NCBI GenBank assembly: GCA_043788365.1
Contig: JAYVTZ010000008.1
Coordinates: 1-49,031 of the forward strand
Direction: 5' to 3'
From: Burkholderiaceae bacterium
Lineage (GTDB): Bacteria > Patescibacteriota > Saccharimonadia > Saccharimonadales > AQU-01
DNA: 49,031 nt
Shown: one piece after another, positions 1 through 49,031 of the stretch
Position numbering within the stretch: the stretch's first letter is position 1
Layout: each line of letters opens with the position of its first letter
Program-made: the position numbers and the translations under genes
The notes under the pieces: model-generated
Databases searched by the model: none
Seen by the model: only the letters and a program-made list of their open reading frames with translations
Told to the model about the DNA's origin: nothing

Positions 1-96
1 TCCTCTACCAGCTCTTGGAGTAGGTAATCGTCCTGTAGAGCAATAGCGCTAGATACTAGGGTGTCTACGGTTTTAACTAAGTTGACTCCACAGCAC

Positions 97-135
97 CAAA
101 AAGATGACCCCACTTTATGTGGGGTTTTCTTTTTG
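97..135 (+). terminator. Rho-independent terminator-like hairpin
   Basis: caaaaaga-tgaccccac/tttat/gtggggtt-ttctttttg: GC stem followed by a T-rich tail, directly after ...CAGCACCA. Confidence 0.7.
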
Positions 136-277
136 TGAGGGCTAAAGGGACTCTAACGGGACAGTATCAGTATGCAGTACCCGCCCTTGGTTTTTCAGCT
201 GTGCTGTTTTAATTTTAAAAAAATGACAAATTTATGAAAAGCATATAACTGATTAATTTTGGATTTATAATGACCAT

Positions 278-537
278 ATAAATGATGAAATTATTCAAGA
301 CTTCAAACAGTTTGTAACCACTGCTGTATCGCAGCAACTTGTGCCAATAATAGAGGGCCAAGAAAGATTGTAAGCTAAAGTCGATAATTTAGAATTAAGT
401 ATAGATGGCATAGAGTCCAAGATTGACGATCTGTCACTCGAGTTGATGAAGCTTTAGAGGCTTCAAATCAAGCTACAGACCTTCAATTAAAAGACCACAA
501 TCGTCGCATAATCCGTCTAGAGCGAAAAGCTGCATAG
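278..537 (+). pseudogene. Degraded small coiled-coil protein gene, paralog of 48259-48531
   Basis: Manual translation: (ATA)NDEIIQDFKQFVTTAVSQQ...ERL* (TAA 371-373) AKVDNLE...KIDDLS, frameshift, VDEALEASN...LKDHNRRIIRLERKAA*. Same motifs as 48259-48531 (DLKQFI, KIDDL, HDVRITKLEQQTA). Confidence 0.7.
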
Positions 538-640
538 TAACCAACCTTTTTTACATTCACAGAAAACATCATTAAAAGACTGAATTTGTGGTACTCTAAT
601 ATCTAAAAACTATTAAACGAATAGTTATTTAGAAATACAA

Positions 641-679
641 TTGACAAATATTCAAGATATGTGCTTAAATAGTATTTAA
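641..679 (+). promoter_or_regulatory. Sigma70-like promoter with an overlapping palindrome
   Basis: TTGACA 641-646, TGcTTAAAT 662-670, palindrome ttaaata-g-tatttaa 665-679; GGAGG RBS before ATG 711. Confidence 0.45.
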
Positions 680-710
680 ATAAAGTGTATCGGGAGGCAA
701 CGGCGAAATC

Positions 711-1406
711 ATGAAAGATTTTACTAGAGGAATAGCCCTAAACCAGCAAGCTCTTTGGGATGGTCAGCACGCTGTTCGAGGCGGCCAAAACGGACTCGAA
801 GGTGATCACCTTGTCGATGTTCCTAACGAAGCAGCGGTTATGTTCAGTGGGCTACTTGCACCGAAGTCTACAATTGCCGAAGTCGGTTCAGCAAATGGGC
901 GAGATGCTAGGTATTGGGCTAAACAAGGCCACGATGTGCTTTGTATGGATTTCTCCAGGGTTGCCCTTAGCCAACTGGTCGAACACGCTGAGCGCCAAGG
1001 CGTAACCGAGCGCATAAAACCGATTCATTTCGACGCTAACGCCGGCAGACTGCCTGAAGCGGTTGGTGATAGTATTGACGGTTTCTATGCCCGATCAGCT
1101 CTCCACGTCGATGATGACATGCTCATGACGCTGATGGGGGATGTCGATGAGCGACTACAGCCCGGTGGTGTGGTGCTGATTGAGGGCAAGAGCGCCCACG
1201 ACACCAAGATTGCACGTAGCCTAGATATTGGTAACGGCTTAGCGGTCGACCCAGAAGAAAACGGACACCTGCGCCGCGTCTGGACGCCAGAGTCACACGA
1301 CAGGCTTTGCAAGGCTTTCGGCTGGTCGGCATTTCAACAACAAACCAGTGGTGAGCAATGGGCAGGAACAGATGCGACTTTCATACGACTAGTGGCAATC
1401 AAGTAA
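711..1406 (+). CDS. Class I SAM-dependent methyltransferase
   Basis: Motif I IAEVGSANGRD, MDFS, RSALH and LQPGGVVLIE motifs; GGAGG RBS. Confidence 0.8.
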   Translation: MKDFTRGIALNQQALWDGQHAVRGGQNGLEGDHLVDVPNEAAVMFSGLLAPKSTIAEVGSANGRDARYWAKQGHDVLCMDFSRVALSQLVEHAERQGVTERIKPIHFDANAGRLPEAVGDSIDGFYARSALHVDDDMLMTLMGDVDERLQPGGVVLIEGKSAHDTKIARSLDIGNGLAVDPEENGHLRRVWTPESHDRLCKAFGWSAFQQQTSGEQWAGTDATFIRLVAIK

Positions 1407-1430
1407 CAATCTCTATATAATTGAGAAACT

Positions 1431-1958
1431 ATGACAGATACATCAACACCAAACCCGCGCGCAGTTGTCTCGGCAATTATCGAAAAAGTTGAGGACGGCA
1501 AACGCTATATTTTCATGCAGACGCGCTGGAAGCCACAATCTAGCCCTACTTATCTAGGCGTGCTTGAAATCCCGGCTGGTGGCATTGACGGTTACGAAAA
1601 CGCCTACGACTCTGTCAAACGAGAAGTCAAAGAGGAGACGGGCCTAGACATTGCTCGCTTTATTGACGATGAGCAGACGCCTGTTATGTATGCACGTCCT
1701 GGTGATGCATCGATTGCATTCAAGCCATTTATTTGTCAGCAAGTACTTGAAACTAATGGTGGCCTGCCCTGGGTTGGGTTCGTATTTCGCTGCGAGGCGA
1801 CCGGCACAATCGCTATGCAATCAAGTGAAGCGAAAGACCCACGTTGGGTGTCGGTAGACGAGCTGGACGAACTGCTAAGAAAAACCCCAGACAAGATCTT
1901 TTCACTTCAAGTTGCAACTCTACGTTATTACGTTGATTTTGTTAAAAAACTAAAATAG
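1431..1958 (+). CDS. NUDIX hydrolase
   Basis: Nudix box GGIDGYENAYDSVKREVKEETGL. Confidence 0.88.
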   Translation: MTDTSTPNPRAVVSAIIEKVEDGKRYIFMQTRWKPQSSPTYLGVLEIPAGGIDGYENAYDSVKREVKEETGLDIARFIDDEQTPVMYARPGDASIAFKPFICQQVLETNGGLPWVGFVFRCEATGTIAMQSSEAKDPRWVSVDELDELLRKTPDKIFSLQVATLRYYVDFVKKLK

Positions 1959-1970
1959 TTAACAACTAGA

Positions 1971-2570
1971 ATGACCACTATGACAAGCAGCCCAAACCCC
2001 AAAGTCGATTGGTATTTTGACAAAGCCGTTAAGTGGCAAGATGAAATTAAGTACTTGAGAAAGATAGTTCTTGACTGTGGGCTGAGTGAAGAACTGAAAT
2101 GGGGTGTGCCTTGCTACACTCTAAATGGTAGCAACATACTTTTAATTCATACCTTTAAAGACTACTGCGCTATTTTATTTCACAAAGGCGCCTTACTAAA
2201 AGATGCCGATAATCTATTGATTCAGCAAACCCCCAACGTCCAGTCGGCCCTGCAGTTGCGGTTTATGAGTCTTCAAGACATTACTAGGCTTGAGGTCAAG
2301 ATAAAGGCCAATATAAACGACGCCATTGAAGTTGAAAAATCTGGCCAGGAAGTAGAATTTAAAAAGCATACGGAATTCGCAGTTCCAGAAGAATTACAAT
2401 ATAAATTAAATGAACTACCTGCACTCAAAGATGCGTTTGAGGCCCTGACCCCAGGCCGCCAAAAGGCTTATTTATTATATTTTTCTGCCCCCAAATTATC
2501 CAAAACCCGCGCAGCAAGAGTTGAAAAATACATAGACGTTATATTAGATGGCTTAGGGCTAGGCGACTAA
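1971..2570 (+). CDS. YdeI/OmpD-associated family protein (DUF1801)
   Basis: EELKWGVPCYT, LFHKGALL, AFEALTPGRQKAY motifs. Confidence 0.85.
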   Translation: MTTMTSSPNPKVDWYFDKAVKWQDEIKYLRKIVLDCGLSEELKWGVPCYTLNGSNILLIHTFKDYCAILFHKGALLKDADNLLIQQTPNVQSALQLRFMSLQDITRLEVKIKANINDAIEVEKSGQEVEFKKHTEFAVPEELQYKLNELPALKDAFEALTPGRQKAYLLYFSAPKLSKTRAARVEKYIDVILDGLGLGD

Positions 2571-2578
2571 TTTACAAG

Positions 2579-3088
2579 ATGAAAAGAATATCAATCGTTG
2601 GCTGTCCGGGGGCTGGAAAATCGACATTTGCTCGGGCATTGTCTGCTAAGACAAAAATACCACTACTGTACCTTGATTATTATTATCACGAAAAGGGTAA
2701 AGATTACGAGACAAATAAACAAGCTTGGCTAGATAAGATTGGCGAGTTAACATCGGGAAATTCTTGGATAATTGAGGGAAATTATGGATCATCATACGAA
2801 CAAAGAATACCTAAATCTGACACATTAATTTTTATGGATATGCCGGCTTGGCTTTCGATTTGGAGTGTTATCAGAAGAAGAGTTCAATACCACAACAAGC
2901 TTCGGGCTGAAATGCCAGATGATTGGGTCGAAAAGATAAATCCGGTATTTTTTAAGTTCGTTGTTATGTTCAGAATTAAATCTCGCAAAGACGTGCTGGC
3001 GGGTATTGAGAAATACAAACACAAAGATTTAGAGATTTTGACTTTCAAGAGCAGAAAAGCTGCTTATAAATGGCTAGACGAATTATAA
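2579..3088 (+). CDS. FlaR/topology-modulation-like P-loop kinase
   Basis: Walker A GCPGAGKST, WIIEGNY, DTLIFMD. Confidence 0.8.
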   Translation: MKRISIVGCPGAGKSTFARALSAKTKIPLLYLDYYYHEKGKDYETNKQAWLDKIGELTSGNSWIIEGNYGSSYEQRIPKSDTLIFMDMPAWLSIWSVIRRRVQYHNKLRAEMPDDWVEKINPVFFKFVVMFRIKSRKDVLAGIEKYKHKDLEILTFKSRKAAYKWLDEL

Positions 3089-3136
3089 CTTTCAATTAAC
3101 AGACTATAAACTATAACTTTTTGCTATACTTCAAAC

Positions 3137-4066
3137 ATGAAAATAGTCATCACTGACCCAATCGTAACGATTCCTTCAAAATATTTTGATGAGCTGAAAG
3201 CACTTGGAGCTGAGGTTTATGACGACGTACCTTTGGAAGTACCCGGAATCATTGAACGCTTAAAAGACGCCGAAGTTGCAACAGCCAATTACATCTACAT
3301 AACCAAAGAGGTAATTGATTCCCTACCAAAGTTAAAGTATATTATTGTGCCGGCAGTTGGCTATGACTGGGTCGATGCTGACTATGCCAAGACCAAGGGA
3401 GTTAAAGTAATCAATTGTCCGACATTTGTCACCTTAAGTGTCGCCGAGCATGCCATTGGTTTAATTTTTGCACTTGCAAGACGACTGAACGAAACAACTT
3501 CCGAGCTTAGAAAGGGTAATTGGGATACAACTAAGTTCATCAGCATTCAATTGAGTGGTAAAAAACTAGGTTTAATCGGCTATGGTAACGTCGGCAAGAT
3601 GATCGAGCAGTTGGCTACACCTCTTGGCATGAAGGTCACTTTCGTGAATTCTAAATCAAGTGCAGAAGACGTAGATAATTTACTGACGTGGTCGGATGTG
3701 GTTTGCATCTGTGCACCGTTAAATGATTCAACCAAAGGTATGATAAATGAACGTCGCCTGAGTCTACTTAAAAGTACAGCACTACTAATAAATGTTGGCC
3801 GAGGTGCGATTATCGACCAAATGGCTTTAACCCATGCGCTAAAACGAGGTGAATTCGCCGGTGCAGGATTGGATGTTTTTGTAGGTGAACCAGGTGCAAA
3901 AGGCGCACTGCCTTCCGAAATTCATGAACTGGTAAGCCTGCCAAACGTAATATCGTCACCACATAGTGCCTATAATACTCTCGAAACACGCGAACGCCTG
4001 GGCGCTGAGATGGTCGATAATATTAAATCTTGTATTAACGAGACACCAATTAATATAGTCAACTAA
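3137..4066 (+). CDS. D-isomer-specific 2-hydroxyacid dehydrogenase
   Basis: SVAEHA, GYGNVG, NVGRG, GLDVF..EP, SPHSA motifs. Confidence 0.9.
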   Translation: MKIVITDPIVTIPSKYFDELKALGAEVYDDVPLEVPGIIERLKDAEVATANYIYITKEVIDSLPKLKYIIVPAVGYDWVDADYAKTKGVKVINCPTFVTLSVAEHAIGLIFALARRLNETTSELRKGNWDTTKFISIQLSGKKLGLIGYGNVGKMIEQLATPLGMKVTFVNSKSSAEDVDNLLTWSDVVCICAPLNDSTKGMINERRLSLLKSTALLINVGRGAIIDQMALTHALKRGEFAGAGLDVFVGEPGAKGALPSEIHELVSLPNVISSPHSAYNTLETRERLGAEMVDNIKSCINETPINIVN

Positions 4067-4232
4067 AACAGAAATATTTTTATAGATATGATAATGATTT
4101 ACAAAATCACTATGTACGGACTGGTATATTAGTAATATCTACATAATTGAGCACCTCTGAAATTTAATAAATAATATCCAAAATAACAATTTGGAGTATA
4201 GTGACAATATCTACTAATATTTTGGAGGCAAA

Positions 4233-5175
4233 ATGTCAGCAATTTCTAAGCTAGTTGGTAAATTTAAAACTAAGCCAGGCATTATTACGCTGGTTGTAAC
4301 CCTTGTAATTATTTTTGGCGCTGTTGGCTGGATGATGGGCCACACGTCTCAGCCCAAAACGTCGTCAAAAGATCAAAATAATGGTTCGTCAAATGCCTCA
4401 AACATTGATCCTCAATCGTCAACAGGGGGGGGGTTCGGCAAATAATACTGCGGTTGCAACTGCCACCGGTACTGCTGCTCCTACCCCAACAGCTAGTACA
4501 ACCCCAGCCGCATCACCAACTCCAGCTCTGCCATCGGCTGTATTTGCTGATAATTTCACCGGGCATTATTATCACAATTTTGGAACGATTGACTTTAGCC
4601 AGAGCGGGACTGACCTGACTGGTACTTATACGAATGGTCCGCTAGGCTCGAGTGGAACTATTAAAGCCACTGTATCAGGTTATGTCGCAACCGGATCCTA
4701 TAAGATTGGTGCATCCACCGGTAAGATAGTATTCACTAAAACCGGCGACACCTTCATGGGTACTTACAACGATACTTACAGATGGTGTGGTGCCAAAGTT
4801 GGCGTGGCTTTCCCGTCGGAATGTGGCTTTAATCGTCATTGGTTTGTAAATTACGGTCCAGGAGTTGGTTCGCAGTGCGAGATGGACCTTCATCAAACCA
4901 GTTTAAACGTCACCGGAACGTATTGTAACGGTAGCGTCAGTGGTAGCATTTCGTTCACTGGCGGGTATCAGAAACTTAATGGTACTTGGACAACCAAACT
5001 ACTTACTAGTGGGGCATTTAGCTATTATTTAGCCAATCTTGGCTCTTCCAATCAACAGAAGTGGTTCCAAGGACATTACGATACCAGCGCACCAGCAACA
5101 TACCAATGGTGTGGTGGTTATACAATCGCTAACCAGCCGCAGAATCTTACTCCAGCTCTAACCTGTCTAAAATAA
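4233..5175 (+). pseudogene. Membrane-anchored surface protein split by a frameshift at a G9 tract (4425-4433)
   Basis: ORF 4233-4445 (GGAGG RBS, TM helix) joins in frame to ORF 4381-5175 (Pro/Thr/Ala linker plus two Cys-containing beta-rich repeats) if the tract is G8. Confidence 0.75.
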
Positions 5176-5219
5176 AATTCGCTCGCTAATATAATAGGCA
5201 TTAGTGATATTATTCAGCT

Positions 5220-5615
5220 ATGAAAACAACCACAGAAACCAAACATTATACCCGTCTAAGTTTTATATATCCTTTATCTTATTTGATACCAGCATCCTTG
5301 GTCTTAGTGTTTGCGCCCCGATTTTTGCTTGACCACTTCTCGAGTCATCGCTACTCTGTCGAACTTGCCCGTTTAGCTGGTGCGGCCATGCTGGCATTTA
5401 CTATCATGGTGTTGAACATATTTTTCTATCGTGTTGAGCAACTCTATGATTCGGTAATTTATTGCCGCTTGCCAGTGCTGGCAATCGTTGGTTGGCTATA
5501 TGCTAGTTCGCATGACGAACTATTTCTGATATTGATCATCACCGTTCTGCCCGGTGTATTTTTCTCTACCTACGCCAGAATATACGACAAGAAACAGCAC
5601 GGCACCACAAACTAA
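5220..5615 (+). CDS. Hypothetical 4-TM membrane protein
   Basis: Hydrophobic 131-aa ORF; TGaTATTAT 6 nt before the ATG. Confidence 0.65.
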   Translation: MKTTTETKHYTRLSFIYPLSYLIPASLVLVFAPRFLLDHFSSHRYSVELARLAGAAMLAFTIMVLNIFFYRVEQLYDSVIYCRLPVLAIVGWLYASSHDELFLILIITVLPGVFFSTYARIYDKKQHGTTN

Positions 5616-5728
5616 ACATTATTGCTGAAAGGTCGATCTTTAGTATTCTTGTTATGGTTAAAATATTAGCAAAAAGCAATTACATATATTACGATTAGAG
5701 TAATAAGTAACCACAAGAGGAATAGATT

Positions 5729-6169
5729 ATGGCCAAAAAACAACAAAAATTTGTAGTTAGCACGAGTGAAAGCGGTGTTTATTACGCAAGTCGTATCGTA
5801 CAGCGAATCTCTTTAGCTTTGACAGTGCTATTTACATTCATTTTGTGGGCGACGATGATATCGATTGCCCATAGCCAAATGTTCACTAATTGGTTGAGTG
5901 TGAGTAATGCGATTACATATCCAAACCAATCACAAGTCACGGCTCTATATAACGGCATAAGCACCGAACAAAACCATCTTATGTACATGGCTGTATCTTT
6001 TGCACTGATTACTGCCATAATAAGTGTCGCACTTTTGGCTTTGCCGCGTTTTCGCAAATTCGAAAAAAGTTTAGTTGTGGACGGATTAGTAATGGCGAGC
6101 TTTTGTTTTGTCGTGGCTATCGCTCACCTATCTTTGTATAGGTTTATTCTAGCGCGGGTTGGTCTTTAA
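5729..6169 (+). CDS. Hypothetical membrane protein
   Basis: Three hydrophobic segments; AGAGGA RBS. Confidence 0.65.
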   Translation: MAKKQQKFVVSTSESGVYYASRIVQRISLALTVLFTFILWATMISIAHSQMFTNWLSVSNAITYPNQSQVTALYNGISTEQNHLMYMAVSFALITAIISVALLALPRFRKFEKSLVVDGLVMASFCFVVAIAHLSLYRFILARVGL

Positions 6170-6220
6170 GTTGACGGTTACTATTAACAGATCAACGGTA
6201 GTAATATCATAAAAATTATA

Positions 6221-6892
6221 TTGGCTATAGTCGGCTTGGCCGTAATTGCCGAACTATTGGCTCTAATTTGGTTGTCGTTCAGCATAAAGTCTTACAAAAA
6301 CTACTGGTTTGAGAAGGCAAAACAGCCAGGCGAAATTACTTATTTGGCTCTCGGTGATTCTACGGCTCAAAGTATTGGCGCCACTAGCCCGATGCGTGGT
6401 TATGTTGGGCTGGTATCGGCAAGGTTGCAAGCTAAAACTGGCAGAACAGTAAAAATAATTAATCTCAGTAAAACTGGCGCGACCATGACAGATTACCTGA
6501 ATGAGCAAGTACCACAAATAAAGGATATCAAGGCGGATTTAGTGACGATTGAAATTGGCGCTAATGATGTCGGTGGCTTTAGTCCCGATAAGTTCCGTGG
6601 AGATTTTAAAAAGGTATTAAGATCGCTACCTGACGGTGCATATGTAGCTAACATGCCACTGTTTAATAGTCGTCCAATGAGTACCGAGAAAGCAAAACAG
6701 GCTAGTCGGATTGTCGAAGAGGAACTTAAAAATTACCCAAAACTTCACTTTGTCGACTTGCAAAAGCAGACAATTGAACACGCCAGCGTGTTTGGCTTTG
6801 CACCTGACTTGTTTCACCCTAATAATCTAAGTTACAAAAATTGGGCTGATGCCTTTTGGTTGGGTATTAAAGACTCTAAGAAATCTGATTAA
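6221..6892 (+). CDS. SGNH/GDSL hydrolase, N-terminally anchored
   Basis: LALGDS, GAT, IGAND, DLFHP blocks; exact start uncertain. Confidence 0.88.
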   Translation: MAIVGLAVIAELLALIWLSFSIKSYKNYWFEKAKQPGEITYLALGDSTAQSIGATSPMRGYVGLVSARLQAKTGRTVKIINLSKTGATMTDYLNEQVPQIKDIKADLVTIEIGANDVGGFSPDKFRGDFKKVLRSLPDGAYVANMPLFNSRPMSTEKAKQASRIVEEELKNYPKLHFVDLQKQTIEHASVFGFAPDLFHPNNLSYKNWADAFWLGIKDSKKSD

Positions 6893-6927
6893 GAAGTCTT
6901 TAGAAAACTATTTGATATTATGTTGGT

Positions 6928-7392
6928 ATGGATGTAGAGAAAATTGTTAGGGAGTATATCGATAAGTCGCTACATATGTCACTCGGGACAGTTAGCAATA
7001 ATAAGCCATGGGTTTCAGAAGTACACTTTGTTTACGATGATAATCTAAATTTGTACTGGCGCTCGACAGCAAACCGGCGCCATAGCCGAGAAATAATGGT
7101 TAACCCAAACGTCGCCGGTAATATCGTTCGTCAGCATGCGCTTGAAGAATACCCGCACGCGATTTACTTCGAGGGCACGGCTGAGATAGTTGATGATGTG
7201 GATGAGCAGAAGCGGATCTTGCCATTATTTATCGCAAGAATCGGGGCTGACGAGACGGCGATTGACGATGCTGCAACTGTTGATGGTCACAAATTTTATA
7301 AAATTACTATCAGTAACTGGTACGCCTTTGGTAAATTTGGCGAACTATCGGGTCGTAAGCACGAACTCAAATGGAACGGTGGTAAAAAATGA
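6928..7392 (+). CDS. Pyridoxamine 5'-phosphate oxidase-like split-barrel protein
   Basis: MSLGT...PW...VHFVYD..LNLYW.S...RRHS..I..NPNVAG pattern. Confidence 0.8.
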   Translation: MDVEKIVREYIDKSLHMSLGTVSNNKPWVSEVHFVYDDNLNLYWRSTANRRHSREIMVNPNVAGNIVRQHALEEYPHAIYFEGTAEIVDDVDEQKRILPLFIARIGADETAIDDAATVDGHKFYKITISNWYAFGKFGELSGRKHELKWNGGKK

Positions 7393-7802
7393 CATACAAA
7401 CCTCACCATACAGCAATATCTGCACGAAATTTAAATAACTCGACTGAATTTTATAAAAAACTTGGATTTGTACAAGTCCATAAGTATGACGAAGACGATG
7501 GTTCGATGAGTATCGTCCATATGAGACTAGGTGAATACTATATAGAAATATTTGTCTATAAAAAGAATCAAGACGAACCACGAGTTGATTACGAATACGC
7601 TAATAATCTCGAAAATATTGGAGTAAAACATATAGCAATATCAACCGATGACATTGAAGCTGCACTAGTAGAAATGAAAGCTTTGGGGTTAGCTAATGAC
7701 GATACTAGGATTACAGTTGGCAGGACAAGAGTTAGTTATTTTTTCATTAAAGATCCGGATGGGGTTTGGGTGGAAATCGTTAAAGACGATAGGTACAAAT
7801 AA
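7389..7802 (+). CDS. VOC family (glyoxalase-like) protein
   Basis: HHTAIS, FYKKLGF, KHIAI, FIKDPDGVWVEI. Confidence 0.88.
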   Translation: MTYKPHHTAISARNLNNSTEFYKKLGFVQVHKYDEDDGSMSIVHMRLGEYYIEIFVYKKNQDEPRVDYEYANNLENIGVKHIAISTDDIEAALVEMKALGLANDDTRITVGRTRVSYFFIKDPDGVWVEIVKDDRYK

Positions 7803-8659
7803 TGAAAATTATGATTATAGGCGGATCAAGATTCGTCGGCCCGGTACTAGTCAATCAGCTTATTGTTAGGGGGCATGAAACCACAGTCTTTAACCGTGGT
7901 TTGGTCAATAAAGACTACCCCAAAGAGGTAAAATTTATTCGAGGCGATAGGGAAAAGGGCTTTGCTGTCAATCAGCACTTCGACGTCGTGGTTGATATGT
8001 GTGCTTATAATGGCAAGCAAACCCAAACTGCACTCGATCAACTTGATTACGACCTATTTATTCATTTTGGCTCGGTGGCTTCGTACAAAAAGGCAGAGGT
8101 ATTCCCTCTGACCGAAGAGTCAGAAACAGGTTATTGGCCATTTATGGGCGATTATAGCAGGGGTAAAGTTGAATGCGAGCAAGTACTGGCTAGTAGCGGC
8201 CAGAAGTATGCCACAATCAGACCGAACTACATTCTTGGCCCAGAAAATTATATTGACCGCGAGAACTTCATATATTCACGAATAAAAAGCGGCACGGCAC
8301 TGATTTTGCCAGGCAATGGCCAGGCGTTAAGTCAGTATGTATTTGCAAAAGATGTTGCAGCGATCATAGTCATGATTGCCGAGCAGCAATTAACGGGTGC
8401 CTATAACTGTGCAGGTGATGAGCAGATAACTACTAAAGGACTTGTTGAATATATGGCGACCTTGGTTGGAAAAGAGGCAGTAATTAAATATAACCCATCA
8501 ACTGATGGTGAAAACCATAACGAGGACGAGTTCCCGTTTGCTAATGAGAACATGATAGCCTCTAACCAGAAAGTGAAAGATCTAGGTTTTGAGTTTACGC
8601 CACTATTCGATGGCTTGAAGCAAGATTTTGAGTCATATTATAGCAAGTTATTAGCATAG
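7802..8659 (+). CDS. NAD-dependent epimerase/dehydratase family protein
   Basis: GGSRFVG Rossmann motif, YSRGK (YxxxK), RPNYILGP. Confidence 0.85.
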   Translation: MKIMIIGGSRFVGPVLVNQLIVRGHETTVFNRGLVNKDYPKEVKFIRGDREKGFAVNQHFDVVVDMCAYNGKQTQTALDQLDYDLFIHFGSVASYKKAEVFPLTEESETGYWPFMGDYSRGKVECEQVLASSGQKYATIRPNYILGPENYIDRENFIYSRIKSGTALILPGNGQALSQYVFAKDVAAIIVMIAEQQLTGAYNCAGDEQITTKGLVEYMATLVGKEAVIKYNPSTDGENHNEDEFPFANENMIASNQKVKDLGFEFTPLFDGLKQDFESYYSKLLA

Positions 8660-8892
8660 TTTTTGTGCTAAACGCTTACGCCTATTGACAATATGGTGTA
8701 GAATTTAAGTAGCTTCCTTAAAAAAGAAGTATTATTCTGAAGTAAAGTGTAAAAAGCTTTATGAAGAACGGTAGTTTTGAAATTTAGGGCAAAACCAAAA
8801 AAATCAAAACTCCAAAATAGACATCGAGCCAAAACTCGGTACAATCAGTCAAAGCCTTGATAACTGCAGAGATCAGAGCCTCGACTAAAACT

Positions 8893-8922
8893 AAAAAACA
8901 CTTCAAAAATAGGGGTGTTTTT
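8893..8922. terminator. Bidirectional terminator-like hairpin
   Basis: aaaaaacacttc/aaaaata/ggggtgtttttt at the 3' end of the minus-strand gene 8922-9506. Confidence 0.6.
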
Positions 8923-9506
8923 TAGTTGGAGCCAAATCTGTCTATAAAATCGCCACGCTTTTGCCAAACTATGTGGGCTGACTCAAATCTTTTGGGCTTG
9001 ATGTCGGGCATCATATTTTGCCAAAAAGCTGAGGCGTAACTCATGATAGCCTCGGGTAAATCAATCTCTTCGGTATTAAAGCCTTGATTTTGCTTGGCGC
9101 TTCTTGCCATGACTTCGTAAGTAACACCCATGATTGATAAAATGTCAGGGTCAGTTTTCATATACTCAGCAATCTTGGCATAGCTCTCATCGGCTGATTG
9201 ATTCGTTAAGCCATCAGATTTAGGCATGTGGAAATCTAAATAAGTTTCGCCTGACGCAACTTTGTATTTTTGGGACGGAGTTGCCCAGTCAATTGCGGCA
9301 ACTGTTGGCAAGACCCTAAATATACCTATGCTTTGGGGCCTGGCTTTGTCGAAGCCGAGTTCATCATCACGATACCCCAAAACCTGAGTTTGTAATATTG
9401 CTTTTCTAGCAATGGCGATTTCGGAAGGGTTGGTTAAAGCTGCAAGGTCAGTGTATGCGATATCTAAAGCCTCGGCTCGACTAGGCACATGGTCACTGAT
9501 ATTCAT
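8922..9506 (-). CDS. Hypothetical protein (possibly YkoP-like domain)
   Basis: 194-aa ORF; TGcTATAAT 7 nt before the ATG; LDFHMP...IMGVT...GF pattern only loosely resembles YkoP. Confidence 0.6.
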   Translation of the reverse strand: MNISDHVPSRAEALDIAYTDLAALTNPSEIAIARKAILQTQVLGYRDDELGFDKARPQSIGIFRVLPTVAAIDWATPSQKYKVASGETYLDFHMPKSDGLTNQSADESYAKIAEYMKTDPDILSIMGVTYEVMARSAKQNQGFNTEEIDLPEAIMSYASAFWQNMMPDIKPKRFESAHIVWQKRGDFIDRFGSN

Positions 9507-9564
9507 GCCCCAGATTATAGCACTCGAAGCTTAGCTAAACACAAGTGTAATTGGTGGTTATAAT

Positions 9565-9603
9565 CAGAAAGACACCCCGAGACCTAAGTAGGGTGCCTTT
9601 CTG
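9565..9603. terminator. Terminator-like hairpin
   Basis: cagaaagacaccc...gggtgcctttctg downstream of the minus-strand gene 9632-10054. Confidence 0.5.
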
Positions 9604-9631
9604 TTTGGCGTTAGACCTTTAGATTTTCCAT

Positions 9632-10054
9632 TTACGGTCTTGGACCGTGTGCTGGGCCGTCCTCAGTACCAGTTATTTTAAAGCTTGCGTCGAGTTTGAC
9701 GGTAACCTCAGAACCATCAGACTTCTTAACATGGGCTTCGTAGGTGGCGCCTTCGGCGTCAGTCTCTACTCTTAAAACTGTTCCTCCCGTGACTGCGTTC
9801 TCGGCTGCAGTTCTTACTTTGGTCGCAGTGTCACCAGTTAGTAGTTCTTCTTTTGTGCCGTTTGCACCGATATGTCCCCCTTTGGTTGGATCATGTGGTG
9901 CTGGTGGCTGACCAGTGGTTGAACTATTTGCCTGAGTAGTCGTGGTATTGGTTGCGGCGTTGGCGGCGGTTCCGTTAATCAGCGTTCCGCCAATCACTCC
10001 TATGGTAGCCGTTAGTCCAATTACGCCTGGAATAACTAATTTTTTTAAATTCAT
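9632..10054 (-). CDS. Secreted PepSY-like domain protein
   Basis: Start refined to MNLKK (AAGGAGG RBS); signal peptide; GGTVLRVETDAEGATYEAHV...V.LD..F motif. Confidence 0.7.
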   Translation of the reverse strand: MNLKKLVIPGVIGLTATIGVIGGTLINGTAANAATNTTTTQANSSTTGQPPAPHDPTKGGHIGANGTKEELLTGDTATKVRTAAENAVTGGTVLRVETDAEGATYEAHVKKSDGSEVTVKLDASFKITGTEDGPAHGPRP

Positions 10055-10214
10055 CGCCCTCCTTGTTTTAATGCTTCGATTGATTTGCCCGGGCAATACT
10101 ATGATTGCCCATGATGCTTAAATAAGGCTGAGACAGGTAGTAAATAATTGTTAACAGATATGGAATTGAATGTCATGATTGACTCAATCACTTAAAGATG
10201 TTATTGTTATACAT

Positions 10215-10598
10215 ATGAGTATTGCATCACAAAACGGTAAAAAAATTCCGCCACCGCCATATCAATTATCTGGTCTTAAGACTGGCGAGGTACTTAGTTA
10301 CGCATCTGACGGGGTCGTGTTTCATAATACAGTTGTTGCTCTCGATGAAGACAGACATCTACCGGTAGTTGAGATTACGGCTTCGAATACCGATAAACAT
10401 GGCCGAGATATAGTCGACAAGTTAAACAATAGCTCGATGAGAGGCATATTGTTAGGAACGTGTGACGAGTTGACTGGTGAGCCGCACACACCAGGCCTAA
10501 TCTATCCCGACAGGCCAAAATCGGCACTGGCGGTGGAGATGGTAATAGATGGTGAAAGAGTAGTTAGCGTCTTTCCAAACCCATCTAAGCTAGCCTAG
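10215..10598 (+). CDS. Hypothetical protein
   Basis: Open frame; start refined to ATG 10215 after a TGtTATTGT box. Confidence 0.5.
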   Translation: MSIASQNGKKIPPPPYQLSGLKTGEVLSYASDGVVFHNTVVALDEDRHLPVVEITASNTDKHGRDIVDKLNNSSMRGILLGTCDELTGEPHTPGLIYPDRPKSALAVEMVIDGERVVSVFPNPSKLA

Positions 10599-10761
10599 AT
10601 CTTAACTAATCAGAAATATTTACAGTGTACCCAAACTGTAAACAATCAAATCATCACAAAATAATGACAAAATTGTTTGTTCATAAATTATGGGTATTGC
10701 AAATTGATTTAGCTAGGAATATAATCACTGACGATAATTTAAATAAATAAGAGAATACAGA

Positions 10762-11190
10762 ATGAGTATAGATACAGAACATGGGCATGGAGCCCCGCAT
10801 GGCGAGGCCGGCCCTGACTCCCCGTCAGTCGTTAGTCTTGATGTGCCAGAAGGCATGATGTTTTTGGGTAAGCCTTACCGAGATGCTGAAGGCATTAAGG
10901 GTGGTCACAAGTCAATCGGCACAACAGTACACTTCGTTGGAGTAGAGCCTGGGTTACCAGAAAAAATTCAAGCAGCCAATGGTCATGGCTTTGACATGGC
11001 TTTTAATCATCTGACACAGATGGGCAAAGATGGTGCAGTGGAGCCAGTACCAGGTGTTAGAATATTATTGACACGACCACTTGAAGGCACGGATTCACAT
11101 GTTACCATAAATACAGGATCATTTGAGATTGTTCCTGTTCACGAAGCACGAAGCAGAATAGAAATTTCGTCTCCGCAATCTACAATCTAG
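10762..11190 (+). CDS. Hypothetical protein
   Basis: 142-aa ORF after an AT-rich promoter-like region. Confidence 0.55.
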   Translation: MSIDTEHGHGAPHGEAGPDSPSVVSLDVPEGMMFLGKPYRDAEGIKGGHKSIGTTVHFVGVEPGLPEKIQAANGHGFDMAFNHLTQMGKDGAVEPVPGVRILLTRPLEGTDSHVTINTGSFEIVPVHEARSRIEISSPQSTI

Positions 11191-11263
11191 GCCAGAGTTA
11201 CGAATATCACTGGGTTCGCGACAGTTTACTTAATCATATAAGTAGTATATAATATACTAAATT

Positions 11264-12301
11264 ATGATTGACTTGAGAAGTGGTGAGTTTGCTAAGTACT
11301 ATAGTCGTTATGGTGACCCAACCGAACAGCTACACCATGCCTATGATTCGTGGCTGGCTGATATGTCGAGCCGTGATAATGCCGAGCTAGAACCGATCCC
11401 ATATGATCTCGAGGCTCATCCAGAACAAGGCATTTATGTACCCAAGTCCAACTATTTAAGAACTGATGATGTCCTAGGACCAGGCGACTATTCTGGTACC
11501 AAGCTAAAAATGGCCCTAACACTTGGCGAGCTAACCTCTAGTAGGCTTGTTCAGCAGATTCGTGAACAGCCCGTATCGGTTGATGACCCAACCAAGATAA
11601 TAGATCGGCTGGCGGAAAACCAAAAACAGGGCAAAAATACGATGATAGTATCGTCACATTTCACATTTCCCGAATTTGGATTCATAAGAGCTCTTAGAGA
11701 TATAGCTGAAGATAATCAGGGCACAAAGATTGATGAAAACGCAGTGCTGCTCAATAAGTTAATGACGAGGCAGACCTATCACCACATAACAGTGGCCGAG
11801 CATTTTACTCCTGTTGGTAACGTCTATTGGTCGTACCCCAAAAGCGCTAGTGCCGATAAGCACGGCGTGCCTCTTGAGGCTCGAAATCTTGGCAATGCTT
11901 TGTTCCAGAAAGCTATTCGTCCAGATTTAGACAAGGGTGGCTTGATATTAGACGCGGCACTGACAGGCAGCGAGATTAAATCTGAAAAAGACGAAGCCGG
12001 CAGTACCCTCTACTATAGTATCCCTGATGTTGATCCAGCGTCGGCTAAGTTGATTGAACGGTTTGATGGCATTGTGCCAGCGACGATGATTAAAAGCCCT
12101 GTTACTGGCGAGTGGGTGCTCGATATTGGTGATTATGTAGATGTTAGCGATCTAATTAAGACTAATTCATCGGCTGACATAACTGATATGGTTTATCATG
12201 GAATCGCCCGTTCAGTTGAGCAGATAACACGTAGAGATGTTGTTTATAAGGACCTCGGGCCAAGAATGGCCCAGGCAAAGTCCTTGAGGAGCGAAGAGTA
12301 G
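11264..12301 (+). CDS. Hypothetical protein, possibly glycerolipid acyltransferase-like
   Basis: 345-aa ORF; NTMIVSSHFTFPEF resembles the HX4D block with E in place of D. Confidence 0.55.
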   Translation: MIDLRSGEFAKYYSRYGDPTEQLHHAYDSWLADMSSRDNAELEPIPYDLEAHPEQGIYVPKSNYLRTDDVLGPGDYSGTKLKMALTLGELTSSRLVQQIREQPVSVDDPTKIIDRLAENQKQGKNTMIVSSHFTFPEFGFIRALRDIAEDNQGTKIDENAVLLNKLMTRQTYHHITVAEHFTPVGNVYWSYPKSASADKHGVPLEARNLGNALFQKAIRPDLDKGGLILDAALTGSEIKSEKDEAGSTLYYSIPDVDPASAKLIERFDGIVPATMIKSPVTGEWVLDIGDYVDVSDLIKTNSSADITDMVYHGIARSVEQITRRDVVYKDLGPRMAQAKSLRSEE

Positions 12302-12377
12302 TTTCTGTTCGGGCTAAAACTGCCACAATAGAAGCGTGTTTTCTGTCTAAACGCGCTATAATTAGTATCAACAAATC

Positions 12378-13955
12378 ATGGATTCAACCAACCAACAATC
12401 TGTATTATTCGAGTTGCTGAAGGCCCAATTATTAAATGCTCGCGAAAATGATCGTCAAATTCGTGCTGGTAACGCCCTTGGTCGTAAGATTACAACACCA
12501 AACACCGGCAAGATAATCTCGACTGCTTATGAACAACTGCGCAATGCCGCCGAGTACGCCGAAGATCACTTGATATTGCAGCGTGCTATCCGTAGATTCT
12601 TGAAACGCAGTCTGTTCATCGGCAGGGTAGAGCTGCACGAAATCGGCGAAGAGCTGATTATTGAACTCTTGCAGGCCGGATATTTAAAAGAGAGCGAATT
12701 TGGGACACGCGTCGCGGGTTCGATTGGCCAATTGGCGGCTAGCTATGAGGAGGTATACCACCGCTTGCGACAAGCCCATGTTCCGAAAAAACAGGCTCAA
12801 GACTGGATTTTGTCTATTCTATCAGTAGAGATTGAGTCAATATTAAATCCACAAAACCACAATTTCGCACTACTCTACATAGCCCATGAGCATTTCAAGA
12901 ACTTGTTACCAAAGAAAAAGATTATAGTAAATCAAGCCGAGGACGAAGTATATGACATATCACTTTATGTCGCTATCCACTTGGCCTTGTTTAAGTCGGA
13001 TACGGCCGTTGTCAGGCACGATATTCTGCGCGTTTACAAGCAGACGCCAGCTGACATTCATGGCTTTATATCTATGAATAAGCACGTTGATCAGCTATAT
13101 CTGTCGAGGTTAACAAATGTTTTGCGTCGGATTGTTAGCAAGAATGGTGCGCCGCTTCGAATATTAAAAAGTATGTGTCATGATTATCCGACTACAGTTG
13201 ATATTCTTCCTGACCGCAAGCAGTTCTTGCAGGCCTATAGGCACCAAATTGACCTTGAGTTTGAGAACGTTCAAAAGCGCGTTAACAAGGGTATAATTAA
13301 GAGCATATTCTTCATTTTGATAACAAAAGTGATAATTGGAGTTGGTGTCGAAGTCCCGTATGACTTAATTACAACTGGGGCAGTTGCCGGAGTGCCATTA
13401 ATAGTTAACTTGGCTACCCCACCTCTATATATGGCGAGTTTAAAACTAAGTCTTAAATCACCGCGGTCACTCAGTAAACAGACACTAATTGAATATATCG
13501 ACATGGCAATTTATGGTACTCAGAAACCACCTCTATTGATGGTAAAGCAGGCTTCTAGTACTCGGATTCTAGTTAATTGGCTTTATTCAGTTCTGTTCTT
13601 TGTGCCTTTTGCAGTTTTGGTTTATGTTTTAGAACTATTGCACTTTACGATTCCACAGATGGTCATTTTCTTCACCTTCTTGTCGACGGCTAGTTTCCTA
13701 GGCTTCAGGCTTAGTAGTAAGATACGTGAAGTCGAATTTGGCGATAAGAAATCATCAGGCCTGTTTGCCTCGTTACGAGACTTTTTCTATCTACCTTTTA
13801 TTGTTTTTGGGCAATGGATATCAGGCAAGTATTCAAAAATTAACCTTGTTAGTAATGTGCTTGATATTGTTATAGAATTACCGCTTAAAACAATCTTGCG
13901 ACTGGTTCGACAATGGGTGAGCTTCCTTGATCAAAAACAAGAAGAGATCTATTAG
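12378..13955 (+). CDS. Conserved hypothetical membrane protein (CPR-type)
   Basis: 525 aa, soluble N-terminus (AYEQLRNAAEY..DHL..QRAIRR) and several C-terminal TM helices. Confidence 0.75.
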   Translation: MDSTNQQSVLFELLKAQLLNARENDRQIRAGNALGRKITTPNTGKIISTAYEQLRNAAEYAEDHLILQRAIRRFLKRSLFIGRVELHEIGEELIIELLQAGYLKESEFGTRVAGSIGQLAASYEEVYHRLRQAHVPKKQAQDWILSILSVEIESILNPQNHNFALLYIAHEHFKNLLPKKKIIVNQAEDEVYDISLYVAIHLALFKSDTAVVRHDILRVYKQTPADIHGFISMNKHVDQLYLSRLTNVLRRIVSKNGAPLRILKSMCHDYPTTVDILPDRKQFLQAYRHQIDLEFENVQKRVNKGIIKSIFFILITKVIIGVGVEVPYDLITTGAVAGVPLIVNLATPPLYMASLKLSLKSPRSLSKQTLIEYIDMAIYGTQKPPLLMVKQASSTRILVNWLYSVLFFVPFAVLVYVLELLHFTIPQMVIFFTFLSTASFLGFRLSSKIREVEFGDKKSSGLFASLRDFFYLPFIVFGQWISGKYSKINLVSNVLDIVIELPLKTILRLVRQWVSFLDQKQEEIY

Positions 13956-13959
13956 AATC

Positions 13960-14075
13960 AAGACAATTTATCATTTAACATTGACCATTTCTCATTGAAG
14001 CTTCTTGAGCCCAATGACAAATGCCACGTGTTAAATAAATGACAAAATGACAAATGTTCAATGCTAAATTGTCTT
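13960..14075. repeat. Nested inverted repeat built from degenerate heptamers
   Basis: aagacaatttatcatttaacatt vs aatgttcaatgctaaattgtctt (21/23 complementary); inner catttctcattg/caatgacaaatg; lies between convergent genes. Confidence 0.75.
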
Positions 14076-14083
14076 AAAGTGCG

Positions 14084-16015
14084 TTAGTTGAAGCGGACGG
14101 GTACAAGTTCGGCGCTAAGACGCGAGTCCTCGCCGAGGCCATAGTATTCGTAAGCTGGGCTCGAATTGTTGACCAGCATAGTGTAGAGAATTGATCGGAG
14201 CTTTTTGAAGCCTTTGTGGCGCTTCGGTATAAAACGTTCGCGGGCAACATAAATAATCCAGTCTTTCATGTCATCATCAGGGGTCAATTTATCATTATTG
14301 GCAATATCATGAATGACTTTTTCGACATTAGGCTGCTCGAGGAAACCGAAGTTGGCGGTGATTGAAAGTAGGCTGGTGCCTTTTTTGTGATCGTTCTCAA
14401 ATTCCTTAATGCTATAGCGGTCGGCTTCGTCAACGTAGGGTCGTTTAACTTGTTTGATGGTTAGGCTAATAATGTGGTTTGGCAGGCTGTTGTAGCGATT
14501 TATGAATAACTCTAGAATTGGTGGTGCCATGTCAGTCAATTTGTTGACACTCTTATTTGATAGCACTAGTAGACTGCGTTCGAACACGTGTTTTTGCTCG
14601 TGTTTTAGCTTTAAGACATTGGCCATTGTCATCGTTGAGTGCATATTAAGAGTAGTTGTCCAGTGGTGTCGACCCCAGCGCCAAGCGCTCATGATAGCAA
14701 ACAAGGCAAGGCCAATGCTGAGCGGCACATAGCCACCTTCCAGAAACTTAAGACTATTTGCCGTTAGAAACATGACGTCAAATGCTAGTAGTGGCAGGAA
14801 AAGCGCTAGGCTAGCAAATTTCGACCACTTCCAGAGCTTTTGAGCGATAAGAATCATGCTGAGAGTGGTTACGACCATCACACCTGATACTGCAAGACCG
14901 TAAGCGCTAGCGAGACGCTCGCTACTACCAAAGCCAATAACGAGCATGACACAGCCAGCAAATAGTGCCCAGTTGACGAATGAAATGTAGATTTGCCCCT
15001 CATGGTGTTCGTGGGTGTGGCTAATACGTAGACGAGGCAGTAGGCCAAGAGCAATACCTTGTGATGTCAGGCTGAATGCGCCAGATATCAATGCCTGGCT
15101 AGCAATAACTGTTGCCATACTGGCTAGCAATACCATTGGTGCTAGTAGTGAAGTAGGTACAAGACTATAGAAAAGGCTGTCGCCGACAACTGGCTTGCCT
15201 TGTAATAGGAAAGCTCCTTGACCAAGATAGTTTAAGATTAAACATGGCATCACAACAGTGAACCAACTTATTCTGATTGGTAGTGCACCAAAGTGACCCA
15301 TGTCAGCATAGAGCGCTTCGCCACCAGTAACAACCAGCATGACAGAACCGAGCAGAATAAATAATTTTTCTATTGGGAAAAGCGTGAAAGCGCGCGCTGC
15401 ATAGATCGGATTGAAAGCCTCTAGAATGGCTGGAGCGTGGATTAATTCACGCACACCAAGTATTGCTAGTGCAATAAACCACAGTGATATGATAGGCCCG
15501 AATAATTTACCTATTTTGTGTGTTCCTCGGGATTGGATTGCAAATAGCCCAGTTAGAATAGCTAATGTAATCGGCACCACATAAGGATTAAGTGTAGGAG
15601 TAATGACTTTTAGACCTTCGACTGCTGACAGCACGCTGATTGCAGGGGTAATAATGCCGTCTCCGAACAGTAGCCCAGCAGCAATAATAAGTAGTGCAGA
15701 AACAGCTAAGACTATTTTGTGTTTGTGTTGACGCAGTAATGCAAAAAGGGCAAAAACGCCACCCTCTCCCTCGTTGTCAGCCTTAAGAACCCAAAAAACG
15801 TATTTGAAAGCAACGACGATAATCAATGACCAAAGCACCAATGATATTAGACTTAGTATGTTGACCCTGGTGAGGTCTGGTCGGAAATGCCCAAAGAACA
15901 TTTGGTTTATAGAATAAAGCGGGCTAGTGCCAATATCGCCATAGACGATACCGAGTGCGCCAAAGGACAATCCGAGCAAGCCCAGCTTTGAACGCTTGTT
16001 TAGATGATCAGACAT
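14084..16015 (-). CDS. kup: KUP/HAK/KT potassium transporter
   Basis: GIVYGDIGTSPLY, ADNEGEGG, TPAISVLSAVEG, GEALYADMGHFG. Confidence 0.96.
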   Translation of the reverse strand: MSDHLNKRSKLGLLGLSFGALGIVYGDIGTSPLYSINQMFFGHFRPDLTRVNILSLISLVLWSLIIVVAFKYVFWVLKADNEGEGGVFALFALLRQHKHKIVLAVSALLIIAAGLLFGDGIITPAISVLSAVEGLKVITPTLNPYVVPITLAILTGLFAIQSRGTHKIGKLFGPIISLWFIALAILGVRELIHAPAILEAFNPIYAARAFTLFPIEKLFILLGSVMLVVTGGEALYADMGHFGALPIRISWFTVVMPCLILNYLGQGAFLLQGKPVVGDSLFYSLVPTSLLAPMVLLASMATVIASQALISGAFSLTSQGIALGLLPRLRISHTHEHHEGQIYISFVNWALFAGCVMLVIGFGSSERLASAYGLAVSGVMVVTTLSMILIAQKLWKWSKFASLALFLPLLAFDVMFLTANSLKFLEGGYVPLSIGLALFAIMSAWRWGRHHWTTTLNMHSTMTMANVLKLKHEQKHVFERSLLVLSNKSVNKLTDMAPPILELFINRYNSLPNHIISLTIKQVKRPYVDEADRYSIKEFENDHKKGTSLLSITANFGFLEQPNVEKVIHDIANNDKLTPDDDMKDWIIYVARERFIPKRHKGFKKLRSILYTMLVNNSSPAYEYYGLGEDSRLSAELVPVRFN

Positions 16016-16142
16016 GATTACCTCAAGATTATGTTATTAATATTTTAAGATTTGAAGAGAACGTTTTTGTTGTCTTTTATTCTCATATAATAACATATAC
16101 CCCTATAATTAGGCAAGAAATTCATATACAATTCATTTTGCA

Positions 16143-16520
16143 ATGCCAGAGTTTAAAGGATTTCTTCCTAAGGGTGAAACGGGCTTAGATGAAGTCACGA
16201 CCGGCCACCATGTAATTAATGTTGAGCGAGACATGAGTATCTCGGGTCAAGATGTCAACGGTGGAACGTTTCAGCTCAGTGCTTTCCGTCGTGATAAAGA
16301 TAGTGACGACGGCCAGTCAGTGACTGCAAATGCTTTGTATAAACCGGTTGATGGCGAGCTAATTAGCGATGAAGTCAGGCTAAAGACTAGGATTAAAGCT
16401 TTCGGCAACACTACTATGGAGGTAATAGAGCGTAATAAAGGTAAGGCAGTAGTTGTCGGGAGTCTTGTGGTCGGACTGGTGGCCGGAGCTGGTTTGTTAG
16501 TGAAACGTCGTCGACGCTAG
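16143..16520 (+). CDS. Hypothetical protein with C-terminal TM anchor
   Basis: C-terminal hydrophobic helix followed by KRRRR. Confidence 0.6.
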   Translation: MPEFKGFLPKGETGLDEVTTGHHVINVERDMSISGQDVNGGTFQLSAFRRDKDSDDGQSVTANALYKPVDGELISDEVRLKTRIKAFGNTTMEVIERNKGKAVVVGSLVVGLVAGAGLLVKRRRR

Positions 16521-16579
16521 CTATAGTAGCGTTGTTAGAAGGCTGTTAATCCTATAGAATTAACTAGTTAATATTATCT

Positions 16580-16653
16580 GGCGCCTTGGCCGAGCAGTTA
16601 GGCAGGGGTCTGCAAAACCTCGTAGACGGGTGCGACTCCCGTAGGTGCCTCCA
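16580..16653 (+). tRNA. tRNA-Cys (GCA)
   Basis: GGCGCCT/AGGTGCC acceptor stem, GGGGT-CTGCAAA-ACCTC anticodon arm, encoded CCA. Confidence 0.93.
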
Positions 16654-16674
16654 AATGTTATAATAGTTAGTCAT

Positions 16675-16762
16675 GGGCGAGTGGCGGAATTGGTATACGC
16701 GGCGGACTTAAAATCCGCTGGCTGAATAAGCCTTGTGGGTTCAAGTCCCACCTCGCCCACCA
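16675..16762 (+). tRNA. tRNA-Leu (TAA)
   Basis: GGGCGAG/CTCGCCC acceptor stem, GCGGA-CTTAAAA-TCCGC, long variable arm, GGTTCAAGTCC, CCA. Confidence 0.96.
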
Positions 16763-16763
16763 T

Positions 16764-16793
16764 AGAAAAGACCACCTTCTGGTGGTTTTTTCT
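16764..16793 (+). terminator. Rho-independent terminator after tRNA-Leu
   Basis: agaaaagaccacc/ttct/ggtggttttttct. Confidence 0.8.
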
Positions 16794-16794
16794 A

Positions 16795-17075
16795 TGGTGG
16801 CGTGGAAGAGCAAGCCAACTGCTTGGCTTGCGAGGGACGAAGAACAGCCGGAGCCATGTGTAAGTTTGACCAAAGGTCAAGGCGAACACGGCGAGGCGGG
16901 CTCGCGACCTTTTTCCGCCCGGGAAAAAGAGTTGTGAGTCAAGTCCCACTAGGTGCAATCTGAGAGGCAGGCTGATATGCATACGACTTGAACAGCCCCT
17001 TGCCTGTGTGGTACGGACTCGGTCTCTTGTCTCAAAATGCCAGATGGCATCTTGGGGACAAGGCAAGTCCCCTAG
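16795..17075. repeat. Two tandem GC-rich multi-hairpin elements downstream of tRNA-Leu
   Basis: Both units contain gaacagcc near the start and end in caagtccc(a/c)ctag; internal hairpins such as gcaagccaa/ttggcttgc and cttgtctcaa/ttggggacaag. Confidence 0.6.
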
Positions 17076-17119
17076 TTATAATCCAGACCTCATTATATTT
17101 ATTGTAAAGTCGAAACTAT

Positions 17120-17818
17120 TTAACGCCACTGATCAGGCATAATCGCCGCACACTCCGGAATTGCCAGTAAGTCCTGAGTACTAACATTGCCTAACCGCTC
17201 AATGTTTCTCAGCCCCGTTTGCGTGTAGCTATAATGCTCAAAAATGCTACCGTCCCTGGTCGTATAAGTAAATGGTTGTCCGAAGTAGATTTTTAGAAAT
17301 TTTGCCGAACCCTGGAAGAAATCTTTTGGATCGTCGGGTAGTGTCCCACCCAGTTGCAGCCGTTCATTGGCCAGATCGAGGCTTGATTTCAGGAAAGGTT
17401 CCACAGGGCCAGCCACGTTATGCAGGTCAGCTTCTACCATTAGGTTGGCTTCGTTAGTTGGCCTAGGTTTGCCCACTTGAGTCGGCAATATCGCTGTTAC
17501 GACTTGTTCGATGTAACTTTCGTCACGTCCCACCTCTGGTAAATTTTGTCTTGCCACCGATGCCGCTAATTCTTCTTTGCTATCAAAGCCGTATAAACTC
17601 GCATCAAGGGGGAAATCGGCATCGTGCCAAACTACTGCATCCTGAATTACATCTGGGTCGATTATTACACCCATTCTTGCAAGTACAGGAAGTCGTTTAT
17701 TGGTGTAGCCGAGCAGAGAGACGATGTGATGATCCCAGTTGTGATAGCTGAGCTTAGAATAATGCGGTCTAGCACGTTCGGCCGACTGCTCAAGCATGTC
17801 ACCAGATAATTTACTCAT
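17120..17818 (-). CDS. HD-domain metal-dependent phosphohydrolase-like protein
   Basis: YHNWDH...WHDA...EADL (H..HD..D) pattern; start refined to MSKLS. Confidence 0.7.
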   Translation of the reverse strand: MSKLSGDMLEQSAERARPHYSKLSYHNWDHHIVSLLGYTNKRLPVLARMGVIIDPDVIQDAVVWHDADFPLDASLYGFDSKEELAASVARQNLPEVGRDESYIEQVVTAILPTQVGKPRPTNEANLMVEADLHNVAGPVEPFLKSSLDLANERLQLGGTLPDDPKDFFQGSAKFLKIYFGQPFTYTTRDGSIFEHYSYTQTGLRNIERLGNVSTQDLLAIPECAAIMPDQWR

Positions 17819-17914
17819 AAGCAAACAATTATATTACACAATTGTCAAGGATGCAAGAAATTTCAAACAGCTGTATAATATAAGAACAAGTAAATAACGG
17901 AGTGGAGCTTAAGT

Positions 17915-18472
17915 ATGACACTATTTATTATCATCGGCGTAGTTGTTGTTCTCGCTATTATAGCGGCAATGTACAACGGTTTGGTACGTACAAACACAAG
18001 AGTTGACGAGGCATGGAGCGACATCACTGTACAGCTTAAGCGTCGTACTGACTTGATTCCTAATCTCGTAAACACCGTAAAGGGTTATGCGTCTCACGAA
18101 AAAGAAGTTTTTGAAAAGGTTACCGAAGCTCGCGCTGGGCTGATGAATGCCAAAGGTGTAGCCGATACGGCCAAAGCTGAAAACATGTTCCAGCAGACTC
18201 TAAAAAGTTTGTTTGCCGTTGCTGAAGCCTATCCTGACCTAAAGGCCAACGAAAGCTTTCAGCAACTTCAGGCAGAGCTAGTTGATACAGAGGATAAAAT
18301 TCAAGCTTCTCGCCGATTCTACAATGGTTCAGTTCGTGATTTGAATGTTAAGGTTAAAGTCTTTCCAACCAATATTTTTGCCAATATGCTCGGTTTTAAA
18401 CCTCGTGAATTCTTCGAAGTTGCCGAAGCAGAACAAGCCGCTATTCAGAACCCTGTTGACGTAAAGTTCTAG
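17915..18472 (+). CDS. lemA: LemA family protein
   Basis: YNGLV..AWSDI.VQLKRR.DLIPNLV..VKGYA.HE, AEAYPDLKA, RRFYN. Confidence 0.96.
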   Translation: MTLFIIIGVVVVLAIIAAMYNGLVRTNTRVDEAWSDITVQLKRRTDLIPNLVNTVKGYASHEKEVFEKVTEARAGLMNAKGVADTAKAENMFQQTLKSLFAVAEAYPDLKANESFQQLQAELVDTEDKIQASRRFYNGSVRDLNVKVKVFPTNIFANMLGFKPREFFEVAEAEQAAIQNPVDVKF

Positions 18473-18482
18473 TTGCTAAGCG

Positions 18483-19367
18483 ATGTATTCTGAAATTACC
18501 AGTAATAAACGTAAAACCTGGCTGTTAATGCTTGGTTTTGCCTTCTTTATTACGCTGGTTGGCTATATATTCAGTCGAGCTTATGGTCAACCATCGCTCA
18601 CCCTGGCAATCGGTATTGGGGCGATTATTTACACTGTAATTCAGTATTTCGTGGCCGACAAGATAGCGGCGGCAGTTAATGGCGCAAGACAAATAGTTAA
18701 AGCCGATAATCCTCGTTATTACCGTATAGTCGAGAATTTGGCGATTACTGACGGTATACCAATGCCAAAAGTTTATATAATTGATGATCCAGCGCCAAAC
18801 GCCTTTGCGTCGGGCCGCGACCCAAATCACGCCCTAGTCTGTGCGACATCGGGTATTCTCGAAATGATGACCGATAGCGAACTCGAGGGAGTGATTGCTC
18901 ATGAACTGGGGCATATAAAAAACTATGACATCAGGGTTACGATGATTGTCTTTGGGCTCGTTAGCGTGGTCGCTATGCTTAGCGATGTGTTTCTGCGGAT
19001 GATGTTTTGGGGTGGCGGGCGCGATGACGATAACAACAGTAACAACACGATATTTTTAGTACTTGGTATAGTTGCGGCGATTTTGGCACCAATTGTCGCC
19101 ACGCTGATTCAGCTATCGATTAGTCGTAATCGTGAATATTTGGCTGACGCCACTGGAGCGTTAACGACTCGTTATCCTGAAGGTCTTGCTAGCGCGCTTA
19201 AGAAGATAGAGCAGAACGGCAGCGTGCTTAAAAAGCAAAATACTTCGACAGCGCACCTCTTCTTTGCGAATCCACTAAAATCAAAAAGCCTACTCAGTTT
19301 ATTCAGTACCCATCCGCCGATTGAAGAGAGAATAAAACGGCTCGAGAGTATGGACACTCATACCTAA
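18483..19367 (+). CDS. htpX: Zinc metalloprotease HtpX (M48)
   Basis: PNAFASG, HELGH (HExxH), SRNREYLAD, STHPP; follows lemA. Confidence 0.95.
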   Translation: MYSEITSNKRKTWLLMLGFAFFITLVGYIFSRAYGQPSLTLAIGIGAIIYTVIQYFVADKIAAAVNGARQIVKADNPRYYRIVENLAITDGIPMPKVYIIDDPAPNAFASGRDPNHALVCATSGILEMMTDSELEGVIAHELGHIKNYDIRVTMIVFGLVSVVAMLSDVFLRMMFWGGGRDDDNNSNNTIFLVLGIVAAILAPIVATLIQLSISRNREYLADATGALTTRYPEGLASALKKIEQNGSVLKKQNTSTAHLFFANPLKSKSLLSLFSTHPPIEERIKRLESMDTHT

Positions 19368-19368
19368 A

Positions 19369-20346
19369 ATGACAAAAAACCCCACACCAATAGCTAAAAC
19401 TGTTACTAAAAAAGTCATAAAAGCTCCACCACTTAAAATTGAAGAAACCCAGACGCGTAAAATTAGACTAGCTAGCCATAAGTCATTTAAGCTCAGTAAA
19501 AAAGTAAGAATAAGAGACTCCAAACTTACCCCTGCCAAAAATACTGCCAGGGCAGCCTACACATTAATAAAGACTCATTGGCGCGTACTACTAGGAATCG
19601 TGGCTGTCTACGCTATTCTAGACGTCATACTCGTCAGAGGTTTAGGTGGTGCCAGCGTACTGAGCGTTAAAAGAACTTTTATCAGTCAAGGTGATACAAA
19701 CAATATTTCTCTGACCGCTAACTTGTTTAACTACTTAGTTGGCAACATAAACGCGTCAAATGGCGTGAATAGTGGGATTTATCAAACCATTTTGATTGTA
19801 ATTACCAGCCTAGTGATTATTTGGGCTTTAAGACAGCTAACAGCCGGAAAAGAAGTTAGCATTCGACGGGCCTTTTATAACGGCACCTATCCACTGATTG
19901 CCTTTTTGTTAGTTATAGCCGTGATTAGTGTCCAAATGATCCCATTTATAACTGGCTCTTGGTTGTATACGACAGTAGTTTCGGGCGGTATAGCCGTGAA
20001 TTCTGCCGAACGGGTTACAGCCCTAATCCTAACAACCTTACTAAGCACACTTTCTTTCTATATGATGACCTCGTCTATTTTTGCTCTCTATATCGTGACC
20101 TTGCCCGACGTCACACCTATGCAGGCCTTACGCTCGGCGCGGCAACTAGTCTTGCATCGGCGCTGGACTGTGCTTAGGAAAGTTTTGTTTCTACCATTTA
20201 TAATTTTGTTACTTGGAGGTTTAATAATGACACCTTTCCTAGTGTTTTTAACGCCCTTAGCTGACATTGTGTTTTTTGCGATTGTTGTGACAGCGCCACT
20301 GTTTATACACTCCTATATGTATCTACTTTATCGACAACTTCTCTAA
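19369..20346 (+). CDS. Hypothetical multi-pass membrane protein
   Basis: Basic N-terminus, about 6 TM helices, PMQALRSARQLV..R motif. Confidence 0.75.
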   Translation: MTKNPTPIAKTVTKKVIKAPPLKIEETQTRKIRLASHKSFKLSKKVRIRDSKLTPAKNTARAAYTLIKTHWRVLLGIVAVYAILDVILVRGLGGASVLSVKRTFISQGDTNNISLTANLFNYLVGNINASNGVNSGIYQTILIVITSLVIIWALRQLTAGKEVSIRRAFYNGTYPLIAFLLVIAVISVQMIPFITGSWLYTTVVSGGIAVNSAERVTALILTTLLSTLSFYMMTSSIFALYIVTLPDVTPMQALRSARQLVLHRRWTVLRKVLFLPFIILLLGGLIMTPFLVFLTPLADIVFFAIVVTAPLFIHSYMYLLYRQLL

Positions 20347-20361
20347 GAATATGAGCTATGA

Positions 20362-22401
<2,040 letters not shown>

Positions 22402-22440
22402 TAACTAGTCGAAATATAGTTGGCCCTGTATATTTAACTC

Positions 22441-23139
22441 ATGCGCTATTCTAGCAATAAGTTTTACTGTTTTTCACCACCGGTAATGCTGGCTACTATA
22501 ATTATTGAAATAGGCCTCTTGCTGTACACTGCAATCCGCTATCCCTTCAAGCCAGTGACCCGGATTGTGATGGTGATGTTATTCCTTTTGGCGCTATTTC
22601 AAATGGCCGAATACAGCATCTGTGGACGTCTTAGTTTGAGCGCCGGAACATGGTCAAGAATGGGCTACGTTGCAATTACCTTATTGCCCGCGCTGGGTAT
22701 TCATCTGATTCAAGAGATATCTAAACGAGGTACGAAATATCTGAAATACTTGGCGTACGCGAATGCATCAGTTTGGGTAGTCGTTTTTGGATTTTCTAAC
22801 AGTGCTTTTCGAAGTTATGTCTGTGAAGGTAACTATGTAATTTTTCACCTTACAAATTTTGCTGACAGCGCTTTCTTCTATTACTACTATTTTTGGCTAG
22901 GCGTAACTTTGTTTTTGATATGGCGTTGGGCCAAGACAGCTGTCAAAAGTCTGCGCGAGGCTTTGATATTGGTAGCGGTTGGCTATCTAGTATTTTTGGT
23001 TCCAACCACAGTAATTAATGGAATTAATGCTGACTCACGAAACGGTGTGCCGAGTATAATGTGTGGATTCGCGGTAATCTATGCAATTATTCTGGTTTTT
23101 GGTGTCTTGCCGATGACACTTGACAAACAAGATGCTTAA
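22441..23139 (+). CDS. Stand-alone 7TM membrane protein
   Basis: Seven hydrophobic segments; CFSPPVM, FQMAEY..C, PSIMCGFA. Confidence 0.7.
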   Translation: MRYSSNKFYCFSPPVMLATIIIEIGLLLYTAIRYPFKPVTRIVMVMLFLLALFQMAEYSICGRLSLSAGTWSRMGYVAITLLPALGIHLIQEISKRGTKYLKYLAYANASVWVVVFGFSNSAFRSYVCEGNYVIFHLTNFADSAFFYYYYFWLGVTLFLIWRWAKTAVKSLREALILVAVGYLVFLVPTTVINGINADSRNGVPSIMCGFAVIYAIILVFGVLPMTLDKQDA

Positions 23140-23154
23140 GTTTTAAATGAAGGT

Positions 23155-23303
23155 ATCTCGTGCGCTCTGCGGCGCGTGACCCGAGCCCTTATACACGAAG
23201 TTTGGTAATCTGATCACAGACTACTTCACTCGGAATAAGAGCCGGGCGAGAACAAAAACAATAAAAACAAAAACCACCTGCCGCGGGTGGGCGCGCACGA
23301 AAC
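23155..23303 (+). ncRNA. Candidate structured ncRNA (6S-like rod with A-rich bubble)
   Basis: tcgtgcgc/gcgcacga closing stem, ctgcggc/gccgcgg, cccg..cttat/ataag..cggg, gaagt/acttc; TTGACA-17-TTAAAT upstream; terminator downstream. Confidence 0.65.
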
Positions 23304-23341
23304 ATAAAGCTGACTCCTATTAACGGAGTTAGTTTTATTTT
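23304..23341 (+). terminator. Rho-independent terminator
   Basis: ataaagctgactcc/tattaac/ggagttagttttat followed by T residues. Confidence 0.75.
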
Positions 23342-23442
23342 AAAATAATTAATAATGTGACTTGTGCCGTTGACATGCGAGGTGTATATTTATCATTTGG
23401 CAGAATTAGGAAGAACAATTAAGTAAATCAAGGGAGACATGC

Positions 23443-23715
23443 ATGAATTTAGTAACACCTGGTAGCCATGTTGGTGAAGCTGGCTCACACGCAAACGAGC
23501 TTGTTATAAGGCAAGCAGACACTGAACACTGGTTAGCACTGGGTCCAGACGGTCAGAGCAAGGTCGTGGACAGTATCAGACAGCACCACCCAAGCCTACA
23601 TATTTCGGACTATGATCACCTTTCTGAGGCTAAGACACCTGGCGCAGTTGTTGATACTGTCACCGCTGTAGGGGTAGCGCCAGACACTGGTAAAGTTGCA
23701 CTATCAGGTCTATAA
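23443..23715 (+). CDS. Hypothetical protein
   Basis: 90-aa ORF, AGGGAG RBS, terminator downstream. Confidence 0.5.
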   Translation: MNLVTPGSHVGEAGSHANELVIRQADTEHWLALGPDGQSKVVDSIRQHHPSLHISDYDHLSEAKTPGAVVDTVTAVGVAPDTGKVALSGL

Positions 23716-23743
23716 GATAGTGCCGAAACAGATGATTTAATAT

Positions 23744-23776
23744 AAAAAAGACCTGAAGATAAACTTCGGGTCTTTT
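23744..23776. terminator. Bidirectional terminator
   Basis: aaaaaagacctgaag/ataaa/cttcgggtcttttt between the convergent ORF and tRNA-Ala. Confidence 0.8.
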
Positions 23777-23779
23777 TCT

Positions 23780-23856
23780 TGGTGGAGCTACAGGGACTCG
23801 AACCCTGGACCTCTTCCATGCCATGGAAGCGCTCTAGCCAACTGAGCTACAGCCCC
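23780..23856 (-). tRNA. tRNA-Ala (GGC)
   Basis: Reverse complement GGGGCTGTAGCTCAGTTGGCTAGAGCG-CTTCC-ATGGCAT-GGAAG...GGTTCGAGTCC...CTCCACCA; G3-U70 identity pair. Confidence 0.96.
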
Positions 23857-24047
23857 GTACATCATTGAACCTGAACGTTAATGCCTCGGTAATTATACCA
23901 GTTGGCTAGAGCGCTCAGCGCTATATTGATTCTTGCAACAATTTGCCCCAACCGAGCTTCGTCCCAAGCTTAACTTTCCAGAAATTATAGCATATTGTAG
24001 CTAAAGTAACACCTACATACACAATGATTAACTGGTACAATATACAG

Positions 24048-24950
24048 ATGTTGAGCAGCAAGAATTGGAGTAGGAACGACAAGATTAAATTTGGGCTATT
24101 CATTTGGCTTGGATTATTTGTAGTCGTTTTTTATAGCGTTAGCTGGTGGAGTCAGGTTTATAACAGTCCTACTAAAGTGTTTGCTGATATGATTGAGTCA
24201 AGTTTAACGACCAGTAGTGTAACCAAGCGGGTAAGGCAGGTTAATGACGATCAGTCTATCGAACGGGTAAGTTACATTGCATTTGGAGACCAAAATATTA
24301 GTCATACGTTCGAAACTCGCAGCCGAAGTAATGATGCCTATAAAAGCAGCATTGAGGAAGAAATAATTGGTACACCTACTAGGGACTACGTTCGATTTAA
24401 TAAAATCGCTTCTGACGCTAAACTTAAAGACGGAACAAAACCTGACTACAGCAATATAATTGGTGTTTGGGGGAGCACTAGTGCAAATTCTGCCGACAGC
24501 ACTTCTGCCAACAGTTTTGGGGTTGCGGCATTTGGAACGGTGCCAATAGCGCCACTGGGTCATAGTAACCGGAAATTAGTCACTGACCTAATAAAGTTAA
24601 CTAATGTCTACGATGTTGATACAGATCACGTAGTTAAGTCTAGGCCTAACGGTCGTGTACTCTATACTTATCACGTTAAGATTGATCCAAGGGCATACTT
24701 TGCTATGATCCAAAAGCTGTCATTGCTAGCCGGTGTGACAAATAACACAGTAGCTACTGATCAGCCACAGGCTAGCATAATCAGTGCGGACTTTACTGTC
24801 GACGTAATAGCTAGACAATTGGTTAAGATACATTTTGAGTCTAGCAATATTGACGAGCTATACGGCTCATATGGTGTATCATCAAAGGTAGAAATACCAT
24901 CTATCACCATTCCGTTAAGCGAGCTACAAACCAGAATTCAAAAGATATAA
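24048..24950 (+). CDS. Hypothetical membrane-anchored beta-rich protein
   Basis: N-terminal TM helix; start refined to ATG 24048, 6 nt after TGgTACAAT. Confidence 0.7.
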   Translation: MLSSKNWSRNDKIKFGLFIWLGLFVVVFYSVSWWSQVYNSPTKVFADMIESSLTTSSVTKRVRQVNDDQSIERVSYIAFGDQNISHTFETRSRSNDAYKSSIEEEIIGTPTRDYVRFNKIASDAKLKDGTKPDYSNIIGVWGSTSANSADSTSANSFGVAAFGTVPIAPLGHSNRKLVTDLIKLTNVYDVDTDHVVKSRPNGRVLYTYHVKIDPRAYFAMIQKLSLLAGVTNNTVATDQPQASIISADFTVDVIARQLVKIHFESSNIDELYGSYGVSSKVEIPSITIPLSELQTRIQKI

Positions 24951-24951
24951 T

Positions 24952-26217
24952 ATGAAGAAATTTGCAAAAAAATTAATCGTTATGGCTCTTGGCATGCAGG
25001 TCAGACGTTTGCGAGCAAAAAATGATTTCAAAACTATAATTGTTGGCGGTAGTGTTGGCAAGACCAGTACAAAATTTGCCGTCGCTCAACTTCTTAGCCA
25101 AAAGCTGCGAGTTCAGTATCAAAAAGGTAATTATAACGATATCGTGACTGTTCCTTTAGTTTACTTTGGTCTAACCGAACCGAGTCTGCTCAATGTGTTC
25201 GCATGGCTAAAGATATTAATAAAAACAGAACATCAACTACATAAAAATTATCCTTATGATGTAGTAGTTCTAGAGCTTGGTACGGATGGTCCTGGCCAAA
25301 TTGAACACTTTGCAAAATACTTACATGCTGACATTGCAATTATGACGGCTATTACCTATGAGCATATGGAATACTTCGGGACACTTGACGCCGTAGCTAA
25401 AGAAGAGCTAAGTCTTATAAGTCTAGCCGACAAAATAATTATCAATACAGATACGTGTGATGATAAGTTTCTTCATAAATTGAGCAATGTCGTAACAATT
25501 GGCTTTAGTAATGCGGACTATAGTTTAAAGGATGTCAGCTTTAGTAATTTGAGCCATAGTTTCACAGTTATCAAGAACGGCCATAGTTTACTAAAACTTA
25601 GTCATCCAAGCATCGCAAAATCGCAACTATATTCTTTGTTATCAGCGGTTGTAGTTGCTGATATTTATAGCTTTAATACCAAAGATATCGTTGATGGACT
25701 AGCCAGAGTTGAGGCGGCTAGTGGACGCATGAAACTACTAAAAGGTCTAAAGAACTCAACCATAATCGATGACACATATAACGCCAGCCCATTGGCAGTA
25801 AAGGGTGCGCTGGATACTTTGTACTCTATGGACGCCCCTCAAAAAATCGCGGTCTTGGGCAACATGAATGAACTAGGCGACATGTCCAAAACTGCTCATA
25901 TCGAAGTCGGTCATTACTGTGATCCTAAAAAGTTGTTTGCCGTCGTCACAATTGGCCCTGATGCCAATAAATACTTAGCCGAATCGGCTGAGAAGAGAGG
26001 ATGCAGAGTTGAGCGTTTTGATAATCCGTATGACGCTGGTGAGTGGGTTAAGGCCAATCTTAAAAACAGTACTTTGGTGTTGGTAAAGGGTTCACAGAAC
26101 CGTGTCTTTGCCGAAGAGGCAATTAAGACATTACTGGATGATAAGACTGACGTTGATAAGTTGGTCCGACAATCAGATTATTGGCTAAGAGTAAAACACG
26201 AACAGTTTGGGGCTTGA
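24952..26217 (+). CDS. murF: UDP-N-acetylmuramoyl-tripeptide--D-Ala-D-Ala ligase
   Basis: GSVGKTSTK, VLELGTD, IDDTYNASP, LGNMNELG, LVKGSQ; adjacent to ddl. Confidence 0.9.
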   Translation: MKKFAKKLIVMALGMQVRRLRAKNDFKTIIVGGSVGKTSTKFAVAQLLSQKLRVQYQKGNYNDIVTVPLVYFGLTEPSLLNVFAWLKILIKTEHQLHKNYPYDVVVLELGTDGPGQIEHFAKYLHADIAIMTAITYEHMEYFGTLDAVAKEELSLISLADKIIINTDTCDDKFLHKLSNVVTIGFSNADYSLKDVSFSNLSHSFTVIKNGHSLLKLSHPSIAKSQLYSLLSAVVVADIYSFNTKDIVDGLARVEAASGRMKLLKGLKNSTIIDDTYNASPLAVKGALDTLYSMDAPQKIAVLGNMNELGDMSKTAHIEVGHYCDPKKLFAVVTIGPDANKYLAESAEKRGCRVERFDNPYDAGEWVKANLKNSTLVLVKGSQNRVFAEEAIKTLLDDKTDVDKLVRQSDYWLRVKHEQFGA

Positions 26218-26221
26218 AATC

Positions 26222-27127
26222 ATGAAAATAGTCGTATTGGGGGGTGGCGATTCAGTCGAAAGAGAGGTATCGTTGCGCTCTGCTAAGAATGTAGCTCAGG
26301 GATTAAGGGATGCTGGGCATGACGTGGTTGAGGTAGATACGGTTAATGGTCTAGATATACTCGATAACATTGATCCAAAATCCATTGTATTTCCAATCCT
26401 GCACGGTGCCGGCGGCGAGGATGGCTCAATACAATCTGAACTTGAGGCAAGGCACTTTAAATATCTCGGATCAGGCATAGAGGCTAACAAAAATAGTTTT
26501 GATAAAAGTAAGACTAAGCAGATTTTGGCAAAAGGCGGGTTGCCTCTAGCGAAAGGTGAGGTGGTCACGCAAGACAGTTATTGGACAAGTCACCTCCAAA
26601 AGCACCCACACGTACTCAAAGTTTGCCGTGGCGGTTCAAGCCTAGGAACTTATATTGTTAAAGATTCTAAGAATATAGACAAGGAGCAGGTGACCAAGGT
26701 ATTTGCTCTCGATGACAGTGCCATACTCGAGGAATTAGTAGAGGGTATTGAAATAACTATCCCAATTCTTGGCAATAAGGCTTTGCCGGTAATAGAAATA
26801 GTGCCTCCAAATAACGAAGAGTTTAATTACGAAAATAAATATAACGGTAAGACTCAAGACATTTGTCCGGCGGTTTCAATAAGTTCTGAGCAACAGGCTA
26901 AGGCCCAAAGGCTAGCCGAAAAAGTTCACGAACTACTTGGTTGCAGGCATTGGTCCAGAGTCGACATGATTGTTAGGCCAAACGGAGACATTATTGTGCT
27001 AGAAATAAACACCATACCTGGGATGAATGTTCAAAGCTTGTATCCAGTCTCGGCACGAGAAGCCGGTTACTCGTTACCACAGTTGATGAATGAATTTATA
27101 AGGCTCGTGAATGGTCAAAATATTTGA
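26222..27127 (+). CDS. ddl: D-alanine--D-alanine ligase
   Basis: GGDSVEREVSLRS, LHGAGGEDG, GSSLG, LEINTIPGM; start refined to MKIVV. Confidence 0.95.
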   Translation: MKIVVLGGGDSVEREVSLRSAKNVAQGLRDAGHDVVEVDTVNGLDILDNIDPKSIVFPILHGAGGEDGSIQSELEARHFKYLGSGIEANKNSFDKSKTKQILAKGGLPLAKGEVVTQDSYWTSHLQKHPHVLKVCRGGSSLGTYIVKDSKNIDKEQVTKVFALDDSAILEELVEGIEITIPILGNKALPVIEIVPPNNEEFNYENKYNGKTQDICPAVSISSEQQAKAQRLAEKVHELLGCRHWSRVDMIVRPNGDIIVLEINTIPGMNVQSLYPVSAREAGYSLPQLMNEFIRLVNGQNI

Positions 27128-27163
27128 CCACAACAACGATATTACTGTAACCTTACTAGCACC

Positions 27164-28060
27164 GTGAAGGGTGTAAAAAAGCTAAAAATTGAACAGGGTC
27201 TCAGGGCCAAGATGCACACTTATATAACCGAAGTGCTGCTGCTGTGTTTGATTATTGCCTTTTTCGTTACCCTGTCATACATATTGAATACTTCTATAAA
27301 TCAGTCAAAGTCGAGTCAAAAATTATCAAGAAGAGGCCCGAACCACTATTCAGGCTTAGCCTTGGCGGCCGATAGCACAACGCCACTACCAGAACTAATG
27401 CCCGAGGAGAGTGATCTCAGTGATGAGTTAATCAATCGACTGAATAATTTGCCACCTCCATCGGCAGATTGTGCGGTTGTGCAGTGTGTAGCATTAACAT
27501 TTGATGACGGACCTGATGCCGTTTCGACCACACCAATACTAGATGCGTTAGCACGAGAACACGTGCTTGCAACATTCTTCTTAATTGGTAACCGAGTGCA
27601 AAACAATGCTGCTCAGGTAAGGCGGATGTATGAAGACGGCCACTTAATCGAAAATCACAGCTGGGCTCACCCTGACTTTATAAAATTAAATGCTGCTCAG
27701 ACTAAACAGCAAGTCGAATTAACTCAGAATGCTATTACCTCATTGGGTCTGCCGGCACCGACGATGTTTCGGCCACCGTATGGCAATCGTAGCAACACTA
27801 CTCGTCAAAACGTCAACTTGCCCATCATTATGTGGAATGTTGACCCCAAAGATTGGCGCGAGAAAGACCCAAATCGTATCGTTGAACTTGTCGAATCACA
27901 AGCAAAACCAGGGGCAATTATCTTGATGCACGACCGTGTCGCTACTGCGGCGGCGCTGCCAAAAATATTACATGATTTAAAACAGCGCTATCATCTCGTC
28001 ACGGTCAAGGAGTTGCTCAACTTGCCCGACAACGCTCGGGGAGAGTTTTTTGGTCGTTAA
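27164..28060 (+). CDS. Polysaccharide/peptidoglycan deacetylase (CE4, NodB domain)
   Basis: LTFDDGP, NHSWAH, FRPPYG, DPKDW, ILMHD; N-terminal TM helix. Confidence 0.93.
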   Translation: MKGVKKLKIEQGLRAKMHTYITEVLLLCLIIAFFVTLSYILNTSINQSKSSQKLSRRGPNHYSGLALAADSTTPLPELMPEESDLSDELINRLNNLPPPSADCAVVQCVALTFDDGPDAVSTTPILDALAREHVLATFFLIGNRVQNNAAQVRRMYEDGHLIENHSWAHPDFIKLNAAQTKQQVELTQNAITSLGLPAPTMFRPPYGNRSNTTRQNVNLPIIMWNVDPKDWREKDPNRIVELVESQAKPGAIILMHDRVATAAALPKILHDLKQRYHLVTVKELLNLPDNARGEFFGR

Positions 28061-28078
28061 TCAGTTATAATAATAGTA

Positions 28079-30529
28079 ATGCAGCGCTATAACCCAAAAG
28101 AGATTGAACAGAAGTGGCAAAAGTGGTGGGATGACGAAAAAACCTATCAAGTTGACTTCAATAGTCCAAAAACCAAATACGTCGGCATGGGCATGTTTAA
28201 TTACCCGAGCGGGGCCGGCATACATATTGGTCACGCCATGAATTACACGATTAGTGACGTCATGGCTAGGTTTAAGCGCCAGCAGGGTTATGAGAGTTAT
28301 CATCCGGTTGGTTGGGACTCCTTTGGTTTGCCGGCCGAAAATTATGCCATTAAGTCGGGCGTGTCGCCGCAAGCTAGTATGGCGACGATTATCCCAAGTT
28401 ATCACACGCAATATAAAGCCATGGGTTGGAGTAATGATTGGTCCAAGGAAATCGCCACGCACGAGCCAAGTTATTACAAATGGACGCAGTGGATATTTAG
28501 CCAGATGTATCAGGCTGGTTTGGTTTATCAGGACTCGCGGATGCAGTGGTGGTGTGAAAAATGCCAAACCGTATTATCAAACGAGCAAGTTATCGACGGT
28601 AAATGTTGGCGACACGATAGTGTGGATGACGTAGAAGTCGCGAAACGCGAAGTTAAACAGTGGTTTTTCAAGATTACTGACTACGCTGATGAGCTGCTCG
28701 AAGCCATCGACGACCTTGATTGGACGGAAACAGTTAAAACCGCACAAAAAAACTGGATCGGCAAAAGTAAGGGCACTGAGATTAGCTTCGCAGTTGCCAG
28801 TAGCGAGCAGCAAGCAGTAAGTGATGATAACATCACTGTTTTTACGACCAGACCTGATACGCTTTTTGGGGCGACATTTTTAGTACTGGCACCGGAGCAT
28901 CCACTGGTTAACAAGTTAACAGTCGAAAGTCAAAAGTCCAAAGTCGAAAGTTATGTCAAATCAGCCACCAAAAAAACTGAAGTTGAACGTCAAGCCAACA
29001 AAGACAAATCCGGCGTATTCAGCGGATCATATGCCATCAATCCAATTAATAACGCCAAAATTCCAATTTGGATTGCCGACTATGTTTTGGTTGGCTACGG
29101 TACCGGCGCCATTATGGCCGTCCCCGCTCACGACGAACGCGATAATGAGTTTGCAATAAAACACGAGATGCCAATTATTACAGTAATTGATACTCCTGAA
29201 GCTGATATTTCTGCAGAAGGTAAAATGTTAAACTCAAGTATTTATGATGGTTTAACATCTAGTGACGCTCGCGAGAAAATAGTCACTGATTTGGCCGCCA
29301 AAAAGCTGGCTGTCGACAAAACTATTTACAAAATTCGCGACTGGAGTGTATCGCGGCAGCGCTATTGGGGGGCGCCGATTCCGATTATTAATTGTCAAAA
29401 ATGTGGTCAAGTTCTGGTGCCCGACGACCAGTTGCCAGTAATTTTACCAGAGCTTGAGGACTTCCAACCGAGCGGTGATGGCCGCAGTGCTCTAGCCAGA
29501 GCAACCGAGTGGCTGAATGTTGCCTGTCCTAACTGTGGCGGTCCTGCCGAGCGCGAGACTGACACGCTTGATACCTACATCTGTAGTAGTTGGTATATGC
29601 TGCGCTACATGGACCCCGCCAACAACGATCAGATATTTAACAGTGACCAAGTCAACCACTGGTTACCAATTGATTTTTATAACGGTGCCGACCACGCTAC
29701 TGCCCATTTAATTTATGCTCGCTTCGTGACTAGATTTTTTCACAAGCGTGGTTTAGTCGATCACCCCGAACCATTCAAAAAATTTCTGTTTAATGGCAAA
29801 GTCTTGGCCGCGGATGGTCAAATGTTTAGCAAGAGCAAAGGCAATGGCATTGACCCGCTTGAGATCATCAACAGTGGTTACGGTGCTGACGCCCTTCGGA
29901 CTTATTTGATGTTTGCGGCACCACTTGATTTGTCGGTTCGTTGGGATGCCGGTGGCGTACCAGGTACTTACCGTTTTTTAAACCGGGTTTGGAATCTTGT
30001 CCATGAATTTCTTGAATCTAAGTCAGCCAGCGACCAGCAGTCCGACGCCGCTCTACGTGTCATTCATCCGGCGATCAAGAAAGTCACCGCCGACTTAGAG
30101 GAGCAAAAATACAATACGGCGATTGCTGCCATGATGCAGGCTTGTAATAGTCTCTATGACTTAAAGGCAAAAAGTAGCTTTAACGATAATCAGAATTGGC
30201 AAACAACTCTCGAATCTTTGGTAATGCTAATGGCTCCATTTGCTCCCCATGTCGCCGAGCAGTTATGGCATGACTTAGGCCACGACGATAGCGTCAACAA
30301 AGACAACTGGCCAACTTGGGATGAACAATACATCATATCTGACACTATGACAATTGTTGTCCAGGTAAATGGCAAGGTAAGGGGTGAAGTTGTGGTGCCA
30401 AAATCCGCTGACCAAAATACGGTGCTTGAAGCTGCCATGACTAATGAAAAAGTTGCTAGCTATGTTACTAACGACCCAGTTAAGATTATTTACGTGTCAG
30501 GACGGTTATTAAGTCTAGTCGTTCGTTAA
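28079..30529 (+). CDS. leuS: Leucine--tRNA ligase
   Basis: YPSG..IHIGH, FTTRPDT editing motif, GTGAIMAVPAHD, SRQRYWG, QVNGK. Confidence 0.97.
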   Translation: MQRYNPKEIEQKWQKWWDDEKTYQVDFNSPKTKYVGMGMFNYPSGAGIHIGHAMNYTISDVMARFKRQQGYESYHPVGWDSFGLPAENYAIKSGVSPQASMATIIPSYHTQYKAMGWSNDWSKEIATHEPSYYKWTQWIFSQMYQAGLVYQDSRMQWWCEKCQTVLSNEQVIDGKCWRHDSVDDVEVAKREVKQWFFKITDYADELLEAIDDLDWTETVKTAQKNWIGKSKGTEISFAVASSEQQAVSDDNITVFTTRPDTLFGATFLVLAPEHPLVNKLTVESQKSKVESYVKSATKKTEVERQANKDKSGVFSGSYAINPINNAKIPIWIADYVLVGYGTGAIMAVPAHDERDNEFAIKHEMPIITVIDTPEADISAEGKMLNSSIYDGLTSSDAREKIVTDLAAKKLAVDKTIYKIRDWSVSRQRYWGAPIPIINCQKCGQVLVPDDQLPVILPELEDFQPSGDGRSALARATEWLNVACPNCGGPAERETDTLDTYICSSWYMLRYMDPANNDQIFNSDQVNHWLPIDFYNGADHATAHLIYARFVTRFFHKRGLVDHPEPFKKFLFNGKVLAADGQMFSKSKGNGIDPLEIINSGYGADALRTYLMFAAPLDLSVRWDAGGVPGTYRFLNRVWNLVHEFLESKSASDQQSDAALRVIHPAIKKVTADLEEQKYNTAIAAMMQACNSLYDLKAKSSFNDNQNWQTTLESLVMLMAPFAPHVAEQLWHDLGHDDSVNKDNWPTWDEQYIISDTMTIVVQVNGKVRGEVVVPKSADQNTVLEAAMTNEKVASYVTNDPVKIIYVSGRLLSLVVR

Positions 30530-30532
30530 AAC

Positions 30533-30946
30533 TTAACCTAGAGCGTCTCCGCAACTTGTTGGTAGATTGATCTCTGTACCGACGGCATTTTGAAGATACT
30601 GACCTTGCGGTAAATGTTCTTCAACAAATGTTTGGGCCGCGGTTGCGGCCGCACCAATCGATACGCCATCAGTTAGCTGGATTTTACCTTCGGCGACAAA
30701 TTCATAGAATGTATCACCAGCCTTATATGGCACGGGGTTTGGGCTTGTCGATTCACAAGTTACACCCGGGATTGGCTTTGGCGCATCAAAACTACCTGTC
30801 GGGATGGCAAACGAAGCCACGATGGCACTTGCCCCAACTGTACTTGCAACACCAGCATAGAATCGCGCAGAACGTTTAGCGCGTTCGTGACCACCACTGC
30901 CCGACTCATGCCTGAACGACTTAGATTCACCTACTCTCTGAAGCAT
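30533..30946 (-). CDS. Hypothetical membrane-anchored protein with a LysM-like C-terminus
   Basis: TM segment then YKAGDTFYEF...GTEINLP; start refined to MLQRV. Confidence 0.5.
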   Translation of the reverse strand: MLQRVGESKSFRHESGSGGHERAKRSARFYAGVASTVGASAIVASFAIPTGSFDAPKPIPGVTCESTSPNPVPYKAGDTFYEFVAEGKIQLTDGVSIGAAATAAQTFVEEHLPQGQYLQNAVGTEINLPTSCGDALG

Positions 30947-31064
30947 ACTTAAATTTATACGCTTGTAAATGATTTTAAGCAATTTAATTCAAGTTGCCAA
31001 AAGGGTAGTTTAAGAGGTATAATAGCCTTAAATTATATCAAAATAACTAAAAAGGACAGTTATT

Positions 31065-31214
31065 ATGGGAAAACCAAAGAAGCGAACCAGCCCCAGACGA
31101 ACTGGCACGCGGCGCAGTCACCTAGCCCTAAAGTTAGCTCGCGCTGTCAATGCTAAGTCTCCCGTCAAGGCCTATACTACTCGCCGTGAATCCGGTAAAG
31201 CAGCAGTAAAGTAG
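31065..31214 (+). CDS. rpmF: 50S ribosomal protein L32 (absent from the ORF track)
   Basis: MGKPKKRTSPRRTGTRRSHLALKLARAVNAKSPVKAYTTRRESGKAAVK*; PKKRTS..R...RRSH signature; AAAGGA RBS; upstream of nusB-rnc. Confidence 0.85.
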   Translation: MGKPKKRTSPRRTGTRRSHLALKLARAVNAKSPVKAYTTRRESGKAAVK

Positions 31215-31267
31215 TACAAGTTAACAATTAGTTTTTAGTAGGAAAGTAGCTAGCTTAACAATATATC

Positions 31268-31750
31268 ATGAGTGCCAATCGCCACCTCGGTCGCATCGTA
31301 GCCCTTCAGACTCTATACGAGCAGGATTTTCGACGTGAATGTGGCGATGACCAGTTTGACCTAGTCGAGGTTTTGAATCGTAATATTGAGCGCTATCGTA
31401 AAACGATTGAGGATCCGCAGTTTATCATTAAACTGGTTAACGGTGTCGCTGCTAAAATCGATGAACTAGATGGTATTTTGCAACCAATTGCACCTGAGTG
31501 GCCAATCGATCAAATTGCTCGTATGGACAGGGTTGTGCTCAGGATCGGCTTGTACGAGTTGATGTACCAGAAGGACGTGCCGGCCAAGGTTGTAATTAAT
31601 GAAGCGGTTGAACTAGCCAAGTCATTTGGTGGTGACAATAGTTCAAAGTTTATAAATGGCGTCCTCGGTACAGTACTCAGACAAAGCGAAGTTAGCTCGA
31701 TAGTCATTGCCAAAAAACCGGCAAAAGCTAAGAAAGTATCAACCAAATGA
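31268..31750 (+). CDS. nusB: Transcription antitermination factor NusB
   Basis: [31 protein letters not shown]...S.KFINGVL. Confidence 0.95.
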
Positions 31751-32250
31751 TGAAAAGACCAAAACCAATTCAAGGCATTAAGAAGCTGGTGACACGCAAG
31801 CGACCGGCGATTAATGAAGTTGTTCGCGAGCCGACGGCTGGAGGTGTAGTATTTAGACGTAACCCCAAGACTAAAGCCGTCGAAATCTTGCTGATTCAGG
31901 ATGCCAAAAACCGTTGGACAATTCCCAAAGGTCATATCGAAGAAGGCGAGTCGGCTAAAGAAACTGCTGCTCGCGAAATCGGTGAAGAGACAGGGCTGTC
32001 AGATATAAAAGTTCTGAACTGGCTTGGTAAAATCAATTTTCGTTATCGCCGTCAACAAAGCTTAGTGCTGATGACTACCGAGATATTCTTAGTTCAAGCT
32101 AACAGCAAGACCGATGAACTCAAGCCAGAGGACTGGATGAACGGCATCCAATGGTTCTCGACTAATGACGCGCTTGATAAAATTGAGTACGAAGACATTG
32201 GTAAAATAATTTTAATTGGACTGACCAAAATGCGACAGGCGGGGCTTTAG
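31747..32250 (+). CDS. NUDIX hydrolase (Ap4A hydrolase-like)
   Basis: [28 protein letters not shown]. Confidence 0.9.
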
Positions 32251-32257
32251 TTAATTT

Positions 32258-32959
32258 ATGCAAGATTTTTCGGTTTATCAGCAATTTGCGACTACCAAGC
32301 TAGGGCTAACCTTTACCGACCTTAGTTTGCTGGTGACGGCATTCACGCATCGTTCTTATGTCAATGAACATCGTAAGACAGTCCAGTTTCACAACGAGCG
32401 CTTGGAATTTTTGGGTGACGCCGTGCTGGAACTAGTCGTAACTGAGTATTTATACAGTAATTTTGATGATCCAGAGGGGATCTTGACCAACTGGCGCAGT
32501 GCCCTGGTGCGAACTGAAAGTATCAGTGCTGCCGCCTCAAGGCTAGAGTTTGAACCGCTACTACGCCTGAGCCGTGGTGAAAAACGCGGCACCGACAGAG
32601 CTCGCTCACAAATCTTGGCCAATAGTTATGAAGCTGTCATAGGCGCCGTTTACCTCGACCAAGGCTATGACGCAGCTAAAGTATTTATTACCGACAGTCT
32701 TATCATCACCTTTAGCGAAATCCTCAAGACTGGCTCTTGGATGGATGCAAAATCACATCTCCAAGAGTTAGTTCAAAGTCACGATGGCTATACGCCTGTC
32801 TATAAGGTAATCAGTGAAGACGGTCCTGATCATGACAAGGTTTTTACAGTTGGCGTAATGGTTAATGGCGAGCTCAAGGGGCAGGGGACAGGACCAAGCA
32901 AGCAAGCGGGACAGCAAAAAGCGGCTGAGGCTGCGCTAGAAGCGTACAAGCAGGTATAG
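32258..32959 (+). CDS. rnc: Ribonuclease III
   Basis: THRSY, NERLEFLGDAVL, C-terminal dsRBD. Confidence 0.97.
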   Translation: MQDFSVYQQFATTKLGLTFTDLSLLVTAFTHRSYVNEHRKTVQFHNERLEFLGDAVLELVVTEYLYSNFDDPEGILTNWRSALVRTESISAAASRLEFEPLLRLSRGEKRGTDRARSQILANSYEAVIGAVYLDQGYDAAKVFITDSLIITFSEILKTGSWMDAKSHLQELVQSHDGYTPVYKVISEDGPDHDKVFTVGVMVNGELKGQGTGPSKQAGQQKAAEAALEAYKQV

Positions 32960-33005
32960 AGTAGACGCGCATCTTTGGCGCATTTACGCGCGCGTAAGCC
33001 ATTCC

Positions 33006-33034
33006 TTGACTAATCTGTTGTTTATCTGTAAAAT
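33006..33034 (+). promoter_or_regulatory. Sigma70 promoter of rpsP
   Basis: TTGACT-17 bp-TAAAAT. Confidence 0.65.
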
Positions 33035-33084
33035 ACATTAAGAATTATTTATAAAGTTTAAGCTCCAGGGAGTAAATTCATTCA

Positions 33085-33594
33085 ATGTTAGCTATTCGTA
33101 TGCAACGCACCGGCCGCAAAGGACACGCATCTTTCCGCGTTGTCGTTCAAGACTCATCACAAACACCATCTAGTGGCAAGGTTGTTGCGCAAATTGGTAC
33201 GTACGATCCACACTCCAAAGCCACTGTTATCGACAAAGAAAAGGCCAGTTTTTATCTTACTAATGGCGCTCAGCCATCACCTCGCGTTGCCGTACTGTTA
33301 GCCAAAGAGGGTGTTAAGTTACCGACTTGGGTAGAGAAAAAAGTTAAGAAGTCATCGATTATTCGTCACCCAGAAAAGTTACGTCGTAATCGCCCAGCCG
33401 AAGAAAAAGCTCTTGAAGTTGAAGATGTCGAAGTTCCAGAAGTAGCCGAAGCTGCTACTGAAGCGCCAGTGCCTGAAGTAACCGAGGCTCCGACTGAAGA
33501 TGCCACTACGCCAGAAGTGGCTGAGACGGTTAGTGAAGTTGTTACTGACGAGGCCGCTGCTGAAGCGACCGAAGAACCTGCTCCAAAAGCCTAA
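33085..33594 (+). CDS. rpsP: 30S ribosomal protein S16 with acidic low-complexity C-terminal extension
   Basis: LAIRMQRTGRK...FRVVVQDS...IGTYDP, GAQPS. Confidence 0.95.
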   Translation: MLAIRMQRTGRKGHASFRVVVQDSSQTPSSGKVVAQIGTYDPHSKATVIDKEKASFYLTNGAQPSPRVAVLLAKEGVKLPTWVEKKVKKSSIIRHPEKLRRNRPAEEKALEVEDVEVPEVAEAATEAPVPEVTEAPTEDATTPEVAETVSEVVTDEAAAEATEEPAPKA

Positions 33595-33668
33595 AATATA
33601 ACAACAATCTAGACGGTTGATTCTGCTATAATAGAGTCTATTACCACGTAATCGGAGTTACCAGAAAC

Positions 33669-34151
33669 ATGAGTAGCATTGACGAACAGTTTGTAGAATT
33701 TATAGTAAAATCACTTGTCGGTAATCCCGATGCCGTTAAAATTGAACGTCGTATTGACGAAAAGGGTGTTCTGCTAGAGCTGACAGTTGACCCAGAAGAC
33801 CTAGGACGCGTTATCGGTAAAAGAGGCGCTACGGCACAGAGCTTACGCACACTATTACGCGCACTTGGGACAAAGAATGACGCCCGTTATAACCTAAAAA
33901 TTGTCGATAATGGCGAGCCACGCCCACCACGCCGTGAAGATGACCAGGCTAGCCACGCCAGCGAATCAATACCTCAAGTTGACGCTTCTGTATCATCTGG
34001 TACAGTTGACGACAAGGCATGGTCGAGTAGCAAGCCTAGCGATGACGAAGAAGACAAAGTTGATGCAGTTATTGCAAGTGATAGCGAAACTAGCTCTCGC
34101 GCTGACCAGACTCGTAAAGAGTTGGAAGACCTCGACGACCTCGATTTGTAA
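33669..34151 (+). CDS. khpA: KH-domain RNA-binding protein (KhpA/UPF0109)
   Basis: VDPEDLGRVIGKRGATA (GxxG); located after rpsP. Confidence 0.9.
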   Translation: MSSIDEQFVEFIVKSLVGNPDAVKIERRIDEKGVLLELTVDPEDLGRVIGKRGATAQSLRTLLRALGTKNDARYNLKIVDNGEPRPPRREDDQASHASESIPQVDASVSSGTVDDKAWSSSKPSDDEEDKVDAVIASDSETSSRADQTRKELEDLDDLDL

Positions 34152-34152
34152 A

Positions 34153-34737
34153 CTAAAAAACTGGTACGATAAAACCAGGCTTGTCTGGCAGTATTAGTTG
34201 CGGACCATGATCGTGCCGAATGCTTGCTCTATATAGTACACGGTATTCCCCGGCATCAATATTAACTGGGTCGGCACAATGTAGTTGTTCGTCTGGATCA
34301 AAAATCGAGGCGTATCCATCGGGTGCTGATCGGAAATTATCATACTGAGTAAGGGTGCTAAGTTCGCCATACCGTCTACCATATAGTTCTTTGTTTTTGG
34401 TGAAAAGAGTACTAGATTCTTCTCCGTCAGCATTCATGCCGATTGTTATGTAAGTTACAGTTCCTGGCTGGTCACTGTCGTAGTGAACGTCAGTTGAGTA
34501 ATTTTGACTGGCTAGTTTTTCCGTATCAGTTTTATAGATATGTCCAAATCGTTCAGGGTTTGACTCGATTAAATCTGGCATAAGAAGAGTCACATATTTA
34601 GCAAATAAGAGCTTCTTATGATCGTTTTGGAGTTTTAATTTATTCCGACTAGTGCGGTCGAAAGGGGCATAAAATCCATCACCAATATCTGCTTCAGCAA
34701 AAAATACCACTATGACCACCCAACTATTTAAAAACAA
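34153..34737 (-). CDS. Hypothetical protein, possibly 2OG-Fe(II) dioxygenase-like
   Basis: VHYD...LHCA...YRVLYR (HxD..H..R); start uncertain. Confidence 0.5.
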   Translation of the reverse strand: MFLNSWVVIVVFFAEADIGDGFYAPFDRTSRNKLKLQNDHKKLLFAKYVTLLMPDLIESNPERFGHIYKTDTEKLASQNYSTDVHYDSDQPGTVTYITIGMNADGEESSTLFTKNKELYGRRYGELSTLTQYDNFRSAPDGYASIFDPDEQLHCADPVNIDAGEYRVLYRASIRHDHGPQLILPDKPGFIVPVF

Positions 34738-34769
34738 TAAGAAACATGTTATAATAATACCATAAATCC

Positions 34770-35408
34770 ATGAAAGTACAAATAATTACCTTATTTCCAG
34801 ACATGTTCCCGGGTGTATTCAACGCCAGTATGCTTTGGAAGGCTCAAGACCGTAAGCTGGTTGATATTAGTTATATTGACCTGCGTCAGTTCGGGATTGG
34901 ACCACGTAAACAGGTCGATGATACACCCTATGGTGGTGGTGACGGTATGCTACTCAAGGTTGACCCTCTTGTCGAAGCGATTGAACTTGCCAAGAAGAAC
35001 GACCCTAAAGCCATCGTTATTCTACCAACTCCAAGAGGTAAAGCTTATAAACAGTCTGATGCTAAAAGACTTGCAGCTAGTACAAAGGGTCTTATTTTCG
35101 TCTGTGCCCGTTATGAAGGTTACGACGAGCGAGTAGTTGACTGGATAGACGAGCAGTTTAGTATTGGTAACTATGTTTTAACTGGTGGTGAATTGCCATC
35201 GATGGTGATTGCCGACAGTATCATACGTCTAATTCCTGGAGTTTTAGGCGGTGATAACAGCGCCGAATTTGAATCTTTTCAACAGGACGATGTTTCGATA
35301 GAATTTCCGCAATATACCCGTCCTGAACAGTTCAGGGGCAAAAAAGTACCGGGCATATTACTAAGTGGTCATCACGAGGAAATTGATAAATGGCGCAGAG
35401 AAAATTAA
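34770..35408 (+). CDS. trmD: tRNA (guanine37-N1)-methyltransferase
   Basis: VDDTPYGGGDGM, CARYEGYDER, SIGNYVLTGGELP, PQYTRP, LLSGHH. Confidence 0.97.
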   Translation: MKVQIITLFPDMFPGVFNASMLWKAQDRKLVDISYIDLRQFGIGPRKQVDDTPYGGGDGMLLKVDPLVEAIELAKKNDPKAIVILPTPRGKAYKQSDAKRLAASTKGLIFVCARYEGYDERVVDWIDEQFSIGNYVLTGGELPSMVIADSIIRLIPGVLGGDNSAEFESFQQDDVSIEFPQYTRPEQFRGKKVPGILLSGHHEEIDKWRREN

Positions 35409-36262
35409 ATAGCGGTCCAGATAGACTGACTGAGTTTACTAACGGTCCAGCGGTAGACGCCCTGGAACGGTCACTATGGGTTGCAGGTGCCGCGTTGAGA
35501 GATTCTGGGATAATTAGCACTCGAGATTTCGATCTGACCGAAGTGTCTAGACGTAGACAAGTAACAGGAAAAATCAGTGAACTACGCCGTCCAGTATCTT
35601 TAGTAGCTGCAAACAAACCTGATTTTGTAATTAACGGCGATGTCTATAGGTCGCATTTAACCGAGTTCGATCAAACGATGCAAAAGACCGCCGATGGTCT
35701 AGATGTTCAAAAAATAGCTGAGAATTACTCTAGTTTAGTTGCTTGGGGTGAATTAGCACTCAGGCAAGCTATAGTAAGTCCAACCTATAGTCGTTCACCA
35801 AAAAGGCTTAAAGCTATAAGTGATTTATTAACAGATAGAGAAGATTTTACTTCTCATTTCAAGGAAAGACATGCTGGTTCTGAGCTTTCAGGCTTAATGA
35901 GTAGAGTGGATGACTCGGCAATGATACAAGTAAATGGGCTACGAGCCGGACTCACTATTGTACGAGCCGGACTACAGGATGAAGGTATGGATCCAATTAC
36001 AGATGATGTTGTGCTTGCAGCTAATGCCGCACTAGAGGAATATGTCGGCAAAGAAGGCCCTTACTACGTAGATACTGCTACAAATTATTTGAATCTTAGT
36101 GCCGAGTACGGAGTAAGTGCATTTTCTTACGCAGTGCCGGAGTGGATGTTAGTATTGGCCGTACCGACTCCTGTTGAGAAAGTATTACCAATCGTCGATC
36201 AGAAATGGGTTGATAAAGTTGGTGAGATTAACTGGAATCCATCGTTTGTTATCGATAAATAG
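35390..36262 (+). CDS. Hypothetical protein
   Basis: 290-aa ORF overlapping the 3' end of trmD; no motif recognised. Confidence 0.6.
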   Translation: MAQRKLNSGPDRLTEFTNGPAVDALERSLWVAGAALRDSGIISTRDFDLTEVSRRRQVTGKISELRRPVSLVAANKPDFVINGDVYRSHLTEFDQTMQKTADGLDVQKIAENYSSLVAWGELALRQAIVSPTYSRSPKRLKAISDLLTDREDFTSHFKERHAGSELSGLMSRVDDSAMIQVNGLRAGLTIVRAGLQDEGMDPITDDVVLAANAALEEYVGKEGPYYVDTATNYLNLSAEYGVSAFSYAVPEWMLVLAVPTPVEKVLPIVDQKWVDKVGEINWNPSFVIDK

Positions 36263-36321
36263 CCCTTCGATTTCGACTATAGTTGTATAATAGATAGTGT
36301 AGAAAAAAATGGAGGGAAGTA

Positions 36322-36699
36322 ATGAAATTTATTAAGCCAGTTTATGCGCATTGTGATTTGCCATGTGGAGTTTATGACCCAGCCCAGGCCCGGATTGAGG
36401 CGCAAAGTGTTCTTGAGATTCAAAAGAAATACGAGGGGCTAGATGATGTCGGCAAGACCAGGGCGATATTCATAAAAGAACAACGGGCAGAACTCGTTAA
36501 GCAGCATTTATGGGTACTTTGGAGTGATTACTTTAAACCTGTTCATCTTGAAAAATATCCGAACCTTCATGATTTATTTTGGAAAGCGACTAAGCAAGCT
36601 AGTGAGTGCAAACATCACATGGAACCGGAAGAAGGCCAGACGCTACTCGACATGATCGACGAAATTGCCAAAATCTTCTGGGAAACTAAAAAGGTCTAA
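36322..36699 (+). CDS. sodN: Nickel superoxide dismutase
   Basis: Ni-hook HCDLPCGVYDP after a short propeptide; LWSDYFKP, IFWETK. Confidence 0.96.
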   Translation: MKFIKPVYAHCDLPCGVYDPAQARIEAQSVLEIQKKYEGLDDVGKTRAIFIKEQRAELVKQHLWVLWSDYFKPVHLEKYPNLHDLFWKATKQASECKHHMEPEEGQTLLDMIDEIAKIFWETKKV

Positions 36700-36702
36700 A
36701 TA

Positions 36703-37014
36703 ATGAATTCACCAATCATGATAAGGCGTGTCCGCGGCGCTAGTATGGAACCGTCGCTTACTCACGGTCAGTTAATTGTGGCGATTCGTCGTAGTCGACC
36801 AAAGCCCAATCAAATCGTTATTGTTTTGCACGACGGCAAAGAAAAAGTTAAGCGTATATCTGAAGTTGATGGCGCCCACGTCTTTTTACTTGGCGATAAC
36901 CCCGACCAAAGCAAGGACAGTCGTCAATTTGGGCTGGTTCTATCCAATAGTATCCTAGGTACAGTTCTCTGGCCAAGACGAAAAACACCAAAACTTAATC
37001 AGCCGATTGACTAA
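36703..37014 (+). CDS. sodX: Ni-SOD maturation peptidase (S26-like)
   Basis: V.G.SMEPSL, KVKRI, GDNP..S.DSR.FG; directly after sodN. Confidence 0.88.
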   Translation: MNSPIMIRRVRGASMEPSLTHGQLIVAIRRSRPKPNQIVIVLHDGKEKVKRISEVDGAHVFLLGDNPDQSKDSRQFGLVLSNSILGTVLWPRRKTPKLNQPID

Positions 37015-37876
37015 CACTGCTTGGATGTTTTCTGAACAATCGCTCTGTAATTAAGAATGTTATAAAAGCGTAGCCAATTCCCAATATGACATCAAACACG
37101 TAATGTTCGCCTAGGTAAACTATGCCCAAGAACATCAGTAGTGGGTAGATAGTTGCAATTAATCCCCACTTCTTGCCAAATAGTTTGTAAATAATGATTG
37201 CGAACAGTGTTGCATATGCAGCGTGCAGTGATGGCACTGCCGCTACTGGGTTAGGGGCAATTTTGTTATAAAGTGAAGGGAAGTCATGCACGCCGAGTGC
37301 AAACCAGACCCGACTTGAAATTCTAGTTATTGGCTCAATCAAGCCCATGTCACTTGCCATCCACGGTGGTGCCGCTGGGTATATTAAATAGGTCAAGAAA
37401 CCCATAAATGATAGTACGAGATATGACCCGACAAAGTGCCAATAAAAACTATCTCGCTTTTTCCAGACCAATACAGCTAGAGCTAGAGGCATCACAAAGT
37501 GGAGCATATAGACAATATAAAAAAGGAAGTCATACCACTGGACAGTACCGTGCCAGAATAGATTCTGAAGTGATTTGGTTGGCAGAGTTCCAAAAAGCCA
37601 TTTATCGAACTCGGCCATCAGTGAGTAGTTAACGTGCGAGTTCAGGCTATGGGCTAGACCACGGAATGATTCGTAGACAATTAAAAGCGCCACGAATGGC
37701 AGTAGACGTTTCAATAGTTCTTTAGCTTGCCCGAACAACATGCCCAAAAAAGTTAGTACAATCAGTAACTTGTCTGGTGTTGGAAAGCTTGGCTTGGCGA
37801 CATAAACTGCCAACGTGACGGCAAGACCCAAACCTCCAATTACTCTATAAATTTTTGTTTTGGTTAGTTTCTTCAA
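36995..37876 (-). CDS. PAP2 superfamily membrane protein (Aur1/IPC-synthase-like)
   Basis: PAAPPW, AVPSLHAA, GEHYVFD. Confidence 0.85.
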   Translation of the reverse strand: MKKLTKTKIYRVIGGLGLAVTLAVYVAKPSFPTPDKLLIVLTFLGMLFGQAKELLKRLLPFVALLIVYESFRGLAHSLNSHVNYSLMAEFDKWLFGTLPTKSLQNLFWHGTVQWYDFLFYIVYMLHFVMPLALAVLVWKKRDSFYWHFVGSYLVLSFMGFLTYLIYPAAPPWMASDMGLIEPITRISSRVWFALGVHDFPSLYNKIAPNPVAAVPSLHAAYATLFAIIIYKLFGKKWGLIATIYPLLMFLGIVYLGEHYVFDVILGIGYAFITFLITERLFRKHPSSVSQSAD

Positions 37877-37893
37877 AGTAATCTTACCAAAAT

Positions 37894-38268
37894 TTATTTT
37901 TCTAATGCGTGTATTTGATCATGATTCAGGCCGTAGAAGTGAGCAACTTCGTGCCAAACGGTATGTCGAACACGCTCCCTGAGTTCGGCCACAGAGTTGC
38001 TAGCAAATTCCAGCGGCTTCTTAAAAATCGTAATCTTGTCGGGCAATACCAAATTATAATTTGAACCACGTTTGGTTAGGGGTATACCCTCGTAAAGCCC
38101 AAACAGGCTTTGGTCGTGTCTTAGTTGTAGCTTTAACCGTTGGTCATCTGACGGTACGTCTTCAACCACAAAAGCAACATTATTTAAGTTTTCGATGAAT
38201 TTGGGTGGGATAGCGTCCATGCCTGCACTGACCATTTGCTCAAACTGCTCATCGGATACTGAAATCAT
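37894..38268 (-). CDS. Zincin-like metallopeptidase (DUF1025-type)
   Basis: LFGLYEGIPL, PDKITIF, HEVAHFYG. Confidence 0.88.
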   Translation of the reverse strand: MISVSDEQFEQMVSAGMDAIPPKFIENLNNVAFVVEDVPSDDQRLKLQLRHDQSLFGLYEGIPLTKRGSNYNLVLPDKITIFKKPLEFASNSVAELRERVRHTVWHEVAHFYGLNHDQIHALEK

Positions 38269-38356
38269 AGATATATAATAGCAAACTTGCTATAACTAGC
38301 CTTAGCCCTATTGGCTTATTTTAGTGTAATATACTTAAGTATACATAAGGAGAATT

Positions 38357-39034
38357 ATGACAGGCGTAGTAGAATTCATAAAAATTGACACAATATCACC
38401 GGTCGTTGATTACTTAACAGAAACTATCTCGAATGCTCTTGTTCAGGGTAAACAAGTGCTATGGCTAGTGCCAGGTGGTTCGTCGATATCAATAGCTGCT
38501 GAAGTTAGTAAGAAACTCCAAGCCTACCCGCTCGATAAATTGTTTGTAACTCTGACTGATGAGAGATATGGTGACGTCGGTCATAAGGATTCAAACTGGT
38601 ATCAGTTAGAACAGGCTGGTTTTTCACTGCCTGGTGCAACCTTAAATCCAGTACTCGATGGTAGCGATTTTGACTCAACTGTGAAGCACTTTGCCAATCA
38701 TCTATCGGAAGATTTAAAAAGAGTAAATTTTCGAATTGGCTTTTTTGGTATTGGTCCTGATGGCCATACTGCTGGTATATTGCCTGCCAGCTCGGCTGCT
38801 AAAGATCAAAACTTAACTCATGGCTACGAGGCCGGTCCATTTAGGCGTATCACAATGACCCCAAATGCAATCATGCAGCTCGATGAAGCGGTCGTCTACG
38901 CTGTTGGTGAGACCAAGCATCAAATATTAGAACAACTTAGCACCGACATGCAGATTGACGCCCAGCCGGCTCAGGCACTTAAATCAGCACCTAAGCTAAT
39001 GATATTTAATGACCATGTTTCTAATAACGGATAA
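38357..39034 (+). CDS. pgl: 6-phosphogluconolactonase-like protein
   Basis: PGGSS, TDERY, GIGPDGHTA, RITMT; adjacent to zwf. Confidence 0.8.
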   Translation: MTGVVEFIKIDTISPVVDYLTETISNALVQGKQVLWLVPGGSSISIAAEVSKKLQAYPLDKLFVTLTDERYGDVGHKDSNWYQLEQAGFSLPGATLNPVLDGSDFDSTVKHFANHLSEDLKRVNFRIGFFGIGPDGHTAGILPASSAAKDQNLTHGYEAGPFRRITMTPNAIMQLDEAVVYAVGETKHQILEQLSTDMQIDAQPAQALKSAPKLMIFNDHVSNNG

Positions 39035-39037
39035 ATT

Positions 39038-40384
39038 ATGAGCACCAAAATTACCACACCGACAATTCTCGTCATAGTAGGCATTTCGGGTGATCTAGCA
39101 AGGCGTAAGCTATTGCCTGCGATTCGTGAAATTGCAGCCAGTGAATCGATGCCAGACAAGTTCAAGATTATTGGCATAACAAGGCGACAAATTGATATCG
39201 ATGAAGTCATGCCTTTTACCGGCGACCAAACATATCTTCGACAAGTCCTAGAGATTAGACAGATGGATTTGGATAATGTTGAGGACTATAAGAATCTAGA
39301 CGTCTACCTAAAGTCCATCGAGACGGACTTTGGGCCCGAAACCCAGCGTTTATTCTATTTGTCTGTACCACCGTTAGCTTCTCAGCCAGTAATAAGACTG
39401 ATGGGTGAATCTGGCCTATCAAAAGTACCACACACCAAGCTTTTGTCTGAGAAGCCTTTTGGCACCGACCTGACTTCAGCAGAAGATTTAATCAGGAGTA
39501 TTCACGACCATTTCAGCGAAGACCAGGTTTACCGCATCGATCATTATCTTGCGAAAGAGATGACACAGAACCTAGTTGTTTTTAGGTCTGGTAATTCACT
39601 CTTTAAAAGGACATGGAATAAAGACTTTATCGAGTCAATCGTGATTACTGCCAGCCAGCATTTTGGTATTGAAGGTCGGGCTACCTTCTACGAACAGACC
39701 GGTGCGCTAAGGGATATTATACAGAGCCACTTACTTCAACTCGCAGCCTTGACACTTATGGAGATTCCGAAAGGTGACGACTGGCAGGCGATACCAGACA
39801 GCCGCTTACGGGCCTTAGAAAAAATGAGTTTATTTAACAATCCAGAGACCAGTGTTACTCGGGGGCAATATCGTAGCTACAAAGAAGAAGTTAATAATCA
39901 ATCAAGCTCGGTCGAGACATTTGTTTCTTTAACAATTAAGTCGAGCGACCCTGTTTGGGAAAATGTACCGATTGTTTTGATAGCAGGCAAAGGTCTTGAT
40001 AATACCTCAACTGAAATCAAGATAAGCTATAAACGTGACGAAGTTGGTGAGTCAAATACCTTAATTCTTAGAATTCAACCAAACGAGGGCGTTGAGCTTC
40101 AGCTTTGGGCTAAGGAACCAGGTTATGAGCGTAAACTGCGACAATTGCCCTTAACATTCTCCTATAGTGAGCATTTTGCAGACGTTCCAGAAGCTTATGA
40201 AAGAGTCTTTGTTGACGCTATGAAAGGTGACAGAAGTCTATTTACTGGCAGTGAAGAAGTTTTAGCTTCTTGGCGAGTGCTTAGTCCGGTCCAAGAATAT
40301 TGGCAATCAGTAGGTGGCGACGGTTTAGTAATATACGAATCAGGCAGTAAAGCAAATGAGATTACTGATAACAGTAGCCAATAA
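39038..40384 (+). CDS. zwf: Glucose-6-phosphate 1-dehydrogenase
   Basis: GISGDLARRKL, EKPFG, RIDHYLAKE, GALRDIIQSHLLQ, RIQPNEG. Confidence 0.95.
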   Translation: MSTKITTPTILVIVGISGDLARRKLLPAIREIAASESMPDKFKIIGITRRQIDIDEVMPFTGDQTYLRQVLEIRQMDLDNVEDYKNLDVYLKSIETDFGPETQRLFYLSVPPLASQPVIRLMGESGLSKVPHTKLLSEKPFGTDLTSAEDLIRSIHDHFSEDQVYRIDHYLAKEMTQNLVVFRSGNSLFKRTWNKDFIESIVITASQHFGIEGRATFYEQTGALRDIIQSHLLQLAALTLMEIPKGDDWQAIPDSRLRALEKMSLFNNPETSVTRGQYRSYKEEVNNQSSSVETFVSLTIKSSDPVWENVPIVLIAGKGLDNTSTEIKISYKRDEVGESNTLILRIQPNEGVELQLWAKEPGYERKLRQLPLTFSYSEHFADVPEAYERVFVDAMKGDRSLFTGSEEVLASWRVLSPVQEYWQSVGGDGLVIYESGSKANEITDNSSQ

Positions 40385-40462
40385 GATTTGATCAACTTCC
40401 TTGCGCAGAAATATATTCTGTACTAACATCACAGATATAAGTAACAAAAAAAGGAGCCACAA

Positions 40463-41008
40463 GTGGTAAAGAAAATTGACAGAAAGACACTCGATGTTAC
40501 GTTTACGCTTTTGGGTATATTAGTCACGATAATACTATTTATTGCTGGTTGTATAGGTTTATATGCTTATAACTTCGCAACCCGCAGTGTTCGAAACGAA
40601 CTCACTGCACAAAAGATATTTTTCCCTCCGGCCGGTAGCAAAGACTTGAGTGTAGAAGAATTCCCCGACCTTCAAAAATATGGTGGGCAGCAGGTAGATG
40701 ATGGTATTAAGGCAAAAGCATATGCCAACGGGTTTATAGCGAGGCATTTAGCAAAAGTCGCCAATGGCAAGACCTACTCCGAAGTTAGCGCCCAGGCAAA
40801 GCTCGATCCAACTAACCTTAAACTTGTCAGCCAAAAACAAACACTATTCCAAGGCGAGACCTTACGCGGGATTTTACTAGGCGATGGCTATGCTTATTGG
40901 ACGTTTGGGTTGATTGCCGGATATGCTGCAATCTTGGCTTTCGTTGGTTCTGGCATCATGTTACTTTTGGTTGTACTCGGTTGGCGTCATATAAGCATCG
41001 ATCGATAG
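40463..41008 (+). CDS. Conserved hypothetical membrane protein
   Basis: 2 TM helices; L.AQKIFFP, YGGQQVD, A.AYANGFI.RHL, LFQGETLRG.LL; AAGGAG RBS. Confidence 0.75.
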   Translation: MVKKIDRKTLDVTFTLLGILVTIILFIAGCIGLYAYNFATRSVRNELTAQKIFFPPAGSKDLSVEEFPDLQKYGGQQVDDGIKAKAYANGFIARHLAKVANGKTYSEVSAQAKLDPTNLKLVSQKQTLFQGETLRGILLGDGYAYWTFGLIAGYAAILAFVGSGIMLLLVVLGWRHISIDR

Positions 41009-41066
41009 TCTGCATTAATCATCTTTGGTCACAGACAATAAAGATAACTTGCTATACGATTAAGGT

Positions 41067-41930
41067 ATGGGTGATTCAGACACTAAACGTATACGAAATG
41101 AGCTAAAAAGACTTGGTGTCGGGTTGATTGGTCTCAGGACACCAGAAAGCAATAGTTTAAGCCATATCATTCATCATGATGAGCATATTGGTGGTGTCAT
41201 TTACGGTCGTTATGATGGTGGGCTGGCCTGGCTTGTAGCGACCAATCAGCGAATATTATTTATTGATAAAAAACCGTTTTTTAAATTGACCGAAGAATTA
41301 TCATACGACGTGGTATCGGGCGTAAAAACGACCAGAGCTGGGTTTTTTTCAGCCGTAGTACTACACACTCGTGTAGGCGATTATTCTATCAGATTTGTAA
41401 CAACACAAGCCGCTCAGCAGTTTGTAAGATATTTAGAGACAAAACGCTTAGAGAAGCCAATACTTCCAGAGCCAATAATCGAAGAGTATAATGAGGTCAT
41501 GAATTATAGCACAGATATGGCACTCAAGTTTTTAAAAGAACACGACGTCGCAGTTTTATCGACAGTTGACTCTAAGGGCAGTGTGCACGGAGCGGTAGTT
41601 TATTACGTAGTCGGTATGAATGACTATATTTACATTTTGACCAAAAACAGTAGCTCAAAAGCTCGGAACATAACTGGCCATGGTCAAGTGGCGCTAACAG
41701 TTTATGAGCCAGGGACTGAAGAGACGGTTCAGCTGAGCGGACATGCAGAATTTGAAACTGACCTAAAAGTAGCCAATGACATTTTTAAGCAAATCGTTAA
41801 GCCTAGATTTTACCGCGGGACGTCAAATCTTCCGCCCGTTACCAAAATAGTAGAGGGTGATTATGTGGTAATCAGGATTGCTACCAAATTGGTTATCTAT
41901 CGAGATTACTCCAAGGCCCAAGAGGTTTAG
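41067..41930 (+). CDS. Fusion of a bacterial PH-like domain and a PNPOx-like domain
   Basis: N-terminal LVATNQRILFIDKK...ELSYD.VSGV; C-terminal VAVLSTV...HGAVVYY...SSKARNI...VAL. Confidence 0.72.
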   Translation: MGDSDTKRIRNELKRLGVGLIGLRTPESNSLSHIIHHDEHIGGVIYGRYDGGLAWLVATNQRILFIDKKPFFKLTEELSYDVVSGVKTTRAGFFSAVVLHTRVGDYSIRFVTTQAAQQFVRYLETKRLEKPILPEPIIEEYNEVMNYSTDMALKFLKEHDVAVLSTVDSKGSVHGAVVYYVVGMNDYIYILTKNSSSKARNITGHGQVALTVYEPGTEETVQLSGHAEFETDLKVANDIFKQIVKPRFYRGTSNLPPVTKIVEGDYVVIRIATKLVIYRDYSKAQEV

Positions 41931-41945
41931 CACTAACTTTGAAGT

Positions 41946-42511
41946 TCAAGTTATTTGTTGGTCGACAATTCCCGGAGTGGTTTGGGCCGTAGTTGGCGTG
42001 CTACCGTTTTGTTGAATTTGAATTGATTGGTGAGTACCTGGGTCAAGGGCTATACCATCAACATCGGCTGTGACGTGTAGCTCATAAGTGACTCCAGGCT
42101 TTAGGCCGCGCGTACCGATACTAATCATGCCGCTACTCGGTATTATATTACCGAAGTTAACTGGCAAACTTACCTGAGCGTCCGCGATCACTAATTGTAT
42201 GGTAACTGATTTTGTTTCATTAGGGCCAAGTGTAAAACCTTCGCTACTGCTTGCATCAGCTATTATTTCGGTGTCGATCTGATTCTGCGGTGATAAACTT
42301 TGTTGAGAGTTGCCGATACTCATCGGTGTCGTCATTTGTCGAACCGTTGCTATAATCTGGGCACGTACTGCTTTTATAGTTTGAGGGCTGGTGGATGAAA
42401 TCTGGACGACAACCGATATTGGTTGATTGGTCGAAACTAACTGGGAGCTTGGAGTACTATTTTAATTCCACCGTGGTTAAAATTTTGCTTGAGTTTATCA
42501 AAAAATCCCAT
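41946..42511 (-). pseudogene. Frameshifted hypothetical protein
   Basis: MGFFDKLKQNFNHGGIKIVLQAPS* from ATG 42511; adding one C at 42443-42445 gives ...QAPQLVSTNQPISVVVQ..., continuous with ORF 41946-42335. Confidence 0.65.
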
Positions 42512-42626
42512 ATCATATTCTCTTTATGCTATTACCTTAAGGTAGCACAGAAATGGCTATTAATAATGCAGATGCTTTATGACTAACTCGTCACAGAGTG
42601 TATTATATATGTAAATAGGAGCTAAA

Positions 42627-45600
42627 ATGCAGACAGATAACGATGTTCAGGACGCTGAGAATATTAATCCTAAATCAGACGAAGTGCAGCCTGAACTTCC
42701 ATCAAATGAAGAGTCTATGAATGACGAATCTGTCGAAACAATCGAGAATAAGACAAGTGGAGATGAGCTTACTACAGAATCCGAAGAAAATGCTAAAGAT
42801 GGTGCCCTGGAATCTTCAACTGATGTTGGGTCAACCCAAAAATCTTCTAAGCCATCAAAGCTAAAAAGACTGTTACCTAAATTCGTCCGTAACTTATTTG
42901 CCCACCATCCCCGCATTGTCACTCTACTAACGATCGTTATTATTGTTGGTTTAGGTGTTGGCGGAGTCTTTGGATATCAGCATTTTGGTAAGCGCAAGCA
43001 GCCCGTTGTTCATTTTTCGGCTGTTGTCGAGCACTTCAAAGTTATTAGTACTACACCCTTAAACGACCAACAGAATGTTGCCTCGGCGAAAACCATCTCT
43101 GTATTATTCAACCGGCCTGTTGATCCAGCAAAAATGAACGGTGATTTTTTTGTATCACCAACCGTAGAAGGTACATACGCTGTTGGCGCGAGCACAAAAG
43201 AAGTAGTCTTTACGCCCAAGCTAGCATTTCCCGAAGGTACTGTTGTTAAGGTGATGATCCATGGTGAGTTTCAGAGTCTTGACGGTTCGCAGCTGGGCGC
43301 TGACTATACTTTTGGTTTCACGACACTAACACCGAATAATCAGGTTTTGTTTAATCGAAATTACTATAACGAGATATTGGGTTCGGCACCCTCAAACCAA
43401 GAGCAAACCTACAACCTTTTTGTCGGTCAAGATGTTGACACAAGTGGCGACATAACTATTTATAAAAGTAATATAACTAGCCTGCTCAGCTCGCTTGTAT
43501 ATTCGGACAAAGTTAATAACGGCTATACTTACGAAAGTTTTGTGACAAGTACACTAGATACGAGTTCAATGACGTCCATAAAAACCCAAAAAGGCCTGAA
43601 AGACACTACAACATTTAAAGTAACTGAACCAAAAGGTATATATGCGATAGTTGCTTCAGCTGGTGGTAAGCAAATTGGCTTTACCTGGTTGGTTGTTAGC
43701 GATTACGGCGTTATCATCAGACAAGATGACAAACAGATGGTACTTGCAGCACAGGATCTAACAAACAGTACGCCAGTCAAGGTTGACGCAACGTTGTATA
43801 GTTTGAAAGATAGTAAAAAAGAACTCGGGCAAGTAGTGGTTGATGGGGTCACCACCACCGACACTCCATATAAACCAAAAGTTGACGTTGTTGTCGCTGC
43901 GAATGGTGACGACTATGCAGTCGTGCCAGTTAACGAACTTATGAGCATGGCAGACCTAAGAGTACAACAAGACTTAAGCGTTGCTAATAAAACCTTTGCA
44001 GTTACCGACAGAACAACATATGGCATAGGCGACACAGTAAAATATAGTGGGTTCGTACGTACCGACAATGATGCAGCCTACGACCTACCAAACAGTGGCC
44101 AGATGACGCTTTACGTAGCGGCTTATCCGGGTGGTGCTCACTATGCTGAATTTGTTGCAACAATTGATGGCAATGGTCAGATCGGTGGTAGTTTTAAAAC
44201 TACCACCGATTTCATTACCAGTGGTCAGACCAGTCAACAACTTAATATTTATGAAGCCTCGGGTGAGGGCGTTAGTTACAGAGACCAACCGATAGCTGCC
44301 TTTAATGTCACATCCGTTAAACAGTCAAGTTATGCTATAAAAGTAAGCTTTGCGAAGCCAGAATTCTTGGCTAATGAGAAAGTGACGGCCCTGGTAAATG
44401 TTACGAAGGCAGATGGCACACCACTCGCCAATACGACAGTCAATGTTGATGAGTACTCGAAACAGTATTACGAAAATAATCCTTCAGCAAATCAAGCAGC
44501 GCTTGATACTGTTGGCACAAAAGTCGTTGACCAACCAACTGTAGTTACACTTGACGCCAATGGTAATGGTAGTTTTGCGATTGACACAGCAAAGTTGCCA
44601 GCCGGCAATAGTCAAATTGTAACTGTCCAGGCCAGTAAAACCGATGATGCTGGGGCCGTTGCAGGCGGTGGCGCTTCGACGATAATACATCTCGGTGACG
44701 GTACTCTTGAATTTGGACCAGCCCGCACATTAGTAACCCCTAACAGTAAGGTCGTCGCAAAGGTTTATGCTAAAACCCTAGACAACAAACCACTTACTGG
44801 CGTTGCCATAAACTACGCACTCGTCACTGACAACAAACAAATTGCCAGTGGAGTCACTTCATCAGATAACAGTGGAACAGCCGGTATTTCTCAGGTGATT
44901 GGTGCTGTGGCTGTGCCCTCGTCTATTGAGCTTGATGTTTGGTCTTCGGACTCGCAGAATAATAAAATCCAAGCCAAGAGCTACTACTACGTACAAAATA
45001 GTACTGACTCGGGCTCATTTAGTGATTTGCAGCTTTCAGGTCTTGGAATTTCCGGTAGCTCAAAAGACGTTAGTGTTGGTGATACACTTAATCTGGTTAT
45101 CGATGCACCGCACGCAATTCACGCTCTGGTTACTCTTGAGCGTGGTCGCATCCATAAGTCCGAGGCGATTGATTTGAAGGCGGGAAGTAACAAATATATA
45201 GTTAAAGTTACGGCTGACTTAGCCCCATCATTTAGTTTGGCATTTAGCTATTTCGATCAAGCAAAATACCGTGTAGAAGGTCTATCGTTCAACGCTTCAC
45301 CTATAGATAAGCAAGCCGCAGTCAAACTATCACCCGATAAGCAAACATATGTTGCAGGTGATACGGCTACCATCAAAATTGCCACTAGTGCAGCTCAGAA
45401 AGGCTTAAAGACCAACCTAATAGTCGGTATAGTTGATGCGAATATCTATAACTTATACGACCAACCGACACCAGACATGTTCACTTATTTGTACTCACCG
45501 AGAGAGATAACTACAAACTCAGCTTCGTCACTAACTAGTCTCGGTAGTGGTGGCGGTAAGTGTGGCGGCGGCATCGGCGACATACCTAGTCTGACTAGTC

Positions 45601-45764
45601 CAGTCGGCAGTACATTGCTTTGGGAACCGTCACTTACCACTAACTCAGCCGGTGAAGCCACAGTTCAAGTTAAATTACCTAAGGGTTCCTGGCGTGCCTA
45701 CGTCTACTCGATGAGCGTGGACGGTATTGTTGGCTCGGCTACAACTACTTTGACTGCAAAATAG
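42627..45764 (+). CDS. Membrane-anchored alpha-2-macroglobulin-like protein (Big_5 + MG domains), no thioester domain
   Basis: Acidic N-terminus, TM helix, VISTTP...I.V.FNRPVD (Big_5), TDR..Y..GDTV, PDKQTY.AGD, Gly-rich bait-like region, TLLWEP.L.T...GEA.V...LP; no CxEQ. Confidence 0.8.
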   Translation: MQTDNDVQDAENINPKSDEVQPELPSNEESMNDESVETIENKTSGDELTTESEENAKDGALESSTDVGSTQKSSKPSKLKRLLPKFVRNLFAHHPRIVTLLTIVIIVGLGVGGVFGYQHFGKRKQPVVHFSAVVEHFKVISTTPLNDQQNVASAKTISVLFNRPVDPAKMNGDFFVSPTVEGTYAVGASTKEVVFTPKLAFPEGTVVKVMIHGEFQSLDGSQLGADYTFGFTTLTPNNQVLFNRNYYNEILGSAPSNQEQTYNLFVGQDVDTSGDITIYKSNITSLLSSLVYSDKVNNGYTYESFVTSTLDTSSMTSIKTQKGLKDTTTFKVTEPKGIYAIVASAGGKQIGFTWLVVSDYGVIIRQDDKQMVLAAQDLTNSTPVKVDATLYSLKDSKKELGQVVVDGVTTTDTPYKPKVDVVVAANGDDYAVVPVNELMSMADLRVQQDLSVANKTFAVTDRTTYGIGDTVKYSGFVRTDNDAAYDLPNSGQMTLYVAAYPGGAHYAEFVATIDGNGQIGGSFKTTTDFITSGQTSQQLNIYEASGEGVSYRDQPIAAFNVTSVKQSSYAIKVSFAKPEFLANEKVTALVNVTKADGTPLANTTVNVDEYSKQYYENNPSANQAALDTVGTKVVDQPTVVTLDANGNGSFAIDTAKLPAGNSQIVTVQASKTDDAGAVAGGGASTIIHLGDGTLEFGPARTLVTPNSKVVAKVYAKTLDNKPLTGVAINYALVTDNKQIASGVTSSDNSGTAGISQVIGAVAVPSSIELDVWSSDSQNNKIQAKSYYYVQNSTDSGSFSDLQLSGLGISGSSKDVSVGDTLNLVIDAPHAIHALVTLERGRIHKSEAIDLKAGSNKYIVKVTADLAPSFSLAFSYFDQAKYRVEGLSFNASPIDKQAAVKLSPDKQTYVAGDTATIKIATSAAQKGLKTNLIVGIVDANIYNLYDQPTPDMFTYLYSPREITTNSASSLTSLGSGGGKCGGGIGDIPSLTSPVGSTLLWEPSLTTNSAGEATVQVKLPKGSWRAYVYSMSVDGIVGSATTTLTAK

Positions 45765-45776
45765 AGCAAGTTCTTG

Positions 45777-46139
45777 TTATTTCCAGGGGGTAGCAAGTTG
45801 GAAGTAGTTACCGTCTGGGTCGGCTAGAGTCGCTAGCCAGGTATCGGGACTACCATCTTTGTTTGGCTGGTAGGGTTCGGCAATAACTTCTGCACCAGCG
45901 GCCTTAACGGATTCAAAATCTTTCTGGACATCGTCAGATTCAATCATTGTCATAATCCGGGCTGGTTCGCTAGTCTTGCCCTTAACTTCACTGTGCGGCC
46001 CAATCATGATAAAGCCACCGCCAATACTATAGCCGTACCAGTCGTCGTGTTGCATAACTGGCTCACCAAAAGCCTTGGTGTAAAAGTCACTTAAGTTTTT
46101 AGGGTTTTCGGTACCGAGCATAACTCCATTTAATTTCAT
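45777..46139 (-). CDS. VOC family protein
   Basis: DFY...FG, ATLADPDGNYFQL; AAGGAG RBS. Confidence 0.85.
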   Translation of the reverse strand: MKLNGVMLGTENPKNLSDFYTKAFGEPVMQHDDWYGYSIGGGFIMIGPHSEVKGKTSEPARIMTMIESDDVQKDFESVKAAGAEVIAEPYQPNKDGSPDTWLATLADPDGNYFQLATPWK

Positions 46140-46198
46140 AACAGTCTCCTTAATTTGTAGTCCTAGTTTAACATATTGGCTGAAGGCAAGTTACTCTT

Positions 46199-46432
46199 CC
46201 AAGTTCTATTTTGAATCCGAACACTACCAGAAAGGTAGACTGGGAGGATGGGAACAAAGAAACTACAATCAGAGGAACGAGATGAGATAGCCAGGCTGTC
46301 CAGTAAAGGTTTGGCGGTGCGAGAGATCGCTAGGAGTACTGGACAGTTCAAGACGTATTACCAAGAAAATCCAGGGACTGCCATACTTGAATTAGCGAAA
46401 GTATACAAAAAGTCGCATTTAGTGTGAAATTT
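46199..46432 (+). mobile_element. Internally deleted IS30-family remnant
   Basis: ORF 46248-46427 MGTKKLQSEERDEIARLSSKGLAVREIARSTG... resembles the IS30 N-terminal HTH; loose terminal IRs aagttctattttgaatccga / tcgcatttagtgtgaaattt. Confidence 0.6.
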
Positions 46433-46441
46433 TACGCCGCA

Positions 46442-46470
46442 TTTACAAACCTTACTATAAGATATATAAT
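46442..46470 (+). promoter_or_regulatory. Sigma70 promoter
   Basis: TTTACA-17 bp-TATAAT upstream of 46516. Confidence 0.65.
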
Positions 46471-46515
46471 CGCCTAGTGAATAGCTAATGCTAAAACAAG
46501 AAACGAAAGGACAAC

Positions 46516-47226
46516 ATGCAACAGATAAAAAGGCTACTTGTACTTATAGTAGCAACTGGTGCAGTCAGCGGTTTAGTAGCCGTACCGGCGCTGGCCAGAA
46601 ACGGGGCAGACGACCCAGCCGTGGGAACTGCCACAAACACCACGACGACTACTGAGCCAAGTAGCGGGGGAGTTACTAGCGCAGCGGTCGCTCCAATACG
46701 TACCGAGATCGAAGTTCACGACCTGGCAGCAGTCAACGCCGAGGTAAAAACCAGTATCAAAACTGAAGTCGAAACTGAAGTCGAAGTAGAAAGTCATAAA
46801 ACGATAGAAGACCTCAAAAAGACCGAAAAAGAACACACCAAAGAAGATCGCCAAAAAAGCTGCACTGTTGCTGAGCACGGTCTAGAGACTAAGATTGCCA
46901 GTTTATCTAAGAATGCCACCGCTTTTCAGGTTCGTGTCGACAACGCACTCACCATGGCGATTGCTTTCCAAAAAGATAACAACCTAACAATTAGTAACTT
47001 TGATACTTTGCTTAGTGCTGCCGAAGCCGCCCGGACACAAGCCGCATCGTCAGTAAGTGTTTTGTCAGCCCTTAACACTAATCTTGACTGCACCCAACCA
47101 GATGTCGCTCAAAAGATTGCAGAATTCAAAATCGCTGCCGGCAAGGCTAGGACCGACCTAAAAGCTTATAAAACAGCCGTCAAGGCAATTCTGGCTGCAC
47201 TTGAAGTTGCAAAAGGAGTTAATTAA
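46516..47226 (+). CDS. Secreted helical/coiled-coil protein
   Basis: Signal peptide (..PALA), Thr-rich linker, helical domain with two Cys. Confidence 0.75.
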   Translation: MQQIKRLLVLIVATGAVSGLVAVPALARNGADDPAVGTATNTTTTTEPSSGGVTSAAVAPIRTEIEVHDLAAVNAEVKTSIKTEVETEVEVESHKTIEDLKKTEKEHTKEDRQKSCTVAEHGLETKIASLSKNATAFQVRVDNALTMAIAFQKDNNLTISNFDTLLSAAEAARTQAASSVSVLSALNTNLDCTQPDVAQKIAEFKIAAGKARTDLKAYKTAVKAILAALEVAKGVN

Positions 47227-47227
47227 A

Positions 47228-47506
47228 ATGACAACCACTAACAACCAAAAGGGGTTTGCGGTACTAGAATTCCTAATAATCGCAGTTGTACTCGGTGTCC
47301 TTGTAGTCGTCGGCTACCGTGTCTTAAATAAGACAGGTAATGTCGCTGACACGTCAGTAAACTCGACTGTCGTGAGTGTTGTGATGCCGACTAAGATTAC
47401 GACTAAGGCCGAAGCCAAAAAGACTGCAGCGGCACTAGATCAAACACCTATCGATAGTCAATTAAACACTGCTCAACTAGACAGTAGTATTAAGTCGTTA
47501 TTGTAA
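47228..47506 (+). CDS. Pilin-like protein with class III signal peptide
   Basis: NQKG|FAVLEFLII (G-1, F+1, E+5) plus hydrophobic helix; AAAGGAG RBS; start refined. Confidence 0.75.
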   Translation: MTTTNNQKGFAVLEFLIIAVVLGVLVVVGYRVLNKTGNVADTSVNSTVVSVVMPTKITTKAEAKKTAAALDQTPIDSQLNTAQLDSSIKSLL

Positions 47507-47521
47507 CTTTTAGCTACGAGA

Positions 47522-47742
47522 TTAAAGGCCGGTAAGAATAACTATCAGATCAAAATAAGCCCAGACCTAGCCCCGTCATTCAGTCTAGCTTTTAGCTACT
47601 TTGACCAAGCCAAATATCATGTTGGCGAGGTGTCCTTTAAAGTTTCCCGATCAATAAACAGGCGACAATCAAACTTTCAGCCGACAAACCAGCCTATACT
47701 GCTGGTGATACGGCGACAATCAATATTGCAGCTAGTGCTGAG
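47522..47742 (+). pseudogene. Diverged internal fragment of the A2M-like gene
   Basis: LKAGKNNYQIKISPDLAPSFSLAFSYFDQAKYHV...(frameshift)PINKQATIKLSADKPAYTAGDTATINIAASA matches 45174-45395. Confidence 0.85.
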
Positions 47743-47774
47743 CATGTCGGTCAAGAACAGTTAGTGAGTATTAG

Positions 47775-48158
47775 TTAGCTCTTTTCTACCCACTTAGCGC
47801 GCCAAGCAGGTGCTTCGAAGGGTTCGCTCCAATAGGCGGTTTCTTTGGCTATTTTCCCGTCTTTGAGTTCAAAAATAAACACGGTTTTAAACTTTACCGG
47901 GCCACCATAATCAAGTATGGCTTCCGCTACTACTAGGTCACCGTCGCTGACCATCCGCCTGGGTGTGATTGTTGGAAGGCTAGGGAACGACTGATATATG
48001 CCCCTACGGTTGTCGGCCCCGACAACTTTTTCGCCTGATTGTGGCCAATCCATGACAGCATCATCGTGAAATAGCTCGTCCATCACCTCTATTTTACGTT
48101 CGTTTATACATTTGATGAGCCGTTCTATAACCGCTTCGTTTGCTTTGTTTTGTGACAC
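47775..48158 (-). CDS. SnoaL-like/NTF2 family protein
   Basis: FHDDAVMDWPQSGE, DGKIAKETAYW..PF.AP.WR; GAGGAGG RBS, GTG start. Confidence 0.85.
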   Translation of the reverse strand: MSQNKANEAVIERLIKCINERKIEVMDELFHDDAVMDWPQSGEKVVGADNRRGIYQSFPSLPTITPRRMVSDGDLVVAEAILDYGGPVKFKTVFIFELKDGKIAKETAYWSEPFEAPAWRAKWVEKS

Positions 48159-48258
48159 GTCTGAACCTCCTCATTTAGCTAATACCAGTATACTCCTAAA
48201 AGTCTCAGAGCCTTTTTGTACTAATTTTACAATTTCTCAATATATAACTTATTAATAC

Positions 48259-48531
48259 TTAGGCAGTTTGTTGTTCGAGTTTTGTTATTCTAACGTCGTG
48301 TTCGTTCAGGTGATCGTTAAGAGTATCGGAGATCGTATCAACTTTGAGGTCAAGGTCGTCAATCTTTTGGCTTAACTTTAAGTCAAGTTTATTGATATTT
48401 TGATTTAACTCTTCAATGTCGTCTTTTGTAGCCATATTAGCAATGTCGTTCTTGGTTGCTAAACCTGAAAATGCCTGAAAAAAGACTTCAGCTATAAACT
48501 GTTTTAAGTCATTGAGTTGAGTGTTGTCCAT
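48259..48531 (-). CDS. Small coiled-coil protein
   Basis: ATKNDI/ATKDDI repeat, heptad pattern; TGcTATAAT 6 nt before the ATG. Confidence 0.75.
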   Translation of the reverse strand: MDNTQLNDLKQFIAEVFFQAFSGLATKNDIANMATKDDIEELNQNINKLDLKLSQKIDDLDLKVDTISDTLNDHLNEHDVRITKLEQQTA

Positions 48532-48562
48532 GGGCTAATTATAGCACCAGTAAAAGTTGAGG

Positions 48563-48937
48563 TTAAACTACTTCTGCCCGTCTACTTGAGTTATGTATCA
48601 GCCAAACAATTACACCGATAAAAATAAAATAGCTAACCGCTGGTATAAATAAGGCTAATAAGATAGCCGTAATATAAATTGCATTAATTACACTAAAAAG
48701 TCTGACGAATTGCTTTTTCACCGCTAATGTAAAATCTTTGGTCGCCAAATGGTTGTTATGATAAACATACACTACCATTCCGAGGCTGGTAAGATTGATT
48801 GCAAGTAGGTTTAAGCCATAAACGACCACAGGAATTGTCCGAAATGGATAAGAACCTAAAAGTGACGTTGGAAATGGCAATAAGGCTACTAATAATAGCA
48901 GTAACATGTTTAGCCAAATAAAAGAAGCGTCACGTAC
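48563..48937 (-). pseudogene. C-terminal half of a TMEM175-family potassium channel
   Basis: DASFIWLNMLLLLLVALLPFPTSLLGSYP motif; upstream frame hits TGA; N-terminal half absent. Confidence 0.7.
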
Positions 48938-49031
48938 TCATTCACCACCTTTGCAACATAAATTGCATTAAAAAAGGTAGGCGTCCTAAACTGTAGTTAC
49001 TATCAAATAATTACAAGAAGGAGCCTACCTA

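Follow-up and report, generated by a model that had tools for sequence, protein, structure and literature searches.

What is encoded at positions 23120-23345 (+ strand) of contig JAYVTZ010000008.1, and does the product belong to a known class of RNA? The original prediction for this locus was a free-standing structured RNA, either a divergent CPR 6S-like RNA or an undescribed ncRNA class. Coordinates are those of the window, the whole 49,031-nt stretch of DNA that was analysed, and the genome holding the locus is labelled G000. All of the features listed in that prediction are present in the sequence where it had placed them, and no ORF of at least 60 aa was found within the stretch of the proposed gene. 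Folding of 23150-23345 (+) with RNAfold gave -70.4 kcal/mol, compared with -45.6 ± 3.9 kcal/mol for 200 shuffled sequences (z = -6.35), and none of the 200 shuffles folded as well as the native sequence. The resulting structure is exactly the nested rod that had been drawn by eye. The minus strand also folds strongly (z = -5.46), because any rod folds well on both strands. We consider it very probable that 23120-23345 (+) is an expressed structured RNA gene (hereafter the sRNA) and a member of a new family.

The proposed promoter has a -35 hexamer TTGACA (23120-23125), which falls inside the 3' end of an upstream 232-aa ORF (stop codon at 23137-23139), and, after a 17-nt spacer, a weak -10 hexamer TTAAAT (23143-23148) that matches the consensus at 4 of 6 positions. 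A consensus scan did not list this promoter because of the T at position 2 of the -10. Relatives carry TTGACA at the same position, and outside the genus their -10 elements are TATGCT or TATGAT, aligned with the TTAAAT of G000, so that the promoter-like site of the original prediction lines up with the promoters of its relatives. Across the family, 132 of 176 distinct members have a TTGACN-16..18-TAnnnT promoter in the 60 nt immediately upstream, against 0/113 for a control position moved another 400 nt away. Transcription probably begins 1-3 nt ahead of 23158, where the 5' strand of helix H1 starts. At the other end, the terminator that had been predicted appears in the RNAfold structure as a 14-bp hairpin with G-U pairs followed by UUUUAUUUU, a U-run (23304-23345), and a terminator-like hairpin plus T-run lies 3' of the core in 132/173 distinct members. 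With its terminator, the predicted transcript measures about 190 nt at the G000 locus; in most relatives it is shorter, about 110-125 nt.

The conserved core of the family is about 75 nt (69-86 nt in most members) and consists of two helices, H1 and H2, which hold a GGUGGGC internal-loop side and an A-rich apical loop. In G000, the 5' strand of H1 is UCGUGCGC (23158-23165), paired with GCGCACGA (23293-23300). On its 5' side the internal loop is variable: this segment, J1, is UCU (23166-23168) in G000 and is G-poor and 1 to 8 nt long across the family; the 3' side, GGGUGGGC (23285-23292), is near-invariant and contains the GGUGGGC core. H2 is formed by GCGGCG, then C, then the extension GUG (23169-23178), pairing with CAC, then C, then UGCCGC (23275-23284). 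The A-rich single-stranded tract AACAAAAACAAUAAAAACAAAAAC (23251-23274) is unpaired in both the MFE and centroid structures and corresponds to the apical loop of the core. Between H2 and this tract lies an inserted hairpin (23180-23250), designated motif 2, with an apical UCUG/CAGA pairing and the apical 21-mer AAUCUGAUCACAGACUACUUC at 23207-23227.

Comparison across the family narrowed some details of the original prediction. Its second stem, CUGCGGC/GCCGCGG, is present here, but the UCU/GGG part is not kept in relatives. The tract it described as an AAAAAC repeat is indeed unpaired and A-rich; family-wide, however, the feature is not a hexamer repeat but two A-rich boxes of the type AAAAYAAAAA in the apical loop. 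The competing hairpin CCACC/GGUGG exists in the sequence; CACCC/GGGUG is not kept in divergent members. We rejected CACCC/GGGUG as an alternative hairpin or pseudoknot, given that it crosses H2, would have a linker of 0-3 nt and is lost in those members; its CAC is part of the H2 extension.

Covariation, which had been suggested as a check on the prediction, was strong. In an alignment of 88 members, 13 of the 14 modelled pairs show compensatory changes (7/8 in H1 and 6/6 in H2). Paired cells made up 97.9% of the total compared with 83.5% in shuffles, and changes on both sides of a pair occurred in 135 cells compared with 24.9 in shuffles, a number that 0/500 shuffles reached; in slid controls no more than 70% of cells pair. 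RNAalifold, run on a separate MAFFT alignment, again found H1, with 6/7 pairs compensatory, and an alignment-free test for H2 found the partner in 80/88 members, against 2/88 (shifted) and 12/88 (shuffled). The H2 extension GUG/CAC is replaced by AUG/CAU in two members. An excess of G-U over A-C cells (45 versus 6) favours the + strand. GGUGGGC persists even in members in which both helices have a different sequence, and its variants differ by a single base only (GGUGAGC, GGUGGGA/U/G); the conserved letters of the sRNA are concentrated in its unpaired parts. A tiny ORF starting from the GUG in GGGUGGGC was considered and rejected, as helix covariation alters the would-be peptide.

We then determined how widely the family is distributed. 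Covariance model R1 gave exactly one match per genome in 97/151 genomes of the order (83/130 high-quality genomes), the 97 including one unpublished genome, G036. A refined model, R2, matched 41/46 same-order genomes and 1/105 genomes of the class outside this order; within the order, family f64 scored 24/24. In a phylum sample the sRNA was present in 7/7 same-order genomes; three weak matches among the other 144 genomes lack H1, promoter and terminator and were attributed to chance. A second match in G147 sits in a coding frame, which from its translation we take to be glyA-like. We gathered 176 distinct sequences in all, and where their titles name a taxon it is always Saccharibacteria or Saccharimonadales. 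Judged by these sequence searches, the family appears to be single-copy and confined so far to Saccharimonadales, with one match in a sister order. The sRNA went undetected in roughly one third of the order: several families gave 0/n with model R1, and five complete same-order genomes yielded nothing credible, even when the filters were relaxed. These absences suggest that the sRNA is dispensable, or has diverged beyond recognition, in part of the order.

A pattern scan of genome contigs returned 120 loci, 102 with an A-box and 18 without; the 11 of these 18 that were inspected proved to be high-G+C DNA lacking an A-rich loop, promoter and terminator. The two patterns searched in viral contigs had 0 matches there, and a mobile or viral origin was set aside. 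None of the 4227 models of Rfam 15 matches the core or motif 2, and an Rfam 15 scan of the locus returned nothing at the gathering score and nothing at E≤10 in 23000-23450. Literature searches on Saccharibacteria sRNA and SRP RNA and on Patescibacteria noncoding RNA turned up no description of such an RNA. With no Rfam 15 match, with homologs in hand and with strong covariation, it is the second alternative of the original prediction, an undescribed ncRNA class, that is supported.

The genomic setting is conserved on one side. ligA lies upstream on the same strand in 89/106 members, while downstream neighbours vary, with a tRNA gene within 300 nt on either strand in 33/114 members. Homologs lie near ligA and tRNA-Ala in Saccharibacteria, as had been expected. 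No Pfam family matched the flanking 232-aa and 90-aa ORFs. In the four sequencing runs examined, contigs lay over tRNA-Ala only, except that in two soil DNA runs they also covered the conserved 3' portion of the sRNA.

The inserted hairpin also occurs elsewhere. The 71-nt insert (23180-23250) is missing from the same-genus genomes G001-G003, which match 23140-23179 and 23251-23308 contiguously. It is absent from most family members, and among the 151 genomes searched motif 2 lies inside the sRNA gene only in G000 and G015. The 21-mer of motif 2 occurs 17 times in 13/151 genomes of the order (0 for a reversed control), and in these 17 copies 11 of 18 predicted pairs show compensatory changes. 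Motif 2 is a second conserved hairpin, found elsewhere in the 5' leaders of rsmH, dnaJ, rpsF, rpsB and other genes: 32/54 copies lie 28-130 nt before an ORF, and the ORFs that follow include RsmH (twice), DnaJ (twice), S6 (twice), S2, ClpP, GAPDH and YebC. In the leaders of rsmH, GCAAGCAAAAACAAA(C/A)AUG comes after motif 2. As to the strand of motif 2, its G-U and A-C cells are nearly balanced and favour neither, and in G058 two copies lie antisense in the 23S-5S spacer. We rejected a REP-like mobile hairpin, as there are just 1-3 copies per genome and a single copy in G000. In a metagenome scan for motif 2, 57/96 distinct matches are not the hairpin; many of these encode the motif INLITDCFP of P-type ATPases.

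What might such an RNA do? The reading that we tentatively favour, at well short of an even chance, is that the sRNA is a leader-mimic or protein-titrating decoy acting in trans. Its interior would imitate an A-rich, Shine-Dalgarno-less mRNA leader, presenting motif 2 and then the A-tract with no ORF behind them, and through this mimicry it would titrate the recogniser of such leaders, which may be the 30S subunit together with bS1 or else a leader-binding protein. We infer this from three observations: the conserved letters are unpaired, motif 2 heads mRNA leaders, and the G000 rsmH leader, GCAAAAAUAAAAACAAAAACAAAAAUG, is close to the A-rich tract of the sRNA. As part of the decoy reading, the A-rich tract is a possible protein-binding site, one of the two roles originally proposed for it; the other, a templating site, gained no support, no link to a reverse transcriptase or a polymerase having come up incidentally in the analysis. 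A-boxes precede ORF starts in G000 in 10/95 cases compared with 3/95 for a reverse-complement control, a weak enrichment in which 3 of the 10 overlap at one site. Because motif 2 lies inside the sRNA in G000 and G015 only, the modular argument rests on two members, and the invariant GGUGGGC is left unexplained by leader mimicry. An upstream k-mer count for GGGUGG as a Shine-Dalgarno mimic used starts chosen by their SD-likeness and is hence circular. The 16S 3' end is absent from the assembly. A search of G000 (90.8% complete) did not find Hfq, the protein that usually binds A-rich (ARN) tracts.

A more ambitious form of this idea, which we regard as improbable, is a 'ribosome-side 6S': a clade-specific decoy of SD-less A-rich leaders that would sequester 30S subunits, bS1 or a dedicated leader-binding factor. 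If true, it would be a global throttle on translation initiation in ultra-small epibionts, and the motif 2 embedded in G000 would extend the decoy to a second leader-binding factor. The novelty lies in the family; the mechanism could be that of an ordinary sponge or base-pairing sRNA.

Other functions must be weighed against the decoy. It is unlikely, if still deserving of weight, that the RNA is the scaffold of a housekeeping ribonucleoprotein, with GGUGGGC and the A-loop as protein-docking sites of a stable particle; its role would then be comparable to that of 4.5S, RNase P RNA or tmRNA and not that of a titrating decoy. The single copy, consensus-like promoter and ligA synteny (89/106 members) would suit such a role, as would near-invariant single-stranded letters held across helices of changed sequence, and unusual RNPs are conceivable since SRP is missing in the whole phylum sample. 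However, roughly one in three genomes of the order, five complete ones among them, gave no match to the RNA, and because it is limited to one order while SRP is missing phylum-wide, it cannot be a general SRP replacement. Furthermore, no protein gene is co-located with it, the 232-aa and 90-aa flanking ORFs being without a Pfam family. Rather unlikely, in turn, is a base-pairing regulatory sRNA whose A-rich loop, G-rich bulge or both would act on U-rich or C-rich mRNA stretches. Trans-acting sRNAs are usually built in this way, with a hairpin that exposes conserved, accessible single strands and a terminator hairpin behind it, but beyond its own gene no extended complement of GGGUGGGCGCGCACGA was found in G000 (one site with ≤3 mismatches), the 8-mer GCCCACCC occurs there 10 times without pattern, in a genome of 44% G+C an A-tract discriminates poorly between targets, and the absence of an Hfq match in G000 also counts against it.

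The layout of aptamer plus terminator might also indicate a cis-acting element, whether a riboswitch or attenuator, a structure in the 3' UTR of the gene upstream or a terminator for the minus strand, and on that strand CCACCCGCGGCAGGUGG with a U-run behind it does score as terminator-like. We consider this very improbable, given a promoter of its own in 132/176 members, a terminator of its own followed by varying neighbours (often tRNA genes on either strand, with no consistent downstream class), the 45 G-U versus 6 A-C cells favouring the + strand and the loss of the CACCC/GGGUG hairpin in divergent members. Least probable of all is the first reading of the original prediction, in which a divergent 6S-like RNA would engage RNA polymerase by means of a bubble resembling an open promoter. 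The 6S slot does look empty, since RF00013 exceeds its cut-off in 0/40 genomes of the order, and the RNA at the G000 locus is a rod with a one-sided bubble. That rod shape is nevertheless due to the 71-nt insert, present in two genomes; the core has 69-86 nt and helices of 8 and 6-10 bp. The Rfam 6S model (gathering score 46.4 bits) has no match at the locus, none at E≤10 in 23000-23450 and none in G000, and no 6S-like RNA was found in G000 by BLAST or motif. 6S-like RNAs of about 145 nt, sub-threshold and mutually similar, were found at other loci in G020, G029 and G033, and G029 and G033 hold both these better 6S candidates and the sRNA. On these grounds the 6S-like alternative is disfavoured.

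Like other CPR bacteria, Saccharibacteria get by with tiny genomes from which universal machinery, SRP included, has been lost, and to our knowledge almost nothing is known of RNA-based regulation in CPR bacteria. The sRNA, single-copy, with a strong promoter and covariation support and kept across most of one order, is one of few lineage-specific non-coding genes defined in the group. The locus also reveals a second undescribed structured motif that heads housekeeping mRNAs (rsmH, dnaJ, rpsF, rpsB, clpP). Together the two offer handles on post-transcriptional control in bacteria that can be cultured with hosts, and the covariance model and the 176 sequences form a resource.

Among known systems, the family resembles 4.5S/SRP RNA in its size class of about 100 nt, its paired-end hairpin and its single-copy, housekeeping-type gene. 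It has no GNAR tetraloop, no AGCA loop motifs and no RF00169/RF01854 match; RF00169 was found in 0/41 genomes. The Ffh M domain (PF02978) was found in 0/41 relatives and 0/151 phylum-sample genomes, with a control positive in 14/14 genomes. Two weak PF00448 matches in G000 presumably represent RadA and a PilB/GspE-type ATPase, as read from their translations. Ffh and FtsY were thus not found in these searches, which is consistent with passages in PMC4508563 and PMC8080830, and an SRP RNA identity was rejected because there is no SRP system. A tmRNA identity was rejected on the ARAGORN and RF00023 tests, a separate tmRNA being over cut-off in 28/31 relatives.

Sponge RNAs offer another comparison. 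CrcZ and CrcY carry A-rich CA motifs and act with Hfq/Crc, and CsrB and RsmZ present GGA loops to CsrA. The sRNA is non-coding too, and its repeated single-stranded motifs may resemble the mRNA sites of a protein, its A-boxes recalling the A-rich motifs of CrcZ; unlike the sponges, it has two boxes rather than 5-20, no GGA hairpins and no sequence or Rfam relation to them, and its genome yielded no Hfq. Orphan RNA motifs of the Weinberg/Breaker type in Rfam are defined via covariation, conserved loops and genomic placement, and the sRNA is likewise defined by these three only, although neither its core nor motif 2 matches any Rfam 15 model. Compared with 6S RNA, it has half the length, helices far too short for the polymerase cleft and an unpaired region that in most members is an apical loop, not a two-sided central bubble. 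It shares with 6S RNA a free-standing, abundant-looking form, pairing between its 5' and 3' ends and an unpaired region that is conserved, and the decoy logic proposed here would be the same, that of imitating the nucleic-acid substrate of a central machine.

The promoter-like site, nested rod, unpaired A-rich tract and terminator of the original prediction all lie in the sequence where it had placed them. A TTGACA hexamer (23120, +) is followed after 17 nt by TTAAAT, the rod occupies 23158-23300 (+), a 24-nt unpaired A-rich tract lies on its 3' side (23251-23274, +; both from sequence and RNAfold), and a clean hairpin with a U-run follows at 23304-23345 (+). The ORF search agreed that this stretch holds no ORF of 60 aa or more. 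For the plus strand of 23150-23345, RNAfold returned an MFE structure and a centroid that both equal the predicted rod, with an energy of -70.4 kcal/mol against -45.6 ± 3.9 in 200 dinucleotide shuffles (z -6.35). The minus strand likewise folds well (z -5.46), as is expected of any rod. Inserted in the rod is a 71-nt hairpin, motif 2 (23180-23250, +), with the 21-nt apex AAUCUGAUCACAGACUACUUC. An upstream 232-aa ORF ends at 23139, between the two promoter hexamers. Downstream, a 90-aa ORF (23443-23715) has another TTGACA ahead of it at about 23372, read by eye and absent from the list of the consensus promoter scan. Pfam gave no family for either ORF. A GC hairpin between A-runs and T-runs (aaaaaagaCCTGAAGataaaCTTCGGGtcttttt, 23730-23779), which looks like a bidirectional terminator, separates the 90-aa ORF from the convergent tRNA-Ala(GGC) gene (23780-23856, -).

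BLAST matches to 23140-23345 were found in 22 of 61 related genomes, full-length in one only (G015, 79%). Three genomes of the same genus align contiguously to 23140-23179 plus 23251-23308 and therefore lack the inner hairpin. Twenty loci extracted from relatives have a common plan: TTGACA, 16-17 nt, TATGCT or TATGAT, 6-10 nt, UCGUGCGY, a short variable linker, GCGGCG(CGUG), an A-rich loop, (CACC)CGCCGC, GGGUGGGC, RCGCACGA and a terminator. The outer helix, H1, has 8 bp and the inner helix,, extended by a C-C mismatch and GUG/CAC (AUG/CAU in two members). Between them is an internal loop with a variable, G-poor 5' side of 1-8 letters (J1) and the 3' side GGUGGGC, which is kept even in members with both helices altered in sequence. 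The apical loop carries two A-boxes (AAAAYAAAAA-type tracts), and some members have extra hairpins inserted before, between or after them. A competing CCACC/GGUGG hairpin had also been proposed; it exists in the window, but it is lost in divergent members and would cross H2 with a linker of 0-3 nt, and we rejected it as part of the family structure.

Of 151 genomes of the order, 97 (83/130 in the high-quality subset) each had a single match to a covariance model (A1/R1) built from 17 of these loci; the unpublished genome G036 is counted among the 97, and nothing else depends on it. With the refined model R2, built from 88 members, the window reaches 49.9 bits over 23156-23302, the 71-nt hairpin being handled as an insertion. 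In a class-wide sample R2 matched 41 of 46 same-order genomes; among 105 genomes of other orders its sole match (G316, 34 bits) is a plausible homolog. All seven same-order genomes of a phylum sample were matched; three weak matches among its 144 other genomes, without H1, promoter or terminator, were rejected. A second match in the same-order genome G147 was put down to chance. This mini-match (L133:1501-1543, contig C5) has H1 and GGGUGGGC without H2 or loop and lies in an open coding frame, read as specifying a serine hydroxymethyltransferase-like (glyA-like) product; it calls for caution with low-scoring model matches. Five complete same-order genomes gave no credible match, lax filters included, so that part of the order either lacks the sRNA or has it diverged past recognition.

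An exact pattern scan with one genome per species returned at least 120 loci, and an A-box is present in 102 of the 120 matches listed. Where the title names a taxon, the A-box loci belong to Saccharibacteria, Saccharimonadales, Saccharimonadia or Saccharimonas MAGs, apart from a few generic or otherwise labelled bins. Eleven of the 18 listed loci without an A-box were inspected and discarded as high-G+C DNA with no A-rich loop, promoter or terminator. The pooled collection comprises at least 190 records and at least 176 distinct sequences. Rfam 15 at gathering score reported three tRNAs and nothing else in the whole window, and at E≤10 no meaningful match in 23000-23450. The suggestion of an undescribed ncRNA class thus held: the sRNA matches no Rfam 15 family and is conserved in most of the order. 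No description of such an RNA was found in full-text searches of main articles, and neither the sRNA pattern nor motif 2 occurred in viral contigs. The RNA family is new.

The compensatory changes that the original prediction had anticipated were observed at 13 of 14 pairs. In the 88-member alignment, which had been fitted to the covariance model, 97.9% of pairing cells pair versus 83.5% in shuffles, and both-side changes number 135 cells versus 24.9, a value equalled by 0 of 500 shuffles; when partners were slid, pairing fell to 70% or less. RNAalifold was also run on 25 diverse members aligned with plain MAFFT. It recovered H1, with 6 of 7 pairs compensatory, and missed H2, since the variable linker is misaligned by MAFFT. 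In an alignment-free test, the hexamer directly 5' of the G-run was given a perfect 6-bp partner to find in nt 11-34; one was present in 80 of 88 members, with 40 distinct hexamers, compared with 2/88 for shifted and 12/88 for shuffled controls. G-U cells (45) outnumber A-C cells (6), and the A-rich (+) strand is therefore the RNA. Of 176 members, 132 have a TTGACN-16..18-TAnnnT promoter no more than 60 nt upstream, against 0 of 113 when a control position was examined, and a hairpin plus T-run follows the core in 132 of 173. Homologs were expected near ligA and tRNA-Ala, and 89 of 106 members do have ligA upstream in the same orientation, with a homolog of the 232-aa ORF in between in 32 of 106; a tRNA follows within 300 nt, on either strand, in 33 of 114, and is tRNA-Ala in 29 of these 33.

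Motif 2 is a second conserved element, without a match in Rfam. Thirteen of the 151 genomes of the order contain its 21-mer, with 17 occurrences in total (0 for the reversed control) and one in the window's own genome; only there and in G015 does it lie inside the sRNA, at the same insertion point. Across the 17 copies, 11 of 18 predicted pairs show compensatory changes. A metagenome scan gave 119 loci, 96 of them distinct with full flanks, of which 39 form the hairpin. The other 57 were set aside, many as a P-type ATPase coding motif: the conserved transmembrane sequence INLITDCFP coincides with the 21-mer at L290, L297, L303, L304, L345, L365 and other loci, from unrelated organisms. A pattern scan for motif 2 should be filtered by the flanking stems. 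An ORF of at least 60 aa begins 28-130 nt after the hairpin in 32 of 54 copies. Pfam was run on 24 of these 32 ORFs, excluding seven short ones (67-88 aa) and one duplicate, and 18 matched at E≤0.001: RsmH, DnaJ and S6 (two each), S2, ClpP, MsrB, GAPDH, YebC, MarR, VanY, tyrosine recombinase, KGG, APH, a hydrolase and HVO_A0114, the last (L272) below its curated cut-off. In the rsmH cases motif 2 is followed by GCAAGCAAAAACAAA(C/A)AUG. The rsmH (mraW) gene of the window's genome (contig C13, about 74000-74150) has a long, A-rich, SD-less leader, ACAACAAAAACAAAAACAACAAAAAAACAAAAAUG... and then GCAAAAAUAAAAACAAAAACAAAAAUG, which closely resembles the A-tract of the sRNA. Two findings count against a purely RNA-level reading of motif 2: G-U cells are about as frequent as A-C cells, and G058 carries two tandem copies (L274:1500-1626) antisense in the 23S-5S spacer, between 5S rRNA (1147-1261, -) and the 23S 3' end (1726-2141, -). 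The adjoining 23S matches a group I intron below threshold (35.7 bits).

Comparative analysis shows a conserved, single-copy RNA gene with a predicted structure. Judged by its sequence signals the sRNA is a free-standing gene and not a leader, and action as a cis element is very improbable. In the window, motif 2 and then an A-tract without a start codon would resemble an mRNA leader with H1 and H2 as its clamp, and for this reason we tentatively favor a decoy role in trans, directed at a factor recognizing A-rich leaders, which might be 30S/bS1 or another protein. This reading has weak points. It leaves the GGUGGGC bulge unexplained, motif 2 is inside the sRNA in two members only, A-boxes ahead of ORF starts are feebly enriched in the window's genome (10/95 vs 3/95), and Hfq was not found in that assembly (90.8% complete). 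An RNP scaffold is a lesser possibility, and a base-pairing sRNA is slightly more doubtful again; no complement beyond the gene itself was found in the window's genome.

Among known RNAs, the small SRP, large SRP and 6S models had no match in the window's genome (13 contigs), which has RNase P RNA at another locus and encodes SmpB (L254:1501-1920). No tmRNA was found there (ARAGORN, RF00023), most likely an assembly gap since tmRNA is over cut-off in 28 of 31 relatives, same genus included. An SRP RNA was dismissed outright: RF00169 matched none of 41 genomes of the order, and the Ffh M domain (PF02978) had no match in 41 relatives or in any of the 151 phylum-sample genomes (the window's and 150 more), with the control positive in 14/14 genomes. 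No SRP54 GTPase was over cut-off in the window's genome, where two weak matches resemble RadA and a PilB/GspE-type ATPase, judged from translations alone. Absence of SRP is already published as a loss in Parcubacteria and "many CPR" (PMC4508563, PMC8080830). The 6S-like role first proposed for the sRNA might seem vacant, with RF00013 over cut-off in 0 of 40 genomes of the order, but below that cut-off the 6S model still picks out three RNAs of about 145 nt that resemble one another, at 22-32 bits, in G020, G029 and G033 (L260:1274-1415, -; L261:215-363, -; L262:1501-1647, +). A TATAAT box precedes their start, they have GAAUA, GGGAG and CACCCACCUGG in common, and they fold into rods (two were folded, at z about -3.9); BLAST and motif searches found none of this type in the window's genome. 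G029 and G033 carry such an RNA and the sRNA at separate loci. A 6S-like identity of the sRNA is the least probable of these readings. The three RNAs are probably the divergent 6S RNA of the order.
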